A program made the position numbers and the translations under genes. Shown piece by piece: positions 1 through 64,000 of a DNA stretch of 64,000 bases. The first letter of the stretch is position 1; every line of letters starts with the position of its first letter. This stretch comes from a virus: positions 1 to 64,000 of IMG/VR virus record IMGVR_UViG_3300035670_000105. The stretch is one strand, 5' to 3'. The notes beneath the pieces were generated by a model. That model saw only the letters and a list, made by a program, of their open reading frames with translations. It was not told the DNA's origin and ran no database searches.

Positions 1-3000
1 TGCCTCGGCGACGGATCGAATCCCAGTGATCAGCAGCGGTGCCAGCGGTGACGGCCTCTTGATGGCGTTCAGCGCGGCGAGGGAGTTCCTTGCGCAGGAA
101 GTTCACCCGCCCGGCGATGGTGGCATCAGATGGATCGGTGAACTCTGGTTTGCCATTGAGGTTGAGGCTGCCGGTCTTGGTGGGCCGGAAACCGCCGCGG
201 CTGACAACGGCATCCCAGTAGTCGCCGGTGATGGATGCTTTAGCGGCTTGGCGCTCGGCTGAAGTGGGCCCAGCTGGCACGGCAGCCTCCATCTCTTGGC
301 GGAGGGTATTGAGGCGATCGAGGTTCTCTTGGGAGAGAGAACCGCTGGGGGCGGAGCTGAGATCGACAAGCTCCTGACTGCCCACAGCTTGGGTGATGGG
401 CTGCTGGGTGAAGGTGCTGCCGCGGCGGCCGACGCCACCGGTTTGCCCTTCATCGATGATCTGCGGGATGCCGTTGACGCGGGGAGCGGGAATGGGCGCA
501 GTACTGCTCATCTGCGCATTGGCTTTGCGCACGGCATCGACATAGCCGGTGGCCAAGGCGATGGCATCGCGGCGGTTGCTGTCATCGAGGAAGCCCTCGC
601 CGCGGCCGGCACTGCGGGAGGCGATGGCGCCATCAAGGGAGGCAGCGGTTTGAGCGCTGCCGACCTGGGGCACTTCAGTGCGGGGGGTGATGGAGAGGCC
701 GGCGTAGGGATCCGCCGGTGGCCGCAGAGCGGTCTGGACACCCTTCTGGCCGTAGGTGCCGTGGGGATCCATACCGGAGCCAGGTGGAGGCGCCAGGGGC
801 AGGCCGGCTTCCAGGCGCTCAGCCGGGGAGAGCAGGGAGACGCGCTTGGATTGGAGATGTGATGGGAGTGCGCCGGTGGTGAGATCACGCTTGGCGTTGA
901 CGGGTTCACCAGATGGATCCCAGACAACACTCCAGCGACCGCCACCTGCTCGGCTGTCACCGGTAGCAGCGGGGTTGCGCTCCAGCTGACCACCGGAGAG
1001 GAGGGTGCGGAAGCGGGCGTTGGGGCTTTCCGCGAAGAAGGCATCGGTGCGTGCCTGAGCGCTGCGGCTCTGAGCCTGTTCGGCGAGGTAGGCGCGCAGG
1101 TTGCGACGAGGTTCAAAGGCTTCGCTGGCCGGCAGTGCGCCAGTGCCGTGACGGAAGGTGGCATCGGCATTGAGGGAGCGATCACCGAGGCTCTTGAAGA
1201 AGAGCTTGCTGCCGGCGTACTGGCGAGCTGTGACTTCTGCGGGAGAGGCAGGGGCGAAGGCGAAACCTTGAGCGGTGAGGCCTGGTACTTCACCGCGGGC
1301 GTTGCCCGTGACCAGGCCGCCGGTGAGCGAACGACTGGGGCGCTGGATGTCGAGATCCGATTCGACATCGCCCGAGTCCTGCGGCAGGAAGGAGTCTTCG
1401 CGGCGGATGTCGTCCTGGCGATCCAGGGGGACACCGCCTTCATCGTTGAAGGTTTCCTCGCGGAAGTTGGTGTGAACGCCGGCGGTGTCACCAGCGATGA
1501 AGGCACCGCGCTGACCGGTGGAGATGACGAGGCCGCGACCAACGGAGATGGGGCCGGATGGTGTGGTGATGAGGCCGCGGTTGAGGTTGGTGCGCTCGTG
1601 CTCCAGGGCCTCGGCGTTCTGCGACAGCCAGGCTTGCTGCTTGACCACCTGATTGGCGACGGTGGAGAAGTTGTCGGCCTTGGTGTCGGTGCCGCTGCGG
1701 CGTGCGGCGAGGATCTTGTTGGGCCGATCGAGGGTGCCGTAGGAGGCGATGCGATCGGTGATGTCGGCGTCCGCGGGGTTGCCGTTGTAGTAGCCGGTGG
1801 TGGCGTCGTCCTGCATGCGGGAGGCGAAGCCAAGGCGGATGTCGGCGGGGCTTTCCTGCTGAAGGGCGGTGGAGAGCAGCTCGCCGTCGGGCGCGTCGAA
1901 GACGAACTGCGCGAAGCGCGTGGCGTTGGTGTTGGGATCGCCCTCCTTGGTGCTTTGCGCCGAGGAGACGAGGCGATCGATGCGCAGCGCGGCGGTGATG
2001 CCATTGGGGCTGCCGTCGACACGCGACTGGAGTTCTTCAATGACGGGCCGGCCGCGCTCGCTGGCATCGAGGGCGATGAGATCGAAGGCGTCGGCGGGGA
2101 CGCGATAGGTGGGTTGACCGGAGGGATCGAGCTGCAGGCCGCGGGTGACAACCCAGTCGCGGACATAGGACTTGAGGAAGCCGTCTACGCCAAAGCCACC
2201 AGCGCCTTTGCCGATGCCGAAGGAGGCGGCTTGCTCGGGGTACTTGGCGACGGCGGTGGAGAGATCCTTGAGGCCAGCGGAGAGGCCTTCGGCGACGACA
2301 TTGAGGCGCTCATCGGCCTTGAGGCTGGGCATGTAGGTGCCAAAGACATCCGCCAGATCGGGGAGTTCATTGGCGAGCGCTTCTGCGGCCTGCTTGATCT
2401 GACCGTTGCGGACGAGGGAATCAAGCGTCCAGTGATCGGCGCCGGCGTGCATGCCGAGGGAGGTGTAGACGCGATCGAGGGCATCGCCGGTGCCAGCAGC
2501 GAGAGCGCGTGCGGAGGTGCCGCCGCGGACACCGGGGACACGGTGGAACGCGGGTTCAGGCTTGGGCCCCTGCAGGCCGACTGTGCCAAAGGCGGCTTTG
2601 ATGACAGAGGTTGGATCGGTGCCGTGCTGCTGTGCGAGGGAGGTAGCCCACTGACTGAGGGTTTCCGCAGGTGGCAGCTTGATGCCGGTTTGATGCCGGT
2701 GATCCCTGACAGCGCGCCAGAGGCGCTCGCCAGCCAGGAGTGCGGGTGATCCGCGGAGCACTTCGGACTGGAAGCCGGAGTCATCGATCAGGGTGGGGGC
2801 ATCAGGAGCCCAGTAGCGCTGGGGGATTGAGGTGTCGAGCTTCAGATCGCCATCGGTATCAGCGGCGATGTAGCGCTCGGGGTTGTCCTTCCACTCTCCA
2901 CTGACCGAGGCGTAGACATTGTTGTCTTCAGCGCCTTCATCACGGCGAACGCCGTCGTAGAAGCGTTTGCCGGAAGGACTGAGATCTTCCAGCATCCCCT

Positions 3001-4591
3001 TGATGCCTTGATCTTCCCGATCCGAGGTACGGCGATCGGGCTTCTCCTGGGCGTTGTGGCGGATGTCGGTGAGCTTGGCGAGTTCACCGGGCTTGAGGCC
3101 AAGTTGCTGCTCGACTTCGGCGTCAGTGGGCCGGCGGGTGCGCTCGTGCGGTGCACCGTTAGCGGCGTGGCGGCGTGCGGCGGCTTCCAGCAGGGGGGGC
3201 GCCCACTCCATTCCGTCAGGAAGCGGCTGATCGGCCGTCCCCTGACGGGGTTGCTGAGCAGCGGGGACCGCCTCTGTGATCAGCTGCCGGCGTGCGGCGG
3301 CGGCTTTCTGCAGGACCGGGTTGTCGATGTCCAGGGCCGGATGGGTTTCACCGGTGCGCTCGTAGAAGGCGAGATCATCCGTGGGCAATTCACGGAGATG
3401 GGTGATGGTGATGGGCGAGCCATCGGAGCGGCGACCGGTGTAGATGACGGGGCGATTGCCATTGCGATCGGCCTGGCCGTAGATGGGTTCACCACCGATG
3501 TAGGGCTTGAGGGAGTGATCGGAGTCCTCGTAGAAGAGCGAGGCCTTGGATGGATCGATGCCGGTGACTGAGCGGTAAGAGCCTTCGATGTCGCCGCGAG
3601 TGGGCGTGGGGATGGCGTTGAGATCGGAGTCGTTGGCGTTGAAACTGGGATCGAAGATGGTGGTGCTGTTGGCGAGGGTGGCACCGCGATCAGAGGGCGA
3701 GTTGTCTGCTGCTGCATTGAGCAGGGTGCGGAGATCGCCGTTGTTGTCGTAGGTGAGTGCTTGGAATTGGGGACGCTGATCACGGCTGATGTAGCCGTCC
3801 TGGGCGCTGGTGTTGTTTTTGGTGCGGGAGGTGGAGATGGTTTTTCCCGCGGCGCCTGCTTCCCTTGCAGTGGTGGTGCCGTAGCGATCCTGGGGGCTGA
3901 GGTGCTCGATGAGGGATTTCGGCTTGACGGTGTCATCGCTGGGGGCGATGACCTCCATGGCGCGGATGGACTGGAGGGTGCGTTTGAAGGTGTCGGAGTC
4001 TTGGCCATGGACGCGAGCGACTTCCTGCAGGAAGGCATCGCGCTTTTCGGGGGTATCGAGGAGCGCGGTGGCGGGATCGTGGAAGCCGGTGCTGGAACGA
4101 GCGCGGTACTGACCGGCCTGCCGTGCGGTGGAGGTGCCGCGAGTGCTGCCGGCGGCTGTTGAGTCCTGGAGCACGGCAGAGGGGACGCCATCAGCGCGGA
4201 GGATGGGCCCATTGGGGCCAAACTGCGGCCGTGCGGTGGTGAGATCGCTGTCGCGTGCGGGGATTGGAGCGGTGCTGCCGCCCCCAGTTGCTGCAGTAGC
4301 TGCGGCGACTTCGGTTTCCTTAGCGATTTGCGCTGCGGTGGCGTCATCGAGGCCTTTACGACGCAGGGCATTGAAGGCCGCAAGACCCGCCGCACCCAGG
4401 CCGGCGGCGCCGGCAAGGCCAAGACCTACTGCGAGGGCATTGGGACCGCGATTTTCAGCTGCCGCGGCCTGCTGGCGGCTTTTCCACTCCGACACGATGG
4501 GCGTGAGAGCCGCTTTCTGCTGCGCGGAGTCCGGGTAGGGGGTGCCGGTGGCTTGGGAGAACGCTGCGAAATCGGTTGGAGCGAGGATCAC
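1..4591 (-). CDS. Very large (>=1530 aa, 3' end outside the window) low-complexity protein, probably virion/internal (ejection-type); absent from the ORF track
   Basis: GTG at 4591 starts MILAPTDFAAFSQATGTPYPDSAQQKAALTPIVSEWKSRQQ. The same frame is still open at the left edge (IAGRVNFLRKELPRRAERHQEAV). The track lists no stop-terminated ORF in this frame. TACCCT motif 23 nt upstream. Confidence 0.8.
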   Translation of the reverse strand, partial: MILAPTDFAAFSQATGTPYPDSAQQKAALTPIVSEWKSRQQAAAAENRGPNALAVGLGLAGAAGLGAAGLAAFNALRRKGLDDATAAQIAKETEVAAATAATGGGSTAPIPARDSDLTTARPQFGPNGPILRADGVPSAVLQDSTAAGSTRGTSTARQAGQYRARSSTGFHDPATALLDTPEKRDAFLQEVARVHGQDSDTFKRTLQSIRAMEVIAPSDDTVKPKSLIEHLSPQDRYGTTTAREAGAAGKTISTSRTKNNTSAQDGYISRDQRPQFQALTYDNNGDLRTLLNAAADNSPSDRGATLANSTTIFDPSFNANDSDLNAIPTPTRGDIEGSYRSVTGIDPSKASLFYEDSDHSLKPYIGGEPIYGQADRNGNRPVIYTGRRSDGSPITITHLRELPTDDLAFYERTGETHPALDIDNPVLQKAAAARRQLITEAVPAAQQPRQGTADQPLPDGMEWAPPLLEAAARRHAANGAPHERTRRPTDAEVEQQLGLKPGELAKLTDIRHNAQEKPDRRTSDREDQGIKGMLEDLSPSGKRFYDGVRRDEGAEDNNVYASVSGEWKDNPERYIAADTDGDLKLDTSIPQRYWAPDAPTLIDDSGFQSEVLRGSPALLAGERLWRAVRDHRHQTGIKLPPAETLSQWATSLAQQHGTDPTSVIKAAFGTVGLQGPKPEPAFHRVPGVRGGTSARALAAGTGDALDRVYTSLGMHAGADHWTLDSLVRNGQIKQAAEALANELPDLADVFGTYMPSLKADERLNVVAEGLSAGLKDLSTAVAKYPEQAASFGIGKGAGGFGVDGFLKSYVRDWVVTRGLQLDPSGQPTYRVPADAFDLIALDASERGRPVIEELQSRVDGSPNGITAALRIDRLVSSAQSTKEGDPNTNATRFAQFVFDAPDGELLSTALQQESPADIRLGFASRMQDDATTGYYNGNPADADITDRIASYGTLDRPNKILAARRSGTDTKADNFSTVANQVVKQQAWLSQNAEALEHERTNLNRGLITTPSGPISVGRGLVISTGQRGAFIAGDTAGVHTNFREETFNDEGGVPLDRQDDIRREDSFLPQDSGDVESDLDIQRPSRSLTGGLVTGNARGEVPGLTAQGFAFAPASPAEVTARQYAGSKLFFKSLGDRSLNADATFRHGTGALPASEAFEPRRNLRAYLAEQAQSRSAQARTDAFFAESPNARFRTLLSGGQLERNPAATGDSRAGGGRWSVVWDPSGEPVNAKRDLTTGALPSHLQSKRVSLLSPAERLEAGLPLAPPPGSGMDPHGTYGQKGVQTALRPPADPYAGLSITPRTEVPQVGSAQTAASLDGAIASRSAGRGEGFLDDSNRRDAIALATGYVDAVRKANAQMSSTAPIPAPRVNGIPQIIDEGQTGGVGRRGSTFTQQPITQAVGSQELVDLSSAPSGSLSQENLDRLNTLRQEMEAAVPAGPTSAERQAAKASITGDYWDAVVSRGGFRPTKTGSLNLNGKPEFTDPSDATIAGRVNFLRKELPRRAERHQEAVTAGTAADHWDSIRRRG

Positions 4592-4627
4592 CGCAGCGTT
4601 TTGAGGCTGAGCGGAGGGTATGGGAGG

Positions 4628-5206
4628 TTAGCGGGAGGCCGAGAGGAACCAGATGGCCTTGTTGGCGGCTGCGACGAGTTCAGCGGCGTAGTTCTGGACA
4701 TCAATGGCGCGCTCGGTGGCAGCGGATTGATCGAGGTTGCGAGCCATCTGGGCTTGCTGGGCGAGGTTTTCGGCGTAGATGGCGACCATGGCGAGCGGAT
4801 CGGGCGATTCCGGCTCTGAGAACTGGGGTAAGGCGGCGCGCAGGCCGGCATTGGTGGTGGGCAGGAAGGCGCCCTGCGTGCGAACGAACTCTGCGAGGGT
4901 GTCGAACTGCTCTTGATGGAGCTGGTACTGGGTCTTGAGGAACTGATGAAGGGGCAGGAAGTCGGGCCCGGTGTAGTTGAGGTGAACGAGGTGGGCCTGA
5001 AGCTCCAGTTCTTTGCAGAAGGCCGCGAGGACGACGAGTTGATGGATGAGAGCCGGGTCACCCTGTGACTGTTCAGCGTTGAAGGGATCGGGCTGCTCGT
5101 TGTAGGAGCCTGCTGGCGGCGGGATGAAGAGGTTTGCGGCGATGTTTTGCAGATCGATCGGCGACGCCTGGGCGTAGTTGTTTGGGGTTGCGCCGGGGGC
5201 GTACAC
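4628..5206 (-). CDS. dps: Dps/ferritin-like protein
   Basis: HLVHLNYTGPDFLPLHQFL...FDTLAEFVR...WFL matches the Dps H-W-N-x-x-G-x-x-F-x-x-L-H / D-x-x-A-E-R / W-x-L pattern. Confidence 0.85.
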   Translation of the reverse strand: MYAPGATPNNYAQASPIDLQNIAANLFIPPPAGSYNEQPDPFNAEQSQGDPALIHQLVVLAAFCKELELQAHLVHLNYTGPDFLPLHQFLKTQYQLHQEQFDTLAEFVRTQGAFLPTTNAGLRAALPQFSEPESPDPLAMVAIYAENLAQQAQMARNLDQSAATERAIDVQNYAAELVAAANKAIWFLSASR

Positions 5207-5278
5207 GGGCTGCAGAGCGGTTGCGGTGAGGGTAAGGACGAACTAGGGTTTGGAGCGGATGAACACAGTGAGGGGCGA

Positions 5279-5306
5279 AGCCCGGGGCAACCCGGGCTTT
5301 TTCTTT
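5279..5306. terminator. Intrinsic terminator hairpin
   Basis: AAGCCCGGG-GCAA-CCCGGGCTT followed by a T-tract on the + strand. Confidence 0.65.
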
Positions 5307-5309
5307 GGA

Positions 5310-5441
5310 TCAGCGCCCTTGACCGCGGGATTTCTTGCGCCGATGGGAGGCCTTGGAGCGCTGCCCATCACCTTGTCGTGTCCGCTTGGGCTTGGGTTCT
5401 TGCCGGATGGTGCCACTGAGGCCGCCTTTTGCCTGTTTCAC
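5310..5441 (-). CDS. Small very basic protein (43 aa), not in the ORF track
   Basis: VKQAKGGLSGTIRQEPKPKRTRQGDGQRSKASHRRKKSRGQGR*; TACCCT motif 22 nt upstream. Confidence 0.6.
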   Translation of the reverse strand: MKQAKGGLSGTIRQEPKPKRTRQGDGQRSKASHRRKKSRGQGR

Positions 5442-5573
5442 GAGTGAGCAGAGCAGTGTGCGGAGGGTATTCAGCAGTTGCATGAGAGCCTCGCCGAGCT
5501 ATCCCAACGGTATGCCCCTAATACATCCGTACTCCGCCTCGCGTGCGCGTGAGCGGAATTTTTTGAAAAAAAA

Positions 5574-6206
5574 TCAGGCCACGTCTTTGTAGCTGCGCCC
5601 CTTGATCAGGCTACGAATCGAGGCTGGATCTACCCCGTGATCCCTGGCGATCTTGTAGATGGCTTCTCCGGCTGCGTGGCGTGCCCTGATGCTCTGAACA
5701 TGAGGGCGCAGCACACCCTGGTTGGGCTTGGGCTTGAACTGCTTGCTTGGCAGCTTGCCACTCCTGCTGTTGAAGGTGCCCATGGCTTGGACCTTGTAGA
5801 TCTCGATCAAGCGCTGCTCGACCCTTTCCGCATTGGCAAGGAAGGGCGTTTCAAAGATGACGAGTCCTTCCGTGCAGCCGTACTCAGCCAGCACTTTCTC
5901 AAGCCAGTCCAGGTGCTCCAGACGCCTTGGCTGCGCGAACAGCAGTGTCCTTGGCACCCAATTGCGCTCAAGCCAGGCCCGATGCAGGGGATTATTATCC
6001 CGCTGATCCACCTGCTGTGAGCGGCCTGGCCTTCCGCAGCCGACATAGTAGACACTCAGGCGGCCTTGGGTAGCGGACAGCATTTTCCACATTGCGTGGA
6101 CATAAACCTGTTTGCCTTTGCCGTCTAAGGCATAGATTCCAGCACTTGAAACACGACCAGCCATCAGCCGAGAAGCCAGGCTACGACTACCTTTTGGCCT
6201 TGCCAT
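5574..6206 (-). CDS. Putative GIY-YIG-like homing endonuclease with C-terminal HTH
   Basis: VYVH...YYVGCGRPGR, AERVEQRLIE, ..FN motifs; C-terminal IARDHGVDPASIRSLIKGRSYK HTH; lower GC; flanked by 15-bp direct repeats. Confidence 0.55.
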   Translation of the reverse strand: MARPKGSRSLASRLMAGRVSSAGIYALDGKGKQVYVHAMWKMLSATQGRLSVYYVGCGRPGRSQQVDQRDNNPLHRAWLERNWVPRTLLFAQPRRLEHLDWLEKVLAEYGCTEGLVIFETPFLANAERVEQRLIEIYKVQAMGTFNSRSGKLPSKQFKPKPNQGVLRPHVQSIRARHAAGEAIYKIARDHGVDPASIRSLIKGRSYKDVA

Positions 6207-6350
6207 AGTACGCTAGTACCCCCTCGCGTGCGCGTGCAATTTGCATCATATACCGACCCTACGTTCCTCTACCCTCCCCCCTTCGGGGACACTCCACGAA
6301 AAAACCCCTCCCCGGGGGCCTTTGTTTTATGTCCAACGCAACAGGCAACC

Positions 6351-6641
6351 ATGCCACGCGCAGTCAAGTCCACCACCAAGACCGCCAAGACCAGCACCGT
6401 CGACCAGCCGCGTATCTCTATCGGAACAGCCTGGGAAACTCGCAACGAGTCCTTTTTCGCAGGCCGACTGAAGCCAGCCGATGGCCGGTACGCCAACCAG
6501 GAGGAGCTGATGCGACTCCTACCAGCCCCCAGTGAGGGCCACCACTGGGCCCTCAAGCTGTTCGTCCGCGAGGTTGGCACCGGCCAAACCGTCGTAGATG
6601 TCATTCTCCAACAGGAGGAGGACTACCAACCCGAGGCCTAA
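6351..6641 (+). CDS. Small early protein, possibly DUF736-like
   Basis: MPRAVKS...ISIGTAWETRNESFFAGRLKP; preceded by the hairpin motif and followed by a terminator. Confidence 0.55.
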   Translation: MPRAVKSTTKTAKTSTVDQPRISIGTAWETRNESFFAGRLKPADGRYANQEELMRLLPAPSEGHHWALKLFVREVGTGQTVVDVILQQEEDYQPEA

Positions 6642-6660
6642 GCCACGGCCTCACTTCATC

Positions 6661-6688
6661 ACGCCCCTTCGGGGGCGTTTTTTCTTTT
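6661..6688 (+). terminator. Intrinsic terminator
   Basis: ACGCCCC-TTCG-GGGGCGT plus TTTTTCTTTT. Confidence 0.8.
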
Positions 6689-6787
6689 GTACCTGCGTAG
6701 CGGCTTCGCCGCTACTGCAGTCACATCAGTCCCTTTCCGTGGTGGCCCACCACAGAAACGCGCTGCGGCACCCAATTCCGCAGCACG

Positions 6788-6887
6788 CACCACCACCGTT
6801 CCACCGTACCCACCACCACCGTTCCACCGTGCCCACCACCACCGTTCCACCGTGCCCACCACCACCGTTCCACCGTGCCCACCACCA
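6788..6887. repeat. Tandem repeat, 4.3 x 23 bp (CACCACCACCGTTCCACCGTGCC)
   Basis: Units start at 6788, 6811, 6834 and 6857, with a partial unit at 6880; one mismatch in the first unit; no spacers. Confidence 0.9.
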
Positions 6888-7340
6888 ACGCACCAACCAC
6901 CAACGCACTCACGCACACTCGCACTCACGCATCTCAAGCACTCACGCCCGAAAGCACTAAAGGCTCCTTTGGTGAAAGCCGACAGGCTGCAAGGCACTAC
7001 GGGACGCTCTGCTTTCGCTGCGTCGCAGTGGCTTCACACCACATCACGGGAGCACGAGTGCTTTGATTTCTTGCGTATGTGCGTACCCACGCTCTGCTAT
7101 GTCAGTGCTATTCAATTCACAGGGCAACACCTTTGCCCGTTCTCAATAACACCCCCATCGCAATTTTTATCTGCGAGGGGTAATTCCCCACAAACTAGCC
7201 CCGCATCCGCTTCATTCGCAACCCCCTCACCTCAACCCATCACCAATCTCCTGTGTATTCCAACCCCCACATAACAGGCTGGCTCCTCCCACCCCCTCTC
7301 CCCGGGGGCCATTGGCTGGTGAACCATTCATCAATCAGCC

Positions 7341-7514
7341 ATGGATCGCATCAACTCACTCACATCATCTGAACGCTTCAACATCCACAGCGTTCGGTTC
7401 TACTGGCCGCTCTTCGGCCACTACGTCTCCGTCTCCAAGCGAGACGGTAGCTCCACACATCTCCTCACCATCGAGGAAGCACACCACCTCCTCGCTTCAC
7501 TCATCAACCAATGA
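7341..7514 (+). CDS. Small hypothetical early protein (57 aa), not in the ORF track
   Basis: MDRINSLTSSERFNIHSVRFYWPLFGHYVSV...; lies directly downstream of a hairpin motif. Confidence 0.5.
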   Translation: MDRINSLTSSERFNIHSVRFYWPLFGHYVSVSKRDGSSTHLLTIEEAHHLLASLINQ

Positions 7515-7579
7515 GGCACCCAGCAGGCTCCCTCCCCGGGGGCCTTGCATTGGTGCCTCTCAGGCAATCGCCATCAGCT

Positions 7580-7837
7580 ATGTCCACATCCAAACCCCAC
7601 ATCAACATCTCCCTGGAACGAGCGCTTCGCTATGCGCTCTACAAGGCCGTCTACAACGAGGACTCCATCTCCTTCTGGGTTGCCCTCAGAGATAACGATG
7701 TCATCACCGGCTTTGACGACGATGACAACGAAATCCTCAACCTGGAAGGACTAACAACCAGCCTCAGCATCGAAGTCATGCACTTCATTGATGAGCCGAT
7801 GCACGAGCTTCGCCTCCTCCCGCTCTTCCCATCCTGA
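7580..7837 (+). CDS. Hypothetical early protein
   Basis: MSTSKPHINISLERALRY...; downstream of a hairpin motif. Confidence 0.6.
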   Translation: MSTSKPHINISLERALRYALYKAVYNEDSISFWVALRDNDVITGFDDDDNEILNLEGLTTSLSIEVMHFIDEPMHELRLLPLFPS

Positions 7838-7924
7838 TCTCATCCCCAACCCAGCAGGCTCCCTCCCCGGGGGCCTTGTTGGGGTGCCTCAGCAGAGATC
7901 GGCGCCTGCACACCCCTCAGGACT

Positions 7925-8296
7925 ATGTCCAACAAGACTGCTTCCACTGCCAACACCGCACCTGTGGAAGCCCCTACCCCCGCTGCTCCTGTGGCTCCTG
8001 TGGCTCCTGCCCAGGACACCCAACAGCTGGAATCGCCTGCCGTGCAACTCGCCAAGCGCAACCGCGCTGATGAGGCACGGCTGGCCTTCGGCCAAGCGCG
8101 AGAAGACCTCCAGACCTACGCCGACGCTGGCGTCTTCTACGCCGCCAAAACACCTGTCGCCAATTCCATCGGCGCAGAAATCGGCGTCGTCACTAAAGAC
8201 GACAAGACCGGCAAAGTCCAGCGCTCCGGCCTGGGCTTCTACCTCCGCAGCGATCACATCTGCCAACTGCCCTACTACGGCAAAGTGGCCATCTGA
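7925..8296 (+). CDS. Hypothetical early protein
   Basis: 123-aa ORF between a hairpin motif and a terminator-like hairpin (8306-8333). Confidence 0.7.
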   Translation: MSNKTASTANTAPVEAPTPAAPVAPVAPAQDTQQLESPAVQLAKRNRADEARLAFGQAREDLQTYADAGVFYAAKTPVANSIGAEIGVVTKDDKTGKVQRSGLGFYLRSDHICQLPYYGKVAI

Positions 8297-8346
8297 TCAA
8301 CACCTCAGCGCTCCCTCACGGGGGCGCTTTCTTCCCCGCAACCCTC

Positions 8347-8943
8347 TCACGCCAGCGGCAGCTGCGACTCCTTCGCGGCCTGCTGCTGGCCCCTCATCAC
8401 ATCCGCCACGCCCCAGGCCGCCAGCCCTATCCCCGCTGCTGGCAACCCATAGGCCGCGGCCGGGTTGCTCAACACCTGCTGCATCACCTGACCAGCAGTG
8501 CTCACCGGCAACCCTGGCCCGTAGGCCTCCATCCCTTTCAGCAGCGCCTCACGCTGCAATTCCTCCGACAGCGTGTCGCGGAACAGCAGCGCAGCTGCCT
8601 CCTCCCGACTCAGCTGCCGGCCGTCCTTCGCACTAGCGAGCGCCTGCATCTCAGCAATCGCGCTCTCGCCTCGTGCTCCATACCTTTCCGCCAGCCCACC
8701 GCTGGCATCCAACCCCTTCAACATCTCAACCCCCTTCCCTGCACCCACCTCGTCCCCGAAGCTCCGCGCCAACGCACCGCGCAGATCAGCATCGCTGGCC
8801 ACCATCCGGTCGACGGGCCTGAGCACGTTCGACACCAACCCTGACCAGCCACGGGTGTACTCGTTGTCGCCCAGCGACGACCAGAACCCCGGCTGATCTG
8901 TCACCTCGCCAGCCATTCGCTGGCGACGCCCTGCCCCTGCCAT
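8347..8943 (-). CDS. Hypothetical (late-type) protein on the opposite strand within the early region
   Basis: ORF with a C-terminal hydrophobic segment; TACCCT motif 22 nt upstream of ATG 8943. Confidence 0.65.
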   Translation of the reverse strand: MAGAGRRQRMAGEVTDQPGFWSSLGDNEYTRGWSGLVSNVLRPVDRMVASDADLRGALARSFGDEVGAGKGVEMLKGLDASGGLAERYGARGESAIAEMQALASAKDGRQLSREEAAALLFRDTLSEELQREALLKGMEAYGPGLPVSTAGQVMQQVLSNPAAAYGLPAAGIGLAAWGVADVMRGQQQAAKESQLPLA

Positions 8944-9139
8944 CAACCCCGAGCCACTGGCTCAAAGGGTATGGCGGGGGCTTTTCGCTGCTGCCCACTC
9001 GCAGCTCCCTATGCGCGCACTCCTTCAACCACTCCTGATCGGCATGGGCATCGGCGCTATCGCCCGACTCGTCATCGCCCATGGCGATCCCCTGCTCTTC
9101 ATCAATCCCTTCTTCCCACTCTTCCCCTCCTACTTCTGA

Positions 9140-9655
9140 ATGAAGCGCCTCCTCACCACAATCTGCGCTCTCAGCGCAACTCTCCTCCCCACCGCCGCAC
9201 TTGCCAACCCCTCGGAAGCCTGGTTCCGATGGGCTGGTCAGATGGCAGCTCGCAGTGGTGTCCGCATCGACATCCGCAGCGACTGCCCTCGCACCCGCGC
9301 CGGTGGTTACATCCTCTCCACCCGCACCATCCAACTCTGCCAGGGCGCCATCTCCAATGGCCCGGCCTTCCTGGCTGAAACCCTCGCTCACGAGGCCGTT
9401 CACGCCGCTCAACACTGCGTTGGCCTTCACACCGGCAGCAACGACATGGTGCCCATCGGCCAGCTGCTCGCAGCTCACGGCCAAGGCACCCAGCTGCTGG
9501 AGATGGCCACACGCACCATCGCCACCAAGCGCCACAACATCACGGGCTCAACCCGTGGTGATTCACGCCTTCTGCTCATCGAAGCAGAGGCCTACGCCCT
9601 GGAAGATCACCCCACCCAGGCCATCCAGGTGATGGAAGCTGCCTGCCGGCGCTGA
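9140..9655 (+). CDS. Secreted zincin-like metallopeptidase
   Basis: Signal-peptide-like N-terminus; TLAHEAVHAAQ (HExxH) with a downstream EAEAY. Confidence 0.7.
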   Translation: MKRLLTTICALSATLLPTAALANPSEAWFRWAGQMAARSGVRIDIRSDCPRTRAGGYILSTRTIQLCQGAISNGPAFLAETLAHEAVHAAQHCVGLHTGSNDMVPIGQLLAAHGQGTQLLEMATRTIATKRHNITGSTRGDSRLLLIEAEAYALEDHPTQAIQVMEAACRR

Positions 9656-9724
9656 CCATCACCTCCACCCATCAGGCTCCCTCCCCGGGGGCCTTGGGTT
9701 GGTGCCCCATTGCGCCATCAAGCA

Positions 9725-9895
9725 ATGCAAGTCAACAACGCCAACAGCAACGCCTTCACACGCCTCATCGCCAAAGCTCGCCACGAATGGGACATCCTTC
9801 GCTCTGATGAACAGATCGAAGCTGATGAATGGCTGCGTCAACACATGCCATTCACCACCCTGGATCTTGATCTCTTCCTTCTGGACATCAACTGA
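9725..9895 (+). CDS. Small hypothetical early protein
   Basis: Between the hairpin motif (9666-9696) and a terminator-like hairpin (9908-9931) identical to 8306-8329. Confidence 0.55.
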   Translation: MQVNNANSNAFTRLIAKARHEWDILRSDEQIEADEWLRQHMPFTTLDLDLFLLDIN

Positions 9896-10013
9896 TCCCA
9901 CGCACTCCAGCGCTCCCTCACGGGGGCGCTTCCTTACTGCCGCCGCGGCCATTCTCTACATCCCGCCCGGCGGCACCCCATTCATACCACCCCCTCTTCC
10001 CCCTTCACCTCCC

Positions 10014-10400
10014 ATGACTTCCACTTCCGTTCAATCCATCACCCGCAACATCGCTGCTTTCAACTGGGCCGCGGCCATCGAGCGCACTGCCCGCCTGCTG
10101 GCGATCGCCATCGCCTTCACCTACGCCGCTGGCTTCACAGCCGGCGTCCTCGTGCATCAGTTCTCTGCTGCCCTGGCATCCTTCAGCCAGGAACTGCAAC
10201 AGGAGGACTGGCACAAGCGCAGGCTCTCACAACTGCGCTCCCATCTCCTCACCCCACCTCCCCTTCCCCCTGCCCCTATCTCACCTCAACCTGTCCTGAC
10301 GGCTGCTGACACGCCGCCTGCTGGCACCAAGCGCAGCATGCGCAAACGCAGCCGCTCATCCTCCAATCCATCTGCTCCGGCAACTACCGGTGACATCTAA
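10014..10400 (+). CDS. Hypothetical membrane protein
   Basis: MTSTSVQSITRN...LLAIAIAFTYAAGFTAGVLV hydrophobic helix. Confidence 0.55.
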   Translation: MTSTSVQSITRNIAAFNWAAAIERTARLLAIAIAFTYAAGFTAGVLVHQFSAALASFSQELQQEDWHKRRLSQLRSHLLTPPPLPPAPISPQPVLTAADTPPAGTKRSMRKRSRSSSNPSAPATTGDI

Positions 10401-10819
10401 TGCCAACTATCGAAGAACGACTGCACCAAGCTATCCGAGACTTCGGTGAAGAATGCCGAATTCCTGAAGATCCCAATGATCTCTGCTACAGAAAAGACGA
10501 ATTTGACACCTACTGGGTCACAGCAGAAGTCCCCGTAAGTCCATTCGATCTATATCCCAATCCCAACCCTGCCTATAGCGTATGGGAATGCGAGGACCAC
10601 AGCAAAGCTCAAGACTGGAGTGATGTCTCCGACTGGAGACGCAATGAAATCTTCCGATGTGAAAGCGACGACGATGCTGGCAGCAATGCAAAACGCTTGG
10701 CCCATGACAGGGCTAAATACCTGCGCAAACATTCAACCGGAATGCTTTACGCGGTACGACCCAGTTCAGACCCACCTCGCCTGCTGCCCGCCCCCAAGCA
10801 ATCCCCCGCCGCGGCCTAA
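10400..10819 (+). CDS. Hypothetical protein; shares a domain with 21969..22442
   Basis: YSVW...FRCE.D...AH..AKYLRK...AVRP. Confidence 0.65.
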   Translation: MPTIEERLHQAIRDFGEECRIPEDPNDLCYRKDEFDTYWVTAEVPVSPFDLYPNPNPAYSVWECEDHSKAQDWSDVSDWRRNEIFRCESDDDAGSNAKRLAHDRAKYLRKHSTGMLYAVRPSSDPPRLLPAPKQSPAAA

Positions 10820-11358
10820 TCCCCATGAACCACTTCATCTCCATCACCAGCAACGGCGGCTACATCGGCCGCATTGCCTGGACCAATACCGGCGTCCTGC
10901 CCGCACCTGACCACTGGGGCGGCTATGTCGTCCTCAGCGTGAAGAACATCATGGACAGCGGTTGGTGGGGCGACTGCTGGGTGATGCGCGCACTCACCCG
11001 CTAACCCACCCCACCTCAACCCCTTTACCGCCCCTGGAGCCCTGCGCTCCGGGGGCTTTTCACTGCTGTCCATCACCCCCTTCCGTTTCCGCCCCTGACG
11101 GACTACGGTTGCCCTGTGATGACGACCTGACGTTCGCACCCACAGCAGTGCCGCAATCCATGCCACCACGAATCAGTACCAGCGCCCCTCGGCGCCTGGA
11201 GCTGTTCCCCATCGCCAAATCCAAGCCCCAATCACCCCCGCCACAGCAGCAGGGCTGGCCGTCCTGGCTCGCCCTGCTGCTCACCATCACCGGCCTCGCA
11301 TTCACCACGGTTGCTCTACACCGTGAACTGCGCTTCCAGGCCTGCCCGGTGATCGTCC

Positions 11359-11826
11359 ATGGCTGATCGCATCCCTGACGCCATCAGCCAGGCCCACCTG
11401 GCCAGCCTCCTGCAAGGGCGCAGCTCCCTGCCTGAGGTGAGCTTCTCCAAGGATCACCCCAGCGAGATGGGCTTTCTCCTGGCCCTGCTCGTCCACCGCT
11501 CGCTAGACAGGGGCCCAACACAGGCACACCTGGCGCATGCCGTCATGTGCCTGGTGATGACTCTTCAGCACCACCTCTCAGAAGACGCCGCCAAGGCGGT
11601 GGGCAAGGTTCGCGGTCCCATGGACACGATCCTCCCCCTCTTCCTAACGCAACTGGTGTCCCTCACCAAGCACATGGAAGGCCTCACCGACTCCCTGCTG
11701 GACGCCATGCACCACCAGCACGGCTTTCGCTTCGACGGCACCGTCTCTGACGATTTCCTTACCTCCATCGGCATCAGCCGAGAGGAATATGAGGAGTTTC
11801 GTCAGCAATCCAGCCCTAAAAGCTGA
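11359..11826 (+). CDS. Hypothetical protein
   Basis: 155-aa ORF, coupled to an upstream small membrane ORF (11160..11366). Confidence 0.6.
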   Translation: MADRIPDAISQAHLASLLQGRSSLPEVSFSKDHPSEMGFLLALLVHRSLDRGPTQAHLAHAVMCLVMTLQHHLSEDAAKAVGKVRGPMDTILPLFLTQLVSLTKHMEGLTDSLLDAMHHQHGFRFDGTVSDDFLTSIGISREEYEEFRQQSSPKS

Positions 11827-11920
11827 GCTTTTCGTTGATCACAACAAGGTTCCCTCCCCGGGGGCCTTGGTTTTGTGCAGCCAACTGGTGCTGCATCTCT
11901 TTGCTCATTCACAACACACC

Positions 11921-12217
11921 ATGGGCCTCTTCAACTTCAACTTCTCCTCCACCATCACCTCCACCACCGCCACTGCTGATACCAGCAATACCCCTCAGGT
12001 GGTGGAACTGCAACTCAATGAGGAGCGCGTCACCGTCCCGATGACTGAAGCCGAAGGCAAGACCATCGCGCAACTGTTCGCCAGCTACAGCGGTGACTTG
12101 GGTGACATCAGCCGCATCAGCCGCTTCGTGGCTGCTGGCCGCATCGTGGATGCCGACAGCACCCCGGAAGCCGGCGTCGTCTACCGCGGCGCCATCAGCT
12201 CCGAATCCAAGGGCTGA
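11921..12217 (+). CDS. Ubiquitin-like (beta-grasp) protein ending in Gly
   Basis: 98 aa; S/T-rich leader then VVELQLNEERVTVPM...KTIAQLFA...GVVYRGAISSESKG*; first gene of the JAB/E2/E1 operon. Confidence 0.7.
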   Translation: MGLFNFNFSSTITSTTATADTSNTPQVVELQLNEERVTVPMTEAEGKTIAQLFASYSGDLGDISRISRFVAAGRIVDADSTPEAGVVYRGAISSESKG

Positions 12218-12241
12218 ACCCCATCCATCCCTGCAACCCCT

Positions 12242-12269
12242 GCGCCCCACTACGGGGCGCTTTTTCTTT
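12242..12269 (+). terminator. Terminator/attenuator between the Ubl and JAB genes
   Basis: GCGCCCC-ACTAC-GGGGCGC plus TTTTTCTTT. Confidence 0.7.
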
Positions 12270-12284
12270 CCTCACGCCACTCCG

Positions 12285-13334
12285 ATGACTGAACCATCCA
12301 CTTCCGAGCTGCTCCGCACCGCCCGCCACGGCTGCTGGCAGCTCAAACGCAACGCCTGGGGCCAATTCCTGGCACCCACCGATGACCCCCTGGCCAATGT
12401 GGTGCTCTCTGATGAGCAGCTGCAGGGCTTTGAACTCAACGAGGGCATTGCCCCGATTCCAGCGGATCTTTGGAGCCGCTGGGTCAAGCTCTGCTTCCAC
12501 TTTGTCCAGGCCCGCACCAGCAACTTGGAGGTGTCCTGCCGTCTCCTGCGGCATGAAACCGACAAGAGCCAATGGCGCATCCTGGTGCCCCCGCAAGAAG
12601 TCAGCAGCGGCTCGGTCCGCGCTGAATCCTTCGATGGCTCGATCGACATCACCACCGGTGAGGTGATCGAGCAGTGGCCCCCTGATGGCTGGATCCCCTG
12701 CGGCTCCAGCCACAGCCACAACACAATGGCCGCTTTCTTCAGCGGCACCGATAACGAGTACGAGCTGGGCGACCCCGGCTTGCACATTGTCGTCGGCTCG
12801 ATCTCCCTGGCGGCCCGCAACTACACCTACAAGGCGTCGATCACCGCCAACGGCCGCCGGTTCCTGATTGATCTGCCCCTCGTGGCGGATCTCACCCCCA
12901 CCACCGATGACTTCCACCCGGATGTCCTCAAGGTGGTGGAGCTGAAAACCTGGCGGCCTGCTGCAGTCCACGCCCAGCAGTGGACCCGCTCAGCTGGCTT
13001 CACCGATCCCAACGCCGGCAACGGCTACTACCGCCGGCCATCTAGCACACCCCTCAGCGGACGGCTGGATGACGACTGGGATCCGGACTGGGATACCACC
13101 CGGTTCCCCAGCTACGAGAAGAGCACTTTCGGCGAAATCAACACCGCCGATGTGGAAGAGCAGATCAACTGGTTGATCCGCGATGCCTTCTCCATGGGCC
13201 AGGACGCCCACCTGCTTGCTGCCCTGGACCATCTCCGTGAATCCATCGACTTCAAGATCGATGAAATCGTGTCGCTGGATGCGGCGCTTGACGCCAATGA
13301 AGAACTCACCACCTCCCCCTCGCAACAGCCATGA
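12285..13334 (+). CDS. JAB/MPN+ metallo-isopeptidase (PRTRC protein A-like)
   Basis: N-terminal E (NLEVS), VPPQEVS, and GSSHSHNTMAAFFSGTD = H-x-H-x7-S-x2-D JAMM motif; GLHIVVG. Confidence 0.85.
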   Translation: MTEPSTSELLRTARHGCWQLKRNAWGQFLAPTDDPLANVVLSDEQLQGFELNEGIAPIPADLWSRWVKLCFHFVQARTSNLEVSCRLLRHETDKSQWRILVPPQEVSSGSVRAESFDGSIDITTGEVIEQWPPDGWIPCGSSHSHNTMAAFFSGTDNEYELGDPGLHIVVGSISLAARNYTYKASITANGRRFLIDLPLVADLTPTTDDFHPDVLKVVELKTWRPAAVHAQQWTRSAGFTDPNAGNGYYRRPSSTPLSGRLDDDWDPDWDTTRFPSYEKSTFGEINTADVEEQINWLIRDAFSMGQDAHLLAALDHLRESIDFKIDEIVSLDAALDANEELTTSPSQQP

Positions 13335-14623
13335 CCAATCCCTTCTCCCCCCAGCAGCCGCCACGGCTGCATGTCGAACCTCTGCCCACCGGTGCGCTGG
13401 CTGCTGCAGCCGAGCGCCTCACTCACGACAATGGCCAGCCGGTGCTGGACATCAGCGTCTGGCTGCCGAATGAGTGGGCTACCAATGAAGCCCGCGACCG
13501 CAACGGCCGTCGCGTCCACATCGGTGCCACCCACATCGGTGCCACCCGCAGGGTGCCTTCCGAAGACGCCACCGAAGAAGCCTTTGCCTGTTTTGAGCGG
13601 GATGTCTGCTTCAACTGCCGGTACTACTGCACCGACCGTGACCTGGACTGGGACGACGTCGACGACATGGAATGGAATGACGGCGATGGCAACTACTGGC
13701 GACTCAGTGGTGCCACCGCCGACAGCCCCTGTCCTTGCCACCGCGATGGCATCGATGAAGTCAACTGGCCCTGCACGGCCGGCCACGACGAACCTGACCC
13801 CTCGGACTACGAAGACGAAGACGAGGACGAGGACGAGGACGGCGAAGACACTGGTGAAACCATCAATGACGGACTGCTTCACCTCGGCCCGACACGGTTC
13901 ACCACCCGCCGCTACCTCAGCGGTGCCTGTTACACCTACCTCGGCCTACCTCAGCGCTATGAGTTCACCGCTCACCTGCAAAAACTGAGCATCACCGGTG
14001 ACGCCTTCAGCGTCGCCTACACCCGCCGAATGGCGAACACCTTTGACCCCAACCAGACCGTCTGCTGGGGCAATGGCAACACCGTGCCCCAGTCCCTGGA
14101 GGAGGCGGCGGCGGCCTACGCCCAGGCCAATGCCAACGACGACCTCCTCAACGTGCACACCGCTGCACATAACTGCCGGCTAGCAGCAGAGGATCCCACC
14201 CCCTATGAGCTAAACAAGCTCGCCATCGCCCTGCCGCCCACGGCCGATGAAGAGCGCCTGGCCCTCGTGGTGGCCGATGCCGCCACGATGCCCGACGCCT
14301 TCCTGCTGCTGGCGGCTAGCGGTGCTACCACCGGCGATGGCCTCGCCATCGCTGCCGCCCAGTGGGTGAACGCCCTGCCATTGCCCAATGGCCAGCAGTT
14401 CACCGGCTGGGCCACCGCGCCCCTGGCTGGTGGCTGCAGCTGGCTGATCGGCCAGACCGCTGCCACCGGCACAACAGCAGCTCGCTTTGTACTGCTCGGT
14501 CAGCACAACCTCCAATCCCCCACCCCCTCACCTCTTCCAATCCCATGCGACTCGCACGCACTCTCGTCATCGGCTGCGGCGGCACCGGCGGACACCTCGT
14601 CCCTGCCCTTGCCCGTCTGCTGA
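13331..14623 (+). CDS. Prokaryotic E2-like protein (Prok-E2 family D / PRTRC protein B-like) with a Cys-rich N-terminal region and acidic tract
   Basis: MANTFDPNQTVCWGNG resembles the N-x(6-7)-C-W-G catalytic motif; sits between JAB and E1. Confidence 0.6.
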   Translation: MTNPFSPQQPPRLHVEPLPTGALAAAAERLTHDNGQPVLDISVWLPNEWATNEARDRNGRRVHIGATHIGATRRVPSEDATEEAFACFERDVCFNCRYYCTDRDLDWDDVDDMEWNDGDGNYWRLSGATADSPCPCHRDGIDEVNWPCTAGHDEPDPSDYEDEDEDEDEDGEDTGETINDGLLHLGPTRFTTRRYLSGACYTYLGLPQRYEFTAHLQKLSITGDAFSVAYTRRMANTFDPNQTVCWGNGNTVPQSLEEAAAAYAQANANDDLLNVHTAAHNCRLAAEDPTPYELNKLAIALPPTADEERLALVVADAATMPDAFLLLAASGATTGDGLAIAAAQWVNALPLPNGQQFTGWATAPLAGGCSWLIGQTAATGTTAARFVLLGQHNLQSPTPSPLPIPCDSHALSSSAAAAPADTSSLPLPVC

Positions 14624-15267
14624 ACTACCACGCAGCTACCGCGCCGATGGGCGATCGCCATCCCGTCACCGTGATCGACGGTGACACCTTTGAAGAACAC
14701 AACATCAGCCGGCAGCACATCGGCGTTGACCAGATCGGCGTCAACAAAGCCGACTGGCTCGCCGCCCTCTGCCAGCAGCAGGGGCTGCCGGTGGACTCTG
14801 TCCCCAGCTACCTGGACAAGGCGCTGCTGCGCAAGCTGCTGCGCCGTGACGCCAGCCCTGTCCTGCTGGTGGCGGCCGTCGACAACGACGCCACCCGCAA
14901 GCTGTGCATCGATGTGCTGGAAGAATCCAGCCGGGACTTCCTCTTCATCACACCCGGCAATGCCGGCGCGGAGGATCCCGATGCCGCCATCCGCGGCAAT
15001 GTGCTCTGGTATGGCCGCCAGGGGGATGAGGCGATTGGCCTCAACCCCGCCCTGGTGTTCCCAAACATCGAGGAACCCCAGGACGCCATCCCCCGTGAGG
15101 GCAGCTGCGCCACCCAGGCACCATCCTCCCCGCAGTTGATCACAGCCAATGTGCTGGCCGCGGCCTACACGCTCACCGTCCTGCAGAACCTGCTGGATGG
15201 AGCGATCAACACGACCGCGAGCAGCGTCTTCTTCAACGGCCGGCGTTTTGCGCTCTCGGCCTCCTGA
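14545..15267 (+). CDS. E1/ThiF-family Ubl-activating enzyme
   Basis: VIGCGGTGG, IDGDTFEEHNISRQ, NKA, AVDNDATR, GSCA (candidate catalytic Cys), PQLITAN. Confidence 0.9.
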   Translation: MRLARTLVIGCGGTGGHLVPALARLLNYHAATAPMGDRHPVTVIDGDTFEEHNISRQHIGVDQIGVNKADWLAALCQQQGLPVDSVPSYLDKALLRKLLRRDASPVLLVAAVDNDATRKLCIDVLEESSRDFLFITPGNAGAEDPDAAIRGNVLWYGRQGDEAIGLNPALVFPNIEEPQDAIPREGSCATQAPSSPQLITANVLAAAYTLTVLQNLLDGAINTTASSVFFNGRRFALSAS

Positions 15268-15305
15268 TCCTTATCCACCCCACCCCACCCCTTCGCAACA
15301 CGGCC

Positions 15306-15887
15306 ATGACTTCAACCCTTTCCAATCCGCTCACGCCTGATGCCATCCAACTGGGCGACACCATCGTCCAGCTGCAAAGCCTTGTCGAGGCCTATGGCAC
15401 CGTGCTCAACCAGGCCAAGCAGCAGCTGGAGCAGCTGGAGCTGACTCCCGAGCAACTGCGCCGCGTGGAAGAGCGGGCGCATCAAAACATCAACCTGCAG
15501 CGTCTTGCTTGCACACTGGTCAATCAATTCGACGTCAGCAGCTCTGTCGGCACCGACCAGCAAAGAGCCTTTGACGCGCTGCTGGATACCATCGTGCGCC
15601 GCGTCACCAACCGCATCGCCGATGCAACCCTCGCTCGCTTCCGCGATGAAATCCGAGGCCTCGTCGACACCGCCATAGAAGAAGCCCAGGACAGATTCAA
15701 GCTTCAGACTGATTCCTATTTCAACCGCGTTCAAGACCGCCAACTCTCCAACCTCCGAGCTGACAACGATGAAATGCGTAGAACACTACGCCGTGTCCTC
15801 AGTCAAGCCTTCGCTCCAGAAGAGCTAAACGGAATGGCCGTTATCGCCATTCAAGAAGAACCCACCACCAATGAGGTGAACGCATGA
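15306..15887 (+). CDS. Hypothetical coiled-coil protein
   Basis: Helical, Q/E/R-rich ORF directly after E1. Confidence 0.65.
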   Translation: MTSTLSNPLTPDAIQLGDTIVQLQSLVEAYGTVLNQAKQQLEQLELTPEQLRRVEERAHQNINLQRLACTLVNQFDVSSSVGTDQQRAFDALLDTIVRRVTNRIADATLARFRDEIRGLVDTAIEEAQDRFKLQTDSYFNRVQDRQLSNLRADNDEMRRTLRRVLSQAFAPEELNGMAVIAIQEEPTTNEVNA

Positions 15888-16171
15888 GCACCGCTGTCAT
15901 CCACTCTGATCTCCCCGACGATCTGATCAACCTGGCTGAAGGCATCCAACTGGATGCCCTGCTGGATCACCCGGCCACGGTGAACCAAGCAATCCGCTTC
16001 ATCTGCGCCTGCCGCAAGGCGCTGATGGAGGTTCCGCCAGAGCAGATCGACGATGACCTGGCCAGAACAGAACGGGTGATCACCCGCCTGTACGACCGGC
16101 TGGGTTTTGAGCGGCGCCAAGCCGCCTATGCCGACGGGGCCTACCACTCGTCAGCACCCCATCTGAACTAA
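15884..16171 (+). CDS. Hypothetical protein
   Basis: ATGA overlap with the previous gene. Confidence 0.6.
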   Translation: MSTAVIHSDLPDDLINLAEGIQLDALLDHPATVNQAIRFICACRKALMEVPPEQIDDDLARTERVITRLYDRLGFERRQAAYADGAYHSSAPHLN

Positions 16172-16250
16172 CCGCCTGCGGCCCCCACTTCCGGGGGCCC
16201 TTGGGCTGTTGCCGCTTGCAATCCAGCAACGGCTTCAGACCCGATAAACC

Positions 16251-17168
16251 ATGCCGATCAAGAAACGTACCCAAGCCGCTACTGCTACTACCAACGCCAC
16301 CGAAACAACTGCTGCTGCACCCATCGCAGAAGCAGTGGAAGCACCGGTGCGTAAGAGACGCACGCGCAAGAGTGCTGCCGTCGAGGTAGCTCCCGAGCCC
16401 GTGACTCCCGAGCCCGTGGCTCCTGAGCCGGTTGAGGAGCAGCAAAGCCTGGACCTCACCCATGCCAAAGCTGGCGTCCTCGCCATGCCGGTCAACCTGC
16501 CGGCACTCGACGCCCCGGCTATCAACCCCAATGAGCCGGCACTGAGCTACAAGATCGACTTCTCCTGCAAGGAGAGCTGGTTCGTCTCCGCCGATGGCGG
16601 CGCGACCAAGGAGTCAATCGACAGCGCTGTGATCGCCGGTGCACCGATCGATCTCGCGCTGCAGATCAGCAAGGCCAAGAAAGGGCGTCCTGGTTTTGAC
16701 CAGCGCCTCCGCCTGGCGTTCTACCAGCCCAGCCTGGATGGTGAACCCACCCTGGCCGAGCTGAACATCAACGCGGTGAACACCGACCGCGACGGCAATC
16801 TCTATGTCACCTCCAGCGCCCGCTCCCTGGTGGGCGCGCTGCTGGCGATCAGCGACAGCGAGGATGACATCGAGGCCTTCTGCAACGGCGCTCGCTTCCG
16901 CCTGCGCCCAGGCACAGGCAAAGGCATCTTCGTCGAAGTCGATGTCGCCTGCGGCGATCGGTGGGTGGCAATGGCCAACCCGGCCAACACCAACCGCGTG
17001 AGCAAGGAAGCCCATGGCTTCCACAACCAGCTGGCTCTGATCAAGAGCCGCTTCCGCAACTGCGGCCACCTCCTGTCCGCCTGCGCCGTCATCGGCGAGC
17101 TGGAGGACTACGACGCGGAGCAACGGGACCACGACTTTGTCGAAGTTCCCGTCGTACCCCAGTCCTGA
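16251..17168 (+). CDS. Hypothetical protein with a disordered N-terminus and acidic tail
   Basis: 305-aa ORF downstream of a hairpin motif. Confidence 0.7.
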   Translation: MPIKKRTQAATATTNATETTAAAPIAEAVEAPVRKRRTRKSAAVEVAPEPVTPEPVAPEPVEEQQSLDLTHAKAGVLAMPVNLPALDAPAINPNEPALSYKIDFSCKESWFVSADGGATKESIDSAVIAGAPIDLALQISKAKKGRPGFDQRLRLAFYQPSLDGEPTLAELNINAVNTDRDGNLYVTSSARSLVGALLAISDSEDDIEAFCNGARFRLRPGTGKGIFVEVDVACGDRWVAMANPANTNRVSKEAHGFHNQLALIKSRFRNCGHLLSACAVIGELEDYDAEQRDHDFVEVPVVPQS

Positions 17169-17508
17169 TGCGGGTTCTCACCCCGCGACCGGACTGATGT
17201 AAAGGAGATGTGAAAGTCGAATCCAGGGCATCACACCCTTGGTAATGGCTTCCACCATCTCCCGCTATGGCCTCCTTCCGGCTGATGCACCGCGCCACTG
17301 GCGTGGTGCTGAGTGGTTACGTCGTGCTCTCGGCGACTCCCCAGGAGATCGAGAACGCCAACTCCAACCTCAGCCGCAACGGCAGCTCCTACCGGTACAT
17401 CGAAACGGCGACGCCAGCGCAAGCGGCAGTGGCTGAGGCCGCAGCCGAATCAATCGCGCATGCAGCGTGAAACCCCATTCCCTTGGGGAGTTCACTCTGA
17501 CCAGTGCC

Positions 17509-18207
17509 ATGAGCAACACGCTCATCCCGGCCGCCAGCCTGCTGCCTGCTGCCTTTGCCGACGGCAAGCCCGACTTCTACTGGTCCCCCTCAGACCTGCC
17601 TGAGGGGGGCTCGATCAAGCTCTACCTCTGCTCCGAGTTCCACGCCGGCTGGAAGTGGTTCACCATGAACCGCGAAGTCCGCCTCTCGCAGGAGTATCCC
17701 AAGGGGTACGAGAGCGAGATCGGCTACAAGTTCAACCACGGCCCCGGCAAGACCGACAGGGACGGCAAGCCGATGGAAGAGAAAGCCAGCCCGCGCAGCG
17801 TCTGGCTTGCTCGCGCCTGGCTTGTCGAGGAAGAGCGGATGGTGGCTGCCACCATCGACTCTTTCACCCTGCAGAAGAAGATCGGCCTGATCCTTCAGAA
17901 CGAGGAGTTTGGGATGACGCCAAGCGGCATCGTCAACTTCTACCTGACGGTCTTCCGTGACGCCAAGCCGGCAACGCCTGCTGCGACCTATGACGCCACG
18001 GGCAACCTGCGCGTCCTGCGCAACAAGGCTGCCCACGAGGAGGCTGCCAGGGCCTGGTTCCCCGAGAACTACTGGCGCGGCATCAACCCGCTGGAGCCAG
18101 CCACCGAACCGCCTGCCGCGGCCGGCGCTTCACTCCCGCCCACCGTGCGGGATGAGAACGGCGCGGACCAGGAAGTGAGCGTGGGCGACGCCAGCTACGA
18201 GTGGTGA
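17509..18207 (+). CDS. Phage single-stranded DNA-binding protein-like (gp32/gp2.5-type)
   Basis: Aromatic-rich beta core (FHAGWKWF, WLARAW) and an acidic tail ending DASYEW. Confidence 0.5.
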   Translation: MSNTLIPAASLLPAAFADGKPDFYWSPSDLPEGGSIKLYLCSEFHAGWKWFTMNREVRLSQEYPKGYESEIGYKFNHGPGKTDRDGKPMEEKASPRSVWLARAWLVEEERMVAATIDSFTLQKKIGLILQNEEFGMTPSGIVNFYLTVFRDAKPATPAATYDATGNLRVLRNKAAHEEAARAWFPENYWRGINPLEPATEPPAAAGASLPPTVRDENGADQEVSVGDASYEW

Positions 18208-18473
18208 ACGCCGAGGTCCGCCAGGAGATCGGCGGCCATCGCTTCATGGCGAGCCGTCACCGGCCCTGCTGGTGACGGCCCTGCCTTCACGGCACCCCAG
18301 GCCGTGATGGCGTCATCGACCAGCCAACGAATCGCGGCGGGCTGCAACACCAGTGCAAGCTCCGCCAAGCGTTCGCAGCACTGGCGCAGATCCTCGATCG
18401 AGCGCTCCGGCAAGGAGCGCTTGAACTCTTCCAGTACCACCTGCCGTGCCAGTGATGGCTGCATCGGCTGCAT
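18195..18473 (-). CDS. Small helical protein with weak NblA-like pattern
   Basis: SLARQVVLEEFKRSLPERSIEDLRQ...IRWLV. Confidence 0.4.
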   Translation of the reverse strand: MQPMQPSLARQVVLEEFKRSLPERSIEDLRQCCERLAELALVLQPAAIRWLVDDAITAWGAVKAGPSPAGPVTARHEAMAADLLADLGVHHS

Positions 18474-19312
18474 CGGTGTCAACTGCGGTTGGTCGGAGAG
18501 TAACGACTGCGCCCAGTTGCGCAACACAACAGGCAGAATTCCCCCACAACTGCCGTTGCCACCACCCACCTACCCCTCCCATGGATTCACCCGCAACACC
18601 CCCCTCTCTTCCTGAGCTGGAGCGAGAAGCCGCCTGGGCCTCCCGCGCCCTCTGCCACTGCGAGAACCGCGATCCGAACACCCTGGCCACCGCGCTGCTT
18701 ACCACCCTCGACGAGCTGCGCCAGGCCGACATCCCCCATCGCGCTGAACATCCCAGCGCCCGGCTGCTGATCGCCGAGCTGGCGGAACTGGCAGGGCTGA
18801 ACTTTCAGTGGCCCACCGACGCAGAGCAGCAGTGCCGGTTCGCTGTGTCCCGCTACCGGTCCGAGAGCACCTGCATCTCCATCTCCAAGGCTGCCTGACC
18901 CACGCACCCCATCGCCCCATCACCGTGAACATCTCCCAACTGCGCGAGCTGCTGGCCGGCATGGACGGCAAAGCTCGCGTCCTGCTCTATGCCCCGCCCA
19001 ATCCCCACATGGGCGATCAACCGATCGGCCGCCTGCTGCACGTTGCCGTCACCCGCCTCGACGGCAACGTCAACACGATCACGCTGAGCACCTGCCACAA
19101 CAAAGGCACACCGGATGGCGAAGCAGTGTTCACCGGCGAGGCGACGATTTCCGTGGCCAGCGCCTCCAGTGCTGATGGCCACCAGGCTGCTGCAGACAGC
19201 CTGACAGAGCAGCTGGAGACTTCACCGGCCATCAGCGTGAGCAGCTACCTGGAAGGGCAGCAGATGCGCGCTGCCTTTCAGCGGCTCAACAACCTGATCG
19301 CCGGGCAGACCC

Positions 19313-19867
19313 ATGCCTGAGTTCTCCTTCCTGCTCAAGGAACTGATCGAACATCAGCTCCTGATCAAGGTGGAAGCCGCTGATGCCGATGCCGCTCATG
19401 AAGCGGCCTGGGCCCAGCTCAAGGCCAGCGGCTCCCTGGGCACCCTGCCTCCAACCGTGCAGTCCAGTCGCAAGGTACTGAGCCAATCCGTCCTTCCTGC
19501 TGCGGCTGCAACGCAACAGGAGGCAGAGCGGCAGAGCCAGGCGCATCCACCGGTGCAATCGATGGCCAACTACGGCCGGCTGCTGCTGACCCATGCCGTC
19601 AACGCCTGGATCCACAGCGCACCAGCAGAGCAGATCCCCCGTGAGATGCACCTGCGCCAATGCCTCAACCGCCATCTCAATGGCGAGGACGGCGACATCC
19701 ACCCGGATGACGCCCACCTCAATGCCCACGCCAGGCATGCACCACAGGATGGCGGCCGGCTGATGTCCGTCTGGACGAGCGCTGAGCATCCAGTCCTGTG
19801 GATCATCACCGACGCCTACGCCTCGCCCGAGGCCGTCACCACTGTCCTCTTCCCTGATGATTACTGA
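19313..19867 (+). CDS. Protein with a C-terminal 'plasmid-related' domain
   Basis: RHLNGEDGD...D...N...GRLMSVW...LWIITD...TTVLFPDDY pattern. Confidence 0.6.
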   Translation: MPEFSFLLKELIEHQLLIKVEAADADAAHEAAWAQLKASGSLGTLPPTVQSSRKVLSQSVLPAAAATQQEAERQSQAHPPVQSMANYGRLLLTHAVNAWIHSAPAEQIPREMHLRQCLNRHLNGEDGDIHPDDAHLNAHARHAPQDGGRLMSVWTSAEHPVLWIITDAYASPEAVTTVLFPDDY

Positions 19868-20371
19868 AGTGACCCTGCCAGCAATCCGCGTCGAGGCAGA
19901 GCTGGCAGCCCGGCCGGCGATCACGCTCAGCAGCCTGGCGCGGCTACAGCGAAAGCGGCCATCGGAAATGGCCGCGGCCATCCTCACCCGCTGGCTCATC
20001 GAGAACGGCGATGCCGCCATCGCGGAGGCATCAATTCTTCGTGATGAAGAGCATCGCCAGGAACTGCTTCTTCTGGAGCGTCTGTCCGCCGTGCAGGCAG
20101 CTCGCTCCCGCCGTCCCACCATCGCCCGCTGATCCATGCGCTCCACCCCTGCGCCTGATGCTCGTATCCCGATCCTCCCGAAAGAGGAGCCGCTGCTCTA
20201 CGAGCAGATGGCGAATTCCGCTGTCACCGACCTTGGCGCTGAACCGTTCTATGTCCACCACGAGAACTACGGCGCCATGCTCACCGTCGTCAGCCACTGG
20301 CTCCGGCAGCACGACCACCACCTGGCCGCGGACCATGTGCTGGTGGCTGCCATGCAGGCCACTGCTGGCCG

Positions 20372-20779
20372 ATGAGCAACAGCATCCGCTGCCCGAAATG
20401 CCAGGGCACGAGCGGTGCAGCACCAGTGGAAAGCCGCCATGAAGCCGGCGTCCAGCGGCGCCGGCGCCAGTGCCGCGACTGCGGCCAGCGCTTCACGACG
20501 TATGAGCTGCTGCAGGCGGACTACAAGCGCCTGACCCAGGCCGCGGCCCAGCTGCAGCAGATCGAAGCAGTCCTTGGGCTCAGGCGCAGCGAATGCACGC
20601 CAGCGCCTGCGGGTGTGTCGAACCCCTGCGCAAGCTGCGGGTTCAACACCGGCACGCGATGCAGCTTCGACTACCCGGAATACGGGAGCGCCGAGGCGAG
20701 GGACTGCACGATGCGCTCCCTACCCTTGGCCCGTCAGGGCGTGGCGAGTGAACTGGGACCGCAGACAAAGCGGCCATGA
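20372..20779 (+). CDS. NrdR-like N-terminal zinc-ribbon protein (no ATP cone)
   Basis: CPKC...ESR...RRRRQCRDCGQRFTTYE. Confidence 0.7.
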   Translation: MSNSIRCPKCQGTSGAAPVESRHEAGVQRRRRQCRDCGQRFTTYELLQADYKRLTQAAAQLQQIEAVLGLRRSECTPAPAGVSNPCASCGFNTGTRCSFDYPEYGSAEARDCTMRSLPLARQGVASELGPQTKRP

Positions 20780-21003
20780 CGATGCGCCGATTCTGATTGG
20801 CATGGCGATCCTGCTGTTCCTCGGCATCGGAACGATGGCTGGTCTGGTGTGGATCACCAACAACTTGGTGCAGCAAGTGAAGCGAATTGACGGCGAGAGC
20901 AAGCAAGCACTGGAGCGTTCAACAGAAACGCTGCGCCAATGCACCGAGCAGCTCAGGTAGCCCCTCCCCGGGGGCCTTGAGCAACTGCCTTTCATCTCAG
21001 GCA

Positions 21004-21972
21004 ATGGCAACTGCAACCAAGGCTTCACGCAAACGAAAGACTGAAGGCCCCACACCAGAAGAGAAGCTCGTCGCCGGGCTGATCGAACTGCTGGAAGCTG
21101 GCGTCAACCCGTGGCAACGGGACTGGCGCGGCACCAGCCTGGGGCAACATCGCAACCTGATCTCCAGCGAGCCGTATCACGGCGGCAACCCTGCCCTGCT
21201 GGAGATGCAACTGGCGATGCGCGGCAGTGAACTGCCGCTCTGGGCTGGCCACGGCCAGGCCAAGAGCAAGGACTGGTACCCACGCAAGGGCAGCCGCGGC
21301 TGCTACATCGTGCGGCCCCAGCTCAACCGCTACGAGGAACTCGATGAGGGCGGCAAGCCCGTGCTCAACGAGCAGGGGGAAGCGCAACTACGGCAATGGA
21401 CATCGTTCAAGCCGGTGTGCGTCTTCAATGCCGCTGATCTGGAAGGGGAGGGCCTGGCCGAGGCGATTGCCGCGGCCATCGGCACCCCCGAGCAGCGGCA
21501 GGAGCCGGAGATCCTGCAGCAGGCAGAAGCGGTGCTGGGCGCCTGGTGCGTTCCTGTCACCTATGGCGGTAACAGCGCGTTCTATTCGCCCATGGCGGAT
21601 CGGATCACGCTGCCGCCACGGCATCAATTCCTCAGCGGCCCTGGCTTCTACGCCACCTGGGCGCATGAGGCGGTTCATAGCACGGGGCATGGCGATCGCC
21701 TGGCCCGTGACGGGATTGTGCACTTCGCGGGGCGCGCTTCCGAGAGCTACGCAAAGGAAGAGCTGATTGCTGAGCTGGGCGCCTTCCTACTGGGCGTGCG
21801 GCTGGAAATCGGCAGTGCCGTAGAGAACCACGCGGCCTACCTGGGCTCGTGGATTGCTGCGCTCAAAGCCCAGCCCAAGACGCTGCTGCAATCGCTGAGC
21901 GCAGCGACGAAAGCAGCCAACTTGATCCACCCCGAAACCATCACCCCGGCACCAGCCGGTGAAGACCAATGA
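21004..21972 (+). CDS. ardC: ArdC-family antirestriction/ssDNA-binding protein with zincin-like domain
   Basis: PWQRDW, NLIS..PYHGGN, VFNAADL, DRITLP, HEAVHSTGH, YAKEELIAELGA, HAAYLGSW. Confidence 0.9.
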   Translation: MATATKASRKRKTEGPTPEEKLVAGLIELLEAGVNPWQRDWRGTSLGQHRNLISSEPYHGGNPALLEMQLAMRGSELPLWAGHGQAKSKDWYPRKGSRGCYIVRPQLNRYEELDEGGKPVLNEQGEAQLRQWTSFKPVCVFNAADLEGEGLAEAIAAAIGTPEQRQEPEILQQAEAVLGAWCVPVTYGGNSAFYSPMADRITLPPRHQFLSGPGFYATWAHEAVHSTGHGDRLARDGIVHFAGRASESYAKEELIAELGAFLLGVRLEIGSAVENHAAYLGSWIAALKAQPKTLLQSLSAATKAANLIHPETITPAPAGEDQ

Positions 21973-22442
21973 CTTCCTCAACTTGGGACGATAACACCAT
22001 CCAATTCCCGCGCTTGATCGCTGAAATCGATGCAGCGGGAGCGTTTGACATGATCCAGCCTGATGGCATGCGCGTCATTGACTCAATCGCCATCTCAATG
22101 GATCTTGAACCATCTGATGTCTGCGAGCTGATCAACCGCGCTGCTGAGGAATGGGATCTGATCAAAGATCGCACATTCAATCACGGCCCCAGCTACGACA
22201 TCTGGATTGCTGAACCCGATAAATGGGAGTGGTGCTTCGACCATCGCTTCACCTGCGAGGACGATCCCGATGGAAAGGAAGCCCGGCAATCCGCGCACGA
22301 GCACGCCCGCTACCTGCGGAAGACCTACCCCTGCGCCTACGTGGCTGTCCGCCCAGCCGGAAAGGCACCACTACCTGTGCGCCCACCGCTGGAGGACGAA
22401 CCCCCGTTCAAGGACTTCTCCGCCAGCTGGCTTGGCCTCTGA
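21969..22442 (+). CDS. Hypothetical protein; C-terminal domain paralogous to 10400..10819
   Basis: YDIW...FTCEDD...AHEHARYLRK...AVRP. Confidence 0.6.
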   Translation: MTSSTWDDNTIQFPRLIAEIDAAGAFDMIQPDGMRVIDSIAISMDLEPSDVCELINRAAEEWDLIKDRTFNHGPSYDIWIAEPDKWEWCFDHRFTCEDDPDGKEARQSAHEHARYLRKTYPCAYVAVRPAGKAPLPVRPPLEDEPPFKDFSASWLGL

Positions 22443-22469
22443 ACCCACATCCTCTACCTCTTCATTCCC

Positions 22470-23226
22470 ATGAATCCTCTCGCTCACTTCTGCGTCATCG
22501 ACCCGGACTCGGGCACCTTCTTTGACGCCAACACCGCCATGATCTTCGACACCCGCTGGTTGTCAGAAGAAGAATTGGAGACTCTCAACGAGGGCTCCGA
22601 CCAGGACCGCGGTGAACTGGCACTGCGCTATGGCATCTACCTGGATGATGCCATCGACGCACACACGCTGGAGAACCCAGCGCCTGATGCGCAGGGGGGG
22701 CAGCAATGAGCCTCTATCTGCGCATCTACGAGAAAATCGCAGACCAACCCCTTGACCAGCAACTCAAAGTCCTCAACGACGAATTAGGGGCCACCACAGA
22801 TGACCGCCAGCGTATTCTCATTCTCTGCTGGCTAGTCGAGAAGCTCTGCTCTGAAGTGATAAGACTTCAGAATCAAGTCGACACCCTTTCACCGTAAATC
22901 CTATGGCCGCCACCAAACGACAACAGAAAGCCAAGGAATCCTCCTGGCCCACCGGCCCCCGCACCATCACGCTGGAGCTGGAGGAAGACAGCTGGGAGCT
23001 ACTGCGCAACGCCTTGGAGATGCGCAGCAGTCAGTTTGAACAATGGAAGAACTCAATCGAGCGGATCAATGATCCCGATCAAATGAAGAGCCAACTGCCC
23101 TGGTACAGCGAGTCACTCACACGACTGCTCGACATTCAGAGGCAAGTGGAAGACCAGATCGATCGGGACTTCTTCAACAAGCAGCGTGCCGCCCAGGCAG
23201 CACGGCTGAAGAAGGCCGCTGCCTGA
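22470..23226 (+). CDS. Three small hypothetical genes (22470..22709, 22706..22897, 22903..23226)
   Basis: Tightly packed ORFs with plausible composition. Confidence 0.55.
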
Positions 23227-23448
23227 TTTGCATCGTCACCAGGGCAGAGCCCCTGCCCTGGAAGCGATCTGGTGCCAACAAGAAGCATCTCGTCACCGCC
23301 ATAGACACAGCCGCATCCACAGGGCAAATCCCTTGCGCCGCAGGAGATCCGCCCTTCCACCACGCTGTTCCGTCCACACCCATGGACCCAACACCCCTGT
23401 ACCCATGTGGCAGCCGCCACCCTGGTACGGGGGTGTTTTTTCCTTTTT

Positions 23449-23748
23449 CTATGGGGCGCTGCTGCCGCCGCGGTCGCACGCTTGCACGCCGGTTGCCTGT
23501 GATGTAGGGTGTTCATCACTCGGTAGCTCCCCGGGCGCCCCCACAGATGGGGCCCCACCACTGGGACCAGGGGATGCCGCAGTCGGAGCCAGCGCAGACA
23601 GTCCTTGCTCCGATGCCGAGGGTGCCGTCAAGGCCAGTCCCGTGTACCGCCCATGCAATGGATGGCTGCGTTCATGGCGGCCATCGGCTTGATAGAGCAG
23701 CTCCAGTCGTTCGACCTTGGCGCGCTCTTCCTGCCAGTTGATGCGCAT
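23449..23748 (-). CDS. Small hypothetical phage protein
   Basis: RLELLYQADGRHERSHPLHGRYTGL; converges on a hairpin at ~23419-23447. Confidence 0.5.
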   Translation of the reverse strand: MRINWQEERAKVERLELLYQADGRHERSHPLHGRYTGLALTAPSASEQGLSALAPTAASPGPSGGAPSVGAPGELPSDEHPTSQATGVQACDRGGSSAP

Positions 23749-23777
23749 GGGCTCAACCCTCTGCAACCTCACTTGTC

Positions 23778-24350
23778 ATGGCGCTTTATAGCCCCGAACG
23801 CGGCCTGGCTGCTGGCATCGGCCTGATGATCAACGAGCTGCTGGTGACAGCAATCGACCCAGGCCAGCCCTACATCCACCGACTGCTGGATGGCCACGGC
23901 AAAACACTGAGCATCGAATGGTGTGGACCGTTCACCGAGCGGGCCCTGCTGGATGAACCGGATGAACGACGCGGTGATGGCGCCATCCGCCTGCACACCC
24001 GCAGTGACGATCCGCTCTATGCCCTGCCACCGGATCTGGAGATGGAGGAGCTGAACATCCGCATGGGTGTCCCCCTGTGGGTGTATGGCTGGCTGGATGG
24101 CGAACGCACGGCGATCGCCGCCGGCCTGTTCCACCCCCTGTATGTCAGCGCAACGCTCGACTTCTGGGCGCCGGAGAGTGGACTGCACGAGCGGCGGCTG
24201 TATATCTTCGATCCACGGCTCACTGACGAGGAGTTGAAGCAGGAGCCACCGCCGTTGCGCAAGATGACGGAGATGGCCAAGCTGGAAGCCATCGGTGCCG
24301 GCCTGCCCGAACGCCGGCCCCAGTTCCGCCCATCCCTGCGGCTGCCCTGA
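23778..24350 (+). CDS. Hypothetical protein
   Basis: 190-aa ORF with normal composition. Confidence 0.6.
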   Translation: MALYSPERGLAAGIGLMINELLVTAIDPGQPYIHRLLDGHGKTLSIEWCGPFTERALLDEPDERRGDGAIRLHTRSDDPLYALPPDLEMEELNIRMGVPLWVYGWLDGERTAIAAGLFHPLYVSATLDFWAPESGLHERRLYIFDPRLTDEELKQEPPPLRKMTEMAKLEAIGAGLPERRPQFRPSLRLP

Positions 24351-24718
24351 TCCCAGAGCGCTGCCTGCAGTCCACCACCAAGGGCGTCAGATCAACTGAC
24401 GCCCTTTCCCGTATCGACCGCTCCAGCCATGCCCCTCTCCGCTGAACGCATCCAGTCCGTAGCGCAGCAGCTGATGGCGCAGACGACACCGGAGGGGATC
24501 CTGAGGATCCGCCGGCAGCTGGATGACGCGAGCGCCAAGCAGGTGATTCGCGCCATACCACCACTGGAGCGCGGCGCGTTGCTGATGTGCCTCGCGTTTC
24601 GCAGCACCGATCGCTGGGCGCCATTCGACAGCGCCATCATCGACGGCACGGTGGAAGACCTGATCGAGCAGCAGAGCGGCGGAGGCCCCTTACCCTCCGC
24701 CTAGCGCAGTGCAGATCG

Positions 24719-25060
24719 ATGGCCACATCCCCAGCGGAGACGAATGCTGAGCTGTTGCGCCAGATCCTGGCGGAACTGAAGCAGCTGACTGAGGTGATGG
24801 AGGCCTTCACCAATGACGGCTTCCCACTGGCCCGCACGATTCCCACCACCGAGACGCTGGCTGCGATGGTGGTGGCCGCGGCCCTGATCAGCCGCGGCGA
24901 TCCTCGCGTCAACCCGCAGGACTTGCAGAACCGACTGGCTGCGGCTCCGGTGGTGAGCACGCAGCTGATTGCGCACATCGATGCGTACCTGCAGAGCGTT
25001 CAGGTGCAGCAGCTCGATCAGCTGGCGCGGCAGGTGCAGCCGCCGCAGCCGGGTAACTGA
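24719..25060 (+). CDS. Hypothetical protein
   Basis: ATG 22 nt after TACCCT (24691-24696); preceded by ORF 24429..24704. Confidence 0.6.
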   Translation: MATSPAETNAELLRQILAELKQLTEVMEAFTNDGFPLARTIPTTETLAAMVVAAALISRGDPRVNPQDLQNRLAAAPVVSTQLIAHIDAYLQSVQVQQLDQLARQVQPPQPGN

Positions 25061-25452
25061 GCGACGCATGCCACTGCGCTTCGGCGTTCAGCTGGAGCAG
25101 GGAGGTGAGCAGCAGATCAAAGCTCACCCCCCGTTCAACGACGCGGCGCAGGATGGCAGCGGTGACTGGATTTTCAGGAATGACATCCCGAAAGCGAAGC
25201 GCTGGCCTGTGGTTGATCATCACCAGGCGAGCGGGGAGGTGTTCGGCCGTGAGCACGCAACGGCATTCGCCGTTGGAGCGCGCAACTGCAGTAACGGTGA
25301 CTTCCATACCGTGAGCAGTAGGGCGCTGACTCAGCGCAACATCCATTACGTCGACGCGAAGGTCGGCGCAGCATACGCAGATTTTCGTCGGATTTGGCTG
25401 GTTCCACCCCAATGCAAATGCTGCATAACTTCACCCAACTTCATCAAGACCA

Positions 25453-26298
25453 ATGAACGACACGCTGGCCTGGATGACAGCTGCGCCCACCGCCCCATCC
25501 CCGCCGGATCGGCGCCGCTACATCGATCCGGCCAGCGGCATCCGCTTCTACCCCATCCCCCCGCCCACCGGCAGCGGCGAGTGGCTGGCCGTCCCCGGCG
25601 TCACCTCGATCCTCAGTGATGCCAGCAGTGAGGAGGACCGCCAGCGGCTGGAGAACTGGCGCCAACAAGAGCTGGCCGCCGGCCGCGATCCCAATGCCGG
25701 CCGCGACCGGGGCACCCGGGTGCATGCGGCGCTGGAGGACTACATCCGTGGCGTCGAACCCAGCTTCTCAACCGATGTGGATGCCGCGGCCTTCAGCGGC
25801 ATGGAGAAACACCTGGCGAGCTACAGCACCTTCCTGTGGAACGAGCGGCCCCTGGTGCAGGGCTGGGAGCACTGCTGGAGTGCCCCGGCCGGGGATCCCG
25901 ATCGCCTGGCCCGGGTGTGGAGCTGGCAGTGGGGCTATGCCGGCACGCCGGATCTGATCGGCAAGCACCGCCGCGGCCTGACGATCCTCGGTGACTTCAA
26001 GACGAGCAACCAGCCCTACTACCGCTGCAGCGGTAGCCAGGTGCCCGCGTTCAAGCGCACCGGCTTCCTCAAGTTCCGCAAGACCGTGCGTCAGCTGTGC
26101 GCCTACAAGCTGGCAGTCGAGGAGATGCTCGATCTCCACATCGACGCACTGCAGATCATCGTCGGCCTGCCGGCTGCCGGTGAATCCCAGATGTTCTACA
26201 TCTCGGGCCCCGACCTGGAGCTGGAGACGGAGAACTTCAAACAGCTGGCGGCCGCCTTCTGGGCCAAGCGCGCCAGCGCCCAACTGCTGGCGGCCTAG
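25453..26298 (+). CDS. PD-(D/E)XK exonuclease (Cas4/RecB-like)
   Basis: GVTSILS, RGTRVH, E, YAGTPDLI, GDFKTS, QLCAY. Confidence 0.85.
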   Translation: MNDTLAWMTAAPTAPSPPDRRRYIDPASGIRFYPIPPPTGSGEWLAVPGVTSILSDASSEEDRQRLENWRQQELAAGRDPNAGRDRGTRVHAALEDYIRGVEPSFSTDVDAAAFSGMEKHLASYSTFLWNERPLVQGWEHCWSAPAGDPDRLARVWSWQWGYAGTPDLIGKHRRGLTILGDFKTSNQPYYRCSGSQVPAFKRTGFLKFRKTVRQLCAYKLAVEEMLDLHIDALQIIVGLPAAGESQMFYISGPDLELETENFKQLAAAFWAKRASAQLLAA

Positions 26299-26843
26299 GC
26301 CTCCTCAAGCCAAGCCCAACACCGCCCGCCCGGCAACACGCTGTAGATAGTCGACCTCGGTATCCGCAACTCCCTTGCGAGACACGAGATCGACTTTGAA
26401 CCTCGTCTTGCGACAAGGCGCCTGATCTCCAGCACTTGCCCCTGATCAAGGCGAGTCCTTGGATTCCGCGCGCCGCGAGACGCCGTCCCGTCCCTCACGC
26501 GATCCAGCTGATTCTGCGAAGGACTCCCATAGGAGAGATTCACCAGTCGGTTGTCCGTCTTGCCCCCAGGGCCATGCAGAACAACCATCCCGTCTGGCCT
26601 CTCGCCCAGAAACGCCTCAGCGACAAGGCTGTGAACCATACAGTTCTCGTGAACTCCACACTTGCTCAATACAAGCTGCAAATATCCATAGGTTGTTGTG
26701 GAGAACTTCCTGATCCTTCCTTTCCTCTTCACCTGGCCGAATCGCCTATGAGGCACAACGCGATCAACGCTGCGCACGCGCCCACGATCTGAAACCTCGT
26801 AGAGGCCTTCGTAGCCACAAACCGCAACCCACCGTTCTCCCAT
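26295..26843 (-). CDS. NUMOD4-HNH homing endonuclease
   Basis: WVAVCGYEGLYEVSDRGRVRS; VHSLVAEAFLG...VLH..G.KTDNRLVNL...N. Confidence 0.9.
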   Translation of the reverse strand: MGERWVAVCGYEGLYEVSDRGRVRSVDRVVPHRRFGQVKRKGRIRKFSTTTYGYLQLVLSKCGVHENCMVHSLVAEAFLGERPDGMVVLHGPGGKTDNRLVNLSYGSPSQNQLDRVRDGTASRGARNPRTRLDQGQVLEIRRLVARRGSKSISCLARELRIPRSTIYSVLPGGRCWAWLEEA

Positions 26844-26865
26844 AGATACTCCAGCTGCAGGCGGC

Positions 26866-27528
26866 CTAAAGCAGGAACTGTTCCTGCAGGGTGGAGACGG
26901 GCCGGCCGAGCAGCTTCGCCAACCCGCCCCACTGGACCTCATTCAGCTCCTGCTCACCACCCGCTTCGATCGCTTCCAGCACGGGGGTGAGCGTGAGGAT
27001 GGCGGCCAGCTCATCGAACAGCTCCGGTGCCGGCTCCCGCTTCTGGCGGATGAACTCCATCAAGGCCTGGCACTGCAGCTGTGGTGGTGGTGGTGGTGCC
27101 GTCGGTTCATCGAGGGCAGAGCCATAGCGCTCCAGCAAGCGGACCAGCTCCCGTGCCAACTCCAGAGCCGAGAAGGCGACGGGACGCTGACTGAGCAACC
27201 GCTGATGCTCCAGCGCAGCCTCGCGGCCGCTCTCCACCCAGATGTAGACGCTGGTGATGTCGAAGTCGATCACCTTGGCGAGCTGCGCAACCGTGCGTGC
27301 CTTGAGCGCGTCGAAGTCGGCGCCGCCGGTCTTGTAGCGATGCAGCATCGTTGAAGAGATATGAAGCGACGCGGCCAGTTCGTTCTGGGCACCAAGGACA
27401 GCGCCGCGTTCTGCGCCCAGACGCCTGAGGGCGTAGTTGATCAGCTCGGCAAAGCGCTCATCCCGCAGGCGCCGCTGGGGATCCTGAGGATTCTCAGCCC
27501 GCCCGCCATCTGCATCCAAGGCTGCCAT
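26866..27528 (-). CDS. HTH transcriptional regulator (repressor-like)
   Basis: QNELAASLHISSTMLHRYKTG HTH; divergent from the primase-helicase. Confidence 0.6.
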   Translation of the reverse strand: MAALDADGGRAENPQDPQRRLRDERFAELINYALRRLGAERGAVLGAQNELAASLHISSTMLHRYKTGGADFDALKARTVAQLAKVIDFDITSVYIWVESGREAALEHQRLLSQRPVAFSALELARELVRLLERYGSALDEPTAPPPPPQLQCQALMEFIRQKREPAPELFDELAAILTLTPVLEAIEAGGEQELNEVQWGGLAKLLGRPVSTLQEQFLL

Positions 27529-27728
27529 GGGGCCAGCGCTCCTGTCGAATCGAGTTCCACCGTTCTAATACAGGCAATTAGCGGTTGTCGCCTGCGGCTG
27601 GTGTAACAACCGGCACTGTTGCGGGAATTGCATCACAGGCCTTCACCTGCCGCGGCCCACCACCCCATGCCCTGTGCAACTGGGGTTGACCCATCACCTA
27701 CCCTCAAGCCGAACCCGGGTTCATCGGC

Positions 27729-30251
27729 GTGGGAGAGAGCGTTGGCAGCCAGCCTTTGCTGGCGTTGGTGTCCCTGCATCACGGCCATCACAACAAGTCC
27801 AAGGACTTCCGAACGGCCGATGCCAGTGACACCTGGACCGTCGCGGCCCTGGACTTCGCCGATCTGATCGATCACATCAGCTGCGGCAAGGCGTTCCTCA
27901 ACTGCCAGCTCGACGGCCCTCGCAAGACCGAGAGCTGCCGCGCCTCCAACCTGATCATCCTCGATGTCGATGGCGACATCACCCTTGAGGAGTTCTGGGC
28001 AATCCCCTTTGCCCAGCGCCACTGCGCCTTCACCTACACCAGCTGCTCCCATCTCGATGATGCCAAGCAGCAGAAGCGACAATCACCGACCAACCACAGC
28101 TTCCGCGCCCTTTTCCCGGCCGAGGCGATCGACATCGGTGAGCCGGGCGGGACTGAGCTGTACGCCGAGCGCTACCACCTGCTGCTGGAGCGCCTCGGGC
28201 TGCAGCTGAAGGACACCTCCCCGGCCAAGCCAGCCCAACCCTGGTATGGCAATGACGCCACCCAGGTGCAGCTAGGCCAGGCCGTGCCCCTGGACTGGGA
28301 GTTCACAGCTGATGCGGTGGACCGGGTACGGGCCAAAGCGATGGGCCGCCAGCGATTGCAAGCCGCGGCCGCTGCCAGCTTTGACGATGACGGCCTGGAT
28401 GAGCAGCGCGCCGTCTACCTGCTCGACAACCTGCTGCGGCCCAGCGTCGATGGCGAATTCTCCAGCTACTGGGTGCAGGTGTTCAACGCCTGCGCTGCCA
28501 GTGGCTCGGACGCCGTCCGTGATGCGTTCCTGGCCTGGCACGACCGCGGCCACCACAGCAAGACGCAGAAAGGCGTAGCCCGCCGCTACGACAAGGCGGG
28601 TAGCCGCAGCGGCCTGGGCAAGCTGTTCGCTCTGGCCAAGGAGCAACACGGCAGCAACTGGTACCAGCTGCTGCCCGTGGAGCTGCGGCGCAAGCGCAGC
28701 ACCTCCACCCCCCCAATCACCCTGATGTCCTCCCGCAGTTGGGATGACATCGCCCCACAACAAGACTTCTCCTCCCCCATTCCTGATGCCGTCTCGCCGG
28801 CCCAGCTCCAACGCATCAGCTTCAATCTCAACTCGCAGGCGCTGGGCTCATCCGCTGCAGACGCCCAGACCCGTGAGGCCGTCGATCTACACAATGATCT
28901 GCTCTGGCGCATCTACCGCCTGGAAGTCGAGCTGATCCACCAGAAGGATGGCAGCGAGGAGGCGGTGGATGAAGCAGAAGGCAGCGCCCTGCAAGTCGAA
29001 TACCGCAACGAACTGGCCAACCTCCTACCGCTCTACGGCCGGGAGAGCTGGCGCATCGACCAGGCCCTGCTGGACATCTTCAAGCGCGAGCACAACCTGG
29101 GCGGTCGCACCAAGCGGGACATCAAACCCCAGAAGCTCAGCGATCACATCCTGGAAGAAGCGGAGTGGCTCCTGCCGGATCTGATGATGCCCGGCCGCAG
29201 CTACATGCTCTACGGCCTGACGGGCACAGGCAAGTCCACGATGGCGCTGATGCTCGCCCGCGTGATCACCGGCACCCCGGATCACGCCGCTTTCCTCGAC
29301 TGCAATCCTGTCCCCGGTGAGATCTTCGGCACCCGTCGCGTGCTCTATGTCGCCAGTGATGGCGGTGATGGAGCCATCACGGATCTCAAGACTTACGCCA
29401 AGCGCCACAAGATGGATCAGGCGCAGTGGTGCGAGGACTACCTGCGCGTCATCGGGGAGAGCACCTGCAATAACGCCACCCCATGGAAGATGAATCTCTA
29501 TGAGATGCATCGCCTGGCCGAAATCCTAGAGGAAGCCGCGGCCGAAGGGGTGCCTTACGCCCTGGTGATCTTCGACTCACTAAAGGCAATCTGCCCGCGC
29601 AACGTGCGTGTTGGCGATCAGATCATCACGGACTACATCGAGATCCTGACCAAGATCTGCTCCTCCCGCGGGGCGGCGTCGCTGTTCATTCACCACCAGG
29701 CCAAGGACACCCCGACATTCCAGGGAGCATCAGGCATTGGCGAGATGATCAGTGGCATTTTCTCCATCAAGAAGAAGGATGAGCAACACCACTTTTGTAT
29801 CGAGAAAACCCGTGTGAGTCTACGCGGAAATCGAGAGATCCCGTACACCATCAAGGACGGCAGGCTTGTACAGCTCAACCACTTTGAAGGTGATGATCAC
29901 AGCACTGATGAAGGCAAGATTCTCGCCATCTTGCAAGAGCACTATGAGCGCCATCGTAGCCGCGTCGCCCACCTCGATGTCACCGATGAGCTACGCAACT
30001 ACGCCGGCATCAGCCGCGATGACCTGCGCATCATGCTCAACCAGCGTGGCGGCAATGGCAAGAGGATCTTCACGAGGCCAGGGCGCAACGACCTTCTCAA
30101 GGAGATGGAGTTAACAGGCGCCATCCGCGAACTAACCCACAAGAAGTTCAAGAACTACGCCATCGCCAGTGCCAAAGGTTTCTGCGCTGACACCACCGAC
30201 CAGCTTCAGATGCCAGCTGACACCGTCGATATTTATCCCGGCTGGGATTGA
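27729..30251 (+). CDS. Primase-helicase fusion (primase domain + PriCT-2-like + AAA_25 ATPase)
   Basis: LDVDG and YTSCSH (primase-like); W..V..A.. PriCT-like segment; Walker A GLTGTGKS; Walker B VIFDSL; IHHQAK. Confidence 0.8.
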   Translation: MGESVGSQPLLALVSLHHGHHNKSKDFRTADASDTWTVAALDFADLIDHISCGKAFLNCQLDGPRKTESCRASNLIILDVDGDITLEEFWAIPFAQRHCAFTYTSCSHLDDAKQQKRQSPTNHSFRALFPAEAIDIGEPGGTELYAERYHLLLERLGLQLKDTSPAKPAQPWYGNDATQVQLGQAVPLDWEFTADAVDRVRAKAMGRQRLQAAAAASFDDDGLDEQRAVYLLDNLLRPSVDGEFSSYWVQVFNACAASGSDAVRDAFLAWHDRGHHSKTQKGVARRYDKAGSRSGLGKLFALAKEQHGSNWYQLLPVELRRKRSTSTPPITLMSSRSWDDIAPQQDFSSPIPDAVSPAQLQRISFNLNSQALGSSAADAQTREAVDLHNDLLWRIYRLEVELIHQKDGSEEAVDEAEGSALQVEYRNELANLLPLYGRESWRIDQALLDIFKREHNLGGRTKRDIKPQKLSDHILEEAEWLLPDLMMPGRSYMLYGLTGTGKSTMALMLARVITGTPDHAAFLDCNPVPGEIFGTRRVLYVASDGGDGAITDLKTYAKRHKMDQAQWCEDYLRVIGESTCNNATPWKMNLYEMHRLAEILEEAAAEGVPYALVIFDSLKAICPRNVRVGDQIITDYIEILTKICSSRGAASLFIHHQAKDTPTFQGASGIGEMISGIFSIKKKDEQHHFCIEKTRVSLRGNREIPYTIKDGRLVQLNHFEGDDHSTDEGKILAILQEHYERHRSRVAHLDVTDELRNYAGISRDDLRIMLNQRGGNGKRIFTRPGRNDLLKEMELTGAIRELTHKKFKNYAIASAKGFCADTTDQLQMPADTVDIYPGWD

Positions 30252-30799
30252 TCACCCGCTTCATTTCCTGCTTCTTCAATTCTTTCATTGGTGATCTATA
30301 GATCATTCGATCTATAGATACACCTTCTTCCTTGCTACTTTGGAGACATTGCTCCGAGACATAGCCATACGCCTCCGGCTGGATCTTAGGGCATGCCGCA
30401 ACCGCTGTTTGACTGGCTCCAGTCTCAGGCAATGCCATAACGCAGGGGTTCAACAGCTCGGCGTCCCTGTGGCTGCAGGCCATTCCAATGTTCACTGCAT
30501 CGGTATCAAGCTGAGACAACCCGGTGAGATCCCAGTCATTGCAATGGATCTCACGGTTCATTGCATCGAGCCTCGCTTTCCGTGTTTGCCTAGATTCCAG
30601 TGTTTGCAAGGGATCTGCAACGATGCTGCATCGCAGGGGGCCTCGTGATGTGCGCGCATGCATGCGCGATCTATCTATGCATTCAAAATCACGCCCCTGA
30701 ATCACAGTTTGTGAAGCACTCGACAGGGACGCCCTGTTCACCCGGGTTGCACAAGCAGTCGAATCCCCCTACGCTCTGGACTGTCGTTGCCCCTGTCCC

Positions 30800-31444
30800 A
30801 TGCGCGAGGTGTTCGGTGACGCCCGACTCGTCACCACCGCCGATGGCTTTGCCCTGGAGGCTCTGGGGCTGCATCGCCCCGCCACGCTGATCGCCTCCAC
30901 CGCTGGCCACGCAGTCCCCGACCTGACGGATTACCTCGGCCGCGTTGTCAGCTTCGTCGGCGCCCTGGAGGCTCCAGGCGAGAACCTGGAGATCCTGCGC
31001 GTCCACGCCAACGAACTGCATCTGGCCCCAGCCGCGGCGGAAGACCCCACCCCCTCGCCTCTGTGGGCCGTCACCTCTGGCAACCTCGGCCGTGATGGCG
31101 ACACCGACAAAGCCGCGGCCTACAACCCCAAGGGTGATCGGGTGACGGCATCGCTGGCCTACGCCAAGAACGACACCCGCACCTCCTGGCTGCGCATCAG
31201 CTGCTACGCCTACTACGCCGCCGCTCCCCTGCTGGCCGAGCTGGAGGCAGGCAGTGCCATCACCACCTACGGCGCCCTGGAGAGCTACGACTACAACGGC
31301 AAGCCTCGCCTGCAGCTGGCCCTGCGCGGCTTCCAGCTCAGCCGCACCGGTGGCACCGCTCGCCCCACGCCAATCACCCTGATGTCCTCGCGCAGCCGGG
31401 ATGACATCGCTCCGCAAACCGACGCTTTCACCTCAGCGGGATGA
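30800..31444 (+). CDS. ssb: OB-fold single-stranded DNA-binding protein
   Basis: GNLGRD, TSWLRISCY, L..GSAITTYGALE.YDYNGKPR. Confidence 0.7.
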   Translation: MREVFGDARLVTTADGFALEALGLHRPATLIASTAGHAVPDLTDYLGRVVSFVGALEAPGENLEILRVHANELHLAPAAAEDPTPSPLWAVTSGNLGRDGDTDKAAAYNPKGDRVTASLAYAKNDTRTSWLRISCYAYYAAAPLLAELEAGSAITTYGALESYDYNGKPRLQLALRGFQLSRTGGTARPTPITLMSSRSRDDIAPQTDAFTSAG

Positions 31445-31448
31445 ACAC

Positions 31449-31999
31449 ATGGATTGGACAGTCGACAACAACGGCAACGAATGCGGTAACTGCCTTTGGT
31501 TCCAGGAAACCGAGGCCAAAGAAGGCTTCTGCTACTACGAGCCGCCTCAAGTCTTTGCCGTTTACGACCGCAAAACCAAGCGGATTGAGCGCGTTACATG
31601 CCGGCCCGAAGCCTATGCCCGCTCCATCTGCAGCAAACACACGCCCATCCCAGGCGTGACCCCCACCCCTACCCCCTGACTCCCGTGAAGACCGCTGAGT
31701 TTCAACTGGGCATGCGCGTTCGCCGCCGCACCGACGAGTCCGCTTTCGTCCGTGATCGCCGCGATCATCCCAAGCTCAAAGGGCGTCGCCCTGGCATCGT
31801 CGTCGGCATGCCCGAGCGACTCGGGGAGCGGCACACCTCTGTTGCCATCCAGTGGGAAGGCAGCACCCGCGTTGACCATGTCATCATCCACCGGCTGGAA
31901 CCACTGCCCAAGAAAGACCAGCCCATCGCCCTCGGCGGCACCTGGCAGGCGGAGCCCGGCACCATGCTCGCCAAGGCCAAGACCATACCCTCAGCCTGA
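31449..31999 (+). CDS. Two small genes: Cys-rich 31449..31679 and SH3/Tudor-like 31685..31999
   Basis: CGNC...C...PP...C...C; FQLGMRVR...GIVV...IQWEG. Confidence 0.55.
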
Positions 32000-32016
32000 C
32001 TCGTCCACGGCCGGCC

Positions 32017-32964
32017 ATGGCATTTGATGCCTCCAGGATTCCCGCAGACCAGATCAAGAAGGCGCGGGAAGCCTATGGCGGAATGATTCAGGGGCGGCCC
32101 ACTGCTAGTGGCATCACCGACGCCGGGGGCGCTGTTGATCCTTTTGACAAGCAACACGACGGCAGCTATGCGGTCAACCCCTGGACCCACAACTTCAACA
32201 CAGACCCCAACCGAGGGAACGTGGCGATCACCAACTACAAGGGTGAAACCGAGTCCGTTCCGTTCTGGCAAGCTGATCGCCGGTTCTCCGCTGACCTCGG
32301 CCTCACCGGCTTTGAAGACATCACCAACCAGCTCAACGAACTGACAGCTCGCTTCTCGGACAGCCTATACCGGCAGACGAAATACGGCTACCAGAATCTC
32401 GCCGAACAGACCGACTCCAAGTTCATCCCGATGAAGCACGGCAAGAACGACCGCAAGCAACGCTGGGGCTGAATCCAACGCGCATCGCCGCAGATTCTCC
32501 TTACCCCTGCTTCAGGTTGATGCACCTCCATGTCCCGCGATCACCTGGCCGCTGCACTCTTCGGGCTGCCCCAATCCCCCAGTGAAAGCCAGAAGCGTTT
32601 CGCTGCTGCCGCGGCCACTCTGATCCTCAAGGATCTGATCACCCAATGCGCCAAGCATGCGTCCCGGGAGGGCCCCGGCGCCCTTGTCGTCGCCATCGCT
32701 GAGAACCGCAAGGAACGCAGCACCTGGGCCACCTCCCACACCCTGCACCACAACCTCGCCATCGCCGAGGAGCTGAACGACACCGCCATGGCTGATGTCC
32801 ATCGGCGGCTGCTGGAGCGCCTTGGCTGCATCGACACCAGCACCACGGCCCTGCTGCTGTTGCTGGAGCGCGATGGCGATGGCCACGGCACCGCTCGCGT
32901 CTACGAGCTGGACATCGACCGCGATCCCGCTGCCGCTGCTGCCGCCATTCGGGAGATCGGCTAA
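32017..32964 (+). CDS. Two hypothetical genes (32017..32472, 32530..32964)
   Basis: Preceded by TACCCT and TACCCC at 25 and 22 nt, respectively. Confidence 0.6.
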
Positions 32965-33656
32965 TGGCTCTCCGCGTTCGCCCCGCCGGCCGCTGCCGCG
33001 GCCACCTGCCTGATCCCGATGGCACCGTCCTCATCCCGCCCGAGGACTACATCGCCGCTGTTCGCAAGACCCTCGGCTGGATCGATCTCGACCCCTGCTC
33101 CACCGCCATCGCCCAGCAGTCCATCGACGCGATGGGCTGGTATCGAGCCGAGGACGCAGAGGCCGCACTCGCCGAACCCTGGGCCGGCCGCGTCTTCCTC
33201 CACCCCCACCCTGACGGCATCATCGCCCGCTACCAGCTGCAGAAGCTGCTGCGGGACTACCTCGCGGATCGCGTCACCGCCGCTGTCCTCCTGCTTGGCA
33301 AGTCCGACTGGCTTCGCTCCGAGCCGCTGCTGCTCTCCTTCCCGTTCCTTTTTCACTACCGCCGCCTCACCCACTGGCGCTGGCTCACCGCAACCCAGGA
33401 GCTGGTGCGCATCAACCCCTCCTTCAACTCCGTCTCCCTCTACCTGCCGGCCAAGGCGAACGGCACCCATTTCGATGACGACGCCCTCGCCCGTTTCCTC
33501 GATGCCTTCTCACCCTTTGGCCGTGTCCTGCTGACAGAAGACCTCGGTGAGGACTGGGAGCAGCACGCCCTGATCGCCACGCGGCGCATGCCCGTGCATC
33601 CCGTCCTCACCACCTCGCGCATCGAGCGGCCCACCATCACCGGAGGCGAGCCATGA
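32964..33656 (+). CDS. Phage N6-adenine DNA methyltransferase-like protein with a degenerate catalytic motif
   Basis: IDLDPCS...AL..PWAGRVFLHPHP (NPPY expected at the last four residues). Confidence 0.6.
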   Translation: MALRVRPAGRCRGHLPDPDGTVLIPPEDYIAAVRKTLGWIDLDPCSTAIAQQSIDAMGWYRAEDAEAALAEPWAGRVFLHPHPDGIIARYQLQKLLRDYLADRVTAAVLLLGKSDWLRSEPLLLSFPFLFHYRRLTHWRWLTATQELVRINPSFNSVSLYLPAKANGTHFDDDALARFLDAFSPFGRVLLTEDLGEDWEQHALIATRRMPVHPVLTTSRIERPTITGGEP

Positions 33657-34659
33657 CCGCTCGCGCCCCGTACTGCACCATCACCGGCCGCGTCATCAAT
33701 GGCGGCTGCAGTGGCGTTGCCCTTCTCAATGGCCACCCCCGCTGCCGCATCCCTGTCCTGACAGCCGGTGCACCATCGATTCAGACCGAAAGCGGCTGGC
33801 TCAGACCCGAACGCTCCCTCGTCTACGACAACCCCACCCTCCTACTCCATCACGCCGCAGCCACCCACCCAACCGTCATCCTCACCAAGGCGCAGCTGGC
33901 TGGCTTCTCCAAGACCGCCACCCGCCTCATCGCCCTTCTGCGCCCCTACCCCTGGGCCATCCCCCAGCCCCTCGACTGGCCCGAACCTGAACTCCTCCTC
34001 TTCTCCACCATCAACAACCCCCTGCTCTTCGATCTCATCCTCCTCAAGCGGCAGCTGCAGCAAGTTGAAAAGCTCCAGCTCCATACCCTCAGCGGCAGCT
34101 CATTCCTCGCCTACCGGCGTTGCTGATCTCCATGTCTGACTGGTCAGACCCCCTCTGGCATCAGCTCTACACCTCCCCCCATCAGCAGGCGATCCTCTCC
34201 GCACCCACCCCGCCCCAATCCCCCGACCCCGCCTACATCCAGATCCTCCAGCAGGCCGCCCAGCAGGCCGTCCCCCTGGAGGCCATCACCTTGACGGGGA
34301 TCGATGAAACCGCTCGCGCCCTCGATTGACCCATGAGCTTTCGCGCTTCTGCCGGTGCCCGGCCCTTCGGCCGCGCTGCCCTCAGCGGCGGCAAGCGCGG
34401 ACGCCCCACCGCCAATGCCACCTTCCAGTTCGCCGGCAGCGCTGAGCGCCTCAGCCCCCAGGCCCAGCGACTCATCGCCTCCCAGCGCTGGAATGAACAA
34501 CGCGGACGGGAGAAACCGGAAACCGCTCCCCAGAACCGCTCCATCTCCTCCGGCGCAGAGATCTCCGCCAGCCGCGGCACCTACCGCAGTGAACGCCGCT
34601 TCGCTGGTGAACAAACACCCTTCTCCACCGGCTCTGCCGCTGCCAATCCCTTCTCCTGA
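33653..34659 (+). CDS. Three hypothetical genes (33653..34126, 34132..34329, 34333..34659)
   Basis: Contiguous, translationally coupled ORFs. Confidence 0.5.
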
Positions 34660-34663
34660 TTCC

Positions 34664-35245
34664 ATGCTCAAGAACGACACCTGGATCCGCGAGCAAGCTG
34701 AACGGGGCATGATCGCCCCCTTTACCCCTGAACTCATCCGCCGCGTCGACAATCACGCCGTCATCTCCTACGGCCTGTCATCCTTCGGCTATGACCTCCG
34801 CCTCTCCTCTGATCAGTTCCTGATCTTCCGCCACATCCCCGGCACCGTCATCGACCCCAAGGCGTTCAACTCCGCCAACCTGGAGCGCGCCGTCTTGCAT
34901 CACGACAGCAACGGCAGCTTCTTCATCCTTCCGGCCCACTCCTATGGCCTGGGCGTAGCACTGGAGCGACTGGAAATCCCCAACGACATCACCTGCCAAT
35001 TCATCGGCAAGTCCACCTACGCCCGTTGCGGACTCATCGCTAATCTCACGCCCGGCGAAGCCGGCTGGCGCGGACATCTCACCCTGGAGTTTTCCAACTC
35101 CTCCAGTGCTGACTGCCGCATCTACGCCAACGAAGGCATCGTCCAGGCGCTGTTCCTGGAAGGCGAGGCCTGCGCTACCTCCTACGAGGACCGCCAGGGC
35201 AAGTACCAGGATCAACCTGCAGCCGTCACCCTCGCCCGCGTCTAG
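34664..35245 (+). CDS. dcd: dCTP deaminase
   Basis: MLKNDTWI, SYGLSSFGYDLRL, GKSTYARCG, PGEAGWRGHLTLE, YANEGIVQ, KYQDQ. Confidence 0.95.
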   Translation: MLKNDTWIREQAERGMIAPFTPELIRRVDNHAVISYGLSSFGYDLRLSSDQFLIFRHIPGTVIDPKAFNSANLERAVLHHDSNGSFFILPAHSYGLGVALERLEIPNDITCQFIGKSTYARCGLIANLTPGEAGWRGHLTLEFSNSSSADCRIYANEGIVQALFLEGEACATSYEDRQGKYQDQPAAVTLARV

Positions 35246-36552
35246 GCAGCTTCCGCTCCTTCACCTCCTCCAGCTCCTTCGCCATCCACGCCGCGCTGCG
35301 CAGAATGCTGCTTAACGGCTGGGCTTTCAAGTCCCGCTCGTGGCAGTAGCGCAGCGCAATGCGGATCCCCTCGGCAGCATTGCCATTGCCAATCACCCGC
35401 GCTGCTTCCATCTCCTGCTTCGTCATCCGCAGCGTGTACGACACGCCGCTGGGAATGGGTACGCCTCTGGCCATCACTCCGCCCTGCTGAACACCTTGCT
35501 GCTGGTGTGCAGCTGCGGCACTCGCCACACCACCCCATCGCCATCGATCAGATGCAGATGGGGGCAGCCCAGCCACAGCTCGCCGCCCACCACCTTCAAC
35601 GGCTCGGCATGTCCCAGTGCATGCACGGTCCGGCCCAGCTGCCAGCGCCACGGATGAACCACATCATGGCCTGGTGTCTCCGCAATCCGCTGCCGCTTGC
35701 TGCGTTGTGCCATGGCTCTCGTCCTCCAGAAGTGGTGATTGATCGGTGCATTCCGGCCGTGTCGCCGGTGGCCCGCGGAGGGCCTCCGCTGTGACGACCA
35801 CCTGCTGGGCCTCCAGTTCATCCGCGACGGCACGCAACGCCGCGGCCATCCGCTCACTGCTCGACAACGGAAGGGCGCCATGCTGCAACCCCCAGTAGGC
35901 CTGTAGTGCTGCACTCAGCACCTCCTGGTGCCGCAGGTAGGCGGTGCTCACAGCAACTCCTCCTTGAACGGCCCATCGGCCAGGTACACCTGCTCGATCC
36001 CGTCCGCGTCAAACCCGTAGCGCACCACCGCGTCAGGGCAGCACACCTCCTCCACTTGGGCCGTGTACCAGTGATGCAGGCAACGGCCGCAGCGGCGGCG
36101 GCGGATGATCACGCCTTCGCGACTGATCCGCCGCTTCAGCACCTTCCCCTTGCCGCCGCACTTCGGGCAGCTCACTTCTACGTTCATGGCGTCAACTTCG
36201 GGCTGAATGGACCGACCTTGGAGCGCCACACCGCCACCGGCCGGCGATGGCAGGCGCGGCGAAAACTGCGGCGGTACATCCCCGTCCACTCGATCAATCC
36301 TTCCCGTGCCGCCTGGCGCACAATCGCCCCCATCGCCCGTGGCTCCGGTGTGCTCACGCCGATCTCGCCGAGCCGAAACCAGATGTCATCAGTGGAGAAC
36401 TCACTGCGCTGCAGTGCCAGGGAACGCAGCACGCCAGCAGCGGCGTCCTTCCATTGCGGATCAGCGCCGCGTTCGGCCGCGTCAATCGCAGACTGGACGG
36501 CTTCGTCCATCCCCTGTGTCGCCCGGGACTGGAGACTGATCGACGGTTCCAT
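35226..36552 (-). CDS. Cluster of small genes (35226..35474, 35474..35713, 35664..35951, 35948..36187 NrdR-like Zn ribbon, 36184..36552)
   Basis: Overlapping start/stop codons; CPKC...RRRRCGRC..WYT in 35948..36187. Confidence 0.55.
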
Positions 36553-37161
36553 TCAGCCCTCCAGCTGCCGCACCAGCTGCCGCGCCTGCAAGGCCAGATC
36601 GGCGATGCTCCCGCCATTCCAGATGTCGGCATCGAACCGCCACTGCGCCAGGCCGCCTTCAGAGGCGTGGGCCAGCACCGTGTCATCCGTCACGCCAGTC
36701 GGCCGGCGGATCTGCACCATCACCCCACCAGGCAGCGTCTCGATCAGCGCTGCTTCATTGGGGAAGCGAACGTCATCAGCGACGACGGATGTGCCTTCGC
36801 CCAGGAGGCGCTCCACCTGGCCTTGCCAGCAGCGCAGCCACAGCTCGGGATGCACCTGCTGCCTCCCCCATTCCGTGCCCAATGTCTGCAGCAGATGCCG
36901 CGGCGTGACGCCATCGAGCGCATCGAGCGGCACCTCCTTGCGCACGCTCAGCAGCTCATCGATCAGCTCATCGGCGTAGCCCACCGCCTGCAGCAGCAGC
37001 CGTGCCATGGCCTTCAGGGTGCCGGCGAATGGCACCCGCACAAAGCCGTCCTCCACCAAAGCCTGGGCGAAGGTGCTCTTGCCGCTGCCGGGCACCGGCG
37101 AGTAGAGCCCGAGCACCAGTGGGCGGCTGCGCTCGGGATAGGGCGGGAGGGCCATCACCAT
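36553..37161 (-). CDS. Deoxynucleoside monophosphate kinase
   Basis: P-loop GSGKST, FAGTLK, PRHLLQTLGTEWGR, DDVRFPNEA, HASE. Confidence 0.9.
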   Translation of the reverse strand: MVMALPPYPERSRPLVLGLYSPVPGSGKSTFAQALVEDGFVRVPFAGTLKAMARLLLQAVGYADELIDELLSVRKEVPLDALDGVTPRHLLQTLGTEWGRQQVHPELWLRCWQGQVERLLGEGTSVVADDVRFPNEAALIETLPGGVMVQIRRPTGVTDDTVLAHASEGGLAQWRFDADIWNGGSIADLALQARQLVRQLEG

Positions 37162-38029
37162 GGCTCCCCCGCGCCCGCCAGGGCCTCCTCGATGGTGAGC
37201 TGCCGGCGCTGCTGCTGAACGGCCTGCTCCTCCTCCGCCAGTGCCTTGGCCTCTGCCTCAGTCTGCAGTTGGGTGATGGCCATCCGCTCGGCCGCGGCCA
37301 CCACATCGCCAAGGAAATGCGGTGCCAATGCCAGCGCTGGACCGCTTCCCATCTCGATTTCCATCACCGTGAATGCCGTCGAGTACATCCGCACGATCTC
37401 GGTTGCCGCGCTCTGGAACTGGCGCGCAAAAGCGTCATCCGTCATTGGCCGCCAGGGGGTTGCTGGAACGCGCCGGCCATCGCTTGCCGCTGCCGCCGGG
37501 CGAACTCCTCCTGGGCGTTGCGCGCTGCGCTGAACAGCTCAGCCGGCGATGCAGATGCCGCCTGCTGCGGTGTCATCCCGAAAGCAGGTTGGGCAGTGGC
37601 CATCACCGGGTAGCCAACTGGCATCACCGGCGGCGTGGCCACCCGCTGCCGCAGCTCATTCACCTCAGCCGCAGCGCGGGAGGCGAAGGTTTCCAGCTGC
37701 TCCAGCTGAGCCACCATCCTCTTGGCCGCCTCCGCCTGCCGGGCCTGGAGGTGGCCGAACTCCTTCAGCGCCGCCTCCTGCTCAGTCGATGCGCTGCGCA
37801 GCGCGTCGACATCAACGCAGAGTTGATCAAGTCGCCGGTCCTGGCTGTCGACCTGCTGCTTCAAGGCCGCATGCCCAGCCCCGAAGCGCTCCAGGGAGGC
37901 CTGGCCCACCACCGAATCCGTGGCGAGTTGCTGGCGCAGCTCGCTCACATCGCGGCGGCCGATCATCACCCCACCACCGAGGGCGCCGCCGCCAAGGACA
38001 AGGCCTAATGCAAACGCAAGTGGATCCAC
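37155..38029 (-). CDS. Two hypothetical genes (37155..37445; 37442..38029 membrane-anchored coiled coil)
   Basis: Coupled ORFs; N-terminal TM helix in the second. Confidence 0.55.
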
Positions 38030-38261
38030 ACCGTCAGTTGAAGACTGCGTGAACTGTAGTCCGAACAGGCAAGCCTGCCAGCCTACACAGCAACTTCACT
38101 GCGAACCTTGGCCGATGGCGGCTGCTTCCAGGCCTCGGTTGACACCAGCCGCCGCAGATCCGGCCCCTCATCCGGGTTGCCGTCATGGCCGAACGCCTCA
38201 CCGGCAAAGCGCGGCACATAGCGCCGGCGAGCCCCCCTGTTCGCGGACTGCTGCTGCTTCA

Positions 38262-39101
38262 TCACGCGCTCCAATGACGAACCTGTGCATCACGCACCTG
38301 GGGCAAGGACACCCCATAGGCCCTTTGCCAGGACAGTGTTCCCGCCTTCGCCATCTCGGGATCCACCTGCGGCAAAGGCCCCACCTGCACGCCACCCAGC
38401 GCGCCGCGGCTCACCGGCTTGAACGAGCCATCCGGCAGCGATGCAGCCGGTGGCGTCGGCGGCGGCAGGCTCGCCAGCGGTGCATTCACCCCCGCCGCCG
38501 CCAGCATCGGCGCCGCCAGCTTCGGGTTGGCCGCGGCCCATTGCTTCATGTCCTCCCGCTCCCAGTACGCCGCACTCATCGGATCCCGGCTCCGCCCCGG
38601 ATCCCCCGCAGCCGCCCTCCAGTCCGCCGCCGCCGCCGCCAGGGGCGGACTCGATTCCTGGGTGGCTGTGGTGGGGGCAGCTCCCGGGGCGGGGGTGGCA
38701 TTGCCCGGGTTGGGCAGTGCCATCGCGTAGCTGCCATCCGGCTGCTTCCACCGGCCCGTTCCCAGGTACTCCAGCTGCTGCGCGTTCAGGCCTGGGCGGT
38801 CCTTGCGTTTGGCCAGGTGCACATGCGTGCCATGGCCCGCATCGCCAGGACCAAGCACCTCATCGAACGTGCCCAGCTCACGCGCCCTCTGCATCAGGCG
38901 CTTCGTGCGCTCCTGCCAATGCAGCGATGGCCCGCCTTCGTACTCGGGCCCTTCATCGGCGCGGTGATCGGTGACATCGATCGCCTCGTCGTGGTAGTGG
39001 TACGAGTTCTCGGCATGCTTGCCGACAGGGCCAAACGCCTTGTGCTGCCCGACGCGCAGGCCGTAACCCTGCAGCGCCTTCCCGATGTCAACGATCGGCA
39101 T
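38262..39101 (-). CDS. LAS-type (M15-like) zinc peptidase-domain protein
   Basis: SYHYHDEAIDV (H-x6-D) and HVHLA (H-x-H). Confidence 0.6.
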   Translation of the reverse strand: MPIVDIGKALQGYGLRVGQHKAFGPVGKHAENSYHYHDEAIDVTDHRADEGPEYEGGPSLHWQERTKRLMQRARELGTFDEVLGPGDAGHGTHVHLAKRKDRPGLNAQQLEYLGTGRWKQPDGSYAMALPNPGNATPAPGAAPTTATQESSPPLAAAAADWRAAAGDPGRSRDPMSAAYWEREDMKQWAAANPKLAAPMLAAAGVNAPLASLPPPTPPAASLPDGSFKPVSRGALGGVQVGPLPQVDPEMAKAGTLSWQRAYGVSLPQVRDAQVRHWSA

Positions 39102-39417
39102 CGCTCTCCTCCTCTTCGCACTCGGCTGTGTCGATCAAGCCGTCGTTGAGGAGCACATCGAAGGGCAGAAACCCTTCTGGGTACGCCACTTCCAGCTGGA
39201 TGTCCATCGCCTGCAGGTGCTGGCGCACCACCTCCCTCTCCACCAGCCAGCCCCGCCATGTCGCCACCAGCACATGGCGCAGCTCCTCCTCATCCAACTC
39301 GTCGATCTGCAGTTCGACGCTGCGCAGCAACAGCTGGGCTGTTGGTGGCAGCAGTTCATCCAACCAGGGACCGACACCCGTGGCGTCATCACCAAAGGGA
39401 ACCGATTGCAGCTCCAT
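39088..39417 (-). CDS. NblA-like phycobilisome degradation adaptor
   Basis: LPPTAQLLLRSVELQIDELDEEELRHVLVATWRGWLVEREVVRQHL aligns without gaps to the NblA core as recalled (L.LEQQF.IRSF..QV..M...Q...FLV.LY.QM.V.E.....LL); TACCCT 21 nt upstream. Confidence 0.5.
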   Translation of the reverse strand: MELQSVPFGDDATGVGPWLDELLPPTAQLLLRSVELQIDELDEEELRHVLVATWRGWLVEREVVRQHLQAMDIQLEVAYPEGFLPFDVLLNDGLIDTAECEEEESDADR

Positions 39418-39524
39418 GGACAGTGCGCTGTTGGCCTGAGGGTAGGGAAGGTGGCAACTGAAGTTGTTGCTTTTCACGCCTGTTCCATTCACCCTGTCGA
39501 CTACAACGCCTTTGACACACACCG

Positions 39525-40415
39525 GTGTCCACCGACTTTCTCAGTCGCACCGCCGCCCGCTACCCCCTGCTGCGCCCCGACGAGGAAATCGAGCTGGGGC
39601 GCCAGATTCGCGCCTGGCAGGATCATCCTGACGGCCCGGACCAAGCCCCTGCTGCAGTGCAACGACGGGGCAGGCGAGCGCAGGATCGCTTCCTCCTCTG
39701 CAACCTTCGCCTCGCGCACTACATCGCCCGCCGCTTCAACAATCGCGGTGTGCCGATGGAGGATCTCGTCCAGTCCGCCACCGAAGGGCTGCTGCAGGCC
39801 GTACGCCGCTTTGAGCCGGCCAATGGCTTTCGCTTCTCCAGCTATGCGGTGTGGTGGGCGCAGCAGAGCTGCCAGATCGCCGTCGCCACGCAGGGCGGCG
39901 CCCTCAGGCTTCCCACCACCGTCAGCGAGGGATTGCGGCGTGTCGCCCGCGCTGGCGCTCGCCTGCGCGCTGAACTGAACCGCCCACCAACCGACGCCGA
40001 GATTGAAGAAGCGGCCAACCTCAAGCCCGGCCAGCTGCGCAATCTCCGCGCTGCCGCCAGGGCGGCGGACACCCGCTCCCTGCATGACCACGCCAGGCAG
40101 GGGGGCGGCTCCGATCCCAGCAGTGGAGACGCCACCTGGCTCGATCTCCTCGCTGACGACGACCAGCACGCCAAGGAGCTGGAGCAGCGCGATCTCAACC
40201 GCAGCCTGCGTCAGCTGATTGAAACCACGCCCACTCTCACTCCCCAGCAGCGGGAGGTGCTGCGATGCCGTTACCTGACCCCCACGCCACTGACCCATGT
40301 GCAGATCGCCTCGCGGCTGAACATCAACCGGGACACCTGCCGCAGGCTGGAGCGCAGCGCCCTGACCGTGCTCAAGGCGCGGGGGGTGCGGATCCGGGTC
40401 TTCCTGCCGAGCTGA
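39525..40415 (+). CDS. RpoD-like sigma70 factor
   Basis: YPLLRPDEEIELGR (1.2), NLRLAHYIARRF, DLVQ..TEGL..AV.RFEP..GFRFSSYAVWW, region 3, region 4 HTH. Confidence 0.92.
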   Translation: MSTDFLSRTAARYPLLRPDEEIELGRQIRAWQDHPDGPDQAPAAVQRRGRRAQDRFLLCNLRLAHYIARRFNNRGVPMEDLVQSATEGLLQAVRRFEPANGFRFSSYAVWWAQQSCQIAVATQGGALRLPTTVSEGLRRVARAGARLRAELNRPPTDAEIEEAANLKPGQLRNLRAAARAADTRSLHDHARQGGGSDPSSGDATWLDLLADDDQHAKELEQRDLNRSLRQLIETTPTLTPQQREVLRCRYLTPTPLTHVQIASRLNINRDTCRRLERSALTVLKARGVRIRVFLPS

Positions 40416-40730
40416 TTCAACCCCTGGAACTGCTGTTGCTGGCTGCCCCGCATGGGCAATGGCAAGGCGCTGCGTGCAGCTACGGCCTGGTACTGGAAGT
40501 GCTCAGCCTCAGTGAGCGGGCCCTGCGTCAGAGCGGGCTGCACACCAGTGCCGGCCAGCTGGAGGCCCTGGCGCGGGAGTTTCGCCGCCAGCGGCGCAGC
40601 CCACTGCTGATGGGCGATCTACCGCCACAGCGGCAACGGCAGATCGATGCGCTTCCCGTCCGCGAGCCACGCCAGCGGCGGCGGCGGCTGCCGCGCATCA
40701 AACCGCAGTAGCGCACGGGCGGTTGTGCCA

Positions 40731-40997
40731 ATGACCGCTCCGCCTGTTAGCTTTGCGTGCAGTTGCCCTCCTGCCGTGCCCGCCCGCCGCGCCACCCGCA
40801 GCGCCACCTGGGCCACCACATCCCAGTTGGCGGAAGAGATCGGCGTCTCCACTCGCACCATCCAACGGCTGCTCAGCCGCGGCCTCTTTCAACCCCAGGT
40901 GCACTGGCGGCCCATCAATCCCCTGATGGAGCACAGCCCCCGGCTGTGGCATCGGCAGCGTGTGGCCCAACTGCTCTGGAGCACTCATGAATCCTGA
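40731..40997 (+). CDS. Excisionase-like winged-HTH protein
   Basis: WATTSQLAEEIGVSTRTIQRL...HWR. Confidence 0.55.
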   Translation: MTAPPVSFACSCPPAVPARRATRSATWATTSQLAEEIGVSTRTIQRLLSRGLFQPQVHWRPINPLMEHSPRLWHRQRVAQLLWSTHES

Positions 40998-41292
40998 TCC
41001 GGCGCTGCTCGCCGACGACCGGTCCCGCGTCCTGCAGCTCGCTGCGCTACCTGCGCCGGACGAGCTGGCCTTGATTGACGCAGCGCGGCTGCTGATGCGC
41101 TACAGCCTGGAGGGATTCGGCAGTGATCTCCACCATCAACTGCAGGCGGTGATCGAGCACTGGGGGCTGACACGCCTGCAACTGCACGAGCGCACCCGGG
41201 CGCTCTGGGCCTCTGGTTGGCGACCCCGTCAGGATCCCGCCCAGCAGCTGGATGGCGTCAGCATCGGCTCTGGCGCTGATGTCGGAGGTTGA
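40987..41292 (+). CDS. DUF3288-family (cyanobacterial) protein
   Basis: DR..V..L...P....L.D.ARLLMRY...DL...L...W.LT...L..RTR.LW..G. Confidence 0.7.
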   Translation: MNPDPALLADDRSRVLQLAALPAPDELALIDAARLLMRYSLEGFGSDLHHQLQAVIEHWGLTRLQLHERTRALWASGWRPRQDPAQQLDGVSIGSGADVGG

Positions 41293-41294
41293 CG

Positions 41295-44200
41295 ATGACT
41301 GAACCGAACCTCCGTGCGCTGTGCGCTGAGCTGTTGAGCGCTATGGATAAGCTTTATAGGCAGTCCGTGACAACTCCGTATTCTCAGACGATTGAAATTG
41401 ACGGCATTCGACACGCAATCCCTATCGGGAAAGATATTCTTGCTCAGGATGCTGTTTATGCGGACTTGATGGACCGCGCCCGCGCCATACTGGCCCAGCC
41501 CGAGCTGCAGGGGCCAAGTGATGAAGCAATCATGCGACTTGCATGTATTTCGCTTGGCTATGAGTACACTCCATCTCTGCTCTCCAGTCCAGAAAACGAC
41601 ATTGGAGCACTGGACGCATTGCCCTCGGAGTTGCTGGCCTTCGCCCGCGCCGTCCTGCAACGCTTTGGCCGCCCCGACATTGAGCCGGTGGCGCAGCAGC
41701 AGGAGGTGGAGTGATGAGCACTGACTGGAAGGCGCTTTGCGCTGAGCTGGTACTACAGATGGATGCGATGGATGACTCTCGCCATTGGGACGACTCTCTT
41801 TATGAACGCGCCTGCGCCGCCCTGGCCCAGCCCGAGCCGCAGGGGGCGACGGATGAGGAGTTGGATACCTTTTTTCAGCAATGGAGAGATGTCAATACAG
41901 ATGCTGAAAGCTGGTTGACTGATGAACAAGAGCGTCGCCTTGCCCGCGACCTGTTCGCCCGCTACGGACTGGCCCAGTCCGAGCCGCAGGGAGTGAGGCA
42001 AGAAGCAGTCCTGGACTGGCTGCGTAACGACGAAGCCTGGGGAACGATTGTCGCGCCGAAAAGCTGGCGAGCCCAAGATGACAAACTTTTGAACCTTCTA
42101 CTACGAGCCATCGCTCATTTTGGCCGCGCCGCCATCAAGCCGGTGCCTGTCGCTGAGCGGTTGCCAGAACCCCACACGAAAGTCATCGCCCACTATCTGA
42201 ACGATCTCGGAAATTCTCGGACCATTCTTGCTGAGTGGGTGCCAGCAAAGTCACGGACCGATGACTGCTTAGTGGATGACGACTTTGCCGAATACGACGA
42301 AGAAGCCGATGAATACTATTGGCCGGAAGGCTGGTATGAAAGCATTGAGAACTGGGATGATTACGGGGCTGTGTTTGTTCACGAAGGCATGATTACGCAC
42401 TGGCAGCCGCTTCCGCGTGGGCCCCACTACGCCCTGCCGGTGTCGCAGCAGCAGGAGGTGAAGTAATGAGCACTGACTGGAAGACGTCTTGCCGCCCTGA
42501 GTGCTTCGATTTTGCCCTAGATGTTGTTGGCGATCCTGAGGCAACAGAGTTGCGGCTCTACGTTGAAGCGCTAGAGGCCCGTTGCACCGCCGTAGCCCAG
42601 CCTAAGCCGCAGGGGGCGACGCTTGATGACATTGTGGAGCTGTGCGCCGAACACGAATTCATGCTTGGCGTTGACGGTGCCAATGAGGACGAGAGTGCCG
42701 AAGGGCTTTTGGAAATCGCCTGCGCCGTCCTCGCCCGCTGGGGGCGCCCCGTCATTGAGCCGGTGCCTGTCACTGAGCGGTTGCCGGGAGAGGGAGATAA
42801 AAACGAGGAGGGTGAAGTATGGGTTGAAGAACCGGGCTATTCGCATTCGCTTGCGGACACAGGTGACTACGACTGGGAGCCACACCGCTATGTCCTACGT
42901 GATATTCAAGACCGAGACCATCGCCGTAACCATCGCTGGGTTCCCCACTGGGCCCTGCCGGTGCCGCAGCAGGAGGTGGAGTGATGACTGACACTTTCCG
43001 TGCGCTATGCGATGAGGAGGAGAACTAATGGCTGAGGACATTGACCTGGTCCGCACGATGGACTCACGGACGTGGGCCGCTGAGTTCATGCGAATTACGG
43101 GCGGCGCGATTGACGAGCAGACCATGATCTCTTGGTTTGCCAACGCAATCATGTGCGGCTGGGATCATCACTACTGGCAGTCCGACGAGTACAAGCAAGC
43201 GGTGGCGAGTGCGCTGCAGCCGGAGCTGGTGCAGGAGTGGCGAGCAGCAGTAGGAGGTGGAGTGATGACACCTCTCTCACCAGAAGCTCAGGCTGTGCTG
43301 GATGCGCTCACGCAAAAAGAATACGGCCTAGATCCTGCGGACATTCCAAATGAAGCTCGGCGCCTGGCCTGTATAGCCGCCGCCGTATTGCGTGAGGCTG
43401 CGGATCAGGTGGTGCCAGAGCTTGGCAGGCCCCGCACGGCAGACGAGCGCACTTTGTACCACGAAGGACGGCTTGATGCGGTCATTCGACACAGGCAGCA
43501 TCTCCTCACCATCGCCGCCGAGCTGGAGCAGGTGGCAAATATCAACACTACGGAGGCAGCATCATGAGCAACGAACACCTGATCACCCCGCCGCCAGAAC
43601 TGAGGCGGGAATGGCGCGAAAAGGCCACTGAAGCCGGGCTCGTTGACGAGGAAATCTTCGCCGCTTTCTCTATCCAATGGGGAGCCGACCAGGAACTGAA
43701 GGCGTGCTGTGAGTGGCTCATCGCTTGGGACACCTGCGAAGGTGAGAAACTTGCTTCTCTTTTGCGCGAAGGACGCCGCCCGCAGCCGCCGAGTTTGAAG
43801 GAGCAGGCACTGGAAGCTCAGCAACGCATGGGGGACGGAGGTTGCACACATGAGGACTGGCAGCTTGTCCGCCGCGCACTGGAGGCTCTGCCCAATGACT
43901 GACCTATCACCCGCTGCCCAGGCGATAAAGGATGCCGTGCTTGCGCTCTATGCCGATGAAATGGTTCACAAGTTCGGATGGCAGCTTGACGCGCCCACTG
44001 TTGCTGCCGCCCTGCGAGCTGCTGCAGATCAGGTGGTGCCGGAGCAGGCGCTTGAAGACGTGCCTGGTCGCTTTGTCAAGGGCTGCTGCCACGCCCGACT
44101 GCAGGACACACGCGCCGAACTTCTCGCCATCGCCGCCGAGCTGGAGCAGGCGGCTTCCAACAACATTACGGAGAAACCATGAACACTGAACACCCGATCA

Positions 44201-45004
44201 CCCCGCCGCCGGAGCTGGTGCAGCAGTGGCGAGCAGCAGCCAGCAACGTGCCAGCAACGTACTTCTGTGAGGGAGTTCGCTTTGACTACATCGACTACAT
44301 CGCCACCCGCGCCGCCCAATGGGGTGCCGACCAAGAGCTGGAGGCGTGCCGCATGGAGATCATAGATGGAGCAGGACGTGCCTACATCAATGAAACTTGC
44401 AATCGCGTTTGCTTGGCCGATGACATTTGGTCCGCCCGACGCCCCAAGCCGCCGAGCTTGAAGGAGCAGGCACTAGCCGTGCTACCAGAAAGGCTTGGTA
44501 GTGGATTCATGGCAACAATCAACGACAAGGAACTTGACATCCTCCGCCGTGCTATCGAGGCCCTGCCCAATGACTGACTCAAAGCAACAACACCGCGCCA
44601 CGCCTGAGCAGTGGGCGAGTATTGACGACCCAGAGAATCCATTTGCCTACGAGGTTTGCATCCTCGAATTGCGCGACCGCATCGCAGCGCTGGAAGCAGG
44701 GCAAACCTGCCCGCACATCGTCACCAGCGACGAAGGGACCAGCTACTGCGCGTTGGCCGAGCAGACGCATTCCAAGCCAACTCCTAATGATCGCCAAATT
44801 AGGAGTTCGCCTGACCATTTTGAGCAGGTCAACAAAATGGTCACCAGCTCGCTGGTGGAGCGGGTTCAGAGTGCGATAAGTGATGTGGAGTTTCCGCATG
44901 GCACCGACGAAGCCCGCGCCGCGATTCGTGAGGTGGCGGCTTGGATACGGGAGCGCGGTTGGGACTTGGGAGCCCGAGCGCTGGAGCGGGAGGCCGAGGG
45001 ATGA
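41295..45004 (+). CDS. Array of eight small modular ORFs (41295..41714, 41711..42466, 42466..42984, 43028..43567, 43564..43902, 43895..44182, 44179..44577, 44570..45004)
   Basis: Shared terminal modules (ALCAEL, AQPEPQG, GRP.IEPV, QQEVE, ITPPPEL, QWGADQEL.AC, PPSLKEQAL, AADQVVPE, IAAELE). Confidence 0.75.
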
Positions 45005-45750
45005 TCACTGACGCCGACTTCCAGGTTCTCGCCGCCAACAATCGCGTTCCAGCGCTTGACCTCGCTCAGGTCTTCAGTGCTGGCGAACGCCAGAAACGAA
45101 TTGACAGCTGGATGACTCAGCTGGAGCAACTCGGCGTCCTGACCGGCTACGACCGCAACGTGCTTCAGCAGTGGCAAGATGCCGGCTATCCAGGTGCACG
45201 CCCCCAGCTGTCGATCGAGATCAACGCTCCCTACAGAGAACAGGACGAAGAAAAGCAACAGACCGCTGCTCAGCGACTAATTCGACAAGAGCAGCGCATG
45301 CTTGACGAATGGCTTAGACATGGGCAATTACGCACCGAAGTAGAACAAGAACAGCGCCTGCTGCGGCACTACCCCATCTCTTATCCCGCTTTCATCCGGC
45401 GTCAACAGGAACTGGAGCAAGCTCGCAAGGAAGCACTTCGCGCCCAACTCATCGCCGACCGCGAACGTCAAAAAGCTGAACAACTGGAAAGAGAAGCGCT
45501 TGAGTCCCTCAAGCGGCAAATGGAAGAAGATCGCAGGCAGCTCACCGCAAGGGTCGAGGCTTACGTCGAAGACCCGCTGGGCAGCACCTTCGACCTGACC
45601 GAAGGCGAGTTCACCCACTGGTGCGACGAGATCGCCACCCCTGAGCAACTGGATGCGCTCACCAATGCCTTGGCAGCCCGTGGCCGCTACAACGCGCTGC
45701 CACCCTGGCAGCGCTGGTTGCTCACGCGCCTTGCTCCCTTACTCGCCTAG
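45001..45750 (+). CDS. Hypothetical coiled-coil protein
   Basis: Q/E/R-rich ORF converging on the integrase. Confidence 0.6.
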   Translation: MITDADFQVLAANNRVPALDLAQVFSAGERQKRIDSWMTQLEQLGVLTGYDRNVLQQWQDAGYPGARPQLSIEINAPYREQDEEKQQTAAQRLIRQEQRMLDEWLRHGQLRTEVEQEQRLLRHYPISYPAFIRRQQELEQARKEALRAQLIADRERQKAEQLEREALESLKRQMEEDRRQLTARVEAYVEDPLGSTFDLTEGEFTHWCDEIATPEQLDALTNALAARGRYNALPPWQRWLLTRLAPLLA

Positions 45751-47096
45751 TCGCTGCTCCCGCCCGAACCCAGCAGCTGCTGCAGTGCTGCCATCTGCAA
45801 CCGCAACTGCTCCAGCTCCTGCCTCTCCCCATCAGCCAACACATCACGCCGCGCTGCGTCAAACTGCTGCTGCTGGTGGCGGCGCATTCGACCTGGCGGC
45901 AGCCATCGCAGGTAGATGCGCTGATGCACCTCCCAGCTGTGCCCAAGCCATGCCGCTTGCTGCTCTGGATCCACGCCGGCCGTCTCAGCACTGGTGGCGC
46001 AGCGGATCGCATAGCTGTGCCGCAAGTCATACGGCCGCAGCCAATCCACACCCTCTCCCTCCGCCACTGGCGCCACCAATCGCTGCACGCCGCGCAGGGT
46101 GAACTGCTTGCGCAGGTACTGACCCAACTCAGCATTGTTCACCGGAATCATCACTCCGCCGCGCTGCTCCCATCTGATCGGCCAACGCTCCAGCAACTGG
46201 CCGCGGCGCCAGGGCCATTGCTCCGCCAGTCGGTAGCGCTGCAGCCAGCGGCCTGGCACCGGCGGCGCAAAGTGCGCCCTGGCGGATTTGGTGCGCATCT
46301 CACCCGGGATCGTCACCCATCCCCTCGCATCCACCCCCTCGATGTGCCACAGCTCATGCGGGCGGATGCCATAGGTGGCTGCCACGGCGAACACCCACTG
46401 GTTGAAGCCGTCCAACCCATCCAGCCATGCCTCGATCGCGCTGTCGCTGGGCACCAGCCGCACCCGTAGCCCCTGGGCTGCAGCCAGTCGCACCGCCGCA
46501 CCTCGCGGCCGGCGATTGCGCAGCTCGGCCAGCACTGGCGGCAGAGCCAGCTCAGGCGCAACCCGATCGATCCAGCTGAGCACTTCCAGCCTGCGGTTGT
46601 AACTGCGCCGCTGCTCCAACGGATCCACCTGCCGGGCCCATTCACCCAGGGCCTGCGCCGATGGCACGCCCTGGAGCTGGGCGATCCGCAGCCGCAGATC
46701 GTTGAGCAGATGCACCCGGCTGCCCTGCTTCGGGATCGCCTTGATCACCTCCGCACTCACCTGCTCCGCCAGCACCTGCCAGCTGCTGCCGCCACTGGAG
46801 CGCTGCTGAGGCCGTGGCTGCGGCCAGCCCTTCTGCTTCACCGCCAGCAGGCACAGCTCCGCCGCGGCCGTGATGTCCTCGCTGCGATCACAGCGCAGGG
46901 GGGCCAACGAGAACCGCTCCACCGTCATCCCCACCTCCATCCGCCGCACCCAGAGATGGGGCGAATCGCGGCGGCGCCACAACCGCCAGGGGCTGCCGGC
47001 CGCCTGTAACCGGCGCAGCGCCAGTAACCAGTGCGCCTCCACCTCCCCATCACCCCATCCCGCCTGTCTTGCCTGTGATGACGGATGAGACGACAT
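45747..47096 (-). CDS. int: Tyrosine recombinase (integrase); start uncertain
   Basis: YGIRPHEL (R), TK, YDLRHSYA, LGHS...H..IY; adjacent to a tRNA 3' fragment. Confidence 0.85.
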   Translation of the reverse strand: MSSHPSSQARQAGWGDGEVEAHWLLALRRLQAAGSPWRLWRRRDSPHLWVRRMEVGMTVERFSLAPLRCDRSEDITAAAELCLLAVKQKGWPQPRPQQRSSGGSSWQVLAEQVSAEVIKAIPKQGSRVHLLNDLRLRIAQLQGVPSAQALGEWARQVDPLEQRRSYNRRLEVLSWIDRVAPELALPPVLAELRNRRPRGAAVRLAAAQGLRVRLVPSDSAIEAWLDGLDGFNQWVFAVAATYGIRPHELWHIEGVDARGWVTIPGEMRTKSARAHFAPPVPGRWLQRYRLAEQWPWRRGQLLERWPIRWEQRGGVMIPVNNAELGQYLRKQFTLRGVQRLVAPVAEGEGVDWLRPYDLRHSYAIRCATSAETAGVDPEQQAAWLGHSWEVHQRIYLRWLPPGRMRRHQQQQFDAARRDVLADGERQELEQLRLQMAALQQLLGSGGSSD

Positions 47097-47205
47097 TCCA
47101 TGCACGCTGGCGTGCACGAATCCTGCCGCATCCGGTCCATCTCTGTCCCTGTCTGTCACCCGTTGGACAGGCGGGAAGATCGGTGAGACGCCAGTGCTGG
47201 CCAAT

Positions 47206-47230
47206 AAAAAACCCCGCCGGAGCGGGGTTT
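47206..47230 (-). terminator. Terminator downstream of the tRNA fragment
   Basis: Minus strand AAACCCCGC-TCCG-GCGGGGTTTTTT. Confidence 0.8.
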
Positions 47231-47237
47231 GTGAGAA

Positions 47238-47282
47238 TGGCTCGGGGGAGACTTGAACTCCCGACCTTGGGGTTATGAACCC
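47238..47282 (-). mobile_element. attP core: 3' half of a tRNA with CAT anticodon (Met or Ile2)
   Basis: Minus strand GGGTTCATAACCCCAAGGTCGGGAGTTCAAGTCTCCCCCGAGCCA = anticodon arm, T-arm and acceptor 3' strand; no 5' half present. Confidence 0.85.
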
Positions 47283-47575
47283 ATCGACAAACCCCTGAGA
47301 AACCCCTGCTATCACAGGCTTCTCCATGCACGCCCCGCAGGCTGCCGTGCACGCCGGCTCTCAGTTCTCCTCCAACAGCAACCGGAACACCGTCAGCAGG
47401 CAGCTCTCCAGCAGTGCCTGCTGCAGGGCAGCCAGGCTGCACTCACCGCGGCGGTAGCGGCCCAGCGCGCCCTGCACATCGAGCAGCAACACCTCAGCCA
47501 CCTCAGCCCCCTGAAACCCCTGCCGCTTCACCTGCTGCCGCCAGCGCAGTGGAATGATCCGCTTCCACATCGTCC

Positions 47576-48778
47576 TCAGCCCCCATCCACCAAGAAGCGA
47601 TGCACCCACATCCCGCCGCGGTTCAGATCCAGCGTGTTGCTCAGGTACACCCGGGCCGCGTCCGCAGCGCTGCTGCCTGCCACGCACGCGGCGTAGATGC
47701 ACTGATCGCTGTAGAACCCATCGAAGAACTTCTCTGGACCGCGATACCGCCAGCTCTGCGCGTAGAACTCCCCCCAGGGATCCTTGACATCGAAGTCGTG
47801 ACGCTTGCCGCCATCACGGCTCTTCAGTCCATCCAGCGCAATCACGTGGCCGCTCACCGTGAACCAACCATGGGTGATCAGGAACTCACCAGCCTTCAGC
47901 CATTCACAGCACATGGCCAGCGATGCGCTGGCCTCGTAGCGGTAGGGCCTCCTGTAGCTGCGGATCACCGCGGCCATCACGCCAGGGCTGCCGGCTGAGC
48001 TGCCCTGCCGCTTAGCCTCCGCATCCAGCTTGCGGCGAATGCCCAGCACATCGGGATCGCCCACCGCCATGCCGATCGCCGCGGCCTGACAGGTGCGGCT
48101 GTCGGGCTGGCTGATGTTCAAGGCCTTGATCGCCGTCACCCACTGCGTTCGCTCTGCCGGCTTCACCGCTGGCAAAGGTGGTGGCAGGGGGGCGTGTTGA
48201 TCCATCAACGCCACGAGCTTGCTCGCGTAGGCCGGATCGGTGGCATACCCCTCCAGCACCAGCAATCGCGCCGCCTCCTTGCGATCCGCAGCGCGGTTCA
48301 CCCCATGCCAGCGCTTGCCTTCGCTGCTGGTGTAATCGCGGTACCAGCGATCCACCAGATACTTCACTGCCGCGTCCAGGCTCTCAAAGTCCTTGAACTC
48401 AGCGCGGATGGCCACCGGCTTGCCGTTCAGCACCTCTGTCGTGTTCTTCCAGGTGCCAGTGCCCTTCAGCCCGAACGGATTGTTCCTCCCTGAGAAGCTC
48501 TGGCCATGCCCGCTCTCCAGTGCCCACTGCGCTGCCACCAGCTCAGGGAACGCCGCCCCATGCCGCTGCGCCGCATGTGCGATCCCGCCCCAGCTATTAC
48601 CCGCCACTTGGCTGCCACCCATCTCACCTTTGACCGGTGGCTCGGCGCGGAACATCTCCAGGAACTCCTCCTGCTGCTGCTTGCTCAGCAGTGTCCACGC
48701 CCAGTTCCACGCCGCATCCTGATGCGGCAACCGCTTCTCCCGATCTGTGTACCGCGCTGCACTGAGAAAATCGGGCAC
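47576..48778 (-). CDS. Endolysin: GH73 glucosaminidase + C39-like peptidase
   Basis: AAQWALESGHG, NNPFGLKG, GYATDPAY; then QPDSRTCQ...GHVI...DPWGE; GTG start 21 nt after TACCCT. Confidence 0.85.
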   Translation of the reverse strand: MPDFLSAARYTDREKRLPHQDAAWNWAWTLLSKQQQEEFLEMFRAEPPVKGEMGGSQVAGNSWGGIAHAAQRHGAAFPELVAAQWALESGHGQSFSGRNNPFGLKGTGTWKNTTEVLNGKPVAIRAEFKDFESLDAAVKYLVDRWYRDYTSSEGKRWHGVNRAADRKEAARLLVLEGYATDPAYASKLVALMDQHAPLPPPLPAVKPAERTQWVTAIKALNISQPDSRTCQAAAIGMAVGDPDVLGIRRKLDAEAKRQGSSAGSPGVMAAVIRSYRRPYRYEASASLAMCCEWLKAGEFLITHGWFTVSGHVIALDGLKSRDGGKRHDFDVKDPWGEFYAQSWRYRGPEKFFDGFYSDQCIYAACVAGSSAADAARVYLSNTLDLNRGGMWVHRFLVDGG

Positions 48779-48855
48779 AGCATCGCCGCCAGTCCCCGGA
48801 GGGTATGAGGGTGCCAGGGGCACCTCATGCACACTTGAGTGCTTGGGTGGTGGCG

Positions 48856-49158
48856 TCAGGGACGGGCGTGACGCTCAGCTGTCACCCGTGGATCAAAGCG
48901 CTGCCACAAGGGGTCAAGATTCACGTTGCTCCAGTCCTCGCCAGTCAGCTCCTCCGCCAGTTGCCGCACACGGTTCTCCAACTCTGCACCACTGCATTCC
49001 CCCACCCATTGCGGGAAGTTCTGATCCAGATGCTGCAGCAGAAGTGGCGCAGCTCTCAAGACCTGCCGCTGGACAAGCTGCTTGACCACTGGCTTGATCA
49101 GCGCTTCCACAACACCCAGCGCTGCAAGAAACCAAATCGCATCAAGAATCAAACGCAT
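48856..49158 (-). CDS. Small membrane protein (holin-like?)
   Basis: N-terminal TM helix; adjacent to the endolysin. Confidence 0.5.
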   Translation of the reverse strand: MRLILDAIWFLAALGVVEALIKPVVKQLVQRQVLRAAPLLLQHLDQNFPQWVGECSGAELENRVRQLAEELTGEDWSNVNLDPLWQRFDPRVTAERHARP

Positions 49159-49168
49159 TGCAGTGCAC

Positions 49169-49606
49169 CTACCAGATCGACTCCAGCGCCCGCCAGTCCT
49201 TCTTGGTGAAGTCGTAGATGCCGTTCATTTGCGGCTGCATCAGGCTGTTGGCGCCAAGTGGCGCATGACCCAGGCCGAGCACGTGGCCCAACTCATGGCG
49301 GAACACCGTGGTGGAGAAGCTGCCGGTGCCGGGCATGCGAATCTCCCAGCCTTGCGAATCCCACACTGCACTACCGGAAGTGCCAGGTGCCAGCTCACCA
49401 TGATTGATGATCAGGTCGGCATCTTTGGGTTTGACGCGCTCGAACTTGATGCCCGTCAGGCGGTCGTCCACTTCGGCAATGATTTCGCGCATGAGATCGC
49501 GGTAGAGCGGCGTGTAGCTGCCCTTGGCGAAGCCATAGGTGAGCGTGTCGTTCTTGCCGAGAAACGACTGGGTGTGGTCTACCAGTTCGCGTTCAATGAG
49601 GCTCAT
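49169..49606 (-). CDS. Matrixin-like metzincin metalloprotease
   Basis: HELGHVLGLGH plus SLM Met-turn. Confidence 0.85.
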   Translation of the reverse strand: MSLIERELVDHTQSFLGKNDTLTYGFAKGSYTPLYRDLMREIIAEVDDRLTGIKFERVKPKDADLIINHGELAPGTSGSAVWDSQGWEIRMPGTGSFSTTVFRHELGHVLGLGHAPLGANSLMQPQMNGIYDFTKKDWRALESIW

Positions 49607-49727
49607 GGTTTGGCCTTGCGTTTGGGAGGTTTGACCGGCGGCTCAGGTTTGCCGGGTCGTTTGCTCATGCGCTCAGCAGCCTGCTGCTTGACCTTCGGAT
49701 GTTTCTTGGCAGCTCTGATGTAAGGAT

Positions 49728-50057
49728 TCATGCGAGCATCTCCTGCAGGGTTGCATCATCAGGTGCCTGAGTAGCACCACCAGCGAAGATCCGACTGGGA
49801 GAGTTCACCACCACCAGGTATTGATCCCAGGCCTCAGGTGCCAGATTCAGGGTATTGACGTGCCAACCGGTCAGAGCAGTCGGCGCGGTGATGACTTCAC
49901 CATCAGGGCCATACTCGCCGCCTTGGTAGATTGTGCCGATCTCGTCGATGGCATGCGTGTGGCTGCTGGTGATCAGGTTGCCGTCAGCGTCGATGAGGCC
50001 CTGCGCTGCCGCAAGAGTGCGGAACTGTTGGCGGGTGGGAAAGCGGAAACAGTACAT
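49728..50057 (-). CDS. Tail fibre-associated small protein
   Basis: IDEIGTIY...GWHVN...VNSPSRIFAG; directly downstream of a fibre gene. Confidence 0.6.
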   Translation of the reverse strand: MYCFRFPTRQQFRTLAAAQGLIDADGNLITSSHTHAIDEIGTIYQGGEYGPDGEVITAPTALTGWHVNTLNLAPEAWDQYLVVVNSPSRIFAGGATQAPDDATLQEMLA

Positions 50058-50059
50058 GG

Positions 50060-51934
50060 CTATTGGGTTATGGATTGCAGCGTGGAGTTGGGGAGGCGTT
50101 GAGGCCAATATGTCAAGCGGCGGATGGGGCCGTTGGTGAACGTGGCTATACCCAAGTAAGACCCAATCCGCAGCGTGGTGATTCCAGCTGTCATAGTTGA
50201 ACCGCCGGTATCGCTTCCAAAACTGCCGCCCGCAACATTGCTCGCAATGGCGGCATTATTGGACTGGTTGGCGGCGGCGAGCTTTAGGTTTATGGCTGGG
50301 TTTAATGGTACGCCTGCTGAAGCTGCTCCATCTTGAACGCCAGCCTTCCAAGAACTAAATCCTACGCCGCTACTAAAACGCGCCTCCCATCTGTCGTTCG
50401 GCACGCCATCGTCAAACATGAAGATGCGGCCACCGTTAACGACTGACGCAACATCAGCAAACACCGTCCCCTCATCCTGCCGATACCACGAACTGAAATT
50501 CGCTCCAGTAATCGACACCACATCAGCCGTGCGCGTCGCGGCGGTGCCGGTGGTGGGGATGTAACTGGACGGTGGACCGGAGCCGGCTTCTAGTTGGGCG
50601 CCCCAGAGGAACAGGCCGCTGGTGCCATCACCCAGATACGCAGTGACAGAATTGACTGAGGGAAATACGGATACGCGGATTGACGTAACACTGCCCCCCA
50701 CGCTGCCGGTAATGGAAGCTCTGTACCATCCATTAGATAGTGCAATAACTGCGCCTGACGAATAAGTGCCGGTGCCAAACGCTGCTGAACCGGACACACC
50801 AGAGGCAGAGGCATATGCAGCAAATCCACTAACTCCGTCAAAGGAGTCAACGTACAACTGCACCTGCGAACGCTCGGCAGGCTTGAAGAAGATAGAGAAT
50901 GTTACAGTTGCGGCTGCAGTAATTGTTAGACTACCTTGCACTAGCCGATGCGTGTTGTTAGATGTGTCTTCAACTAACTTGTCTGCAGTTGTTACACCAT
51001 CTGGTGACACTCCAGCATTAGCTGTAGCAGAGCATCTGGTTTTCGTCCAACTCGCATTATCAAACTCCTCACTCCTGAGCAGCAAATTCGTCCGCTGCTC
51101 CTCGGGCAGCAACCCCAGGCACTCGCCCGTGAGCGGGTTGTGGTCAAACCGTGGCGCTGAGTTGATGGTGCTGGTGGTGGGGATGTATGGCCCGACTGTG
51201 CTGGCTTGCTCTAGTTGGGCGCCCCAGAGCAGCAGGCCGCTGGTCCCGTCTCCTGTGTAGTTATTTGACACCGCATTGCGCACCATAATAAGTAACGATG
51301 CGGTGCCCGTTGTACTTGTTGCGCCGCTTTCGGTGACTACTATTCTCCACCATCCATTACCAGCGCTGAATACAGTGATAGACTGCCCGGCGACCGATCC
51401 CGCAGCTGAGCCAGTAAGTAGATCCACAGTCCATGAACCTTTTGCCGCAGCAGACCTGAACTCGATTCCTACTGTTGAACGCTCTCCTGCTTTTGCGTAG
51501 AAAGAGCCTGTATATGCTAGGCCTGCTGTGCAAGGCACCCCAGAGTTAAATACGCGATGCAGTCCCGTAGATGTATCTTCAACAATTTTGTCTGCTGTCT
51601 GCGTTCCGTTTGGCGCGGTCACTGCATCAGCTGTGGATCCACTGCCAAACGCTAGTATTCCATTTTTTGTCCAGTACGCATTATCAAACTCCTCACTTCT
51701 GAGCAGCAGATTCGTCGTCGCGCTGCGGATCACCCCATCGGAATCCACAAACGTCCCTGTAGACGCCCTGCTGAACGTGATCAGGTTCTGACCACTGACA
51801 GAATCGACGAGGGACTTGGATTCGGCAAAGCGCAGATCCAGCGACGGCACTGCACGCGCACGACGCCACAGCTCATTGCGAGCCCAGGCGCCCGGTAGCA
51901 ATGCACCTCGACGGCTGCTTAACGCCAGGCTCAC
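50060..51934 (-). CDS. Fibre/spike protein with duplicated carbohydrate-binding-like domains
   Basis: TNLLLRSEEFDNA.WTK...WGAQLE repeated twice; PSSYIPTTGTAATRTAD. Confidence 0.75.
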   Translation of the reverse strand: MSLALSSRRGALLPGAWARNELWRRARAVPSLDLRFAESKSLVDSVSGQNLITFSRASTGTFVDSDGVIRSATTNLLLRSEEFDNAYWTKNGILAFGSGSTADAVTAPNGTQTADKIVEDTSTGLHRVFNSGVPCTAGLAYTGSFYAKAGERSTVGIEFRSAAAKGSWTVDLLTGSAAGSVAGQSITVFSAGNGWWRIVVTESGATSTTGTASLLIMVRNAVSNNYTGDGTSGLLLWGAQLEQASTVGPYIPTTSTINSAPRFDHNPLTGECLGLLPEEQRTNLLLRSEEFDNASWTKTRCSATANAGVSPDGVTTADKLVEDTSNNTHRLVQGSLTITAAATVTFSIFFKPAERSQVQLYVDSFDGVSGFAAYASASGVSGSAAFGTGTYSSGAVIALSNGWYRASITGSVGGSVTSIRVSVFPSVNSVTAYLGDGTSGLFLWGAQLEAGSGPPSSYIPTTGTAATRTADVVSITGANFSSWYRQDEGTVFADVASVVNGGRIFMFDDGVPNDRWEARFSSGVGFSSWKAGVQDGAASAGVPLNPAINLKLAAANQSNNAAIASNVAGGSFGSDTGGSTMTAGITTLRIGSYLGIATFTNGPIRRLTYWPQRLPNSTLQSITQ

Positions 51935-53277
51935 AGTCCAGCCTCCAGCGCCAACACCCGCAGATCAAGCACCGTGCCGCTGGTGGGTGTGTATGCACCG
52001 CGAGTTTCCAGCTCGGCAAACAGTGACGTACTGTTCGCTGCCAACTTAACCAACGTGCCGCAGTAATCACACTGCGTCACCAGCGTGCTACCCAGATCCT
52101 GCGGTGTTGGCAGATCAATGAATCCGGCGTAGTTCGCCACTTCGCCACTCGTCAGATCAAAGGCCGCGTTATCCAGGATGGCCGTAGGGCTGGCGGTATA
52201 GAGATGCAAGCGGAAGCCCGCCATCCCGGCTGTTACGGCGCTCAGACCGATCATCAGCCGCACGCTTTGCACCAGCGCATAGCCGCCACTGGGGCCGATA
52301 TTGGGCAGCGTAATAACGGCTGAACCAGCGTTAGCTGGCGTGCCCGAGTCAGCGACGCCGATCACATCACCAGCGGTGTAGGCCGTGGTGTTACTCGGGC
52401 GGGTGATCGCCACCGCCGCCCGGTACGCCTTGCTGTCAACCGTCAGCGACTCGCCGTCATCGCCAATCGGAATCGCCGTGCTCTGATCACCTCGCAGGGC
52501 GACAACGGCATAGCGTGTGTTGCCCCTGGTCTGCACCGCCATACCACTTGCTCACGCTCACTGCCCAGAGGGTATGGATGCTCAGCTCTCCTCCACCCAG
52601 GCCTCATTCACCTCCGCCGTGGCTGGGTTGTCGCCGTGATACGTGCCATCGGCGTGGCGGGCCCGCTTGCGTGTCTTCACCGCAGGGCTGACCACAGGGC
52701 GGGAAGCACTGTCTTCCACAGCGGTAGCCACGGTGTCGGGATCCAGAGGCTCAGCCACCAGACCATCAGCAGCCACCGGCTGCTCAATCGCAGTGGGCTG
52801 TGTGTCATCGGCCGGACCCTCCACCGGGGCAGTGGGGCGCACCTCGCGGGCCTCGATCCGCAGCCGGCTCACTGCCACCTGCCGCTCACCCGCCGGCACC
52901 AGCAGCTGCACCGTCAATGGACCGCCATCCAGTGGGAGTGCTGGGATTCCAAAGCGATCCTCCCGCCAGCTGCCGCCTGGCGTGATGGTTTCCGCCAGCA
53001 GTTGGTGTTCGCCCTGGTGCACCACCACATTCAGCGGCGCCGGAGTGCCGGTGCCACTGACGCGCCCCTGGCACATCCGCTGACTGCGCACCACCAGCTC
53101 GCTCGCGCTCACCGGCAGTTGATCCTCCATCGCCAGCGCCAGGCTGGCGCCACCTTCATCCCGCAGCTCCGAGCACAGGTAGGTGGCGTCATCCAACATG
53201 CCGATGTCCTGGACATCGGCCACCTCGCCGCACCATCCATCTCGATGGATCACGGCCGCTGCCTGGATGATCAGCAT
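51931..53277 (-). CDS. Two virion-associated hypothetical genes (51931..52542, 52582..53277)
   Basis: Each preceded by TACCCT. Confidence 0.65.
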
Positions 53278-53313
53278 CGCCTGCCTGTCTGCACTGGGGC
53301 GAGGGTATGGACC

Positions 53314-54398
53314 TCAGCCCCGCTCCCGCTTTGTGAAGCGGCCATGCTCATCGCGGCCAGTGGCTGGCTCGTCCTCCTTGCGCAGCGCGGGGTTGTAGGT
53401 GTTGTACCCCAGCGCATAGGCGCCGCGGCCCGTCACGCCCAACCCCATCAAGGGCATCGCCGTGAAGTAGCAGGAATCCACAGCCTCACGGCTTTGCGTC
53501 TTGCTGGAGAAGCGGCAGTCCGCCAGGTACACCACGCCGAGAATGATGGCCAGGTTGCTGGCGACGGTGAGCAGCTTGCCTGCGCCGCCCATCGCCGCCA
53601 AGGCCGTGGTCAGTTTCACGCCATCTCCAGCAGTTGCCTGTGAGGGTATGAACGGCGTCAGCGGGCGTTCTGCGATCCGACGCCGCCACCCCTGAGCTTC
53701 ATCCACAGCCGGCGCAGCGGGCCTGGATGGATGATCCTCCGGCGCATGATCACGGCGATCTCCTCGTAGAGATCCTCCAGGAGCTTGCAGTGGGGCTCGG
53801 CGCTCACCGGCGGCTGCCGCCGTTCGCCCTGGTCGTATTGCAGCGAGAGGATACCGATCGGCAGGTTGCCCACCCGCACCAGGCGGTTATACATCCGGCC
53901 GATGTTGTTCTTGTTGAGGTGGTCCCGGCAGGGCGCCGGCAGGCTCTCCCGGTACTCCGTGACGCTCCAGCACTCACCAGCTGGATCCAGCATCGTCTCC
54001 AGCTCCACCATGATCCGCCCGACGGGCAGATCGCGGATCGGCACTGTCATCGGCAGTCGCCCCGGGGCCGTGTAGCTGTTGATCGTCGAGAGCTTGGTGA
54101 GGTGATAGCCGCAGCTGTCGATGGCGCCGTTGTGAAAGGCCGCCAGCACCACCCGGCTGGCATTGGTGATCACGCCAACCTGTGCCAGCAGGTTGTTGAG
54201 CATCCGCTCTTCCTCGATCGGGGCGAACACGCCATCAAGCCGTGACACCACCTTGCTCTTGAACAGCCGATCCCATGCCAGCCAGCTCAAGGCCAGCAAG
54301 GCGATCAGCCCATCACCTGTCAGTGTCACGCTTAACCCGCCTTGCTCCTTGGCGGGTTGCGGCGGCGGCGCAACCTGCGCCTGCGTCGGACCCACCAT
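53314..54398 (-). CDS. Two membrane proteins (53314..53619 with two TM helices; 53658..54398 TM + GAF-like), candidate holin/antiholin
   Basis: Hydrophobic helices; SRVVLAAFHNG...IGILSLQY GAF-like pattern; TACCCT upstream of each. Confidence 0.55.
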
Positions 54399-54468
54399 GG
54401 CTACTCAGGTTCCCAGCTCTACGGCAGAGGGTATGGAGCGCTTCGACTGGACCGACTGCCTGCGGCCC

Positions 54469-55073
54469 TTACCCCACCTCGGCTTCCACGGTCTCGGCGG
54501 GCAACTCCTCGGCACTGGCTTCAGGCTTGATCAGCTCCACCTGCTGCAGGAATTGGCTGAGCTGGGAGGTGGCAAATTGCTGAAGCAGTCCATTGCCAGA
54601 GGCACGGGCGGCGGCGTAGCTCTCGATCAGCGCGGCGAGTTGCTCCTTCATACCTGAGGAGGGGTGAGAGTGTAGATCGAATCCAGATTACTGAGTTCAA
54701 GGACAGTTTGAAGTTCAGTCAGTTGCTCAGCGCTGAAAGTGCCGGCCTGCAGGATGGCCAGCATTGACTGTTGGATCGCTGCTTCATACGGCCGCCCGGC
54801 TTTGGCGTCACCCAACAAGGCAATGAACTCGGTGCCGAGGGTGTTCATCGGCAGGCTGACCATCGATTGCTCGCGGATGGCGGCATAGAGGCTGCTGGCC
54901 ATCAGGCCCTCCCAGAAGGCGAAGTAGTCGGGCGCCGGGGGTGGATCGCTGGCAGGGATGCCAGGGTTCTCCGCCTCAGCCCGTTCGGCATCGGTGAGCG
55001 GGAAGTCATCGGGATGCCCGATCTGGCCGTCGTATTCGATGGTGCCGTTCGGGAAGATGTTCTGGAGGGTCAT
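54469..55073 (-). CDS. Two small tail-fibre-associated genes (54469..54651, 54648..55073)
   Basis: Coupled downstream of the large fibre gene. Confidence 0.55.
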
Positions 55074-55075
55074 GA

Positions 55076-58000
55076 TCAGGCGATGCGATAGGTGATGAAG
55101 GTGTTGGCGGCAGTCTTGCGGGTCAGGAAGCGACCGCTGCTGTTGGCAGCAACGACCATGTTGCCGACGACTGTGTGCCCGGTGTTCTGCACCACCGTGA
55201 TGGCGTGAGTGGCAGCTGCGAGGTTGACGACACTCCATTCAAACGACTGTTCTGTCTGCAGCTCCTGGAAGGCCGCATCCATGTTGGTGCCAGTGGGCAG
55301 GGTGTAGTTAATGGCTGCCGCTGGTGTACCGGTGCGCAGTCCATCCAGCATGGATGCTGCGGTGATCGTGACACTGGTGTTTGATGCGGCAGCAGCAGTG
55401 TTGTATGTGACGGTAGTGCCGCTGCGAACATCCCCGGCGAAGTAATTCGGGGCGGTGCCAGCGGCGTAGAAGTTCCAGCGGCCTGTGGTTGAACTGAGAT
55501 TGCCGTAGAAGCCGTAGTTGTCGGTTGCTTGCGTGAGGTTGGCGTTCGCATGAAAGCCGATCTGAGTCGTGATTGTCGATCCGGCGCCCTTGGTTTGACC
55601 GGTTGCATGGAAGTGCTGGAGGCTTGGAAGTGTGAATGTTGCAGCGGCGGTAGTTAGTTGGGTGACGTAGCCATAGGCGGCGGCTGTTACATCGCTTTGA
55701 ACCGTAGATACAGTGAAATTGGCATAAGAAGTAGTGCCACCCGTGATTGCCCCTTGGTTGTAAAGCGTGACAGTTGCAGCGCCCCCACCTCCAATCGCAA
55801 CATTGCCATCCCCACGGACGCGAATCCGCTCGGTGCCGGCAGTGCTGATTCCGATGGTGTCCCCCGCAGGGCGGAAGAACCCAGTGTTCTCATCGCCGTC
55901 CCAGGTAAAGCCAGGAGCGCCAGCCGTGTCGGCGCCGATGCCTTGGATTTGGCCATTGAACCGAGCGCTTCCGGCGACATACAGAAGATCGCCGGTATCA
56001 CTGGTGCTGCCAATTCCCACGCGCCCAGCAAAGTAGTTGGGGGCATCGCCATCCATGTAGGTGTTCCAGCAACCCGCATTCGCCGGCAAGGTCGCCCTGA
56101 AGGCGTAGTTGCTGACGCCACCAACCATCGTGGAGTCAACCCTGAAGCCATGCTGGCCAGTAACTACTGAGCCAGCTCCAAACGTTGTTTGCGACGCTCG
56201 GTAGTGGTCGAGGTTGACCACCGTAAAAGCTGCTGCCGCCGTGCCGAGCAATGTTCGGTAGCCATAAGCCGTGGCTGTTACATCGCTCTGAACTGTTGCA
56301 GTGGTGTAGTTGGCGTAAGCTGTTGTTGCGCCTGTAATTGGCCCCTGATTGCGGAAGGTTGAATCGGCGCCGCCACTGCCCCCAATCGCAACATTCCCAT
56401 CACTGCGGATCCGCATCCGCTCAACAGCGGTGCCGCTGCCTGCAGGGGTGGTGCTGAAGATCAGGCGACCGGGCATGACACCCGCACTCGGGGTGCCATC
56501 CACTTGACAGGTAATCTCGCCGGCCTTGATGAAGTTTGTGCCATCAGAGCCGACCCAATCGTGGACACCCAAACCAAAACCATTGGTGACAATCAAATGG
56601 GTGCCGATTGTCGTGCTTGCGCTTGCGGCTTGGCGCCAGACAGGTGTTGTACCGAAATGAGCCTGCGTGCTGATCCTGCCGTTATTGGCACCACCAGCTT
56701 GTATTTGGAATATCCCAACGGAGCCAGCCCCATCATTCAGTATGGTGCTACCACCAACAATCAGGCGTGCATTCGTGAAAATACCTCCGCTGCTTAGCGT
56801 GAGTCTCTCCGTGCCACCCGTCGCAATTCCAACCGTGTTCGCCGCTGGCAGGTAGAGCCCGTTAGCCGGAACCGTGGCACTGGTGGGGATGAAGCTGCCG
56901 GATGTAAATGTTCCTCCTGCCGTGATGTTGCCATCACTACCAATCCGCATCCGCTCCGTGAGCGTGTTCCCCGCACCACTCCCCGTCGTCCAGAAGGTCA
57001 GCGCCTGATCGGCACCAGTGGTATCCGCCACGGTGTTGGCGATCTTGGAGCGCACCATTGCTCCAGGGCCGTTGGCATCAGCGGAGAAGAACTCCAGCGC
57101 CGAGCTGTCGGTGTTGGCGGTGAAGGCGCCGCTGTAAGTGTCTCGCAGGCGGATGACGGGGCCTACGGTTGTTGAGGTCCCGGCCTTGGCAACTTCAAGG
57201 CTGACGCCTGGCGTCGTGATGCCGATGCCGACATTGCCGGCGAAGTAGTTATCGGCTGTACCATTGGCGTAGAAGTTCCAACGACCAGCGGCTGAGGCCA
57301 GGTTGCTGTAGAAGCCGAAGTTGTTGGTGGCGTCTGTCAGGGTAGAAGCCGCTACAAAACCATACTGATTAGTTATGGTTGAGCCGGCGCCTTTTGTAGT
57401 TGCGTTTGCAGAGAAGTGATGAATGTTTACAACGGTAAAAGCTGCTGCTGCAGTCGTGAGGCTAGTCGAGTAACCAAGCGCGGTTCCGGTTACATCGCTC
57501 TGCACGGAGCTGGCTGTCAGATTTGCGTATGCACTCGTCCCCCCTGAGATAGTTGTTTGGTTGTAAAGCCCCACGATGGCAGATCCCGTGCCTCCAATCC
57601 CGATATTCCCGTCACTGCGGATCCGCATCCGCTCCAATGGGCCATTGGCACCTTCCGGGGTAGTCCTGAAGCGAAGATCACCCGGCATTGCTGTGCCGGA
57701 AACCGTGCCAGCACAGAACCCTTGAATATCAGCAGCGCGAGTGAAGATCGTCCCGTTGGAGCCCTGGAACTGAAAAGAGCCAAGCAGGGTGCCGCTTATG
57801 ACAGCCGTGTGTGCGCCAATCGTATCAGAATTGCTTTTTGCAACGACGAATGCCGGAGCAACGGTTGTCAGGAATCCGTTGTAGAAACCGATTGCAGTGT
57901 TATGTGTAAAACCGCCAAAAGTTCCCGCCATTGTCCATCCGGCGGCTATATTGCCAAGATCATTATCCGACCTGCTGATATTAATTACTGACGCCGAGTT

Positions 58001-59365
58001 GAGCCTTGCTGTGCCAATTGAATCAACAAACAGTCGGCCCACGCCACCCGTCGCAATCCCAACCGTGTTCGCCGCCGGCAGGTAGAGCCCGTTGGTCGGA
58101 ACCGTGGCGCTGGTAGGGATCAGGCTGGCGCCTGTGATCGTCCCCGTGGTGCTGACCGCCTGGCTGCCGAAATCAGGGCTGATCTTGGTGCCAGCGATGG
58201 CAGCCGTATCGCTGACATCGGCATTGACGATGGAGCCAGCAGCAATCGCAGTGGCGAAGCTGATGTTGCCGCTGCCGGTCCAGCTACCGGATACACCAGT
58301 CACGTCCCCGGTGAGTGTGATCGTGCGGCCGGTGGCCCAGGCTGATGCCGTGGCGGCGTTGCCCGTGACAGAGATGCCCCAGGTGCCGGAGGCGTTCGTT
58401 CCCGTCGTGCTCGGGGCGCCCACCGTGTTGTAGCTGACGGTCAGAGCCGAGCCGCCATTGAAGGTGGAGCCGGAGGCGCCGCCAGAGCCAGCGCTGTTAA
58501 AGGTGAGGCCGTTGCCGGTGTTGGCGGTGATCGTGATATTGGCGCTGCCGTTGAAGCTGACGCCATTGATGTTGCGGGGCGTTTGCAGAGTGGTCGCTGT
58601 GCTCGCGTTACCGCTCAATGCGGCGGTGATTGTACCGGCCGAAAAATTGCCCGAGGCGTCGCGGGCCACGATTGCTGATGCCGTGTTGCTGCTGGCAGCG
58701 GTGGTGGCGCTGTTGGCCACCTTGCCGGCGGTGCTGATCGTCGCCAGCTTGCTGTCGGTAATCCCCGCAGTGGCATTGATGTCGTCGTTGACGATGGCGC
58801 CGGGGGCGATCATCGCCGATGTCACCGTGCCGCTGTCAGCACTGGTGATGATGGTGCCGCTGCGGTCAGGGGCGATGAGCTGGCGGTTGCCGCTCAGCGC
58901 ATCCGGCCGCAGCGTCACCCGATAGCTGCTGCTCCCACCAGCGCGGCCGGCGATGATGATTCCATCCTCAGCAGCGGTGTCGGTGCCAAAGATCTGACCG
59001 CTGCTATCCAGGAAGCTGTTGGCGCCTGTGAAGACGTTGTTGGCGCCGCTGCTGACATCGCCGAGGGTGGTGATGCTGTCAAGCTTGGTCTTGTCCGCTG
59101 CGCTCATCACCCCCGCCAGGGATGTCGTGGCGACAGGAAGCACCGCGTCATTCCCTGTGGCACCGACCGTGACCGTGGTGCCATTGCGGCTGACGGTCAG
59201 ATCAACACGCTTGTAGGGCAGGTCGCTCCATGCCGTGACACCATCGCCAACCTTCTGCAGCGTGGTGTCGCTTTCTGTTCCGATTTCACCGGCGCCCAGG
59301 ATGGGATTGACGCTGCTCCAGTTGGCAGCGGTGTCAGTGCGCGGCAGGATCTGCCTGACTTCCAC
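55076..59365 (-). CDS. Long tail fibre (1429 aa)
   Basis: N-terminal RTDTAANWSSVNPILGAGEIG.E.DT...KVGDG hyaluronidase-like/tropism domain; repeated ERMRI.SDGN and GLYLPAANTVGIATGG modules. Confidence 0.85.
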   Translation of the reverse strand: MEVRQILPRTDTAANWSSVNPILGAGEIGTESDTTLQKVGDGVTAWSDLPYKRVDLTVSRNGTTVTVGATGNDAVLPVATTSLAGVMSAADKTKLDSITTLGDVSSGANNVFTGANSFLDSSGQIFGTDTAAEDGIIIAGRAGGSSSYRVTLRPDALSGNRQLIAPDRSGTIITSADSGTVTSAMIAPGAIVNDDINATAGITDSKLATISTAGKVANSATTAASSNTASAIVARDASGNFSAGTITAALSGNASTATTLQTPRNINGVSFNGSANITITANTGNGLTFNSAGSGGASGSTFNGGSALTVSYNTVGAPSTTGTNASGTWGISVTGNAATASAWATGRTITLTGDVTGVSGSWTGSGNISFATAIAAGSIVNADVSDTAAIAGTKISPDFGSQAVSTTGTITGASLIPTSATVPTNGLYLPAANTVGIATGGVGRLFVDSIGTARLNSASVINISRSDNDLGNIAAGWTMAGTFGGFTHNTAIGFYNGFLTTVAPAFVVAKSNSDTIGAHTAVISGTLLGSFQFQGSNGTIFTRAADIQGFCAGTVSGTAMPGDLRFRTTPEGANGPLERMRIRSDGNIGIGGTGSAIVGLYNQTTISGGTSAYANLTASSVQSDVTGTALGYSTSLTTAAAAFTVVNIHHFSANATTKGAGSTITNQYGFVAASTLTDATNNFGFYSNLASAAGRWNFYANGTADNYFAGNVGIGITTPGVSLEVAKAGTSTTVGPVIRLRDTYSGAFTANTDSSALEFFSADANGPGAMVRSKIANTVADTTGADQALTFWTTGSGAGNTLTERMRIGSDGNITAGGTFTSGSFIPTSATVPANGLYLPAANTVGIATGGTERLTLSSGGIFTNARLIVGGSTILNDGAGSVGIFQIQAGGANNGRISTQAHFGTTPVWRQAASASTTIGTHLIVTNGFGLGVHDWVGSDGTNFIKAGEITCQVDGTPSAGVMPGRLIFSTTPAGSGTAVERMRIRSDGNVAIGGSGGADSTFRNQGPITGATTAYANYTTATVQSDVTATAYGYRTLLGTAAAAFTVVNLDHYRASQTTFGAGSVVTGQHGFRVDSTMVGGVSNYAFRATLPANAGCWNTYMDGDAPNYFAGRVGIGSTSDTGDLLYVAGSARFNGQIQGIGADTAGAPGFTWDGDENTGFFRPAGDTIGISTAGTERIRVRGDGNVAIGGGGAATVTLYNQGAITGGTTSYANFTVSTVQSDVTAAAYGYVTQLTTAAATFTLPSLQHFHATGQTKGAGSTITTQIGFHANANLTQATDNYGFYGNLSSTTGRWNFYAAGTAPNYFAGDVRSGTTVTYNTAAAASNTSVTITAASMLDGLRTGTPAAAINYTLPTGTNMDAAFQELQTEQSFEWSVVNLAAATHAITVVQNTGHTVVGNMVVAANSSGRFLTRKTAANTFITYRIA

Positions 59366-59404
59366 TTCGGCGCGTCTTCGTCTGAAGGGAGGGTATGGAG
59401 CGGC

Positions 59405-59872
59405 TCAGGCCACCAAAGTGGCAATGCCGCGCAACAGCACCATCCGCTTCTCCGATGGATTGATCTGCAGCAGATCCCAGTGGGTGACATCCGGCAGCAA
59501 GCCGATCCAGGCGGCGCCGCCACTGAGCGGTTCACTGGAGAACACCGTGGCTGCGCTGCCGCCGCTCAGTGGCGGCGGATCGCCGGTTTCGTCCGCGTTC
59601 CCGCCACTGATGGGCTCATCACTGGTGAGGATGCCGCGAGCAACGGCCGATGTGAGCTGCAGCGTCAACCCACCATTGCCGCCATCCACCACCGGCACCT
59701 CCAGATCGAGGTAGTGGGTGGAGCGATCCAGCGCCCACAGCTGGGCCAGGTAGCGATACCCCTGCAGCATGACCGCTGCTGAGCCACCATGACAGCGCAG
59801 CTGGATGTCCTGCAGGAAGCCGCTGTCCCTGGAGATCGGCAGGTCAAAGGTGGCTGGCGATGGTGTCGTCAT
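59405..59872 (-). CDS. Tail/baseplate accessory protein
   Basis: Similar in pattern to the C-terminal part of 63308..64000 (AQLW..DRS..Y; WDL...LLRG). Confidence 0.55.
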   Translation of the reverse strand: MTTPSPATFDLPISRDSGFLQDIQLRCHGGSAAVMLQGYRYLAQLWALDRSTHYLDLEVPVVDGGNGGLTLQLTSAVARGILTSDEPISGGNADETGDPPPLSGGSAATVFSSEPLSGGAAWIGLLPDVTHWDLLQINPSEKRMVLLRGIATLVA

Positions 59873-62007
59873 CAGGCCTGGAAGCGATAGATCCTGACCT
59901 CGCCCCGTGCGCCGGCACCGGAGCTGCTGCCGGTCTGCGTGCCGCCACCGCCACCGCCGGGAATCTGTCCGCCCTGGCCGGACGATGTGGTGCCGCCAGC
60001 GCCGCCGGTGCCAGCGAGCAGGGAGCTGCCGCCACCACTGCCGCTGCCGGTGCTGCGCCCGCCGCCACCGCCGCCGAACATCGAGGGCCCGCCATTGCCG
60101 CCACCACCGCCGTACACCGACGGCTGACCGCTGGCGCCGCCGATAAATCCGCCCTCTGCAAAGCCGGACAGGCTGATCGCGTCGGGGTCGAACACCCCGC
60201 CACCCGCTCCGCCATTGCCAGTGGAGATGCCGCCGCGGCCTCCGAAGACGCCGAGGTGCAGGCCAAATGCGCTGGTGCCGCCGGCATTGCCGTTGGCGCC
60301 GCCCAGGGCCGTCACTGCGCCACCGCCGGCGCCAACCGTGACGGCTTCGGTGCTGGCGATCGCCGATGCGGCCATGAAGCGACTGACCATACCACCACCA
60401 CCGCCGCCGCCGGCCGGATCACTGGTGGCACTGCGGGCGCCACTGCCGCCGCCGCCGATCACCTCGATCCAGTAGGCGATGTCCTTGGGATCCTTGGCGA
60501 AGGTGCCATTGGCGGTGAACACCTCCAGCACCACGCTGGTGGAGGGCCCCAGGGCGCTGATCGCCTGCGCCACCCGCTCCGGTGTCATCAGCTTGGTGCT
60601 GATCACGCCGGCTTCCGCTTCCGCCTGACTGGCGATCGTGGGTGAGATGACGGGGTTGGCGGAGACGCCATCACCGTTGGCCACGGTGATGCCATTGCCG
60701 CCGGTGATGCTGCGAGCCGTCACCGTGCCGTTGCCGGTGCGGGTGATCAGGCCGTTGCTGGCCAGCTGATGCAGGGCGAGGGCCTGCCCGGTCAACGCCA
60801 GGTTGCGATCGGCGCCGAGGTTGCCGCCGCCACTGAGGCCCGTGCCTGCTGCGGTGTTGATCGCCCGGGTGGTGTCCACCTTGCCGGCAACCGCCTGCGC
60901 CGTCCGCAGGGGGGACATCACCACATCCGTTGCGCTGCCGGCCTCGGCCTGCACCTGCGACGCGAAGGACACCGTCAAGGTGCGGGAGGCCGAGAGATCC
61001 CCGCCGCCGGTGAGGCCCGTGCCGGCAATCACCTGCCGGCTGTTCGGCACCTTGTTGTCGTTCAGCGCCTTCCCCTGCGCTGCCGACAGCGGGCTGTCGG
61101 TGCTGCTGGACGACAGATCGTTGACGGTGCGGGCGCTGATCGCCTGATGCACCCGCAGGGGGCTGCAGCTGGTGCTCGCATCCACGCCGGCCTGCGCCTG
61201 CGCCTGGGAGGAGAAGGCAACCGCGAAACTCCGGTCCGCCGAGAGATCACCGCCGCCGCTGAGCCCCGTGCCGGCAGTGATGCTGCGGCTGGTGTTCACC
61301 TTGCCGGCAACGGCCTGCGCTGTCCGCAGGGGAGACATCACCACATCTGTTGCACTGCCGGCCTCGGCCTGCACCTGGGAGGCGAACTCCACCGACAGGG
61401 TGATATTGCCGCTGAGGGCGCCGCCGCCATCGAGGCCTGTGCCGGCTGTCACCGTGCGGGAAGCTGGGACCGGGCCGGAGGCCAGCAGCTGCGCCGCATC
61501 CACCACGCGGCCGGCGGTGCCGGCTGCAATGGCAGCACTGTCCGCCAGCTGCACCACGCCAACGGCGGAGGTGGTGGCCGCGGCCACAGCGATCAGGGGT
61601 GTGGTGCTTCCGTTGGTGACGCTGACTGGCGCGGTGCCGGACACCAGCGACACCGAGCCCGGGGTGCTGGCTGCACCGAGGGCGTGGAGGGTGCCGTCAG
61701 GATCGATCTGGCAGCTGGTGCCATCGGCCTTGATGCCGCCCAGCACCGTTGTCGTCGCCGGCGGCAGGCTGTAGTTGTTGGCGCCGGCCTCGATGCCGTC
61801 GAGCTTGGCCTGATCACTGATCGAGAGGCCGCCGGCAGGGGAGAAGATCAGATCGCCGTTGTCGTCGGTGACGATGAACGGCTGCGCCAGATCCCGCGCC
61901 CAGACCAGCTCGCCTTCCAGCAGATCGCCAGCGGCGAGTGCAATGTCAAGATCTGCCTTGTCGCCGCGGCCGGGCCGTATGGGTGTGCGCTGCTCCGGTG
62001 TTGCCAT
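59872..62007 (-). CDS. Tail fibre with repeats and a glycine-rich C-terminal domain
   Basis: Repeated TAGTGL.GGG.LS..R and ASQ.QAEAG...MSPLRTAQA; GGGG-rich end. Confidence 0.8.
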   Translation of the reverse strand: MATPEQRTPIRPGRGDKADLDIALAAGDLLEGELVWARDLAQPFIVTDDNGDLIFSPAGGLSISDQAKLDGIEAGANNYSLPPATTTVLGGIKADGTSCQIDPDGTLHALGAASTPGSVSLVSGTAPVSVTNGSTTPLIAVAAATTSAVGVVQLADSAAIAAGTAGRVVDAAQLLASGPVPASRTVTAGTGLDGGGALSGNITLSVEFASQVQAEAGSATDVVMSPLRTAQAVAGKVNTSRSITAGTGLSGGGDLSADRSFAVAFSSQAQAQAGVDASTSCSPLRVHQAISARTVNDLSSSSTDSPLSAAQGKALNDNKVPNSRQVIAGTGLTGGGDLSASRTLTVSFASQVQAEAGSATDVVMSPLRTAQAVAGKVDTTRAINTAAGTGLSGGGNLGADRNLALTGQALALHQLASNGLITRTGNGTVTARSITGGNGITVANGDGVSANPVISPTIASQAEAEAGVISTKLMTPERVAQAISALGPSTSVVLEVFTANGTFAKDPKDIAYWIEVIGGGGSGARSATSDPAGGGGGGGMVSRFMAASAIASTEAVTVGAGGGAVTALGGANGNAGGTSAFGLHLGVFGGRGGISTGNGGAGGGVFDPDAISLSGFAEGGFIGGASGQPSVYGGGGGNGGPSMFGGGGGGRSTGSGSGGGSSLLAGTGGAGGTTSSGQGGQIPGGGGGGTQTGSSSGAGARGEVRIYRFQA

Positions 62008-62020
62008 GCCAGCGCCTCCT

Positions 62021-63274
62021 TCAGCTCATGCGCAGGGAGAGATCGCCCTGCAGGAAGATCGCCGGATCACCTTCCAGCACTTCTGCTGCTGGATCGACGG
62101 TGCCGTAGAGGAGGCGATTGCCGCCGCTGCTGGCATCCCAGATCGCAAACGATCGGACCTCAACAGTTGCCGTCGCCAGATCGGAGATGAAGGCCTGAAT
62201 GTTCACCACCTGGCGGGTGCCTTCGCTCAGGCCATCGAGGAACCGCGTAGTGGAGAGCAGGGATTGATCGATGGCGATGCGACCGCCCAGCACCGATGTG
62301 ACATCGGCGCCGCTGCTGGCGATCGTGTCACTGTGCAGAGAGAGATAGAGCGCGGCAGGTGGCGACGGAAAAGCATTGCCTCGCAACCAATCGAGCACGC
62401 CATCCTGCAGAGTTCGATCGAGCGCCACCGCAATCCTCTGATCCTCAGTGGCGAGGGTATGGAGCGCAGTGAATCAGTCCGAGAAGATGCCACCGTCGGC
62501 GATCTGCGCCATCGGCAACAGCACCATGGCGCCAGTGCCGAAATCTCCGCCATCAGCGGGGCGATCCGGGTGGCCGCTGGACAGCCCCGTGCGCCAGTCA
62601 CCACCATCCAGCCCAAGCAGTTGCCGGGCTGCCGCCAGTGCCGATGGCGGCTGGCTGGCGCTGTAGCGCACCACGCCATTGCGCAGCTCCGCCGGCCTGA
62701 CCATCAGCTGCTCACCACCAGGGATGCGGTGATCTCAAACGCATTGCCGATCGACGCCGTGCCCCGCAGTCGCTCGCCGGCCTTGAGCACCAACTTGCCA
62801 TTGCCTTCGATCAGCTCCTGGCGGCTGTCGGCCAGCAGTGCCTCCTTGTGGGCGTAGCGACTGATGGTGGCGCCGCCGCTGTTGACGATCGAGATGATCA
62901 CATCGGCAGTGTTGCTGCTGACGTTGCAGACATTGAGGCCGATCACCAGGGCTCGCTCATTGCCCGTCACATTCGGCACTGCATAGATGTCAGTGGCATT
63001 GGTGTTGGTGAGAACGGCGCTGGCGCGCTCCAGGACATCGGCCATGGCATTGCGGCAAGTGGATTCAGCTGTAGGCCATCGTCAAGGCAATGCCGCGCTG
63101 CTGGGCGCTGATCGCCTGAGCCGTGCGCAGCGGTGTCATCAGCCCGGTGTTCAACACGCCGGCCTCCGCTTCCGCCTGACTGACTGCTGCCGGTGTGTCA
63201 CCAGCTTCCCCCTGGGGCCCCGGAATCAGCACCTCCAGGGTGGTGTTGTTGGTGACGGTGGTGATCGCCGGCAT
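62021..63274 (-). CDS. Four small virion/tail genes (62021..62428, 62474..62704, 62704..63045, 63065..63274)
   Basis: YLSLH...IWDASSGGN.L..G in the first; TACCCT upstream of 62428 and 63274. Confidence 0.6.
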
Positions 63275-63307
63275 GGAGGTGCCTCCTACCAGTCGAGGGT
63301 ATGGCGA

Positions 63308-64000
63308 TCAGGGATCTGGCGTGCTCACGCCCCAGCGCACGGTGACATCACCAGTGAGCAGGTAGGCCAGGGCGCCGGTGCCATCCACCGCGCTCAGATC
63401 AAACACCACCACCTCACCGTCGTAGAGCCCCACCGCCGCACTCTGCTCCGGCGTGAGCGCACTGATCACTGGCCCGCCGGCAGTGGGGGACGTGATGGTG
63501 ATGGAGCACAGGGCGTAGCGCTGGCTGCGGTCCTGGTTCCAGATCGCTCCAGTGAACGTCAGATCACTGAGATCACGCAGAGCGCCGGTGCCTTGATCGA
63601 CCAACCGGACGATCACAGCCCAGTCCGTTCCAGTCACCAGTTCGGGGGCATCCAGCGCCGCGGGGACGATGAAGATCCCGGCGCCCATCTCGCGGCCCTG
63701 ATCATCCACCCAGGTCATCGGCGCCAGCTGGGCAGTGGCTGAACCACTGCCGGCGGCAATCGAGCGGCAGCGGGCAGTGGAGCCCTGCACTGCCAGGATC
63801 TGCCCCTGTCCGCCGCCGCCGCCGCCACCCTGCCCCTGCAGTGCCGGTTGCTCCAGCCTGAGCTGATGGGGACTGGCGCCGCTGGCGATGAGCGGAATGC
63901 CGCGGCCCAGCCGTCCACTGCCGCCGCCCTGGCCAGCGGCGATGGCATTGGCGAGGCGAACCCGATGCGGCCTGGCCTCGATCGTCAGCCCAAGCTCCAC
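63308..64000 (-). CDS. Tail/baseplate protein, start outside the window
   Basis: Reading frame open to the right edge. Confidence 0.55.
   Translation of the reverse strand: MELGLTIEARPHRVRLANAIAAGQGGGSGRLGRGIPLIASGASPHQLRLEQPALQGQGGGGGGGQGQILAVQGSTARCRSIAAGSGSATAQLAPMTWVDDQGREMGAGIFIVPAALDAPELVTGTDWAVIVRLVDQGTGALRDLSDLTFTGAIWNQDRSQRYALCSITITSPTAGGPVISALTPEQSAAVGLYDGEVVVFDLSAVDGTGALAYLLTGDVTVRWGVSTPDP

Follow-up and report, generated by a model that had tools for sequence, protein, structure and literature searches.

A peptide of 16 residues is present, nearly unchanged, in two otherwise unrelated replication proteins of an uncultivated phage, namely in the linker of a primase-helicase and in the C-terminal tail of a single-stranded DNA-binding (SSB)-like protein. 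Most likely, the shared peptide is a docking motif under selection and represents an internal version of the tails that two T7 proteins have in common, and it probably couples SSB-coated DNA to the primase-helicase. The initial annotation of this DNA proposed that one short linear motif is common to both proteins, and this proposal is supported by the co-conservation of the motif, its co-variation between lineages and its recurrence in a second phage group. The arrangement predicts a specific peptide-mediated contact and provides a sequence-level handle on how the replisomes of uncultivated phages hold together.

The two proteins and their shared peptide

The features discussed below are located in the window, which is the whole stretch of DNA analysed (64,000 nucleotides, positions 1 to 64,000 of the IMG/VR record IMGVR_UViG_3300035670_000105).

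27697..27705, + strand: promoter-like word CCTACCCTC, 24 nt upstream of the GTG start of the primase-helicase gene
27729..30251, + strand: primase-helicase gene, 840 aa (open reading frame; AAA_25 match, E 3e-16; 20 homologues at 100-33% identity)
27729..28703, + strand: N-terminal primase-like domain, aa 1-325 (D79, D81, D83, S107 and H108 invariant in 22 homologues)
28710..28778, + strand: linker copy, PPITLMSSRSWDDIAPQQDFSSP, aa 328-350 of the primase-helicase (16-mer at 28713-28760)
29142..29711, + strand: RecA-like helicase/ATPase domain, AAA_25, aa 472-661 (E 3e-16, 60 bits, cut-off 27)
30228..30248, + strand: C-terminal tip of the primase-helicase, DIYPGWD, acidic and aromatic
30800..31444, + strand: SSB-like gene, 214 aa (homologues; two OB folds and a disordered tail predicted)
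31367..31441, + strand: tail of the SSB-like protein, TPITLMSSRSRDDIAPQTDAFTSAG, aa 190-214

The start of the primase-helicase gene at 27729 is supported by the placement of CCTACCCTC, which is one mismatch away from CATACCCTC. The invariant residues of the N-terminal domain form an acidic D-x-D-x-D triad and an S-H pair. The PHROG family 'DNA primase', phrog_2135, matches this domain weakly in the window protein (E 0.0088) and with an E value of 4.5e-13 in the marine relative L030, and the atlas neighbours of the homologue P0036 carry PriCT_2 or BT4734-like_N (score 0.97). Searches of Pfam, NCBIfam and PDB sequences with the N-terminal domain give no match. The helicase domain is also matched by a KaiC-type ATPase family (25.4 bits), and comparison of the helicase-family profile with PDB sequences gives no match. 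The N-terminal domain ends near aa 325, and the linker copy is located between it and the AAA_25 domain. P329 of this copy is invariant in all 22 helicase homologues, within a linker that is variable and rich in insertions and deletions around this residue. The close homologues P0026-P0028 likewise end with PGWD, and the ends of the primase-helicases in other lineages, FDLFTAGG or FDLFTASGD, resemble the SSB-like tip DAFTAA.

The 214-aa protein is assigned, with moderate confidence, as a two-OB-fold SSB-like protein and a candidate binder of single-stranded DNA. When its AF2 model (pLDDT 68) is used for a Foldseek search, the best eight matches are two-OB SSBs of Thermus/Deinococcus (E 9e-6 to 1e-3, probability 0.99-1.0), and the subsequent matches are SSB and PriB chains. 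VIA-align of this model with SSB/PriB gives Z scores of 6.5-7.5 and an rmsd of about 4 A over about 80 residues (aa 89-184). The confidence is moderate, because these Z scores are below 8. The protein matches neither a Pfam family, including PF00436 (SSB), nor a PHROG family, and its only match in NCBIfam is PriB_gamma (E 0.015), with 15 bits, under the cut-off of 72. Of the name SSB, which was given in the initial annotation, the part that stands is the predicted fold, which matches two-OB SSBs, but no SSB sequence family is matched.

Disorder is predicted for the tail of the SSB-like protein, with pLDDT values below 50 at residues 179-187 and 203-214. AF2 places a beta-strand at residues 192-196, in a block with a mean pLDDT of 74 that is flanked by the stretches below 50. 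Across 25 sequences, the tail residues P191, R198, A204 and A213 do not vary, and conservation is 90% or higher at L194 and F210. This tail is bipartite. Module 1, which is the 16-mer at 31370-31417, has the form P-x-x-L/I-M/F/Y-S... and is common to the tail and the linker. Module 2 is the C-terminal tip, which contains an acidic residue and a Phe, and is DAFTSAG in the window. The Phe residue of DAFTSAG is not C-terminal in the clade of the window, and several members of the SSB-like family end with EVPF or PIPGF. In some lineages, module 2 equals the tip of the host SSB (EVPF) and is mirrored at the C-terminus of the helicase.

A recount of both copies reproduces exactly the coordinates, peptides and base counts given earlier. 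The linker 16-mer, PITLMSSRSWDDIAPQ, is encoded at 28713-28760 and represents aa 329-344 of the 840-aa primase-helicase, and the tail 16-mer, PITLMSSRSRDDIAPQ, is encoded at 31370-31417, represents aa 191-206 of the 214-aa SSB-like protein and stops 8 residues short of its C-terminus. The two copies are identical at 15 of 16 residues and 43 of 48 bases. Four of the differences are synonymous (TCC/TCG, AGT/AGC, GCC/GCT and CCA/CCG), and the single nonsynonymous one (TGG/CGG) changes W to R. The pS and pN values are 0.34 and 0.028 respectively, by Nei-Gojobori counts, and the probability that at least four of five randomly placed differences are synonymous is 0.014. Beyond the 16-mer, a weaker likeness is seen between QQD-FSSP of the linker and QTDAFTSAG of the tail. 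Each 16-mer contains only two acidic residues, and neither is located at the extreme C-terminus. The copies constitute the longest direct repeat within 26000-34000 (family D1, 53 nt), and a six-frame fuzzy search of the whole 90,162-bp genome, with up to 7 substitutions allowed, finds only these two. The score of the window pair is 76. In an unbiased scan of 86 loci, in which primase-helicases were compared with the C-terminal 45 aa of every other + strand open reading frame, the background has a mean of 27, a standard deviation of 4.8 and a 99th percentile of 46, so that the window pair is ~10 standard deviations above it.

Co-variation in relatives and selection on the peptide

The motif is kept in both proteins of relatives, as had been predicted for homologous pairs, and in close relatives it is neither lost nor free to drift. 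Its conservation reaches homologues with identities down to 32-43%, and the tail is conserved in 24 SSB-like homologues, at identities down to 43%. The linker and tail peptides are alike within one genome and unlike between genomes. The pairs located on the same contig are KPPTVLMRARSAADIAP and KPPTSLMSARSQADIAP in L001, LMRARSKSDIEP and LMAARSAADIAP in L002, and GKTLGSAM and GKTLGSAY in L006. In addition, VIFSEASPS of P0100 matches VIFSEASPT of P0046, two proteins that were paired on account of the equal length of their contigs. When five linker/tail pairs, including P0100/P0046 and the related lineages L001 and L002, are permuted, the true pairing is the best of 120 permutations. The linker types VLYSKASP and VLFSKP are matched to tails at the family level only, and the former corresponds to tails with VLYKA(P/D)SAS. 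P0083, P0100 and P0102 carry the motif twice or in tandem. The motif has the features of a short linear motif, since it is a short conserved island with disordered, indel-rich flanks, occurs in unrelated proteins and is sometimes present in several copies. Such lineage-specific co-variation offers natural swap material for studying the evolution of replisome specificity. An assembly artefact, which had been named as a possible source of the likeness, is excluded, because the same linker/tail arrangement recurs across many independent assemblies.

A metagenome scan yields five loci. A genome scan yields a contig of a Prochlorococcaceae MAG that carries a helicase homologue, and no SSB-like gene is found near this homologue. 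Single-protein and A1 scans of IMG/VR find nothing, and blastn and tblastn searches of GenBank phages are negative for the window region, for the window helicase and for both SSB-like proteins, that of the window lineage and that of the marine group described below.

As judged from the codons, both copies are shown to be under purifying selection at the peptide level. The synonymous sites between the copies of relatives are largely saturated, which indicates that selection acts on the peptide and not on the DNA. The codons for identical residues of linker and tail differ at 10 of 10 positions in L023, 9 of 9 in L011 and 8 of 14 in L001, and the Ser codons of the matching peptides include AGC versus TCC. 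Peptide-level selection, which the initial annotation proposed from the four synonymous differences of the window pair, is thus also found in relatives. In the window pair, only 4 of the 15 identical residues have differing codons, fewer than in the pairs of relatives. A fairly recent copying event in the clade of the window is possible, because the DNA sequences of this pair are closer to each other than those of the pairs in relatives.

The same closeness of the window pair, and the arrangement of its copies as direct repeats 2,657 bp apart with 87-90% DNA identity, would fit a neutral relic of duplication or gene conversion, or an element that acts at the DNA or RNA level, with a functionless peptide. 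This explanation is hardly credible and is already largely refuted. The differences in the window are synonymous in four of five cases, matching peptides are encoded by mostly differing codons in relatives, and conservation extends to homologues at 32-43% identity. In the marine group described below, moreover, the SSB-like gene is located upstream and the peptides are not homogenised, but the core is still invariant. Gene conversion is rejected as a general cause, because the codons of relatives differ and homogenisation is absent from the marine group.

The initial annotation also considered that the shared peptide is a common modification or degradation signal. Such a signal would be read, for example, by a ubiquitin-like conjugation system or a protease and would have no role in replication docking. 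Ser and Thr are abundant in the motif, and a match to ThiF/E1 is present in this genome at 14548-14913. However, ThiF is found only in the window genome, G000, and four other phages with 97-100% completeness (G005, G001, G003 and G004) have the linker/tail arrangement without ThiF. A ubiquitin-like modification signal is disfavoured, because this E1 protein is confined to one of the five near-complete phages that share the arrangement. In addition, the window 16-mer contains no Lys, and the location of the motif in the C-terminal tail of an SSB and in the linker of a primase-helicase suits docking within a replisome. The possibility of a modification or degradation signal is considered very unlikely.

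A second phage group with a comparable arrangement

A marine group of 79 IMG/VR loci has the same N-terminal primase domain, but a VapE-type helicase. The linker contains GYxExD in 70 of these 79 loci. All 38 loci with enough upstream DNA encode an SSB-like protein of ~219 aa with two predicted OB folds, which ends with GYAEVDPTPDY, and the core G-x-A-x-G-Y-x-E-x-D is invariant in both marine proteins. The SSB-like gene is located ~2.5 kb upstream of the primase-helicase gene, whereas it is located downstream in the window lineage. Within-genome homogenisation of the linker and tail peptides is not detected in this group (permutation p 0.76). A family-A polymerase is encoded in four of four marine records.

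The two SSB-like families show no detectable sequence homology in a profile comparison and are alike only in predicted fold, the models behind the two identities having pLDDT values of 68 and 61. The arrangement marks these two unannotated protein families as likely SSBs. GenBank phages contain no full-length relative of either primase-helicase or either SSB-like protein, and distant matches among them are confined to the VapE domain of the marine helicase.

Candidate partners and related systems

In the docking mechanism proposed here, one copy of the motif would be presented by the disordered linker that follows the primase domain and the other by the disordered C-terminal tail of the SSB-like protein. 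Both peptides would bind, in competition or in turn, to a common site of one partner, and the near-identity of the linker and tail peptides implies competition for a single site. In this way, single-stranded DNA coated with SSB would be coupled to the primase-helicase by a hand-off or a tether comparable to that of the T7 gp4 and gp2.5 tails.

In the window lineage, the partner site may be located either on the helicase domain or on the OB core of the SSB-like protein, although this assignment is made with less confidence. P0029 and the window protein are 94% identical in the N-terminal domain, but the identity drops to 19% for the linker and 27% for the helicase. The primase domain, which had been listed among the possible partners, is disfavoured, because primase domains with 94% identity carry quite different linker motifs. 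The motif type is inherited with the helicase half and not with the primase domain. The site may be located on a phage protein inherited with the linker, because the motif type follows the helicase half and turns over quickly. The partner may differ between phage groups, because the marine group encodes a family-A polymerase and the window lineage encodes none.

Alternatively, the peptide may be a shared docking motif for host Pol III, the host clamp or a host SSB-interacting protein, by which the phage brings the host polymerase to the primase-helicase and the SSB that it encodes itself. The window genome and its relative G005, which are both 100% complete by CheckV, encode no polymerase or clamp, as far as family A/B polymerases and Pol III alpha (PF00476, PF00136 and PF07733) and the beta clamp were searched for, and the host polymerase is probably needed because of this. 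The EVPF/PIPGF ends in the SSB-like family resemble the tips of Prochlorococcaceae MAG SSBs (DEEVPF, EEEVPF and EDEIPF). However, this likeness is confined to module 2 and is lacking in the clade of the window (DAFTSAG), and module 1 is missing from the three host-type SSB tails examined. Module 1 also changes radically among related phages (ITLMSSRS..DIAP, VIFSEASP, VLYSKASP and KTLGSAM), which is unexpected if the partner were a conserved host hub. The consensus for binding to the beta clamp is Q-L-[SD]-L-F, and module 1 lacks its leading Gln. A host protein as the partner of the motif is regarded as rather unlikely. The core P-x-x-[LI]-[MFY]-[SRK] was itself tried as a clamp-binding motif and rejected: its invariant Pro stands where Gln is expected, and where Gln is present (QSLF and QSVF), the register is one residue short.

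Returning to docking within the phage replisome, one tentative possibility is that the tail mimics the linker and thereby couples the two proteins without a loader, as it copies a linker peptide that docks on the phage's own helicase/SSB module. If so, the tail would imitate the ligand that the linker provides for a neighbouring helicase subunit or for the OB core of the SSB, and SSB-coated DNA would compete with this intramolecular ligand and recruit, open or switch the primase-helicase. The motif and its pocket would co-evolve fast, as a lineage-specific code that insulates the replisome of each phage. The tip formed by module 2 would, in some lineages, copy that of the host SSB and borrow the host polymerase, and the device would be general among uncultivated phages.

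Primases are coupled to SSB-coated templates via short peptides and OB-fold or pocket contacts. E. coli DnaG binds to SSB-Ct, motifs of human PrimPol bind to RPA70N, and an acidic primase peptide binds to the OB domain of an SSB. In these systems, the primase peptide does not copy the SSB tail, whereas the two are nearly identical here.

The T7 system is similar in that a phage primase-helicase and an SSB carry look-alike short disordered peptides, for which docking is predicted here. The acidic tail and terminal Phe of gp4 bind to two basic patches of T7 polymerase (PMC12230644). The front basic patch is the anchor of the gp2.5 tail, for the placement of which the gp4 tail peptide of PDB 6P7E served as the template (PMC12339929). 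The marine group looks especially T7-like, with its family-A polymerase, a helicase that ends with ...NDF and an SSB-like protein that ends with ...PDY, and the phage polymerase is a plausible common partner in this group. However, the copy in the helicase is located internally, within the linker, and not C-terminally as in gp4. The motif sequence is unrelated to that of T7, and the window motif has a hydrophobic core, TLM, and lacks a strongly acidic character, with two Arg and two Asp residues in its tail copy. The window lineage encodes no polymerase, the helicase is of the AAA_25 or VapE type with a primase-like domain that sequence searches do not relate to solved structures, and two OB folds are predicted for the SSB-like protein. 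Separately from the linker copy, the window helicase ends with the acidic and aromatic tip DIYPGWD. With the present arrangement, the idea from T7 that a helicase and an SSB share a tail for one partner is extended to an internal copy, to phages without a polymerase and to two types of helicase.

The tail of the SSB-like protein resembles bacterial SSB-Ct, which recruits partners, in that it is disordered and has a conserved acidic and aromatic tip, and the EVPF end of some family members is the same as in cyanobacterial SSBs. In E. coli, RecO binds to the last 9 residues of SSB (PMC7913777). The SSB-like protein differs from bacterial SSBs in the lack of a Pfam SSB match and in its bipartite tail, with module 1 located upstream of the tip.

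The shared peptide and the two proteins that carry it

The window phage encodes nearly the same 16-aa peptide in the linker of its primase-helicase and near the C-terminus of its SSB-like protein, as listed below.

27729-30251, + strand: primase-helicase ORF, 840 aa
28713-28760, + strand: linker copy, encoding PITLMSSRSWDDIAPQ
30800-31444, + strand: SSB-like ORF, 214 aa
31370-31417, + strand: tail copy, encoding PITLMSSRSRDDIAPQ

Retranslation and base comparison bear out the coordinates of the initial annotation, both its peptides, the identity of 43 of 48 bases and the synonymous nature of four of the five differences; the fifth changes Trp to Arg (pN 0.028, pS 0.34). The peptide repeat is the longest direct repeat within 26-34 kb, and a six-frame fuzzy search of the 90,162-bp genome, which is rated 100% complete (CheckV; IMG/VR virus record), detects no copy besides these two. 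When each primase-helicase is scanned against the final 45 residues of all other + strand ORFs at 86 loci, the window pair scores 76, as compared with a background mean of 27 (sd 4.8).

The 840-aa protein is a probable, not a proven, primase-helicase. This assignment follows from an AAA_25 RecA-like ATPase domain (aa 472-661, E 3e-16), a weak match of the N-terminal domain to the PHROG 'DNA primase' (E 0.0088 in the window; 4.5e-13 in a relative), an acidic triad and a Ser-His in this domain, both invariant among homologues, and the ESM Atlas, in which the homologue P0036 adjoins clusters with PriCT_2 and BT4734-like_N. Searches of Pfam, NCBIfam and PDB sequences with the N-terminal 325 residues give no match. 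The motif (aa 329-344) follows directly on the N-terminal domain, in a variable, indel-rich linker, and its first Pro is invariant (22/22 homologues). The gap of about 550 bp between the helicase and SSB-like genes (30252-30799) looks AT-richer than its flanks by eye and contains a long - strand ORF (30148-30741, 197 aa) without family match. A gap of similar size is present between these genes at the homologous loci L001 and L002.

The 214-aa protein matches no Pfam or PHROG family. In a Foldseek search, its AF2 model (pLDDT 68) best matches the Thermus and Deinococcus SSBs with two OB folds (E 9e-6 to 4e-5) and then SSB and PriB chains, and residues 89-184 of the model align with SSB/PriB at Z 6.5-7.5 (VIA-align). 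The protein is regarded as SSB-like with moderate confidence on the basis of this model. Its tail is bipartite: module 1 is shared with the linker, and module 2 is a C-terminal tip (DAFTAA, HAFDEAA, EVPF or PIPGF) that is mirrored by helicase C-termini in several lineages (FDLFTAGG, FDLFTASGD; EEFDF in L006). The AF2 monomer has a beta-strand at tail residues 192-196 (ITLMS), within a block (191-200) whose mean pLDDT is 74 and which is flanked by stretches below 50. The model provides a lead that module 1 may dock in cis on the OB core. In five SSB-like homologues (P0045, P0067, P0076, P0077 and P0013) the gene call adds 100-400 aa at the N-terminus; these extensions could be genuine fusions with a further domain or result from miscalled start codons, the ORF then running through the upstream gap.

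Conservation in relatives and selection on the peptide

The tail is kept in 24/24 homologues of the 214-aa protein (identity 96-43%), with the consensus P-x-S-L-M-S-S-R-S-x-x-D-I-A-P-H...A-F-x-x-A-A. Five loci, four of them from metagenomes and one from IMG/VR, provide three further distinct pairs, each on a single contig.

Linker and tail peptides of the further same-contig pairs
L001: linker KPPTVLMRARSAADIAP; tail KPPTSLMSARSQADIAP
L002 / L004: linker LMRARSKSDIEP; tail LMAARSAADIAP
L006: linker GKTLGSAMTLDSTALEE; tail GKTLGSAYAPESETALSDEEAF

The L006 pair is the most distant, with a helicase 29% identical to that of the window and an SSB-like protein recognised by the family profile at E 6e-30. 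The tails of diverse SSB-like members, obtained by searching 1.8 billion proteins with a profile, match helicase linkers found in a separate search. The P0046 tail (...KKPTVIFSEASPT...) matches the linker of P0039 and P0100 (...PAPRVIFSEASPS...), and the tails of P0054 and P0062 (...VLYKA(P/D)SAS...) match the linkers of P0029, P0031 and P0032 (...PQVLYSKASPS...). P0046 and P0100 are probably encoded on one contig, because they share the same longest contig in ENA (18,512 bp). The motif is kept in both proteins of related phages, and the true pairing of five linkers and tails gives the best score of all 120 permutations. These results support the earlier proposal of a shared short linear motif and extend it to relatives and to a second phage group. 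Some proteins contain two motif copies, in tandem (P0083) or about 45 residues apart (P0100, P0102). A primase-helicase homologue is also encoded on a Prochlorococcaceae MAG contig (L086; JBATEO010000147.1, 5156-7927; profile E 4e-237), with a degenerate linker motif and no SSB-like gene within the flank of about 8 kb on either side; the contig may come from a phage and have been mis-binned, or represent the remnant of a prophage.

Where linker and tail of a relative have the same residue, they mostly use different codons (10/10 in L023, 9/9 in L011, 5/7 in L006 and 8/14 in L001, including AGC versus TCC for Ser). Therefore, neither a DNA-level element nor recent gene conversion is the general cause of the likeness. 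The codon usage indicates that selection acts on the peptide, not on the DNA. In the window pair the codon differs at 4/15 such residues, so that its DNA is more alike than in relatives, which makes a more recent copying event in the window's clade possible.

Candidate binding partners of the motif

No family A/B polymerase, Pol III alpha or beta clamp is found in the window phage or the L006 phage, both 100% complete. Of five near-complete phages with the linker/tail arrangement, the window phage alone carries a ThiF/E1 gene, and the arrangement appears from gene content to be independent of a Ubl system. P0029 and P0031-P0035 are mosaics whose break, near aa 325, coincides with the domain boundary: their N-terminal domains are 72-94% identical to that of the window, whereas their linkers, helicases and C-termini are 12-30% identical. 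For P0029, with the motif VLYSKASP, the identities are 94% (N-domain), 19% (linker) and 27% (helicase). This mosaicism indicates that the primase domain and helicase half have been swapped between phage lineages, and that the motif type is linked to the helicase half and presumably also to the SSB-like gene next to it, but not to the primase domain. The main rival explanation is that the common partner is a host protein. Some phage SSB-like members end like the host-type SSB tips of a Prochlorococcaceae MAG (DEEVPF, EEEVPF, EDEIPF); module 1 is not found in these host-type tails. Because of this evidence on the partner and the fast turnover of module 1, a phage-encoded, co-inherited candidate site on the helicase domain or SSB core is favoured.

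The closest known case is that of T7. The acidic tail and terminal Phe of the T7 primase-helicase gp4 bind basic patches of T7 polymerase (PMC12230644), and the tail of the T7 SSB gp2.5 binds the front basic patch, its placement having been modelled with a gp4 tail peptide as template (PMC12339929). Unlike in T7, the helicase copy of the window phage lies within the protein, acidic residues do not predominate in the motif, no polymerase is encoded in the lineage and the proteins belong to different families. A phage without polymerase can need a tailed SSB, as exemplified by SPP1 (PMC3561973). The open-access literature yielded no description of an SSB tail copied in a linker.

A marine group with another peptide, and neighbouring genes

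Searching IMG/VR with the helicase-family profile yields 80 loci, 79 of which belong to a group of marine phages (about 70-82 kb). The primase-helicases of this group have an N-terminal domain 30-36% identical to that of the window and a VapE-type helicase (PF05272, E 2e-49). The linker contains G-[YFW]-x-E-x-D at aa 296-338 in 70/79 loci, and a protein of about 219 aa ending with GYAEVDPTPDY is encoded about 2.5 kb upstream in all 38 loci with sufficient upstream DNA. This protein matches no family, nor is sequence similarity to the SSB-like family of the window detectable; two-OB SSBs are again the top match of its AF2 model. Both marine proteins have an invariant core, G-x-A-x-G-Y-x-E-x-D, and differ in their preferences elsewhere, and within-genome homogenisation of linker and tail is not detected (permutation p 0.76). 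A family-A polymerase is encoded in 4/4 marine records checked (L067, L010, L072 and L079), and the marine helicases end with ...NDF. Marine linkers also contain, about 30 residues past GYxExD, a conserved AT-hook-like stretch (helicase aa 343-352 in L029/L030, for example) with the consensus K(K/R)RGRPKK and a near-invariant GRPK core, which Pfam AT_hook matches weakly (E 0.15).

In the window, an HNH/NUMOD4 homing-endonuclease-like gene (26295-26942, - strand; NUMOD4 E 1.5e-13, HNH_3 E 1.9e-9) lies between a PD-(D/E)XK exonuclease gene and a regulator-like gene. The syntenic stretch of L002 (exonuclease, regulator-like ORF, helicase) contains no ORF of at least 120 aa in between, and the HNH/NUMOD4 gene looks like an insertion in the window phage. 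A candidate anti-restriction factor in the early region is an ArdC-like protein (20887-21972, + strand; ArdcN E 4e-18, zincin-like metallopeptidase MPTase-PolyVal E 1.5e-32). The ORF at 34355-35245 (+ strand) has a dCTP deaminase-like domain (PF22769, E 1.8e-22, aa 107-267) preceded by a Pro/Ser/Ala-rich extension of about 100 residues, and its start codon may be miscalled. A sigma-70 family factor with matches to regions 1.2, 2, 3 and 4 is encoded at 39525-40415 (+ strand). With at most one mismatch allowed, the window contains 20 copies of the word CATACCCTC, as compared with 10.3 expected, and one of them is located 24 nt upstream of the helicase start.

Follow-up and report, generated by a model that had tools for sequence, protein, structure and literature searches.

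Positions 41295–45750 (+) of the window, the 64,000-nt stretch of viral DNA analysed here, hold ten small genes in one run with stop and start codons overlapped throughout, in the sequence A1, A2, A3, an A-type remnant (a4), a fusion of X, C' and B1, C1, B2, C2, D and E. The source is a 90-kb cyanophage-like IMG/VR record, in which this array closes the early arm, beside a divergent tyrosine recombinase. Overlaps in the ten genes measure -1, -4 or -8 nt, a GGAG motif precedes each of them, and the array products are all acidic (pI 4.1–5.2). ORFs and protein alignments bore out the order A-A-A-X/B-C-B-C-D given in the original prediction, to which we add the 14-codon A-type remnant (42984–43028) and a tenth coupled gene, E (45001–45750).

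The array had been placed between an excisionase and an integrase, which is roughly right, except that a DUF3288 gene separates the presumed excisionase from the array and that the excisionase matches are weak. The protein in question (40647..40997, +) is a MerR/excisionase-like helix-turn-helix (HTH) protein whose true start is probably further in; it matched Pfam MerR (E 3.1e-4) and HTH_17 (E 2.4e-3), PADLOC mad1 (E 1.7e-6) and, weakly, phrog_66, ‘excisionase and transcriptional regulator’ (E 1.9e-5). The DUF3288 protein (40960..41292, +; Pfam PF11691, E 9.4e-12) has its stop 2 nt upstream of the A1 start. At the other end, E (45001..45750, +), a charged, glutamine/glutamate-rich protein of 249 aa, overlaps D by ATGA and closes the coupled run. 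Its stop overlaps that of the convergent tyrosine recombinase (integrase; 45747..47327, -), which matched phrog_1 (E 2.5e-8), NCBIfam XerA below the cut-off (E 0.003) and no Pfam family at E 0.1; a terminator-like site at 47230–47209 suggests that the recombinase starts later. Since peptide patterns of this integrase, of E and of the sigma factor matched no relative in IMG/VR, there is no near-strain relative for a locus-by-locus comparison. The promoter scan of 38500–48500 returned 0 promoter-like sites, versus 1.5 expected, and a single (+) terminator-like site, a weak one in A1, was found in the array.

Family A opens the run. A1 (41295..41714, +; 139 aa) is a short form, starting with ATGACTGA, without DUF551 and ending in ..GRPDIEPV-AQQQEVE. 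A2 (41714..42466, +; 250 aa) is a long form in which the AQ(P/S)EPQG linker is repeated internally and residues 146–237 form a DUF551 domain (Pfam PF04448, E 5.9e-5, 24.3 bits for a gathering cut-off of 22); this part matches Synechococcus phage S-CBWM1 at 48.5% (tblastn) and also an E. coli phage. A3 (42466..42984, +; 172 aa), which matched no Pfam family at E 0.1, has a short divergent tail and retains EPVPV.ERLP and HWALPVPQQEVE. The remnant a4 (42984..43028, +; MTDTFRALCDEEEN), the third copy of repeat D2, is truncated after the N-terminal block and directly followed by a Shine–Dalgarno (SD) sequence and the TAATG start of X. The recurrence of a junction combining SD, stop and start, as originally predicted, was confirmed: GCAGCAGGAGGTGGAGTGATGA was found four times at ≤3 mismatches, from 41696, 42448, 42966 and 43247, and 0 times in 100 shuffles. 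The first copy (41696..41717, +) consists of ..QQQEVE with its stop, an SD GGAGG and GTGATGA, and the others span 42448–42469, 42966–42987 and 43247–43268; a fifth copy at 44980 is weaker (76%), and the A genes of other phages end in the same junction tail, CCGCAGCAGGAGGC..TGATG.

The ORF at 43028..43567 (+; 179 aa), X-C'-B1, comprises four pieces: X, which ends at about 43219, C' (43216–43250), which is a 5' fragment of C type, an out-of-frame A-type junction (43247–43268), and B1, which has its own ATG at 43265 behind GGAGGTGGAG. It thus is the chimera that had been described, crossing the fourth junction in another frame and containing PELVQEWRAA. C' is 94% identical to 44205–44239, the 5' end of C2. 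X stands alone as a gene of 64–74 aa in four relatives (loci L088–L091; 82% identity over residues 1–65), and the DNA homology of the window X to L088/L089 stops near 43205–43222. Together with the a4 remnant and the end of A1 (IEPV-AQQQEVE), this chimera is one of three scars in the window. PVP codon repeats bracket DUF551 in A2, in A3 and in the long forms of other phages, and A1 looks as if it had lost DUF551 between two such repeats. Fusions also occur elsewhere, namely of A with B (L058:6338-6751) and of C with B (L090:7844-8362).

The second half of the array alternates families B and C before ending in D and E. C1 (43564..43902, +; 112 aa) and C2 (44179..44577, +; 132 aa) both match phrog_32006, a PHROGs family of unknown function that corresponds to family C, over its full length (E 8.4e-19, profile positions 3–114 of 116, and E 1.2e-23, positions 2–114, respectively). 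B2 (43895..44182, +; 95 aa) and D (44570..45004, +; 144 aa) each start with ATGACTGA in an 8-nt overlap with the stop of the preceding C gene, C1 and C2 respectively. AlphaFold2 models of B2 (pLDDT 79.2) and C2 (pLDDT 80.4) display three and five helices. All five DNA repeat pairs reported earlier were recovered: 43502/44120 (61 nt, 80%), 43563/44178 (65 nt, 75%), 43674/44316 (34 nt, 88%), 43774/44437 (38 nt, 89%) and 43868/44543 (36 nt, 86%). At the protein level, these repeats fall on conserved motifs.

A, B, C and D represent four distinct families; kinship of C with B or of B with A was rejected after profile–profile comparison found no link (hhalign probabilities 0.3% and 0.5%). Hundreds of viral contigs carry them together, with an order and a copy number that vary; B frequently follows C, and relatives of D adjoin C genes in L033, L034, L060, L071, L076 and L089. 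Among the 620 pattern matches listed from IMG/VR, at least 616 encode a C relative, and the C profile retrieved 2688 representatives at E ≤1e-3, of which 1814 at E ≤1e-10, among 1.84 billion. C is also present in Synechococcus phages S-H1, S-RIP1 and S-CBS2. In prokaryote genomes, 11 loci were found, all on MAG contigs (four labelled Synechococcus/Cyanobium, the rest assorted freshwater bins), and a host or prophage assignment from them was rejected as too unreliable.

The suggestion that the array proteins are anti-defence or host-range effectors found neither support nor contradiction in the searches. At E 0.01, PADLOC and NCBIfam, which like the fold libraries searched contain few anti-defence proteins, matched 0 of 9 of them; Foldseek against the PDB gave best E-values of 1.4 (C2 model) and 3.5 (B2 model), none reaching E ≤0.001, and the wide VIA search did not exceed Z 5.5, which for helical models lies below noise. 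Profiles of C, B and A searched against PDB sequences yielded weak helical or coiled-coil noise (at best SlyX 0.27, glycerol dehydratase 0.045, syntaxin 0.002), BFVD held family members only, the ESM Atlas unnamed viral clusters only, and Pfam no family for C.

One overlap, ATGACTGA, is used at most gene joints. Among 63 distinct family-gene junctions, 49 overlap (28 at -8, 15 at -4, 5 at -1 and 1 at -13). The loci, 750,654 nt in total, contain 155 copies of ATGACTGA on the gene strand versus 7 on the opposite strand; 63 of the gene-strand copies mark the start of a family gene, and an ORF of at least 40 aa begins at 80 of the remaining 92. Four of its six copies in the window are array gene starts.

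The conserved ends seen in the window proved to be family-wide features, as blocks and ends kept at both protein and DNA level. The interiors are AT-richer, as had been noticed, with a GC content of 0.67 in family-conserved columns (1137 nt) versus 0.56 in the others (2661 nt). At conserved residues, the observed versus expected codon sharing was 0.67 versus 0.35 for C, 0.76 versus 0.35 for A, 0.55 versus 0.33 for B and 0.55 versus 0.34 for D, while 12 control clusters of genes taken from these loci gave observed/expected ratios of 0.94 to 1.45. The median excess per column reached 0.36 in C (n=43) and 0.39 in A (n=24), against 0.02 in controls (n=571; Mann–Whitney p 6e-17 and 2e-10, respectively). 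Rare codons, too, are fixed: TTG encodes Leu94 in 84% of sequences but makes up 10% of Leu codons elsewhere. Block GC is 0.65–0.70 while locus GC is 0.46–0.63, and the blocks are still kept as DNA in array-bearing phages that span 36 to 66% GC. The high baseline of codon identity between phages was considered as an argument against DNA-level conservation and rejected, the control clusters indicating that this baseline is itself the signal.

Comparison with relatives showed that gene order and copy number vary over 80 loci (e.g. L011, L017, L029, L058), in line with the expected shuffling. Family C is laid out as four blocks and three variable segments (V1–V3), and 47–50 of 3081 pairs among 79 C genes have one variable segment at least 90% identical at the nucleotide level and another at most 60%. 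Such mosaic pairs involve 44 of the 79 genes, and no C pair is alike in all three segments: the 26 pairs sharing V1 also have V2 in common in 6 cases and V3 in none, and the 19 pairs sharing V3 have neither V1 nor V2 in common. Mosaic pairs are not much more frequent in C (49/3321, 1.5%) than in controls (4/704, 0.6%); the contrast is clearer among segment-sharing pairs, of which C has 49 mosaic and 0 uniform, versus 4 mosaic and 4 uniform in controls. In the other families, mosaic pairs number 5/1326 (B) and 1/231 (A). A segmentally variable design comparable to that of the phage adhesin gp38, with conserved blocks and independently exchanged segments, is thus found in C (79 genes) and more weakly in B and A.

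Two recombinants could be observed directly. L017 and L020 are 99.8–99.9% identical and differ by a 686-nt deletion, the L020 C gene combining the first part of one L017 copy with the last part of a second one through a crossover within LRAARRPKPPSLKEQA, a block of 46 nt. In L041 and L033, the A genes are about 96% alike over their first 156 nt, then diverge, then have a 29-nt block in common, after which DUF551 follows in L041 only. The variable segments of the window are mostly unique in our sample (the best, C2 V2, reaches 0.81 to L011; the others ≤0.67), and reassortment is therefore shown in relatives rather than in the window phage itself. The B and C paralogs of the window are old, as judged from sequence distances, being no closer to each other than to the copies of other phages: where residues are identical, C1 and C2 have a codon identity of 0.64 and B1 and B2 one of 0.58, for inter-phage means of 0.60 and 0.55, and these codon identities give no sign of recent exchange between the window’s own paralogs. 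In a quick, poorly resolved tree (39 of 76 inner branches open), C2 groups with copies from six other contigs (SH-aLRT 99) and not with C1.

We therefore consider it likely that the locus is an accessory ‘hyperplastic’ small-gene array whose blocks and joint act as short homologies for population-wide shuffling. Located at what would be the far end of the cyanophage’s early rightward arm, the array would draw its small, acidic and mostly helical proteins from five families or more (A, in which DUF551 is present or absent, B, C, D and X), with E in addition, and it is probably read as a single message through translational coupling, because each start overlaps or abuts the prior stop, with a GGAG-type ribosome site in the last codons of the preceding gene. 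The blocks of 25–60 nt and ATGACTGA would serve as short homologies for recombination, either between tandem paralogs or between co-infecting phages, whereby variable segments may be swapped, whole genes gained, lost or fused, and DUF551 attached or removed. The product would be a population-wide set of mix-and-match proteins that carry variable inserts in a constant scaffold, of which the window may represent one combination, made of old paralogs and three scars of less tidy, microhomology-mediated deletions. The ‘recombination-driven combinatorial library’ of the original prediction hence holds at the population level, given reassortment, variation in order and copy number, the two recombinants and the window scars, but not as a device inside the window genome: the library sits in the phage population, because the B and C copies of the window resemble inter-phage copies and its C copies are not sisters.

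Simpler and more elaborate explanations have to be weighed against this one. Ordinary tandem duplication followed by divergence, in which the repeats would reflect protein selection on motifs plus codon bias and recombination would play no special part, agrees with the distance between the window paralogs, with the C copies not being sisters and with the location of the DNA repeats on conserved protein motifs. It is nonetheless quite improbable, as the codons of conserved residues, rare ones included, are far more uniform than in the 12 control clusters of similar divergence, variable segments at least 90% alike occur between otherwise unalignable genes, and L017/L020 and L041/L033 provide direct recombinants. 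At the other extreme, the adjoining recombinase might be suspected of operating a programmed, site-specific system of cassettes in the manner of an integron, a shufflon or a DGR, with the junction as its site, given that its gene abuts the array, that a near-constant junction flanks the A-type genes and that a single octamer joins most genes of several families. However, a PF00589 integrase was found in one of five array-bearing virus records, more than 30 kb from the array, and a relative of the window recombinase in none of the five, two of the records without one being rated 98–100% complete; the crossovers fall in different internal blocks rather than at a single site, and inverted repeats in 40500–46000 are scattered, with no regular ones at the joints. 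An integron or other site-specific cassette array was accordingly discarded, there being neither an array-linked recombinase nor inverted-repeat sites at cassette ends. So was a diversity-generating retroelement: no reverse transcriptase was detected by PHROG (62 ORFs) or Pfam (33 ORFs) among the larger ORFs of the window, which covers bases 1–64000 of the 90,162-nt record, and the repeats of the window are coding blocks of 65–94% identity rather than a template/variable pair. The array is not a programmed system, and we regard this explanation as extremely unlikely.

The blocks might alternatively be kept for an RNA or DNA function (ribosome binding or pausing, protein binding, a coupling structure), recombination being a by-product. 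SD-like strings indeed occur in them (AAGGAG in ..SLKEQ.., CTGGAGG in ..ALE.., CAGGAGG in ..QQE..), and the terminal ones, 6–13 nt before the next start, plausibly drive coupling; yet the internal ITPPPEL, QWGADQELEAC and AQPEPQGPTDEE are equally codon-conserved with no start codon behind them, and the observed crossovers fall in such internal blocks, which makes this explanation unlikely. Finally, the array or the mosaics of its relatives could be an artefact of chimeric assemblies jumping between co-occurring phages at common blocks, which could in principle happen as the comparison genomes are all metagenome assemblies. Among the sequencing runs that contain the window, depth rises to 10,741 in conserved bins, versus about 95–131 in the unique parts, and therefore many relatives carry the same words; Logan contigs break at blocks, and one 842-nt contig matches A3 (42541–42976, depth 64.1) before departing from the window. 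On the other hand, most of the locus, including the chimera (42957–43531), is covered in run X3 by Logan contigs with zero differences and an even depth of 95–131, multi-copy arrays in contigs from different samples are 100% identical over 8–11 kb (L014/L015/L016, L059/L061, L051/L052, L056/L057, L038/L040), and the longest identical blocks are short (29–46 nt), so that we hold an assembly artefact to be highly improbable. The uncovered parts in X5/X7 and most ‘joints’ in the reads were also considered as variants of the window phage and rejected, since they come from other phages sharing the blocks. No RNA run figures among the sequencing runs listed for the window.

As an array shuffled through short homologies, the locus can be set beside several known systems. 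The gp38 tail-fibre adhesins of T2/T6-type phages, which bind host receptors, have hypervariable segments between conserved glycine-rich motifs, segments that the authors call ‘easily interchanged’ (Trojet et al. 2011, PMC3157838). As described there, gp38 is, like C with its four blocks and three segments, a small protein with a conserved core in blocks and independent variable segments between them. Unlike gp38, C is early, non-structural, all-helical and present in tandem copies, and several unrelated families of the array behave alike; searches of Pfam and the PDB, rather than a direct comparison of gp38 with C, gave no sequence or fold relation. In the hyperplastic regions of T4-type phages, PeSL cassettes, conserved intergenic units of a promoter and a stem-loop terminator, are described as sites of insertion, deletion and replacement among small non-essential early genes, a ‘modular shuffling’ (Arbiol et al. 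2010, PMC2839356). Here too, short conserved sequences recur among many small genes and mark places of change, but the array lacks intergenic DNA, its recurring unit being a coding overlap (ATGACTGA, TGATGA), with the SD inside the upstream gene, plus intragenic blocks. With 0 promoters, overlapping genes and no regular stem-loops seen, a PeSL-type cassette was rejected.

The exo-xis genes of lambda are early, non-essential and mosaic among relatives, and one of their products, Ea22, combines a variable helical N-terminal part with a portable C-terminal domain, DUF551 in the V2 variant (PMC10834534). In both cases, small early genes of a temperate phage form a cluster next to its integration module. 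DUF551 alone is common to them, however, the lambda genes are neither tandem paralogs nor reported to contain blocks conserved at the codon level, and arrays in the window’s relatives mostly do not adjoin an integrase. Membership in Ea22 (InterPro Ead_Ea22) was rejected, a Pfam scan of A1–A3 at E 0.1 giving DUF551 (in A2) alone, and the resemblance is one of position and domain architecture only. From the position of the array and by analogy with lambda exo-xis, its products are most likely early, non-essential host-interaction or regulatory proteins in which the variable segments would set the target. As for how exchange could proceed, relaxed homologous recombination by phage recombinases is described as a source of mosaicism in lambdoid coliphages (De Paepe et al. 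2014, PMC3945230). There, as at the array blocks, short imperfect homologies lead to mosaics and leave traces at fragment borders; that system relies on Rad52-like recombinases, whereas no single-strand-annealing recombinase was recognised in the window, in which a weak PD-(D/E)XK exonuclease was found, and the homologies of the array are intragenic and appear to be maintained.

A further step, which we put forward tentatively and hold to be possible rather than probable, is that the blocks and the in-frame ATGACTGA have been selected as recombination linkers, so that unrelated families form an evolved ‘DNA-shuffling’ system in picocyanobacterial phages. If so, any gene, domain (e.g. DUF551) or segment could be moved between co-infecting phages with its frame intact, providing a standing combinatorial repertoire of host-interaction proteins. 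We found no published account of such small-gene array shuffling in the literature. In practice, further cassette families could be found with the ATGACTGA joint as a simple marker, and the blocks could be used as primer sites for a field survey of the repertoire. The locus represents an unusually clean natural case of segment and cassette shuffling within coding DNA, with linker-block codons frozen across phages of very different base composition, and its families belong to the ‘dark matter’ of cyanophages, freshwater as well as marine, in which they abound: C alone accounts for 1814 clusters (E ≤1e-10) and for over 600 loci in IMG/VR. Should the variable segments set target specificity, the arrays would amount to a population-level repertoire in the arms race between the globally important picocyanobacteria and their phages.

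The window belongs to a linear IMG/VR virus record of 90,162 bp, rated complete by CheckV, in which rightward replication and nucleotide-metabolism genes extend up to ~35 kb and leftward endolysin and tail genes begin at ~47.5 kb. Between these two arms lie, in order, a sigma factor (39525-40415), an HTH protein (40647-40997, plus strand; weak excisionase/MerR-type matches), a DUF3288 gene and an array of ten plus-strand genes, in which every start overlaps the preceding stop and a GGAG-type motif is found 6-13 nt 5' of each start, within the preceding gene. Named after their small-protein families (A, B, C, D and X), these are A1 (41295-41714; a short form without DUF551), A2 (41714-42466; with a DUF551 tail), A3 (42466-42984; with a short divergent tail), the 14-codon remnant a4 (42984-43028), a 179-aa fusion ORF composed of X, a C-type 5' fragment (C') and B1 (43028-43567), C1 (43564-43902), B2 (43895-44182), C2 (44179-44577), D (44570-45004) and the last gene, E (45001-45750). 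All array products are acidic (pI 4.1-5.2), and no further copies of A, B, C or X occur elsewhere in the record.

Gene E is convergent with a divergent tyrosine recombinase (45747-47327, minus strand). The original prediction had made the position between an excisionase and an integrase part of the description of the array. This was not borne out in five array-bearing records searched over their whole length: one of the five encodes a PF00589 integrase, distant from its array, and none encodes a relative of the window's recombinase, so that adjacency to integration genes is not an array feature. In the window, the stop codons of E and of the integrase overlap tail to tail (45747-45750), with no terminator-like site between the convergent pair. 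A strong terminator-like hairpin (47209-47230, minus strand; nine pairs followed by TTTATT) lies directly past the endolysin gene, inside the longest integrase ORF near its 5' end; translation of the integrase probably begins at a later ATG, and the gene probably forms its own transcription unit. The HTH protein, 5' of the array, also matches the PADLOC model mad1 (E 1.7e-6), and a later true start is suggested by the length of its N-terminal stretch, which is rich in arginine and alanine. The early arm also encodes an ArdC-like protein (20887-21972, plus strand; ArdC N-terminal domain and zincin-like metallopeptidase) labelled as an anti-restriction protein in PHROGs, as well as dCTP deaminase-like and deoxynucleoside monophosphate kinase-like genes (34355-35245 and 36553-37161), a possible sign of nucleotide-pool modification.

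All items listed in the original prediction were located in the sequence. Allowing ≤3 mismatches, the 22-nt junction has four copies, as against none in 100 shuffles, and the 179-aa ORF passes through its fourth copy in another frame. B1/B2 and C1/C2, at 48% and 49% amino-acid identity, respectively, account for the five repeat pairs at 43.5-44.6 kb, which are present at 75-89% identity. The interiors are indeed AT-richer, GC being 0.56 in other columns vs 0.67 in family-conserved columns.

Profile comparison showed that A, B and C are mutually unrelated; C corresponds to phrog_32006, and the DUF551 of A2 scores slightly over the Pfam cut-off. At least 616 of at least 620 IMG/VR pattern matches encode C relatives, the closest among the matches listed being merely 59% identical, and a profile built from 79 C proteins retrieved 2688 cluster representatives at E ≤1e-3 and 1814 at ≤1e-10. 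The cultured Synechococcus phages S-H1, S-RIP1 and S-CBS2 each carry a C copy annotated as hypothetical. The comparison genomes are all metagenome assemblies; in the 80 IMG/VR loci fetched (L-numbers hereafter), A, B, C and D co-occur repeatedly. The locus is not invariant, since order and number differ, with for instance sixteen family genes in L011, the order C-B-A-A in L029 and five C genes in L017. Some members of family C, 170-280 aa long (matches P0003-P0012 and others), match the 113-position profile in 2-3 stretches and are tandem C-C fusions in one ORF.

Neighbouring family genes are joined in a recurrent manner. Overlaps were found at 49 of 63 distinct junctions, with sizes of 8 nt (28), 4 nt (15), 1 nt (5) and 13 nt (1). 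The 8-nt overlap is the octamer ATGACTGA, in which the upstream gene ends with ..AT GAC TGA and the next starts with ATG ACT GA, in a form independent of the flanking families. It is found at the starts of 17/20 A, 30/53 B, 17/91 C and 1/5 D genes, and the loci (750,654 nt in all) contain 155 gene-strand copies and seven on the opposite strand. Of the 92 copies not belonging to the four families, 80 begin an ORF of at least 40 codons, so that further families use it as well. Four of its six copies in the window are array gene starts; the remaining two are at 12041 and 12285 (plus strand). A second joint type, a 14- or 19-nt spacer TAGTC-N5-CACT before the start, accounts for 10 of the 63 junctions; it was seen in L010, L036, L045, L074, L084, L014 and L017 and is absent from the window. 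Other phages also have the A-type tail ..CCGCAGCAGGAGGC.. TGATG, so that the predicted 22-nt junction is a family feature carrying the SD of the next gene.

The blocks, i.e. the family-conserved stretches of these genes, are conserved as DNA. Among 79 C genes with ~45-50% mean amino-acid identity, codon sharing at conserved residues is far over chance (0.67 observed, 0.35 expected), as compared with 0.76 and 0.35 for A, 0.55 and 0.33 for B, and 0.55 and 0.34 for D. Rare codons are kept: TTG at Leu94 of C in 84% (10% elsewhere), CCG at Pro91 and Pro92 in 88-93% (16%) and GCG at Ala56 in 89% (13%). As controls, twelve further gene clusters of these loci (37-62% identity) gave observed/expected ratios of 0.94-1.45 (1.08-1.12 for the longer genes); the per-column excess had a median of 0.02 in the controls, as compared with 0.36 in C (p 6e-17) and 0.39 in A (p 2e-10). 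One more cluster, the thirteenth, also had a high ratio and proved to be the antisense shadow of C genes. Long open minus-strand frames over C genes occur in L022, L033, L050, L053, L055, L059, L079 and L080, with a window counterpart at 43405-43851; they are most likely shadows rather than genes, clustering as a "family" because the C blocks are DNA-conserved. These blocks hold a GC of 0.65-0.70 though the loci span 36-66%, which is why the interiors look AT-rich. The codon conservation may result from recombination or from an RNA function.

Reassortment is visible within genes. C consists of four blocks (HPITPPPELVQQW, AAQWGADQELEACC, ARRPKPPSLKEQAL and IRRALE) around three variable segments, V1-V3. 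Of 3081 C pairs, 47-50 are mosaic, with one segment at ≥90% nucleotide identity and another at ≤60%, usually unalignable, involving 44 of the 79 genes; no pair is alike in all three segments. Among the 26 pairs sharing V1, six also share V2 and none V3, and none of the 19 sharing V3 shares V1 or V2. B and A yielded five and one mosaic pairs, respectively. As a caveat, a few mosaic pairs also occur among controls (4/704, vs 49/3321 for C), the contrast being clearer for uniformly similar pairs (four in controls, none in C). The sampled loci contain no close match to the window's own variable segments. A direct recombinant was found in L020, which is 99.8-99.9% identical to L017 over 5.6 kb apart from a 686-nt difference: in its C gene, one L017 copy supplies the first 85 residues and the one two copies further on supplies the last 30, with a crossover within the 46-nt LRAARRPKPPSLKEQA block, in which a single base distinguishes the two parents. 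Likewise, A genes of L041 and L033 are ~96% identical over 156 nt up to the AQPEPQGPTDEE block, then unlike, then identical over 29 bases (..WGRPAIEPVP), past which DUF551 follows in L041 only and L033 ends in PQQEAE. Across phages, short A forms end in IEPV(P)QQE.. and long ones in ..HALPVPQQE.., so that DUF551 is bracketed by PVP codon repeats. Fusions also occur in relatives (A-B in L058, C-B in L090).

The window itself bears three scars. A1 looks like an A gene minus DUF551, lost between PVP repeats. Of an A gene, the remnant a4 retains just the N-terminal block (MTDTFRALC), after which come the SD and the TAATG start of X. In L088-L091, X exists as a separate gene of 64-74 aa, with 82% identity to the window's X over residues 1-65; in the window's copy, a C-type 5' fragment takes the place of the gene's end, near 43216. 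The sequence across this junction is CTGCAGCCG in the window, vs CTGCCGCCG in relatives of X and CCGCCGCCG in C2. The C fragment, whose match to C2 extends 10 nt past the block, is in turn joined at GCAGCAG to an A-type junction; owing to the difference in frame, the ORF bypasses the A-type stop and continues into B1, which retains its own SD and ATG.

The B and C repeats of the window are not recent, as the same codon is used at identical residues in 64% (C1/C2) and 58% (B1/B2) of cases, equal to copies from different phages at like divergence (means of 0.60 and 0.55); this high inter-phage "baseline" is itself the signal. In a quick, poorly resolved tree, several C genes of a locus formed a single clade in none of 14 multi-C loci, well-supported branches alone forced separate origins in 12 of the 14, and C2 was placed apart from C1, in a group (SH-aLRT 99) with the copies of six further contigs. 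The window's A genes are somewhat closer (codon sharing of 0.77-0.86 vs 0.59-0.69) and this, with the derived start MSTDWK and a 57-nt junction (89%) common to A2 and A3, points to local duplication or conversion there.

Four runs, all from one study and with no RNA run listed, contain 69-82% of the window's words. Logan contigs of one of them (X3) cover 40600-41340, 41817-42482, 42957-43531 (the entire chimera), 43503-43924 and 44969-45816 with zero differences at a depth of 95-131; conserved bins reach 10,741 because many co-occurring phages contain those words. An 842-nt X3 contig matches A3 (42541-42976) with one difference at a depth of 64.1, about half that of its neighbours. The next ~400 nt do not resemble the window; this contig may come from a strain in which another gene follows A3, or from another phage. 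Reported read "joints" are mostly junctions of other phages, such as an A-type stop followed directly by MTDFRALC. In a freshwater run from another study (X5), a 486-nt contig carries the DUF551 part of A2 (42155-42450) at ~97% identity; the initial 190 nt do not match the window, which places the break at the EPVPV block.

The models of C2 (pLDDT 80.4) and B2 (pLDDT 79.2) consist of five and three helices, respectively. Sequence-profile and fold searches yielded for neither protein a convincing solved or predicted relative outside its own family, and the array proteins match no defence or NCBI family model. We found no description of the families or of the joint in the literature on phage/cyanophage DUF551, hypervariable cyanophage genes (S-CBS2) or small-gene recombination in hyperplastic regions. 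New elements are the ATGACTGA joint, codon conservation tested against controls for A besides C, the recombination scars within the window, and a view that spans several families (A with DUF551, B, D, X). The array families work like gp38 adhesins at the segment level (PMC3157838) and like PeSL-mediated modular shuffling at the gene level (PMC2839356), and relaxed homologous recombination (PMC3945230) is a plausible engine of the shuffling. The array is not a member of any of these systems; its linkers are coding blocks and a stop/start overlap common to several unrelated families. The nearest functional analogy is the lambda exo-xis region, whose genes are early, dispensable and mosaic (PMC10834534). 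For the array proteins, we infer function from context alone, that of small, acidic, diversified products of coupled genes in the early arm.
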